A stretch of 32,151 bases of DNA from Ginkgo biloba (lineage: Eukaryota; Plantae; Ginkgophyta): the NCBI GenBank assembly GCA_024626585.2, contig JANKJI020000004.1:168445460-168477610 (forward strand), written 5' to 3'. Position numbers and translations under genes: made by a program. Position 1 is the first letter of the stretch. Every line of letters begins with the position of its first letter. Below the pieces are notes generated by a model. The model was not told the origin of the DNA. It was given only the letters and a program-made list of their open reading frames with translations, and ran no database searches. Positions 1 to 32,151 of the stretch are shown here, in pieces.

Positions 1-720
1 TAAAGGCAAATAATAAGTTACTTCAATTTGCCTTCAGCGTATTTTTGAAGCTAGAAAATAGGGCATTTTATTAATGACTTCCCTTCGCTGGCATCCTCAA
101 GAAAGTCCTTAATGGCTAAAGCAACAAATGTGGCTAAATATGCTACAATTGGTAATTCTAATAGGGAACATGTAAATTGCATTAGTTCTAAAGTATGCTT
201 GTCCTTTACTCCTTCTATTTCTTTATTTTTGCTAGGGTTTTGATGATATCCCATAGTGTGTTGAAGAATACAAATGCATAATGGTTAGGCAAGGTGAATT
301 TTTTTGCTTCCTATGTATCCCATTTAGAACGAGTTAAAAAGAAATTGACTATCTTGAATGTTAAGGATCTTTCTCCAGGAGGAAGAATATAGATTGTAGA
401 TAAAGTCCTTTCTCCTATCCATGCATATTTTCCCTCTTTTTCCAGCGTTAAAACTTAGTGTATATGGAGTTAATAACTCTGTTTAGGAACTTCCTTTACA
501 CTGGGTCCTCTAATCGAAGCTTACTTCCTAAGGTGAACGGGGCATTTGTTGGGCCATTTGTTGTGCTAAGTGAGAAGAAGGTGGTCTTGGTATCATAGAT
601 ATCAAAATGCAGGAGTGGCCCTTGCATATAAATGGTTTGTTAGGGCTCTTATTGGGGATAATGCATGGTAGATTCTAGTAGGTTTTAAAATCTTTCAAGG
701 CTATTAATTAATAATTACCA
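1..720 (+). mobile_element. Degenerate L1-type LINE ORF2 fragment (region C-terminal of the RT core)
   Basis: Manual translation gives LSPGGRI*IVDKVLSPIHAYF (~370-432) and WAICCAK*EEGGLGIIDIKMQ...LAYKWFVRAL (~550-650). These match the plant LINE motifs LSxxGRxxLIxxVLxxIPxY and WxxxCxPKxEGGLGI. Many stops and frameshifts; boundaries approximate. Confidence 0.8.
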
Positions 721-1719
721 GTTAGAAGGCGGTTACATGGAGCAAGAGCAGGATAGTTTTATAGCAACGTCCGCTCCATAATTTTAAGAGTATCTAGCGG
801 AATTCTTCTTAAAATTCTACTCACATGAAAAAAAATTACATCAAGAAACAAATTCAAATGGACACAAAAAATAAAAGATAAAAAAATAAAAGAAATGAGA
901 CTACACATCTGTGCAGATGTCAGCACAAATCAACTAAACTATAAGAAAAAAATTCAACGCCCTTGTTGTAGGAAGTTGGCACTGTTATTCAATTTATGTG
1001 GTCGCTCTTAATTTTTAAAAAAATTAAACAATAACAAGAAAAAAAATATTAATGTGACCGTTTGCTAGGATATTCTCAGATTTTTTTTTCGTGTATCCTA
1101 CTGCACGGAACCACGCTTTTAGAATGCGGTCCCATGGACCAGGAAACATGATTAAATTGGATTCGGATATCCTGGAAAAGAGGTCACATGCATTTTCTGA
1201 ATTCCTGTTGTCGCTGAACTTCCCCCAAANNNNNNNNNNNNNNNNNNNNNNNNNNNNNNNNNNNNNNNNNNNNNNNNNNNNNNNNNNNNNNNNNNNNNNN
1301 NNNNNNNNNNNNNNNNNNNNNNNNNNNNNNNNNNNNNNNNNNNNNNNNNNNNNNNNNNNNNNNNNNNNNNNNNNNNNNNNNNNNNNNNNNNNNNNNNNNN
1401 NNNNNNNNNNNNNNNNNNNNNNNNNNNNNNNNNNNNNNNNNNNNNNNNNNNNNNNNNNNNNNNNNNNNNNNNTGAGGAGCGGTGGGGGCAATTCCATTTC
1501 CTGGTTCCTGCTCCATGGGACCGCCCTTTTATTGTCTCCGCAAGTTTCCGCCTCTGAACGTTCTTGTGAAACACAAAACCAACCGAACGCTCTAACGAAC
1601 TCTTTTCATCTAAACATCTTAATTTCTTCCTTTTATGTCAAAGCAATGCCATTTCATCCTCCTCTTATTCATTTTTTGGTCTCCGCATGCAACATTGCAA
1701 CGGCTTGGAGTGATCCAGG

Positions 1720-2244
1720 ATGATCCAAAGACCTTCCAGGGGCATTAGTCCGTCACGTTTGGCCAAAGATTTAACAGCCACTAAAGATTCTGATAGCTGC
1801 AGGAACAAATCAGAAATAAAATCCGCCAAGCAACTGGAATGCAGGCATTCACGAGCAGTCGAGAAGCTTCTTTGGCACGAGATTTGTTCTGTTTTACAAG
1901 CACAGGAAATAGATGCGGTGAAGGAGGCAATTGGAAACACTGTGGTAGAAGATAATGAAATTTTGTTCAGAGAAATTTTAGCGCTGGAAGATATATTGGT
2001 TTCTGTCAACAATAGCACCCAAAAACATCTTCAGTCAGTCCCACGAATTAACGAGAAGCAAAAACCTAATCAAATTTCTAGGGTTTTTAAAAGCTTAGAT
2101 GGTTTAGTCCATTCCTCTTCCAAAGTATCCAAACCAGATTCTGAAATCATTACATCGCCTAAAAAATTGCAGTCTAAAGATCAATTGCTGGGCAAAAAGG
2201 ATTCAAAAGAGCGGCCTTCTACTCCAGACTCTAGCGCAAGAAAA
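1720..2244 (+). CDS. CCDC24-like exon 1, 5' part (ATG to frameshift)
   Basis: ORF 1720..2322 starts at ATG in a CpG-rich segment and contains the N-terminal CCDC24-like helical block. After ...TPDSSARK the plausible reading frame shifts. Confidence 0.7.
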
Positions 2245-2672
2245 GCTCTCCTCTTCGGAAACTGTCTACACCAGACAGTAGTACGAATAAAAACCCTCGA
2301 CAAAGAAACGGGCTTGCGTTAAACGAAAGTCGAAAACCAACGGTAAAAATCGCAGAACAGTCCAGTAAGAGAGACGGTTTGACAATTGGATTGAATCCCG
2401 AAGAGGGTAATGAAAAAACCTGTCCAGATAGCAGGCCTTCAACTTCCAATGAGTCAACCCAATGGGAATTACATTATCCTCTGATAAACCTAACAGAAAT
2501 GACTGCATCCATCTCTATTTCTGGCGACCAAATTCGCGATAAGGTTGGTTCGAGTAAACCGTTGGCATTGGTCCCCGTTTGTCCTAATTTCGACCCTTGT
2601 TTGTTAGTGCAAGAGGTGAAACCGCAGCTGAATGTGTTCGACATTGATGAAGTTAAAGAAAATCTAAGGAAA
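2244..2672 (+). CDS. CCDC24-like exon 1, 3' part (shifted frame)
   Basis: This frame is open from 2235 to TAA at 2673-2675 and reads SSPLRKLSTPDSSTNKNPRQRNG...LVQEVKPQLNVFDIDEVKENLRK. It repeats the STPDSS motif seen just upstream in the first frame. Confidence 0.65.
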
Positions 2673-2675
2673 TAA

Positions 2676-3252
2676 TTTGACATGAACGACCTTGGCCTAA
2701 TGAATTAATATCTTGGCATCGAAGTGTGGCAAAAGGATAATGGAATATTTATTTCTCAAAGTAGATATGCAAAAGATTTACCCAAAATATTTCATATGGA
2801 AGATTATAAAATCTCACCTATTCTTATGGAAATAGGAATACAATTGACTATAGATGATTGAACAAATTTAGTTGATAATACTCTATATAGACAACTGGTC
2901 AGAAGTCTCATATACCTAATCGATACAAGACTAGATATAGACTATTCAGTTGGAAAAGTTGTAAGGTATATGACTACTCCAAGACAAACACATTGGATAG
3001 TAGAAAAAAAAAATTTAAGATATATAAAAGGTACATTAGATAATAAAATTTGGTATATAGGTACATGAATAGGTACAGATACAGGTATAAGTGTAGGTAT
3101 AGGTACAGGTTTAACTAGATATATAGATGCAAATTAGGCAGGTTCTTTGGAAGACATGAAATCTACTACAGGATACATGTTTCACTTGGGATCAGGTGCA
3201 GTATCATGGTGCAGTAAAAAGCAACATACTATTGCTTTATCTTCAACAGAAT
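2676..3252 (+). mobile_element. Ty1/copia pol fragment: RT C-terminal half and start of RNase H
   Basis: One frame reads FDMNDLGLMN*YLGIEVWQKDNGIFISQSRYAKDL...LYRQLVRSLIYLIDTRLDIDYSV...HWIVEKKNLRYIKGT...YIDAN*AGSLEDMKSTTGYMFHLGSGAVSWCSKKQHTIALSSTE. These are canonical copia RT and RNase H motifs, with in-frame stops. Confidence 0.95.
3053..3110 (+). repeat. Degenerate 6-bp tandem repeat (ATAGGT/ACAGGT) inside the copia fragment
   Basis: tataggtacatgaataggtacagatacaggtataagtgtaggtataggtacaggt lies between the RT end and the RNase H start and preserves the frame. Confidence 0.75.
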
Positions 3253-3564
3253 NNNNNNNNNNNNNNNNNNNNNNNNNNNNNNNNNNNNNNNNNNNNNNNN
3301 NNNNNNNNNNNNNNNNNNNNNNNNNNNNNNNNNNNNNNNNNNNNNNNNNNNNNNNNNNNNNNNNNNNNNNNNNNNNNNNNNNNNNNNNNNNNNNNNNNNN
3401 NNNNNNNNNNNNNTATCGGTATGCTATCATTTTGGGTTTGACCAAAAATTCAAAAAATAAATCCTCTATTGTAAAGTCCCTAACTTCCTCCACACTAAAT
3501 ATTTTTCGATGGTTCTTAAGACAAACACTAATAAGACTATTTATATGTGTAGTTACCTGCACAG

Positions 3565-3617
3565 TTCATACTCCAGAGACCATAGAAGTGTCTTCATCTG
3601 ATGATATTCTTCAGCAG
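3565..3617 (+). CDS. Possible small internal exon (HTPETIEVSSSDDILQQ)
   Basis: ctgcacAG acceptor and CAG|GT donor. It ends in phase 0, compatible with the exon at 3951. The donor is weak and no homology was recognised. Confidence 0.25.
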
Positions 3618-3950
3618 GTCCTGGATTAACTTATAGTATTGAATGATGCTAGACACAGTAGTCGAGAGAAAGTTGTGCTTCATCCATAGCGTTCCTCCCT
3701 CATTTTACCTCTAGATGCCTCTGTTACCATACAGTTGTCTGTCTATATTATATTTTGTTGTTTCAAGCTTTAGGAGCTTTTAGATTCATTATCAGATATG
3801 CTGTAGGCACTCCCCAGTTATATACTATATGTTTTCTTAGTCGTGTTGACTGTTTTTGGTCATTTGTGGATATACATATAATTTCATATCATTTAGTCCA
3901 AAGAAGATTGATGGGAACTTCATCCTTTTTTCATGATGTCTGAACTTCAG

Positions 3951-4763
3951 GTCACAAATACTCCAAGAACTTTGGCCCAACATCAGGATCTTCACAAATT
4001 AGATTCAGAAGTCAACCAGAGAATTCCATCTCTTCGAGTAGCAAAAGATTTTGTAAAGAGGCCAGTAGAGAAGGTGCAATCATTGCTTGTAGCAGTACCC
4101 AATTCTGACAAAAAAACAGAAGAGAGATGGCAGCCAACTTTGGTTTCGGAGAATGTTCCAAGACAACTGCCTTACGTAGCATCAAAAGATGTTGCAAAGA
4201 TGTCAGAGGAGAATGTGGTTCATACACCTTTTCATACAATACAGGACGCAATAAAAAAGCCAGAGGAAAAGATACAAGATATGATTAAATCATCAGAGGA
4301 AAAGGTACAGTCCACTTTTCTGTCTGCAAATGTTCAGAGACCATCATCTCCTCGAGCAACAAAGGATTCAATGAAAAGATCACCAGAAAAAAAAGGCCAC
4401 AGCGTTCTGCTTTCTCAAAATATTCAAAGATCAATGCCATCTGCCCTAGCAGCAGAGGATGTCAGAAAATGGCCAGAAGAAAAGAAGGCACAGCAGACCA
4501 CTTTGCTCTCTCAATTAAATGCCCACAGAACTTCATCTTCCATAGCAGTAAAGGATTGTATAAGGAGGCCAGAAGAGAAGTTGCAGACCACTTTGCTTCA
4601 CCGAACAAATCAAAGATTGTTGTCTCCTCAATTACCTACAAGACAAATCAAGGATAGACCTAAGCAGATGACCTGTGTAAATGAAGCAGCTGGAAGCCTT
4701 CCCACTAAAAGCTTAAGAACAAAGATTTCAGCTCCTTCAGTGATAAGGAGGACTAACACTTGA
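3951..4763 (+). CDS. Terminal exon encoding a K/S/Q/E-rich region with ~30-aa imperfect repeats; probably the last exon of the CCDC24-like gene
   Basis: 813-nt uninterrupted frame after a pyrimidine-rich stretch and ttcAG (3949-3950), ending at TGA 4761-4763 and followed by T-rich 3'UTR-like sequence. Repeated motif KDxx(K/R)RPEEKxQ(S/T)TLLSxNxQR. Confidence 0.75.
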   Translation, partial: VTNTPRTLAQHQDLHKLDSEVNQRIPSLRVAKDFVKRPVEKVQSLLVAVPNSDKKTEERWQPTLVSENVPRQLPYVASKDVAKMSEENVVHTPFHTIQDAIKKPEEKIQDMIKSSEEKVQSTFLSANVQRPSSPRATKDSMKRSPEKKGHSVLLSQNIQRSMPSALAAEDVRKWPEEKKAQQTTLLSQLNAHRTSSSIAVKDCIRRPEEKLQTTLLHRTNQRLLSPQLPTRQIKDRPKQMTCVNEAAGSLPTKSLRTKISAPSVIRRTNT

Positions 4764-5039
4764 AGAGCACGATGTTAGTTGCTGTTTTCAGTTGGGATCT
4801 ATTTGTTTGCCTGTTCTTGTTTGTACATTAGACTTGAGTAATTACCTTTCCTCCTCTTCATATTCTTTGTTTTTCATGGGCACAAATGAAGTCCTTTGAC
4901 TTATATGCACTTTGTTCAATGTTGATCAATGTAAAATTTCGTCCTCTATTGGGCCTTCCTAAGATGCCCTTACAAGAAATTTATCAATCCCTGATGGTCT
5001 TGCAGTAATTCATGCACAATAGGTAACTGAGATGCCTTT

Positions 5040-5555
5040 TTTACTTCTCTCTACATAGTCGAGGTCCCATATTGATGTGGGATGGGTCGACCATCGGCCA
5101 GATCCAACTTTTGTCGGGCATAGCGAGATTGCCGTGTGTCGATCACTCAATTCTAGGTCGATCGACGACAGGGAAAATCGACGCCGATGCAGTCTGCCTT
5201 CCAAGATCTCAGTGATAGCCTTGGCCGATGATGTCAGCAAACAACTCTATCGGGTTGACGCAGGCTATCTGTCGGTTAGCTCACCAACATACACACAGAC
5301 ACGATTCTCAAAATAATTAGCTTGGGCAACGATGAACTCGAAAATTGAATGACTCTACACAGGACTTGATACTAGTAATTTTGCAATGCACAAAGAAAGT
5401 GTACATAAGACAATGTCTCGAAATCACATCAAAGAGAATGACATGGTCCCTTTAACTGGAGAAACCCTCATGGGGAATAAAACTCTAGGTACATCAAAGA
5501 AGCAGCCAAATTACACATCATGCTTTTACAATAGCCTCAGCGACCCAATTGACAT
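5040..5555. mobile_element. LTR-like / repeat-derived CpG-rich segment
   Basis: Abrupt TCGA/CCGA-rich composition similar in style to the LTR-like insert at 13670. No credible protein; it ends at a large gap. Confidence 0.35.
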
Positions 5556-6737
5556 NNNNNNNNNNNNNNNNNNNNNNNNNNNNNNNNNNNNNNNNNNNNN
5601 NNNNNNNNNNNNNNNNNNNNNNNNNNNNNNNNNNNNNNNNNNNNNNNNNNNNNNNNNNNNNNNNNNNNNNNNNNNNNNNNNNNNNNNNNNNNNNNNNNNN
5701 NNNNNNNNNNNNNNNNNNNNNNNNNNNNNNNNNNNNNNNNNNNNNNNNNNNNNNNNNNNNNNNNNNNNNNNNNNNNNNNNNNNNNNNNNNNNNNNNNNNN
5801 NNNNNNNNNNNNNNNNNNNNNNNNNNNNNNNNNNNNNNNNNNNNNNNNNNNNNNNNNNNNNNNNNNNNNNNNNNNNNNNNNNNNNNNNNNNNNNNNNNNN
5901 NNNNNNNNNNNNNNNNNNNNNNNNNNNNNNNNNNNNNNNNNNNNNNNNNNNNNNNNNNNNNNNNNNNNNNNNNNNNNNNNNNNNNNNNNNNNNNNNNNNN
6001 NNNNNNNNNNNNNNNNNNNNNNNNNNNNNNNNNNNNNNNNNNNNNNNNNNNNNNNNNNNNNNNNNNCATGTGTTTTCTGCCAATAACTAAAGATATTTCA
6101 TGTGAAAAACAATAAGCATCCAAATGGTTAATTGGAAAAGAGATTGAGGTAATTGTTTTTGGACAGAATTTTGTCTAGTGTGTGTAGTGTTGAATCATGT
6201 TCATCTAAGCAGACCTGTCATATCCCATTTTCACAATGAATGGAACAATTATGTGTTGAAATTTAGTTTGGGTCCCTTTCTAAAGACGAACCCCCCAAAA
6301 TGCATCCCATTTCATTGTAAAAACTGCAAAGTTAAGGCTTTCAATAAGCCTTGTTTTTCACTGTAAGAGAATTTGTTTTTAATTTCTTTGAGGCTAAGTG
6401 AAGGATTCACAATTGGTACTAGACACTGGTTACAACAGGAAGGGACAGCATCAGCAGAGTCTGCTACTCTTGCTCTCAGTTGGAACTGTCATTCAGCTTT
6501 CATTTGAGTAGTATATTAGATTTGAGAATCCATGTATGCGGCTTCATTTTCTACTTAGTGTTGTAGTTGTTTTCCAGATAAAACTCAATCAGTTAAACAA
6601 AGCTGCACAATTGGTAGCAATGTTCATGTTATTGTTCAAGGGAACAAAAGTTGTGTTACATGCGGTTCCTTGCAAAAACAACATGAAGGTTCTCCGTTCT
6701 TTAGATTCTTGGAATTATTTTCTTGGGGTCGTTTGTG

Positions 6738-7400
6738 CATAGGGTGTATCGGAATTGTGTAAAGAGTGACAGGAGTTTTAAACCTAATTGTGGGCATCTT
6801 GAACATAAAAATGTCCTTTCATTAAGAACTCAACATGTTGGGTTTGAATCTGTGAGTATTGTTTCTGCAACAGTTTGTGGAAAGAGTTTGGATTCCAAAG
6901 AAATCTACAGATTGCATCCCCTTGTACCCAAGAGGTTGTGCAACATAAATTATACATCCACTTCCCAATTGCTTACCAGTGAAGTAATTGCTTCTGCTTG
7001 GATACGTACAGTCGCCACTGATAGTTGAAGCATGGCATCGTAGGCAGTTCTCTATGGTCTTTAATCATAGGGTGAATTGGAATTGTGTAAAGAGTGACAG
7101 GAGTGTTAAACTGAATAGTGCTTTTCACATTCATCATATTTCTTGACCAGAAAAATGTTCTTTCATTAAGAACTCAACGTTTTGGGTTTAAATCATTGAG
7201 TGTTCTTTCTGCAACAGTTTGTGGGATGCGTTTGGCTTCCAAGGAGTTCACACAAATGGCATCCCATTGTACTGAAGAGATGTGCAACACATTCTTTGTG
7301 CACTTCTCATTTGCTTTCCAGTGCAAGTAATCGGTTCTGCTTGGACATCTAAAGATGCCTTAGATAATTGGAGATAATTGGAGCATGGTATCTAAGACAA
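6738..7400. repeat. Diverged direct tandem duplication, period ~328 bp (copies start 6738 and 7066)
   Basis: Shared blocks catagggtg..ggaattgtgtaaagagtgacaggagt, aaaaatgt(c/t)ctttcattaagaactcaac, ttctgcaacagtttgtgg and ttctgcttgga occur in both copies. Confidence 0.9.
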
Positions 7401-9274
7401 TAGGTCAGGTATCTATACAGTCAGAGGGGAGCAGGTCAACTTCCTACTGTTATAAGAAATGGAAAGTGCATATGTTTTGATGATGCACAAGTTTAGACGT
7501 TAAGGACCTTTTAGGCATTGGAGAAAAATTTAACTTGGTATGGTTAACAGTAGACCTTTTTTGGTAAAAGTTTTCTACTTTAACCTAAGCATGGGAATAT
7601 CCAATGAAACGAACCACCATAAGTACCTGGTGGTTGATTCAACATGAAGGTCATTACCAGTCTATTATATGTTTGCTTAGATGAGGGAGGGAGGGGCTTC
7701 TTGATTTTCTCTGTAGGAACTGTGAAGAAATTGTAGGATCTGATATGCTACCAAGAGGAATTTGCCATCCTATGGGGTGCAGATTTTTCCTACTGCTGGC
7801 CGTCAGGAGGAAATTTAGAAAATGTTGTTGTGTTAGGAAACATTTAGGAATAACAGGAATTCAAGGAATTGTGNNNNNNNNNNNNNNNNAAACTATAGCT
7901 GCTAAGGCTAGCCTCACTGTCCAGTAGTTGCTTTAAAGGATCATCCTAAAGAGTAGCTGCTCCTTGTTTTTGGTACAAGATTTTATTTTTCCAGGTAGCT
8001 CCCTCTTTGTATATCCACTTGACCATGAATCCATGAAATTTTGCAGTTTAGCTCTGATGTTGGGGGCATGTTCTTGTTTTGACAACTATCATGATGTGAT
8101 TGTATTCACACATCGNNNNNNNNNNNNNNNNNNNNNNNNNNNNNNNNNNNNNNNNNNNNNNNNNNNNNNNNNNNNNNNNNNNNNNATGCTAGTTAAGGAC
8201 AAGACTGCCCTTTGGTGGTCACAGTGTATGCATTGCAGGATCTCATCTTATATGTGGAAGCAGATTGCTGAGCATCAAGTTAACCATTGAATCTAAAGGC
8301 CATAGAGTTATGCTCATGAGTCATGACTCATATCCTAAAGGATACCCATGTGACTATGGTTGAACTGGAATCTAGCAAATATCATAAGAGTAATATGGAT
8401 TATCTTGGTGATCGACCTCATTTTGCAACCATACTTTTCTAAAAGTCATTTTGGCATGCACATCATTTTCGACAATAATGAGTTAGTTTTAGTTAATTGG
8501 CAGTTAGGCTTTTTGCAAAGAACAAATATAGGAAGATGAAAAGGGTAGGTGCATATTCAGGGAACAGAATTGGCTTTCTGTACAAACTCTCTTAAAGGAA
8601 GCTTGTGCAGTTCTGAGGATAGCCAGAAGTTGGCAAGAGTGTGGTATACATGCCCTTGTAACAAACTAAATTGCACTGGGAAGAAGAGACTGGAAAAAGA
8701 AGCATATGACTTGCCAATATGAGGTGATGTAAACTTGTTTCCAAGATTAATGAATGGAAATCTGGTTAGGAATTTCCTGGTTCTAAATTTATTTTTTATC
8801 ATCATTCTGTTCAATGCATATGAATGGCACTCTAATTGTCCGCATGCCGTTTGTTTTGTTTTTCTGCACGAAAACACACTCAATGCACTCAATTGGCAAA
8901 TCAATCTGATATCTGAGTAGATTTACCCTGAGAACATCCTAAAAGCAGTTATGGATTAGACAACATAACTTGGAAGCAGGAGGATGTATGGGAGATATAC
9001 TCCTCTGCCAGAAACTAGTAGAAAAAAAGATGATCCACTGCAATAAGAATTTTTGCAACTAGGGAAAAACCAGGAGAAGTGACTAAAGAACATGCACAAA
9101 GAACACTTGACAGTAGAATGGATTAGCTGGAAGACTGTGCACCAATTTTAGGCACAGATGTAGGGTTAAATGGATTAATTGCTCAATGCAATGTGATGTT
9201 GGTCAACTGAGTATCCGCATTAACACACCAATGTCATTTGTGGTTGGCTTGACCACACCTTCACAAAATATTAC

Positions 9275-9640
9275 CCTCAAGGGTGGAAATCAAGCCCTTT
9301 GATGGTTCTTCAGTGCATGGATTCAACATTCGAGGTATACTTGTCCTGCTGCAGGTATACTGAGTTACAAGAAATAATCTTTGCAATACTAGAAATGGTA
9401 GAAAGTGCAGTTATATGCCCGAAGAGATTTTGTCAAAGATAACAACAAAGTTGATTGCCCNNNNNNNNNNNNNNNNNAAAGAAGTTTTATTCAATGGGAT
9501 ACGAGAATGAGTTGTATGCCTATTGGTGCAACTTAGGCAAAATGTTGGTCAGTAGGTTCAAGAATACACCCATGAATTTCATAAGCTCACCATAAAGTTG
9601 AATGTGCATGAAGATGGGAATGAATTGATCTTGAAGCACA
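9275..9640 (+). mobile_element. Degenerate Ty3/gypsy gag (retrotransposon gag domain) fragment
   Basis: Frameshifted translation gives RVEIKPFDG..AWIQ..EVYLSCCRYTELQEIIFAILEM...KKFYSMGYENELY...QLRQNVGQ*VQEYT.NFHKLTIKLNVHE, containing the gag QxxxQxVxEY motif. Confidence 0.75.
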
Positions 9641-11499
9641 GTCACAATCTTCACCTCAATCACAAAATTTCAACTATTACCTTAACCACCTTTATCATTG
9701 CAATGGCATTCTATTATTAACGACAAATGTGCGGCACATTTATGATCACAACAGATGATTGTCCTTAGCAGAAACGATGATATTGAAGCACATAATCACT
9801 CAAAATCCATCTCTCCTCTGTGTTGCTTGCAACCTAATTTTTACTTTGTTGATCACTATAACNNNNNNNNNNNNNNNNNNNNNNNNNNNNNNNNNNNNNN
9901 NNNNNNNNNNNNNNNNNNNNNNNNNNNNNNNNNNNNNNNNNNNNNNNNNNNNNNNNNNNNNNGGGAACCTACCTTATCGCTCTTGTATATTTCATGATTA
10001 TCATCTTTGTGATCGATCAACCACTCGACCACATCAAGGGAGCACCTAACAATGAGTGATTTTTTGTTATAACCCATCGCCATCTCCGTAGCCAAGGTTC
10101 CTCATAACTAGGTCATGTGCTTTACCTAGTAGACTAGTTGATTCTCTCCTAGTGGCCTAGATACTCATTCATTGTTACTCAGGTTCATCTCCCTCTAAAA
10201 ATCTGGCGAGGTCTTAGAAATGAAACAAAAAGTTGACTAACAACGGGTCTCAAGAGTCGAGCCCACCATCAACAATAAGTTTGTATATTCATGAGGATAT
10301 AGCATGCATTAATTGTAGAGAAAACATCATAAATGTAGTGCAAGGACATTGAGATAAAATATTTGGGGTACAATCCTCACTTATTACTTCATTTAATGAT
10401 GATACATAGTAATATATCTCAAGGGNNNNNNNNNNNNNNNNNNNNNNNNNNNNNNNNNNCTACACACTTATGCTCAACTTTCACATTTTGGAACTCATTT
10501 CTCTCTCTTATTTATACTTTATTTGGCCTCATAAATGCCAAATGACATAACCTTAATTTTAAACGTTGCAACCCTAAAGGTGTCACTTCATTTAATGCCA
10601 TGAAATACATCATTTAATATCCTCAATTATTATGCCCTAAATATCTTCATAAATGCTCCTTCGTTCCTACATTAGATGTGGATTATGTTGCCTCATTAAG
10701 TGTTATACTACACAACCAATCTGTACAAAACTATAAAAATAGGTGTATGGACATCTGTGTAGATTGTTTGTTCATGTCATACAAAGAGTCCATACAATGG
10801 CACAGATGCCTAGTGTTGGTATGTGTTAGATTTTGTCTAGGCTTTGTCTAGATTCTATTCAGATTGCATCTAGATTCCTTTAGAATTGATTTAGATTCCT
10901 TACCTACTATTGATGCCATTGTTTTGTTACAACCAAATCATAACTATTGATGTCATTGTTTTGTTACTACCACATCATTATTTTGTTGTTGTATCATGTT
11001 ATTAGCATATTACTATAGTCATTATTAGGGTGCATATGTCATGTTTTCACATCATGGATTAATGTCATGTCATCTTTTGATCATGTGTCATCACTCGAGC
11101 AAGATGAGCAAAAGCTTTTGAAGGTGCTTTTGTATTGGGCGAAAGTAACTGAGTATTAGCTCAACCCCTTAACCATGAACAATTTTGAGCCTCCTTTCAT
11201 ATGCAACTTCTATCAATACTTGAAGGAAAATATGGCATTGCCCTCATCATGATTGTTGTCAAGTTCGCTCTTGCCTTGTTAGGGGTAATGATTGGTCATC
11301 GTGAGTGATAAAGTGGATGTTACCTACTTGTTTTTTGTGCTTTTTAGATTTTTATGGTTTTCATCATTTTCAATTTTTTTTTTATGGATTTATAACTCTC
11401 TTTCATCTTTTTATGGATTTTAGTATAATTACTTGATTGCCACTACTACCATATTGTAGCATGCATATAATACAAGGACCTTGCTGCAAAGGTGATTTA

Positions 11500-13669
11500 T
11501 CCTAGTGCAACTTCATATGGGTCCCATTTACTAATTTAGCCACAATCTAGCATATAATTGCTAAAGTTGTATTGAGCCATTCTCATTCACATGTTGAATG
11601 ATGCAAGGCCCAAGACAATGCATCTTTAACTTGTCTAGGCTTCGTGTGGAACTTACTAGTGTATTATAACACTTTATCTCCTTTATAAAATATGGGGCCT
11701 TTTATGTGGTGATCATGCCATGCTTTCTATCTTAGTACTTCCACTTCCAATGTTCACAAAGCTAATTCGTGGCTCTCTTTTAAGTACAACAATTGTTGTA
11801 GGTGTTTTATAATGTATTATTCTTTGCCTCACCAACATTTTAGGGCAACTTGAAGGCTAGGAACCTCAAATTCAATAGGGATGATAACTTCTAACCCATA
11901 CACCAATTGCAATGGTGTCTTCCTAGTGGCACATTTTTGTGTAGTGGGAAACACCCACAGTATTGATTTATTCCTCTCCATTCAATCAATGCGTACAACG
12001 TTGCAAATCTTTGCAAGTGTTGCTTCTAAGATTTTCTTTGAACTCTTCACCTAACCATGACATCATGGGTGATAAGGTGTTGACTTGTAGTATGTGATCA
12101 TGAATTCTTTGGTGAAATCTTTTATGACATTAATAATAAAACCTTCTTTTTGATCACTAGTAAATTGCAATGAGCAAACANNNNNNNNNNNNNNNNNNNN
12201 NNNNNNNNNNNNNNNNNNNNNNNNNNNNNNNNNNNNNNNNNNNNNNNNNNNNNNNNNNNNNNNNNNNNNNNNNNNNNNNNTTAATAATAAAATCTTTTTC
12301 TTGATCACTAGTAAATTGCAATGAGCAAACAAAATGTGTGATGATCATCTCATATAGAAATTGCATAGTTGTTTTGGCATCCTATTCTCATTCTAGATGA
12401 GCTTCACCCTATTTGGTTATAAAATCAACAATGATGAAAATATATTGAGTGTGTGTTCATCTCATTGGTCCTACAAGATCAATCCCCCAATGCTGAAAAA
12501 GGGAGGTGGTTGGAATGGGGTGAAAAGCCATTTTAATATTGGGCTTTCCTACTCTTTGGCAAATGCCACATCTCTTTACCCAATGTTTTATGTCTTCAAA
12601 TAGTGTTGGTCAACATAGTCCAATATGTAGAATCTTTCTTGTTGTTACATCATTGGCCACATATTCTTCGATGTATTCTTTATGGGCTTAGTGAATTATA
12701 GTGGTAACTCCATGCAATACCACAGTAATGTTGTAAAATATGGTTAGGTCTTAATTGATACAAGGCTCCTTCAATGGGTTGATATGGAAGAACTTTTCAA
12801 GTGAGAATTTTTCTTTCCATGTTATCCATGCTTAGAGATGTTTGGCTTGTTGATAAATTCTCTGTGATGCCAACAAACCACTTGGAAATTATCTCTACAT
12901 GGAACAAAGTAGCATATGGAAAGTTCTCATGGACACTAATGACATCTTCACCAATTTCAATGGATAATAACTAGTCGGGAACTATGTGATTCTTCCTTGG
13001 TTTAACTATATTTTTTAAGCTAAATTCTTGGAACAACAACATCCATCAACTCATGTGTCTTTTGAACAAAGGCTTGTTTATTAGGTACTTTAATGCTTGA
13101 TGATCTATGTAGAAGTAGAATGGGCTAGATTGTAAATAATGCAAGAATTCTTAAATGGCATAGACCATGCTAAGCCCTTCTTGCTCCATCACTGTATAAC
13201 TTTGTTTTGGAGGAGGTAACTTTTGCAAGAGAAATAAAAAAGGTGATCAATATTTGCTTCTTTGGATTGAACTAACACACATCCAATAGCATGCAATGAG
13301 GCATCAACGTGGAGGTGGAATATTTTGTTCCAATTCGAGATATGTAGCATCAACATGTGAACAATCTTTTGCTTCAATGTCTTAAAGGCATCTTGTTGCT
13401 CATTGTTCCAAATTCATGCAATTCTTTTTTTCAATAATGCTTCAAGTGAATGAGATATAAATGCATAGCCTTTTATGAATTTACACTAATATCTAGTTCG
13501 GCTGAGGAACCCCTTTAGTTGCTTAGTTGTCTCCAAAATTGGGTACCATATAATTCACGGGGTCCGTCAAGAGACCTTCCTTGGTGACTACATGCCCTAA
13601 GAGATTGTTAAAGGGCACTAAGAATTGGCATTTTTTTTGGGTCAAGACATGAATTGATTTTTTGGCACG
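11500..13669 (-). mobile_element. Degenerate Ty3/gypsy pol: RT 3' part, RNase H, integrase
   Basis: The minus strand gives LDPKKCQF..LLGHVVTKEGLLTDP (RT), FHLHVDASLHAIGCVLVQ and FYIDHQALKYL (RNase H), and FTSDQ..FIINVIKDFTKEFMITYYKSTPYHP and KTPLQLVYGLEVIIPIEFEVPSL (integrase). The RT-RH-INT order is gypsy. Confidence 0.93.
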
Positions 13670-14007
13670 TGTTGGACGGGAATTCGACGGAAGTCGGATA
13701 AAGCCTAAATCGACACCGACGAAGCATCTGAAGGGAAGCAGGCCGACATTGACGGATCACCTGGTTATTCAGGAAGGCATCGACATGGGTCGGATCTCCG
13801 ACTCATGTCGGGAGAAGAACCATAGGCAGCACACCAACAATTGTCGTCGACATAGACAGAGGTAGACCTCCAACACCGACTGAAGACCTTGGCATCTGTT
13901 ACCGACCTGAGGGTCGGTTGTAACTTCCACGGTGGTTATGTAACCGTCTGCACCTTGTATATATACATGTTATAAGACATAGATGAATAATAGAGAATTA
14001 GAGATTA
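13670..14007 (+). mobile_element. LTR-like insertion starting with TG, interrupting the gypsy RT
   Basis: RT homology stops at 13669 and TGTTGGACGGG begins. The segment is CpG-rich, has a TATA-like tgtatatata (~13957), then runs into a gap. Confidence 0.65.
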
Positions 14008-14149
14008 NNNNNNNNNNNNNNNNNNNNNNNNNNNNNNNNNNNNNNNNNNNNNNNNNNNNNNNNNNNNNNNNNNNNNNNNNNNNNNNNNNNNNNNNNNNNN
14101 NNNNNNNATATTGTTTTCATATTTTTGACCACATGAATAATTATTTGTA

Positions 14150-15050
14150 GCTATTTTGGTTCCTAGCACTAGAGAAGTGTAGATAATGATATGCTTAGAT
14201 TTAAGTCATTCACAAATTGTTTGAGAATCTCTAACTTTTTCACATTCACCAATATAGTTGATCTCAATATTATAGTTGGATTCATGGTAACTTTTGTAGG
14301 AATTATTATTGGTATTTTAGGTTTGGTGCATGACACAACAATCTATGAGTGTTGGTTATTCCTTTAGTAGATGTTTGCACACATATGATTTTTTGATCTG
14401 TTGTTTACTTTTCATATGTTCAATATCTTGTCGAACCTTCTCATCTTATAGCCTCCTTACTTCTTCAATTAGTCATTGTGCCTCTTCTTATTTTGTTTTT
14501 ACCTCACATTCTATGGCCACCAATGCTTCCTTTTTGACAATAAAGCGATCTTTTTCCTTTTTTTGGAATAGGGAAAATAATGTCTATTACAGTTGCATTC
14601 TTAGTCTTCTTACCACTTCCTAGTGCATATGGTAAGATCATAGTTTTGATTTGCTAAGCCCTTGGTGTCAAATGCCTTATTAATCATTTTCATTCCTTTA
14701 TTTTTCTTCAAGGAATTCTCTATGGTAAAGTTCCTAGATTACCACCTATGAATGATGGCATACGCAATGAAATTAAGATGGGTGTGGTCCCCTAAGTGTG
14801 GAGAAGAATCTTCATTTAATTTCTTCCTCATCTGTCAAGTGGCATAAAGTAGTGGTATTGAAGAACATGGCCCAAATGATTGGATGGGTTTACATGAGTA
14901 TTGAATATCAAATGCAACAATGAGTTATTAGTTTGAATAATCATAGGTGATACTTAGTTCTAAATTCATAGTCATTGTATCCACAAAAGCTATTATTTCC
15001 ATCATTGCAATTGCATTTACATGCATTTCACACCAAGTATTATGTATATT
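14150..15050 (-). mobile_element. Probable highly decayed retrotransposon gag-region remnant
   Basis: The minus strand is purine-rich with E/K-rich helical translation fragments and many stops. It lies upstream of the gypsy pol on the same strand. No diagnostic motif. Confidence 0.3.
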
Positions 15051-16379
15051 TATATATAATAATCATATAACTCACTCCTGATCCACACAATAACCTAAGG
15101 ATCTACTCCTAATGGGAATAATAATTTTTCAAGTGGCCATTTATAGAAATAATGGATGTTTCACCTTCTATTCACCATAGTCATTATTCATTTATAAGAA
15201 AAAGCCTCATAACTTTCCAACTAATTATATCTCTTCCAAGTAGGATCCTTTTGGGAATAAGCCTTAAGGATAATGACTTATAAATTCTATTGGATCTAAT
15301 ATAACCATATATNNNNNNNNNNNNNNNNNNNNNNNNNNNNNNNNNNNNNNNNNNNNNNNNNNNNNNNNNNNNNNNNNNNNNNNNNNNNNNNNNNNNNNNN
15401 NNNNNNNNNNNNTAAAATTGCTTGGGTTATGCACTAATTAGTGTGCTACTAAAAAAAGTCAAATGTTCCTAATATAGTATATATTATATTCATAATTATA
15501 AACCATGTGATTACTTTGATGTAAACCTTGTAGTTTGAGGTTTGGTTATAGAACCTCTCTCATGTTCAGAAGTGTATGTTTGGTCATGATAGCTACATAA
15601 GGATCAATTTAGGGAATGATATATACTCCTAGAAGTTGTATAAAATTTAAATGTCTATAATGGTTATCTATTTATGTTGTATGTGGGATATGTTCTTTCT
15701 TAAATTTAATCGACTCTTGACTGTCAATGTCACATCTTTTTCCCTATATGACATGCCTTTGTCCTATCGTGCCACAAATTTTCATAAAGGTTGTGCTACA
15801 TGTTTTTCTAAACATTGTGTTGTACCTTTCTCTAGCCACTATGAGTTTTTCCTGTGGTTTCATGCCTTTTTATGAAAACCAAAAGGACTTAAAATTAAGT
15901 TGTAGTTGCACACTTAGTCAGATATGTGGCACAATGTCAAGTACCTACAAGTGTAGAGAATATAAAATATTGATATGGATAAAGAATATAAGTGAATTTG
16001 TATTGATAATATCTCTATTTTATATCCAAGAGAATATATTTTACAAGTACAAAGTTTACCTTACACTATTGGGTCACTATAAAATTATTTGCTTTGTTCA
16101 ACCACCAAATATCATAAGATTTAGGGTGTGAAAATTTAATAAGATNNNNNNNNNNNNNNNNNNNNNNNNNNNNNNNNNNNNNNNNNNNNNNNNNNNNNNN
16201 NNNNNNNNNNNGCTATCTGTTGCTTGATCTAGATCCTCGTATGAAATAACTCCCTTTATTTCTTATTAGATTTTGATTGGATTTTGTTTACCATCAAAAT
16301 ACATGTAGGATATATATTATAATCACTATGTATGTCCACCAGGTATCATTTTATGTTTGTATTCTTAGTTATCCTAGAT

Positions 16380-16730
16380 AGTAAATCTCTTGGTATTCTT
16401 CTTTGAGTAATAATTCTCATCAAAATATCCCTTGACCTCACAATGGATATAATAGGCTTTGGGATCATTCCTCTCAACCATTTGGTTTTGTTTTTAATGC
16501 TATTAGGATATGTGTTACTCTCCTATTTGGTATCCTCCTTTGGTATGTGCTTGGTTTTGGTCTTTGCCTTTATTTTGAGTGTAAAGTTGCAAGCCTTCTC
16601 CAAAGTAAGTATTTGAAACTAATTCAAGCTCCTATTAAATCATGGTATAAATCCCTTATACAAATCTTAATACCATCTTATCCTCATATTCCTAGATATT
16701 GAGTTTGATTACCATCTTATGGAACACAAT
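16380..16730 (-). mobile_element. Degenerate gypsy gag C-terminal fragment with eroded zinc knuckle
   Basis: The minus strand reads VFHKMVIKLNI*EYEDKMVLRFV*GIYTMI..ELEL/FQILTLEKACNF and YIHCEVKGYFDEN (CxxCxxxGH remnant). It is similar to the gag at 9575-9640. Confidence 0.65.
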
Positions 16731-16830
16731 NNNNNNNNNNNNNNNNNNNNNNNNNNNNNNNNNNNNNNNNNNNNNNNNNNNNNNNNNNNNNNNNNNNNNN
16801 NNNNNNNNNNNNNNNNNNNNNNNNNNNNNN

Positions 16831-17870
16831 TAACACAGGAAAAGTCTAGGATGAACCATCCTAGAAAATTAATCTTTTCAAAGAAAGATTGAATCCCTTT
16901 ATTTCTAGTTGGTAATGGAATCTATTTAATGGATATGATCCTAACGAGGTTGATGTATGTTCCTTCTTTGGAAATAATATGTCCAAGCATCTTTCCTTGA
17001 GTTACTCCAAAGACTAATTTCTTTGGGTTCAGGGAGATGCCACATTCTTTATACATATAAAAACCCTACTTTAAATGCATCCCATGATCATGGAAATTCT
17101 TAGAGAAAATGGTGAGGTCATTCAGGTATACCACCACTTTTCTCCTTATCAACTCTTTGAAAGCTAAATCAATTGCCCTCTAAAAAGTAGCACTCGCATT
17201 GATCAGACTGAATGGCATCCACTTGTAGGTGAAAGTTCCTCAAATAGTGATGAGGGTGGTATTATGTTTGTCTTCCTCCACAACCAGGATTTAATTGTAT
17301 CCTAAGAAGCCATCCAATAGAGATATCTTATATGATCTAGTCATAGACTATAATAATTTTTCTATCCAAGGCAAAGTATAATTATCCTTTAGGGATTCTT
17401 TGTTCAAATTTATATAATTAATAGAAAGCCTTATATATCCATTTTTTTTCTAATTGGGACCATATTTTCCACCCAAGAAGAATGTCATATGGTAAAAATA
17501 ATCTCTCATAGATATTTTGGATCTCATGCCACATTATATCTTTGTTCTTGGGATTGATAGCCATTTTATTTTGTCTAAAAGGATTTGTACCAGATTTAAA
17601 GGGAATGCTATGTTGGATAACATTGGGATTGAACACTCTTAGTCCATCAGAGTCCTAAAGATAAGATGTCAACATTATTCTTTCTTAAAAAAAAAAAAAA
17701 ATTTACACTTCTTCTTCTTTGGTGCAACATTCTCCCAGGAGGATAATCTTTAGGTAGGATTTTTCTCTTAGATTGTGTTGCTTGAAATTTTGGATAACAC
17801 ACTTGGAGGATTCATTTTGAGAAGGTCCTAGTTTATAAGAGTCATGAGTATTGAACAAATATTTAAGCAA
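16831..17870 (-). mobile_element. Degenerate Ty3/gypsy reverse transcriptase
   Basis: The minus strand reads IILLGECCTKEEE..FNPNVIQHSIP..WVENMVPIRKK..LNKESLKDNYTLP..SLLDGFLGYN*I..GTFTYKWMPFSLINASATF*RAIDLAF..VVVYLNDLTIFS (YLDD changed to YLND)..LNPKKLVFGVTQGKMLGHIISKEG. Confidence 0.95.
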
Positions 17871-17874
17871 AATT

Positions 17875-18044
17875 AAAATATTTAGGATGGCACAACAGTT
17901 GGGACTTTCTTTGGATGATGCACAGCGCGTCCAGCTCAAGAAGATACACCAATTGGACAAATTTTGGCAAGAAGTAGCGCAGCGGATGAAGTTGGTTCAA
18001 GAACAGAGAAAACAATGGCATGATAAGCACCTGCGAATCAAGGA
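17875..18044 (+). mobile_element. Ty3/gypsy integrase C-terminal fragment
   Basis: FRMAQQLGLSLDDAQRVQLKKIHQLDKFWQEVAQRMKLVQEQRKQWHDKHLRIK matches the post-core integrase helix with the QRKxWHD motif. It corresponds to ~11700-11870 on the minus strand. Confidence 0.8.
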
Positions 18045-20423
18045 NNNNNNNNNNNNNNNNNNNNNNNNNNNNNNNNNNNNNNNNNNNNNNNNNNNNNNNN
18101 NNNNNNNNNNNNNNNNNNNNNNNNNNNNNNNNNNNNNNNNNNNNTTGTGATTGTTCTTATTTATTTTATGGTTGTGTCATGATCCTTGGCCTTCATGAAT
18201 TTTAATATGGTATTAGATCCTAGAATACTTATGATTCTAGCTCGGTATGTGGTCAGTTTTTAAGTTTGGATCTGGTGTGTTTTGGGTTTTCGGTGTTTAA
18301 ACCTATAAGATGCATGTTTTAGGGTTATTTCCTAGTTGTAGTTGGTTTATTTTTTATGAAAACCCTATGGTGTTCCTAACCTAAGTTATGAACAATTTTT
18401 TGTAGCTTAACAATTATTTTATATGTTCATAACTTATTCTTCAGAGGTTGTATAGTATAGCATTTTAAGTTTGCCTCTATGTTAAAATCCCTATGAATTT
18501 GATGTTAATTTTAGTGATGTGTTGAATATTTTGTGACTAGGTTAAATATTTATGGTTGATACATTTTAAACCCTATGTAAATTGTTATGGTTTTGGCCAT
18601 GTGGAAGAGGGTGACTTTATGTGACTAGAGATATAGATCGATCTTTATGAAGGTGCATATTTATTGGTAAATGGTAGCCTGTGCAAGTTGAAAATCCTTG
18701 CAACTTTGATGTGTGCAATAGACTTATGAGAGATAATCAAGCAAGTGGTGGCTATTAGAAGATTTGGGAACCTCTAATCAAGAAGAACATCAAGCTAAGG
18801 CGATGTAGAGATAGTCTTCCATGGAGTGGATGGTGAGAAGGAACAGATTGTGATAGTGTGGGTAGTTCAAAAGATCTAGTTTATAGTAGGTACATTTGAT
18901 GGAGAAGCATGTAGAAGGTTTGTTGTAGGTGTTGTAATCACAGGGAGTAGAAAGAAGATGTAAAGGGTCGCCACGAGCCTCACATGATGTTGTGGAGAAA
19001 ATAACAAATTATAGTAAGATACGACCATGTATGAAGATGTTGAAGATGATCTGATTGAGCCATGGTGAATCTATAACAAATTCAAAACTTGATCGGCATT
19101 GGAGCATACGAATCGACCGCGGTTTAGCAAGAAATTAAATTGACAAAGATTAATAGTCGAGCAGTGGTGGCAAAGAAGACACAATGAAATGTTTTCAAAA
19201 TTTTAGGTTTTGAATGTTTATAAAGAAATCAAATTGGATTTAAAACCTATTTGAGGTCCGTCACCATTACCCCCTAAAATTAATACATGGTCATATGGTT
19301 TTAAAGGTTAATTGGTATTAAACAATATAAAAGTCCCTCGGATGTGTAAATTGTTAGTCACATGGATGTATACGAATGTAATTGACTGATGATAGGGTTT
19401 GNNNNNNNNNNNNNNNNNNNNNNNNNNNNNNNNNNNNNNNNNNNNNNNNNNNNNNNNNNNNNNNNNNNNNNNNNNNNNNNNNNNNNNNNNNNNNNNNNNN
19501 NATATTTTATATCAATAAATAATAATATTACTCATTATTTTTGTAAGTTCTGTGCAACTAAGGCCATATGATGCACTTCAATTGCCAAATCTAATTAATT
19601 TGATAAAGCCATTTACTATGCATGGATTAACTATTTTAAGTTGATTGGCTAATATAAGATGGTAATATAAAATAGTATATCTTAAATTAGATTTAGATTT
19701 CCTAAGTTTAAACTTAGAGTTTACTTTAAATAATTATATTGAGAGCATTCTCATGTATTGTGAATAGAGTTGTAAATTCAAGAAGGGATTCTTGGAATTT
19801 GAATAATAGAATTCATATTCTNNNNNNNNNNNNNNNNNNNNNNNNNNNNNNNNNNNNNNNNNNNNNNNNNNNNNNNNNNNNNNNNNNNNNNNNNNNNNNN
19901 NNNNNNNNNNNCTTTCTCGTTGGCCTCACATCAGTGGCCTAAGAACAACTGCCCATAGCTCTATTTTTTCTTAAGAGAATGACTAGCTCTAATCCCTAAT
20001 AAGGACACCAAAAAATTATTACAATTACTATGTTCACTGTCTCATCATTTAATTTTGAAAACTCAAGTTTGGAATTTAAATAGTGGTAAGAAAGATATAA
20101 TTTCTTCTACTATTACTATAGAACTAGTTGAAATAGAAAGAAATAACCAGATACAAAAGAAAATAAATAAATCTATAAAAGAAAATATGAACAAAAGAAT
20201 CTAACTATGAGGCGACAAGCTTGGTGTTAAATGGGGATCTTTTTGTCCAGTGCTCATCATCAAAGTCTACTAAGATGCCTTAGATGATCTTCCTTGGAGG
20301 TAAAGATTGCCTAATTTATTATTCAAAAATATGGTTCTTATAAAAGAGGCAACCAACAATTGTCAATGACTAACTACTTTATTATCCTTAACTAATGAAG
20401 GTACATTTGGATTATAAGAATTG

Positions 20424-20600
20424 TCTACCTTCAACAATTTATGAGGGTAGCTCTACCCTCAACTTAACATGAGGCCAGTTCTACCCTCACCTAAATGTGT
20501 AGTCCTACCCTCATATTAGGAGGTAGCTTGAACTTAAAGTAATCACATACAAAACTGGGCAAATCTACCCTTACAAATACCTGAGAGTAGGTTTTACTCA
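20424..20600. repeat. Cluster of short direct and inverted repeats (CTACCCTCA / TGAGGGTAG)
   Basis: Five CTACC(C/T)T(C/T)A copies, the first four at ~25-29-bp spacing, are interleaved with reverse-complement copies (tgagggtag, tgaggccag, ggaggtag, tgagagtag). Confidence 0.7.
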
Positions 20601-21589
20601 CAAGAAATAAAGCGATCATATTAAGCCCATAATTCCATTACATCAAGGTTTTCCATAGAGAAAGATTATTATAATTGAGCTCTAATTCAACCTAAAAATG
20701 GAACAAGAAGGAACCCATTGTTTCTTCCCCCACTTCATCTTCAATTCCTCTTTGAAGTTTCAACAACTTATTTCTTCTTTTCCTAGGGGTTGTCTTGCAT
20801 TTGTTCTTCTCCTAGTTCTTTGTCCTTCAATTCAGCATCTTGTTGTAGGCTAGGCCCAAACTAATTGGAACTTGGTAAGCCTTTTGGGAGGTCCTTCATC
20901 TATCGATTGGCCTCCTCTTTTTGTAATTGTTGTGTTTTAGCCCACTACGTCTGAGTGGAATGGATCATTCTAAGGTCATTTTGGATTTAGAAAATAAATC
21001 CTTCATACTCTATCATAGGGGAAGGAAGACATCTTCATGGCTTCTTATCTAATACCCTTCTTAAGTCATCCCACCTAAATAAAAATGGAATCAATAAAGG
21101 GTGAGGATAATAATCCATCCCTAGCCATAGACTCCTCATTTCCTTTAGATGTTGATATACTCACTATCCTCTTTTGATTACTAAATGATAAGTAAGTATG
21201 CTATAAGGCTCTTTGCACTTTCACTCAGATGGGAGTGACCTCACCCAATAAATTACATCCAACCTGGTTTCATCTACCACTAACAATAAACCTNNNNNNN
21301 NNNNNNNNNNNNNNNNNNNNNNNNNNNNNNNNNNNNNNNNNNNNNNNNNNNNNNNNNNNNNNNNNNNNNNNNNNNNNNNNNNNNNNNNNNNNNAATGTAT
21401 TCAATATCATTGTATATTTGTTGTCATAAGATGTTGGAGATGGAAAACTATACCTTCCTCGGTACTTTATTATAGTCTGTGATTTTTGCAACTGAAAAAT
21501 AAATTGTATTATCATATTTTATACTATCATAGGAGACTATTATTCAACTATCCATGTCTTTGATAACCAAACATCATATTTGCATAAAA

Positions 21590-21845
21590 CCAATAGTAGT
21601 TACTGATGTGCATTATTCCGCATTATAGATGCCTTACAAAAGTTCTTACATAGAGTTTGAAAATCTTTTTAGATCCTTCCTTTGGGTCTTTGAAAAAGGA
21701 AAGAAAAGCTTCCACAAGGTTAAGTAAAAAATGTGTAGCACCCATAAAGAAATATACAAGGATAGGTATTATCAATATTAAAAAATAAGGTGTTACCTTC
21801 TATGCTAGATGAATTATTAAAGTATTAAAGGGTGATCCAAGGTCA
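21590..21845 (+). mobile_element. Degenerate L1-type LINE ORF2 fragment
   Basis: Reads ..FRSFLWVFEKGKKSFHKVK*KMCSTHKE..IGIINIKK*GVTFYAR*IIKVLKGDP, homologous to the segment at ~420-670. Confidence 0.7.
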
Positions 21846-22828
21846 ATAATGTGTATAGTAAAAACAATTTTAGAATTGTTAAATTTTGGCATTCATAAGT
21901 TGTAATTACATATAAAAGATTACTTTTATCACATAAAAGAAAATGACATGTATTGCAGAGCTTTGGATCAATATATAAAATTATGTCAACAAATTATGAT
22001 CTTAAAAAATTAACATGAGAATGCTTCTTCTAATTAAAAAATATTGAAATAGTTTACATATATAAGACCCCATTTTGGCACCTTTTGTTGTAGCACGAAA
22101 TACCTTTGTATTCCAAATCATGTGGAAATACTTAAGTCTTATAAAAATCTCTTCTAATGGAGAGAAAAAATCCCAAGGAAAGTATCATTAATCAATGACA
22201 GTCCATTTGACAGTGTTTAATGTTTTCTTAAACAGAGTTCTATTAACCAACATTTCCTATAATAATTATAAGGAATCTTTTAAATGGACATTCCATCATA
22301 ATAATTGTTGCCCCCGTGAAGTTTCAAATGTACTTATGTCACACTTAAGATAAATAAAGAGATTAGGTGGGAGAAAAAAGGTGAATATAAGATGAGACAT
22401 CATAATAGAAATGTGACCAATTTTTGCATCTTAAATCATCATCCTTCACTTCTATTATCATGTCATGAGGGAGAGGACCTTGGGCATAAGATTATATTGA
22501 TTTGATTAGATTAAAAATCAAGTCAATTAATATATTTTTCAGATAATTTCAAAAGAAAACATAGATCCAAGTGTCAAGTTGGCAAAGGCCTTGGGGCTTA
22601 AAATTTCATCCACATTAAAAAGCTAGGAAAATGTACTGACCACATACCAAAATTTCCACAAGGAAATATACAGTGCCTTCAGTAAAGACCAAAATACATG
22701 TGACCTCCTCCTCTGTGTTTTACAAGCATTTGAGTTTCTTTCTCATTAAAAAAAAATTCTTGAATAGAACACAGAGATGCTCATACTTGGCATTGAAATG
22801 CTCTGGACAGAAATACGGTAGCAAAAAC

Positions 22829-23111
22829 ATGGCTTATGCAAAGGCTTCTGTGCAGGATCTCATCACAAATTTAATCATATTCATGTGTGCTCTTCTTCCA
22901 TTAGTTATGGGAATGACTGAAGAGCCAAAAGTGCCTGCACTGTTCATATTCGGAAACTCTTTGGTGGACGGTGGCACCAACAACTACATTCCCCACAGTT
23001 CTGCTNNNNNNNNNNNNNNNNNNNNNNNNNNNNNNNNNNNNTATGGAGAAACCTTTTTCCATTTTCCAACCGGTCGATTCACAGATGGGCGCACTGTATT
23101 TGATTTCATAG
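22829..23111 (+). CDS. GDSL lipase exon 1
   Basis: MAYAKASVQDLITNLIIFMCALLPLVMG..VPALFIFGNSLVDGG..YGETFFHFPTGRFTDGRTVFDFI; donor G|GTAATT; contains a 36-N gap. Confidence 0.9.
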
Positions 23112-23194
23112 GTAATTATTCCTCCAATTTCATGAATAATATCAGACTGCATCTAATCTCTATCATATGACATATTTTTATTTAACAAATACAG

Positions 23195-23313
23195 CTAATC
23201 TATTGGGAATGCCATTCCCACCTCCGTTTCTCAAGCCTGGAGCAAATTTCTCCCATGGTTCAAATTTCGCATCAGGAGGAAGCGGATTGTTGGATTCCAC
23301 AGGCAAACAATGG
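23195..23313 (+). CDS. GDSL lipase exon 2
   Basis: tacAG acceptor; (A)NLLGMPFPPPFLKPGANFSHGSNFASGGSGLLDSTGKQW; donor GTACTG. Confidence 0.9.
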
Positions 23314-23409
23314 GTACTGTAACTCATGAAAATCATTATAATATATACTTTGATACTTGCCATGATTTTTTTCAAAAGCTCAGATCTGTTCGCCACTGTG
23401 ATTATGCAG

Positions 23410-23640
23410 AATATCATTCCATTCAGTCATCAAATAGAGCAATTTATGAAATTCTCTTATATTCTGACAAAAAATCATGGAATTAAGGCTTTAAAATGCT
23501 TGTTAGAGGAGTCCATCTTTGGAATCAGCACAGGTGCCAATGATGTTGGCTATTACTTTACCAATGCTACATTGAGGAAATCTGTGATGCCTCAGGATTT
23601 CATCAAAATGTTGCTCAGTCGGTACAGGAAATACTTAACA
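23410..23640 (+). CDS. GDSL lipase exon 3
   Basis: tgcAG acceptor; NIIPFSHQIEQF..SIFGISTGANDVGYY..YRKYLT; donor GTATGT. Confidence 0.9.
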
Positions 23641-23721
23641 GTATGTATATACACCACAGTCCCTTAAATCTGTACATTTTTTTTTAATGAAATTATTATA
23701 ATTTCAGTTGTGATGGTGCAG

Positions 23722-23958
23722 AGACTTTACCATGGGGGTGCAAGGAAGGTAATAGTGTTGGATATTCCACCTGTGGGCTGCACTCCGGGCTCTAGGCTTT
23801 TGGGTTTAGCCATTTCAAGAGGTGGGTGCTTTGAATCTGCTAACCAGATGGCCGTGGCTTACAATGCTAAGCTGAAGCAGATGCTGCACAGTCTTAACAG
23901 GAATCTCACAGGGGCAGTGTTTTTGTACTGAATATAATTGAGTATGGCAAGGTATTTG
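23722..23958 (+). CDS. GDSL lipase exon 4 (frameshifted near its 3' end)
   Basis: tgcAG acceptor; RLYHGGARKVIVLDIPPVGCTP..YNAKLKQML..GAVFLY then TGA. The shifted frame reads NIIEYGKVFG up to G|GTAGGC. Confidence 0.85.
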
Positions 23959-24064
23959 GTAGGCACAGATTATGTTTCTCATTTAGCCTTTTTTTTTTTT
24001 TTCAAAGTTATTTATTGGGTTGATTTAATGCTTTGCAGAGATTCATATAATGATTTGTGTTCAG

Positions 24065-24315
24065 GATTTAGTGATACAACATCTGCATGTTGTGGAGCCG
24101 GAGCCTTCAACGCAGTAGTGGACTGTGGGAGGGGAAAGAGTGGGAGGAACAAACCATTTCTCTGCAAGAAGCCAAACCGATATTTGTTTTGGGATAGAAC
24201 TCACCCCACTGAACGAGTCCATCATCTGGTTGCCGATGAGATTTGGAGTGGTAATCCTTCATTCATTTTTCCATTCAACCTTACAACCTTAATTCAATCA
24301 CAATCACAACATTAG
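24065..24315 (+). CDS. GDSL lipase exon 5
   Basis: ttcAG acceptor; (G)FSDTTSACCGAGAFN..CKKPNRYLFWDRTHPTE..IWSG..FPFNLTTLI..TAG. Confidence 0.92.
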
Positions 24316-24323
24316 TAACATTT

Positions 24324-24349
24324 CTATTCCTATTCCTATTCCTATTCCT
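24324..24349 (+). repeat. (CTATTC)4 microsatellite just 3' of the GDSL stop codon
   Basis: ctattcctattcctattcctattcct is read directly. Confidence 0.9.
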
Positions 24350-25799
24350 CAATGTATATCTAGAAATCTTTATCAAAATAAATGTTTGACATATATTGGA
24401 GAACCACATTCTCTAAAGATATGATTGCTCTCCGTGTTTTTCTTATTATCAATGATGTTTCTTTTTCCTTTTTTTTTGGGTTGAAAATGAGTCTATGCAA
24501 CCAATGATGTTTCTTTGCAAAAGTGGAAAATACATGTGGCTCCAACTTACTTCTTTACAAAAAAAAATGTTGAAAAATGGACCCATATAGTATGACCATT
24601 CTTATCATGTCCTATTCTCAAAGTATTTGCACTATTCTTCGTAAAAGTTAAAGGTCGGATAGATATCGATGAGATTGAGTTTTGTAAAAGAGTGCTTTTA
24701 TTCAATAATTTTACTATTAAAAAAATCAAAAGTAGAAGGGTTGGTGAAAACGGGGTCCTACAATAGACTAATGCAATTTTAATAATGTTATTCGGGAGTT
24801 GTAAAGTTGTATGTCACTATGTGTGTTTTTTGTAAAAAAGGTATTGGAATTGAGAATATTAGTTTTGTTTCGTGTTCATTAGAATTGAGAAAATCTGCCT
24901 AGATTTTGTCATAGCTAATACACNNNNNNNNNNAGGGACTCATACTAAACAATCATCTTTCTTTATATTATTTTCTTTATTGTATTTTTTTAGGTTTTTA
25001 TCAAAATGGTACAACTTCAATGGTTAGGCACTTGGGATTTGCCAAAGGTAGTCATAAGTTTAGATCCCTTGATATTTTAGTGTAGGGTATTTGGGTTTAG
25101 AAGTGAAATACCTAAAACCTTGGTGAGTTTACATTTTTATTGTTTTCAATATGTATTAATAAGTGTATCTTAACTCGAAGTAGTGACAAATTGATTATAT
25201 ATGTTATTTATTTCAACACATTTAATACATATGGTTTGTTTCAATATATTTAAATGGAATACAATTATGTAAGATCATGCATCATTAGGTCATGACATAA
25301 TAAAACAAGAACTTGTTAAAGGCTTAAAAACATTTATTTGCCAATAAAATGTTTGAGATACTCATTTTGCATGCATGTTTGTCTGGTCTGAAATAATTGT
25401 ATTAGCCTCCTTGTATCATATTTGAGGATCAAATTACATCCATGGACATATGTATGTATGCTAATGCAATATAATAAATCTTCATTATAATAAAATGTAT
25501 ATAACTAACAAAAGGTAAGTTTGCCATCATACGCTAAAAAGAAAGATCGAATACTATGGTTCTATAGGTTAGGGGAACTAGTAGGGTGTGCATAGAATGA
25601 GAGAATGTAGGTGTGCCAGTTTGTAGGTTTTGACCCATTGGGGTCTTGAAGGATGACCCACCTCAAGGAGATTTGATTAGGTCATCCTCCTCGGGTTCTT
25701 CTCTAAAATCTCTTAAGCAACTCTTTTCTCAAAATAAGCAAGCTAAGAATCAGTAAGAAATTTGAATTAATAGTATTGTTAAGAAATGGGAGGAGGTTC

Positions 25800-27150
25800 C
25801 AAAGTTTGAGATTGAGCCGCATATTATGAATGAATTCATCTTGGAAATGGACCAACTTGCTCTTACAGGTGAATTCTTTAGTCTCTTTCCCAATCTCAAA
25901 GGTCTTCCATCCTAAGTAATGGTTAATAAGGATACATCCAAACATCTCTTATAGGTAAGGGTTCTTTATGGTGATTTTCTTAAATGAAGAGGACAAAGAA
26001 AAGATCTTTAATAGTGCCCCCTAATTCATGGCTTCAACCCGCAAGAGGAGTCTCCTTTTATGATTCTAGGTTGTGTGAAATTAAACTTTCTCCCAATAGA
26101 GTTTTGGGATTTGCAAATTCTAAAAGGAATAGGCAATAACATGGGTCATTTCATAAAGGCTTCTGAGCACACAAAGGAGAAGTGTCTCATTTCAATATAT
26201 GTAAAGATTTTTGTAGAAGTGGATATGGACAAAGGTCTTCTAGAGGCAATAAAACTGCAATGTTTAAATACGATACATATCTAAGTCCTCAGCTATGCAA
26301 AAAATCCCTTTTAAGTGCAATTCTTTCCATGAATGTGGTCACTTTATAAGGAATCATCCAAAGAAGATATAAGAACCTCCACAAAAGTATGGATTCCAAA
26401 AGGTTAAAAGAAAGGTTCATGCTTGCGAGATCAAAGTTCCTCAAAAGGAGGTTGTTAATAGTCTGGTGTTAAATAGATTCAACGCCCTAAACAAGAAGAT
26501 CCCTCAGAGAAGGAAACATCAATCCCCCTTGTACTTCCTATAAGGGGTAAGGAAAGAGAAGGAAGCATTCCTATTGATCCCTCCCCAAAAGGGGAAGGGA
26601 ATAAGCAATCATCAAAACTAGTTTTAGAAGGAGGTATGGATACCTCACAATGGATCCTCCATCTAATATCACGTTAAACAATCCTAAAATGAATTCAAGC
26701 TCAACTAAGAAGGCCAAAGAGAGGACTCCAAACATAATTTACCTGCAAAAAACAAAAATCTTAGGATGAAGTTAAGATAGTAAGCAAGCTATACTTGACT
26801 TCTCAAAGTTTGTTATGAGGTCTTGGAGAAAATTACCTCATGAATGAAGATTATCTCATGGAATGTAAGGGGTTTGGATTCTTCCCCAAGAAAAAGAATG
26901 TTGCAAAGAACAATCAAAGAATATAGGCTAGCCCTCTTATTAATCCAAGAAACAAAAATGAGTGGTTAGCTAGTTGAAAATATTTTAAAATCTATATGGC
27001 TAAAATATGAATATAAACACATATATGCTAAAGATCAATCTAGAAGAATGGAAATCATGTGGGATCCAAATGTTTTAGATCTAATAGACTCAACATAAGG
27101 GTTTAACTGGCTTCACACCACATTAAAAAATGTACATTTGCTAATATCTA
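25800..27150 (+). mobile_element. Degenerate L1-type LINE: ORF1 (DUF4283/zinc-knuckle type) and start of ORF2 APE endonuclease
   Basis: ORF1 reads GKGFFMVIFLNEEDKEKIF..VKLNFLPIEFWDLQILKGIGNNMGHFIK..IFVEVDMDKGL..IPFKCNSFHECGH. ORF2 from ATG 26844 reads MKIISWNVRGLDSSPRKRML..LLLIQETKM (SWNVRG and QETK endonuclease motifs). Confidence 0.92.
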
Positions 27151-27554
27151 TCTCAGAACAAAATTGGTTATACCTTTAATGTCATCCTTGTAGGCTACTA
27201 CCATTTGATAGTATAACGTATCTTCTACCCAAGGAATTTTCCATTCAACTTAGGAACATATGCTTGGAATTGTAATGTTGTATTGAATTAATTGATGCAA
27301 TTATCTTCTCTTTGGTTGCNNNNNNNNNNNNNNNNNNNNNNNNNNNNNNNNNNNNNNNNNNNNNNNNNNNNNNNNNNNNNNNNNNNNNNNNNNNNNNNNN
27401 NNNNNNNNNNNNNNNNNNNCAATAGAGATGTTGAAGATCGAGATGCTAGATATTAAAAAATGTTGCTCGAAACCACAATTAGCAAACAAAAGCTAAAAGC
27501 ATTGGATATATGAAAGCTAAACTCATATTTGCAATGTGAATGCTAAGATGCTAA

Positions 27555-27925
27555 GAACTATTGATACACTATTATATCATAGTCTACATAGCCTAGGAGA
27601 AAGTCATAAAGACATGAGAATTGTTGATACATGGGTATCTCACACTAGTATCTCATAGTCTATATAGCTTGGGAGCACGGTATAAAGACTTGAGCACTAC
27701 TGATAAACGGGTATCTCACAATATACATAGCTTGGGAGAAAAACATAAAGACCCCTACACACTCCAAAATATGGGTATCTCATATTGGTATCTCATAGTC
27801 TACATAGCCTAGGAGCATGGCATAAAGACCTAAGCACTATTGATACACAGGTATCTCACACTAGTATCTCATAGTTTACGTAGCCTAGGAGCACGATATA
27901 AAGACATCTATACACTCTAAAACTC
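27555..27925. repeat. Minisatellite, ~76-bp unit, ~5 copies
   Basis: The anchor ATAAAGAC occurs at 27606, 27682, 27745, 27822 and 27898. Unit core: ggtatctcacactagtatctcatagtctacatagcctaggagca. Confidence 0.92.
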
Positions 27926-30483
27926 ACAGCACACACTATTAAGGGGATAAATACACATTGGTGTTCATTGAACCAGGAAAACATAAAATTTCTCAACATT
28001 GATGCACCACTGAACACCTACAGTAGAGGTACGTGGATTTCATGGAGGAATGGTTGCTAAGGATTTGAACACCATAGAGTTTTATGCTATACAAAGATCA
28101 CTCATGATGAGAATACTATCATAAATTCTATCAATGCCTACAATAATGCAAGTGGTATAACATAATATCAAATAGAACGTACATGTCAATCTGCTCAAAG
28201 CCACCCTCACACAGATAAAAACAACAGAATGAAGAATAAAAAAACATTAGAATTTATTGGGACAGTGTCCCACTAGGCATTCCAAAATATGTGCAGGTGT
28301 TTAAAACTGTAGATGAAGTTCATATAACTTACCTGGTTGCGCTCCAAATATTAGCATACCTCTAATTGAGCTTGCAGAGATTTTCTCCGATTGGCAATGT
28401 TGATTATTGATTGGATTCTAGTGCCAATGTCTAGCAGCAAGANNNNNNNNNNNNNNNNNNNNNNNNNNNNNNNNNNNNNNNNNNNNNNNNNNNNNNNNNN
28501 NNNNNNNNNNNNNNNNNNNNNNNNNNNNNNNNNNNNNNNNNNATCTTTCCTTTGGATGATATTCTTCAAGTATGATTTAACCTTATAGTGATTGTGCATG
28601 TAAACATGGCCCCATTTACGGGTCAATAGTCCATTATTTTAAATTTTATGTGTTTTGTATTTTATTATATTAAAAAACGTTTCATAATTTAGTAAACTCT
28701 TGAAAGGGAAGAACATAGTATGAATTATACAATAATATATATTTATACATTAGGGAAACCATCATGTCTAAACCAATTTGAATGCATATTACCAGGACTA
28801 GTAATATTATTAATTATATAAACTCTTCAAATTAATATACATTCCCTTTTACTTTAGCCATTACTTACCTTGATCCAAGTCTGTTGATAGTAATTTTCAT
28901 TCTACAGCCTCCCTCTAAACTAATCTAAGAATTTAAATTTCTTAGCTGAAAAAACAAAGAAAAAAGTATTTTCTAAACAAAGAAGCCTCGTCCCAAATAA
29001 AACTCTAAACCCATAACTATGAAAGAGAAAGGTGAAGTGGTACACAAAATAAATTCATCTAAAGATGATAAGGTTCATAATATCTATTAATCGTATGTCA
29101 TATTTTTTCTTCATGGATTTATACATTGTATCAATAGTTGTTTTCCCTTTTTTATCTTGATTGAACCAAACATTCCTAAAATCCTCTTAATATTATTTAT
29201 AGCAANNNNNNNNNNGTACTACTTTTGAAGTATCATACCTATCAAGAACATATTCAAAGGACTAAGAACATGGGGGTGATGTATGCATAAAGGATCATTG
29301 ATGTAGCACACACATTAATAAATAATGACATAGGATAAGAAAATACATGATGATATAAAAATGATAGTGATAAATCTCATCAAGAAGGATATACCATAAG
29401 GTCTTATGATTTATTATATAAAATCCACTCTTGAACACCGTTCCATTTTGATCTCCAAAGACAAGGTCAACTGANNNNNNNNNNNNNNNNNNNNNNNNNN
29501 NNNNNNNNNNNNNNNNNNNNNNNNNNNNNNNNNNNNNNNNNNNNNNNNNNNNNNNNNNNNNNNNNNNNNNNNNNNNNNNNNNNNGGATGAAGGCACTATC
29601 TGTTATCAAATAATAAAATATCCCCCTCTTTTATCTCTATATAAAAGGGGTATTTAGAAGAGGATAATGGATATTTAAGGTTAAGAATAGGGTAATCGTA
29701 AAATGACACAAGATGAATCGAGGGACATAAAAGTGGTCATAATTATGCATATGAATAATATCCATGTATGGTTAAATGGATAACAAATATAACATATGAT
29801 GTAAAATGGATGACAATAAAGATAATATGGACCTCCACATATAATATTTCATTTAAAAAAAAATTAAAAAGAGTTATTCTTATCATCCTATCCATCCATC
29901 CTTAATTATACCCTTATGTACTCTCTCTTTATTTTCATTATGAGTTTTAATTTATTTGGATGGAGTATAATACATATTATTTGAATCATTAGTTAGGTTC
30001 CATTTTATACAAGATTAGGTTATGTTAATATTATTTCTATCATTACATGCTCTTACTATCATGATTTATTTTATAATTCTATTTGTTGAGAATCTATTTA
30101 AAATGACCTATGCTAAAGTGTCTAACATCATAAATAAAAATTCCTTTGAGTTAAGTATATTTCTAATCATATATTATCAAACATAATTTCATGACCTTGT
30201 CTTTATAAACTATTAATTNNNNNNNNNNNNNNNNNNNNNNNNNNNNNNNNNNNNNNNNNNNNNNNNNNNNNNNNNNNNNNNNNNNNNNNNNNNNNNNNNN
30301 NNNNNNNNNNNNNNNNNNNNNNNNNNNNNNNNNNNNNNNNNNNNNTTAAGAAATGGACATAAACTTTCTTCACTCATGAAGAAGTAAGTTATTTATATTC
30401 AGAAGTATATATATGAGTTTATTAATTTAAATTGTATAGTATTTTTAATTCTTTTTATTTGTTTGCTTATATGATGTGCCATC

Positions 30484-30990
30484 AAGCAAGAGGGAGATAA
30501 ATTTTGGTTCTATGGGGTCTAAGCTTATTCGTATGGGGTTTTCTCTCACTAGCTTATTTCTTTTATTAGAAATTAGATAATTATAGACAATGTATATGAA
30601 ATCACATTTTACTATTCTATTCATTCATAATAATACATATTGTTTATTATTTGTGAGGTTAGCATAGGTTGGTTGAAGCATGCATGCCATGTTCCCATTT
30701 TAGAATCTAGCTAAGTTTGGCTAACGCTTTTCCTATATAAGATCCTTTTTACCTATGTGCTCATATATTTGGATCATTGTAACCTTGGTTACACATCTAT
30801 TGTGACTTTTGTATTTTTCATAATTTGATTAATAGGGTGATATTATACTTTTCTAATTTAGTGTGGATAGTTATGCTTGAGATATTATCTTTGAATCTTT
30901 GAGTTATATTAACTAAATATTATTTTTAAAATATTTTGAGTGCATAAGTTCCTTCTTAGATTTTTCATAGGTGATTTGGCATATCCATAG
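30484..30990 (+). mobile_element. Possible polypurine tract followed by a decayed 3' LTR
   Basis: aagcaagagggag (PPT-like) follows gtgccatc, with TATA-like cctatataag at ~30732. The canonical TG start is missing. Confidence 0.35.
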
Positions 30991-31217
30991 GCTTGTATAA
31001 GTTATTATATCCATTTTATACAAAGGCACATAAATTTAGAATTATTTTAAGCATTTTTTATCTTTCAATTATCATACCATATTTTTGTTTATCATACCAT
31101 GATAATGTTCTCTACTAGGGAGTGCATTAACACACTACACTCATTAAATGCACACACTATATCACCCTATAAATGTGCAAACATGCACAATATCCCAAAA
31201 AATCCTAAATCAAGAGT

Positions 31218-31821
31218 GTTTCAGAGAATTTATTTGATTGTATAGTGGATAGAGAACTATAGAAGAGATTTAGTTCAATGTTGTAGAAGGTTACAAAGAT
31301 AATTAATCCCTTGGATTTATTGTCCATATGCTTTCACACTTTTTGAAGTCCATTCTTTCAACCTCTTACCAAGAAGATACATTATTATATTCCTATACAT
31401 AGACAATGATTTATTATATTTTGTTGTGTTATGCTAGAAGGAATATTTATGAAAGAATATTATATTAAGAATTGATTATAATTTCTATAAATATGTATAT
31501 AAATATGATGTATTATGCTATTCACCAATATGCGTGAGATTTGTACTATATGTGTATAAACACTTCAGTGAATAAATTGAAAAACTGATTATTCTCCTTA
31601 ATGTTTGATTTATTGTGAATATGTGTTGTGTTTGTTGAATAAAACATATGAGTCTGAAAATAGTGGTTTCATGTTAGATCTATACTGTGTATGATAGAGC
31701 ATAAATTATTTGTGATATTCTCAGACTTGATAGTTGTGCTTAGTTTTGTTGGCAATACTATATGTTAAAATATAGATGCTTATGGTGGAGAATCATAAGT
31801 AAACATTGGTTATCACATAGC
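31218..31821 (+). mobile_element. Possible decayed 5' LTR with degenerate tRNA-Met primer-binding site
   Basis: TG start (tgtttcagag), ctataaata at ~31486, ending ...AACA (31805) followed by TGGTTATCACATAGC, which resembles TGGTATCAGAGC. Confidence 0.4.
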
Positions 31822-32151
31822 TAAACATTAGTTCTNNNNNNNNNNNNNNNNNNNNNNNNNNNNNNNAAAATATATCTATTCTAACTAAAAATTAATATAA
31901 AATTGATAAGAACTAACAATCTTCTCTTTCATTCAAAGATTTGGTTGAAATCTTAAAAAGTTAGGCTTGAAGACTTTTTAGGAAGGATCTATTAATATCT
32001 ATTTAGAAACTTGTTATAAGATCACCAATGAGCTAAAAGGAAAAATTTTAGAGTATTATAATGAGTCTTGTTTTTATATGAAGGAAGTATTTAAAGTTTG
32101 AGACCAAAAAGGAGTTCATAAACTAAGGGAAGGTTATAATTCTTAGAGTTA

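Follow-up and report, generated by a model that had tools for sequence, protein, structure and literature searches.

A transcribed CCDC24/IDA3-type gene in Ginkgo biloba whose damaged appearance is probably due to genome assembly

Does the CCDC24-like coding sequence in the genome of Ginkgo biloba belong to a molecular relic, or to a working gene that appears broken in the assembly? The question is raised by a 32-kb stretch of G. biloba DNA (32,151 nucleotides; hereafter the window), to which all coordinates refer. The features described lie on the + strand, apart from the unstranded assembly gap. A first-pass annotation recognized two conserved blocks there and read the locus as a candidate decayed remnant of the flagellated-sperm gene set, citing a frameshift, a fusion to a copia element and a missing coiled coil.

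The two blocks and the S/K/P-rich linker between them are present as that annotation described: the peptide LLWHEICSVLQAQEIDAVKEAIGNTVVEDNEILFREILALEDIL lies inside the open reading frame at 1720–2322, and the frame that is open from 2235 to 2675 has QLNVFDIDEVKENLRK at its end. The N-terminal block (RHSRAVEKLLWHEIC...ALEDILVSVNN; 1843–2013) matches the Pfam CCDC24 family (PF15669) at profile positions 2–55 (20.2 bits, E 6e-4), scores 89 bits against a profile of green-lineage members, and contains six residues (Trp52, Glu63, Gly72, Asn79, Leu82, and Glu85) that are invariant in an alignment of 16 sequences. The low-complexity linker (2014–2585) follows; relatives also have a linker in this position, though its length varies. 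The second block (NFDPCLLVQEVKPQLNVFDIDEVKE; 2586–2662) matches PF15669 at profile positions 123–151 (18.5 and 17.6 bits, E 2e-3). In the family profile, the first block reads LLW..I...L.P.E..EVK..IG..L.EENE.LF.EA.AL.DIL over positions of about 1–60, and the second LN..DID.V...LR. Each PF15669 match is singly below the gathering score of 27 bits; simply added together, the two give about 38.7 bits. When only block 1 is used to choose the relatives for a profile, that profile recovers block 2 at 22.8 bits (E 4e-6 among 1,572 six-frame pieces). Because the PF15669 matches are collinear and block 2 is recovered independently, the resemblance is beyond chance.

An exhaustive search of 1.84 billion (1.84e9) protein representatives yielded 15 matches with E <1e-3 (best 2e-6), the top one being from Volvox and laid out in the same way. 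PF15669 is the best family in all 10 of the top relatives that were scanned, eight of which, at 28.7 to 144 bits, exceed the 27-bit cut-off; among the short fragments in this group, one of 99 residues, counted with the eight, is at or just above the cut-off and one of 151 residues is below it (22.2 bits). One of the five relatives outside the Pfam scan is labelled as CCDC24 family by its source. The named relatives come from Volvox, Selaginella, Myrmecia, Haematococcus, Pterosperma, Cymbomonas, and Florenciella, all of which are flagellated organisms, and none comes from an angiosperm. Judged by these sequence matches, the CCDC24/IDA3 family has a genuine plant member in this gene, as the first-pass annotation had proposed, and the conditional premise of that annotation that the family tracks flagellated lineages is borne out by the flagellated stages of every named relative and by the ciliary transport role of IDA3 (PMC5896928). 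The exhaustive search returned no close orthologue because the collection seems to be without the Ginkgo gene. Other searches added little: an exact look-up of ORF A and ORF C found neither recorded, a word-index search with ORF A returned nothing among the proteins of 110–350 residues that it covered, and a protein atlas gave no usable match. A profile search with alignment A2 gave only four prasinophyte-like matches; because low-complexity words dominated its 8,000 scored candidates, it is uninformative on distribution.

Expression and gene structure were assessed from three runs, namely poly-A reads (X24) and two RNA-like contig sets (X4 and X8). All three carry an extra G at 2239/2240 (3 of 3 reads in X24, and the contig in each of X8 and X4). 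This G after 2239 joins the frame that begins at 1720 to the 2235–2675 frame and thereby closes the frameshift. A frame change is thus present in the window, but its repair by an A at 2241–2244, as was first suggested, is rejected by the RNA. The X4 contig matches 1561–2662, including the exon 1 coding part (1720–2662), with zero other letters and one gap.

The transcripts exit the window at 2662, pass through 97 letters that are absent from it, and re-enter at 3951, in phase with the open reading frame at 3933–4763. The loose ends at 2662 are concordant between X24 and X8, and a single contig of 2,450 bases spans 1561–2662, the 97 letters, and 3951–4837. The first 24 of these letters match nothing in the window even with up to three mismatches. 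After block 2 the mRNA encodes KLRDAFASEH, 13 unread residues, LDKSTELYSS, and VTNTPRTLAQHQDL, with spacing and flanks that match those of Selaginella and of L001, a land-plant homologue (protein P0003, Logan contig SRR33208241_12396). L001 has the same exon structure, with a long exon 1 whose donor follows ALTSER, a 69-base exon 2 (coiled coil), and an exon 3 that starts from VKNAPPT; because this layout matches, the 97 letters are divided into 28 that end exon 1 and 69 that form exon 2. The true exon 1 accordingly extends 28 bases beyond 2662 (..KLRDAFASEH). The continuation of the domain (coiled coil, LLEDVEYLQ.LLE.E ... PP..EL..Y..KL at PF15669 profile positions 152–190) is indeed absent from all six frames of the 32-kb window, as had been noted, but the 97 letters probably encode it, given the matched spacing and flanks around the 13 central residues.

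The other side of the break at 2662 is repetitive. The last 20 bases before it (2643–2662) are common to the gene exon and to copia reverse transcriptase (RT) copies and form the point at which the window switches from gene to repeat. In high-copy contigs of the DNA run X5 the match starts no earlier than 2643, and the loose ends on the upstream side read LLITGNNNDR. From 2643 on, the letters of the second block are common to copia copies, and the real mRNA reads IDEVKEKLRDAFASEH rather than IDEVKENLRK followed by a stop. A degenerate copia-type fragment (RT end and beyond; 2663–3252) contains five stop codons and matches RVT_2 weakly (profile positions 203–235, E 0.019); it has a depth of 4e4 to 1e5 in X5 DNA and of about 0 in RNA. 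The copia fusion is thus present in the window but is skipped by the mRNA. At the join, the copia sequence is internal to RT and shows no LTR end; it terminates in an assembly gap of Ns (3253–3413), which lies outside both conserved blocks. In X5 the left flank of this gap is high-copy copia (depth about 1e5) and the right flank is low-copy (depth about 70); the two sides therefore do not form one continuous element. A 160-residue 'ORF' at 3147–3629 spans the gap and is composed of X's. The missing pieces, namely the 28-base end of exon 1, the whole of intron 1, exon 2 with its 69 bases, and the beginning of intron 2, must be located in the gap or have been lost at the 2662 join.

Downstream of the gap, low-copy intron sequence (3414–3950) has an RNA depth of about 0, as does the whole of 2663–3868, and ends in a pyrimidine tract and an acceptor AG (3949–3950). 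The last coding exon (3951–4763; contigs 3951–4837 and 3951–4860) comprises 270 codons and a stop at 4761–4763. It starts with the domain tail VTNTPRTLAQHQDL, the Selaginella counterpart of which is VKNNPPTINDMKDC, and continues with about six loose repeats, each with K-[RK]-P-E-E-K-x-Q at its centre; the C-terminal 270 residues have no family match in Pfam. The 5′ untranslated region (1561–1719; contigs start at 1561 in X4 and at 1598 in X8) includes a short upstream in-frame ORF (1687–1713). An upstream exon at 1127–1229 / 1473–1531 was considered and rejected, as the RNA-like contigs there are about 95% identical and represent a dispersed repeat. The 3′ untranslated region (4764–4860) is defined by transcript contigs, one of which exits at 4837, immediately 5′ of a GT, which suggests an optional intron. 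The RNA-like contigs of many studies contain the gene, a distribution apparently wider than expected for a sperm-only gene.

The transcript reading frame has 617 codons, 13 of them unread, and no stop, and the CCDC24 domain occupies residues ~37–371, followed by a lineage-specific C-terminal part. The N-terminal ~370 residues of the predicted protein would thus hold the two conserved blocks split by the low-complexity linker and then a short coiled coil, and the C-terminal ~250 residues would consist of lineage-specific loose repeats. Family membership, exon structure, expression as poly-A RNA, and the absence of all three apparent lesions from the RNA are established directly. The locus is probably (at roughly 0.8) a transcribed, intact CCDC24/IDA3-type gene with at least three coding exons and ~617 residues, the damage in the window having arisen in assembly. 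Under this interpretation the damaged look would be due to a very fragmented short-read assembly, in which one base was lost and the sequence jumped from the exon into high-copy copia via the 20 shared bases, the jump being bounded at its far side by the N gap. For the 2662 join, the artefact interpretation is drawn from RNA only; in the approximately 37% of X5 that was read, no DNA contigs of other individuals were seen over 1755–2509 or over this join.

The same lesions might instead constitute a real null allele in the sequenced individual, generated by the one-base deletion and by loss of the sequence between a pair of 20-base repeats (in exon 1 and in copia sequence in intron 2), with the gene intact and expressed in other individuals. 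The 20-base identity is a microhomology of the type used by real deletions, and such a deletion would produce precisely the structure of the window. Moreover, run X1 alone contains all sampled words of the frameshift version of the window, and 19 other runs (12 studies) miss about 3% of these words; if X1 is ordinary Illumina DNA, the individual would appear to carry the one-base deletion as a real allele. However, X1 may be the assembly's own sample. A null allele also places two independent lesions on a haplotype whose remaining differences from the transcripts amount to no more than one base in 2 kb, a pattern typical of assembly error and not of decay, and its repeat piece terminates in an N gap within an assembly that is gapped every 1.2 kb (25 N gaps in the window; contigs of ~1.2 kb). 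We consider this explanation unlikely. Far less credence is given to the window as a decayed paralogue, that is, a true relic, with the RNA derived from an intact copy at another locus. Recent duplicates are numerous in large plant genomes, and the contigs are silent on their locus of origin, but the transcripts match the window's own 5′ untranslated region, exon 1, exon 3, and 3′ untranslated region with 0 to 1 other letters in ~2 kb and use the window's own acceptor at 3950, and a pseudogene that dated back to flagellum loss would have diverged. Because the transcripts show an intact gene, an outcome that the first-pass annotation had itself named as refuting the relic reading, free in three runs of the frameshift, the copia fusion and the loss of the coiled coil, the relic interpretation falls.

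Doubts about the identity or the origin of the DNA carry still less weight. The single Pfam matches are sub-threshold, and bark-dwelling green algae are among the best named relatives, which could be taken to mean that the similarity to CCDC24 arose by chance or from low complexity, or that the DNA is algal contamination. These readings are contradicted by the collinear blocks, by the six invariant columns, by the independent recovery of block 2, by the exon GC content of 41%, by a plant copia element and a plant GDSL lipase gene in the same scaffold region, by the occurrence of the stretch in 20 runs of 13 studies, and by the exon structure held in common with L001. The relatives, the alignment, the independent block 2, and the RNA effectively refute both, which we regard as having a negligible probability. 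A search of the whole window against Rfam gave no match.

With the intact-gene interpretation preferred, the function of the product can be considered. The family is not as poorly characterized as had been assumed, as Chlamydomonas IDA3 is a CCDC24-domain intraflagellar transport (IFT) adapter for I1 inner-arm dynein (PMC5896928). By homology, we infer an IDA3-type adapter role for the Ginkgo protein, which would act in the cytoplasm and growing flagellum of the male gamete and would couple pre-assembled I1/f inner-arm dynein with anterograde IFT trains, without being an axonemal component itself. This assignment leans on one characterized distant relative, with 26–49% identity over the conserved blocks and unrelated C-terminal halves. 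The I1 heavy chains DHC1 and DHC10 are reported from every land plant with flagellated sperm, and the intermediate chains IC138 and IC140 were not found in Ginkgo (PMC9237703); the Ginkgo cargo complex may be incomplete or may equally be mis-assembled. The first of the two alternatives originally offered, a sperm or basal-body gene, is favoured by the data. An alternative in which the locus is an intact, spliced, and poly-adenylated IDA3/CCDC24 gene of a conifer or gnetophyte, seed plants that lack flagellated sperm, and the adapter works outside a flagellum, is improbable, as all named organisms with the family are flagellated.

Conservation of IDA3 beyond green algae has been described as poor (PMC5896928; bioRxiv 10.1101/2021.10.31.466660). 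The Ginkgo locus, together with Selaginella and L001, indicates that land plants have retained the CCDC24/IDA3 domain, down to its exon structure, and provides a concrete candidate for I1 dynein delivery to the many flagella of plant sperm. In this fragmented giant-genome assembly, three separate signs of 'decay' in one gene were disproved by RNA. Flagellar genes have been reported as missing or fragmentary, e.g., radial-spoke genes, and IC138 and IC140 in Ginkgo (PMC9023351, PMC9237703), and such losses warrant a read-level check before they are interpreted as loss.

Chlamydomonas reinhardtii IDA3 (Cre03.g205000; Hunter et al., 2018; PMC5896928) and the Ginkgo protein both have an N-terminal PF15669 domain and a long, poorly conserved C-terminal part. 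In a comparison with IDA3 by its description, the two differ in size (~115 kDa versus ~617 residues), and their C-terminal halves have nothing detectable in common. The uncharacterized Selaginella moellendorffii proteins LOC112340592 and LOC112349767 (XP_024515062.1, XP_024540558.1) are 43% identical in the N block and have the same second block. The Selaginella and Ginkgo proteins also have an equal 13-residue spacing from AEH to L-x-x-S-T-x-x-Y-S-S, followed by V-x-N-x-P-x-T, but the Selaginella protein, with 353 residues, is without the K-R-P-E-E-K-x-Q repeat tail. Animal CCDC24, the seed family of PF15669, has the same two-block domain, is matched collinearly by the pieces in the window, and is far more distant; its function is uncharacterized in the literature found. 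Human CCDC24 has ~300 residues. L001 has an N block 42% identical to that of Ginkgo and, unlike the Ginkgo gene, is GC-rich, with short introns and a short C-terminal tail. Its neighbour gene has the plant domain DUF674.

The locus is a previously uncharacterised land-plant member of the known CCDC24 family, probably displayed in mis-assembled form. As assembled, the window (GC content 34%) contains an open frame on the forward strand at 1720–2322 (ORF A), which includes LLWHEICSVLQAQEIDAVKEAIGNTVVEDNEILFREILALEDIL, and a second open frame at 2235–2675 (+), which terminates in QLNVFDIDEVKENLRK and a stop codon; the two overlap at about 2232–2245. The first-pass annotation described two conserved blocks separated by an S/K/P-rich linker, and these are present in ORF A and the second frame. 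From 2676, in the frame of the latter, follows the terminal part of a reverse transcriptase of copia type (FDMNDLGLMN, stop, YLGIEVWQKDNGIFISQSRYAKDL) with five stop codons and a weak RVT_2 match (profile 203–235). An N gap (3253–3413), which lies outside both conserved blocks, comes after this piece, and a 276-codon ORF (3933–4763, +) lies further along.

The assignment to CCDC24 is upheld by several lines of evidence. ORF A residues 65–118 match positions 2–55 of the Pfam CCDC24 profile (PF15669) with 20.2 bits (E 6e-4), and the second frame's final 29 residues match positions 123–151 with 18.5 bits (E 2e-3); the two matches are collinear but below the gathering score of 27 bits. When ORF A was run with phmmer exhaustively against 1.84 billion cluster representatives, 15 proteins fell below E 1e-3 (best 2e-6), and PF15669 is the best family for all of the first ten matches, eight of which exceed the 27-bit cut-off (28.7 to 144 bits), while a 151-residue fragment falls under it (22.2 bits). 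The relatives, which are only 26–49% identical to the window protein within the blocks, share with ORF A the invariant columns W52, E63, G72, N79, L82 and E85. A home-made profile built from these relatives, with the window's own row left out, scores ORF A at 89 bits and the second block at 22.8 bits (E 4e-6 in a set of 1,572 six-frame pieces); the latter score is an independent test because the members of the profile were picked by ORF A alone. The same search, covering both strands of the window, finds no continuation of the domain elsewhere. The coiled coil expected after block 2 is therefore absent from the assembly, as had been claimed, but is probably encoded by exon 2 of the mRNA.

RNA and DNA were compared with the window over 1000–5500, using raw reads of a poly-A RNA-seq run (X24), two RNA-like contig sets (X8 and X4, the latter bearing a different organism label) and a set of DNA contigs (X5). 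All three RNA sets have an extra G behind 2239 (three of three X24 reads and a single contig each in X8 and X4), which unites the 1720 frame with the second frame, reading SSARKSSPLRKLSTPDSS. The RNA agrees with the window as far as 2662 and then diverges, with an identical loose end in X24 and X8 (GCTTCGAGACGCGTTTGCATCAGA), and RNA depth is about zero across 2663–3868. One X4 contig of 2,450 bases runs from 1561 to 2662, continues with 97 letters, the first 24 of which have no match in the window with up to three mismatches tolerated, and resumes at 3951–4837. Position 3951 is immediately preceded by a pyrimidine tract and AG, and opens a codon that is in frame with ORF 3933–4763 (VTNTPRTLAQHQDL). 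The frameshift and the copia fusion, which had been taken as damage, are thus both missing from the transcripts, and the interpretation of the locus as a decayed relic is refuted on its own terms by intact mRNA; the underlying observation was largely right.

The 97-letter insert divides into 28 + 69: the first 28 letters finish KLRDAFASEH (the first 30 of the 97 read (K)LRDAFASEH), and the 69 end in LDKSTELYSS, read by the last 30. A land-plant homologue (L001; Logan contig SRR33208241_12396), adjoined by a gene with the plant domain DUF674, has the same layout: exon 1 terminates in ALTSER, directly followed by gtaatg, the next exon consists of 69 bases encoding AVLLEDVAYLRDCLERSTELYSC, and the third opens with VKNAPPTLGELRDC. 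Selaginella has the 13-residue spacing of the window's mRNA, with RLRHAFAAEH, then DALLEDVECLRSY, then LEDSTDVYSSVKNNPPT. From the 28 + 69 split and these layouts it follows that 28 bases at the 3′ end of exon 1 are missing from the window, together with intron 1, the whole of exon 2, which probably encodes the absent coiled coil, and the first part of intron 2. A local frame-check string composed of window pieces, the G, 60 printed letters and 37 N has 617 codons (13 of them unread) without a stop, and scores 118.8 bits against the home-made profile, covering positions 7–255. The C-terminal tail carries about six K-[RK]-P-E-E-K-x-Q repeats. Coding differences between samples (2138, 2234, 4272) all change amino acids, in the linker or repeats; three are too few for any claim of constraint. 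In the 5′UTR, an upstream ORF (1687–1713, +; MQHCNGLE-stop) lies in the frame of the main start codon, two codons ahead of it, with further upstream ATGs at 1636 and 1648. In the 3′UTR, X4 record 5 departs from the window at 4837, directly ahead of GT, with 363 additional letters, and an X8 contig continues uninterrupted to 4860, which suggests an optional intron at 4837/4838.

High-copy copia contigs in X5 (depth 4e4 to 1e5) agree with the window only from 2643 on, and upstream read LLITGNNNDR, the usual copia context. Because RNA matches up to 2662, the 20 bases 2643–2662 (ATTGATGAAGTTAAAGAAAA) are common to the exon and copia reverse transcriptase copies; the switch from gene to copia occurs within them, and the peptide IDEVKE(K/N)LR is compatible with both proteins. 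The junction lies in an internal reverse transcriptase region, with no LTR end, and the copia piece stops at the N gap, past which copy number is low (depth about 70), so that what lies to either side of the gap does not form one element. The assembly contigs average 1.2 kb, and N gaps interrupt the 32-kb window 25 times; the most parsimonious explanation is that a repeat was wrongly entered during gap filling. The sequenced individual is unlikely to hold a real null allele, with a one-base deletion and a deletion at the join, even though one run (X1) contains 100% of sampled words from 1720–2675, so that its own contigs include the no-G version, whereas 19 other runs from 12 studies contain 97%, a shortfall that fits lost words across 2239 and perhaps across 2662. 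If X1 is ordinary short-read DNA, the one-base deletion could be a private or heterozygous allele, and the join could likewise be a true deletion between two 20-base repeats. However, X1 may be the sample behind the window's assembly, and two lesions on a haplotype otherwise at most one base off the transcripts in 2 kb look like assembly error. Across 1755–2509, no DNA contig was found in the roughly 37% of X5 that was covered. The case warns that fragmented giant-genome assemblies can mimic gene decay. Eleven of the 25 gaps are exactly 100 N, splitting the window into blocks of 1–10 kb, and the remainder are of estimated size. A gap of exactly 100 N usually denotes an unknown distance, as when blocks are placed with the help of a reference or a map. 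The order and adjacency of the blocks are provisional; the CCDC24 gene sits inside the single block 1–9862.

In Chlamydomonas, the PF15669 domain occupies the N-terminal quarter of IDA3, the C-terminal half of which is unconserved beyond green algae; IDA3 is not axonemal but enters growing cilia together with I1 dynein by anterograde IFT, and in ida3 mutants I1 is pre-assembled but import fails (PMC5896928). By homology to IDA3, the gene product probably serves the plant's sperm flagella as an IFT adapter for I1 dynein; its function would reside in the conserved N-terminal domain, and the repeat tail is lineage-specific. DHC1 and DHC10, the heavy chains of I1, persist in land plants with flagellated sperm; conifers and angiosperms lack dynein heavy chains altogether (PMC9237703), and much of the flagellar gene set is retained in Cycas and Ginkgo (PMC9023351). 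The named source organisms of the relatives (Volvox africanus, Selaginella moellendorffii, Myrmecia bisecta, Haematococcus lacustris, Pterosperma, Cymbomonas and Florenciella) all have flagellated stages, and angiosperms are absent from the named phmmer matches in a library rich in their proteomes. The low GC and the copia load would suit a large genome of gymnosperm type. Of the possible hosts for an intact IDA3 homologue, a plant with flagellated sperm is much the most probable, and one without such sperm is improbable. The locus carries the range of IDA3/CCDC24 into land plants, where the exon structure is conserved. Two ENA metagenome contigs (L002, 1135–2185, and L003) carry a GC-rich algal-type CCDC24/IDA3 gene with short introns, adjoining a SAP-domain gene and called as separate pieces; prokaryote-style gene calls therefore break up this family in protein libraries.

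The window is plant DNA. A gene for a plant GDSL esterase/lipase lies at 22673–24315 (+), with at least three exons (FIFGNSLVDGGTNNY; GETFFHFPTGRFTDGRT; CCGAGAFNAVVDCG; LFWDRTHPTE). Its last exon matches Pfam Lipase_GDSL (22.6 bits), and a 36-N gap (23006–23041) breaks one exon. The segments 1127–1229 and 1473–1531, which flank the gap 1230–1472, are about 95% matched by RNA-like contigs and bridged by 266–301 letters; with a DNA depth of 200–570 they are a transcribed dispersed repeat and were rejected as a CCDC24 exon. An ORF fragment at 17851–18044 (+; QEVAQRMKLVQEQRKQWHDKHLRIK), ending in a 100-N gap, is presumably similar to a Ty3/gypsy polyprotein tail. The very short stretch 5451–5494 has a summed X5 depth of about 4e5 with hundreds of loose ends on either side, also occurs in RNA contigs, and resembles a very small dispersed element of high copy number, or the margin of such an element.
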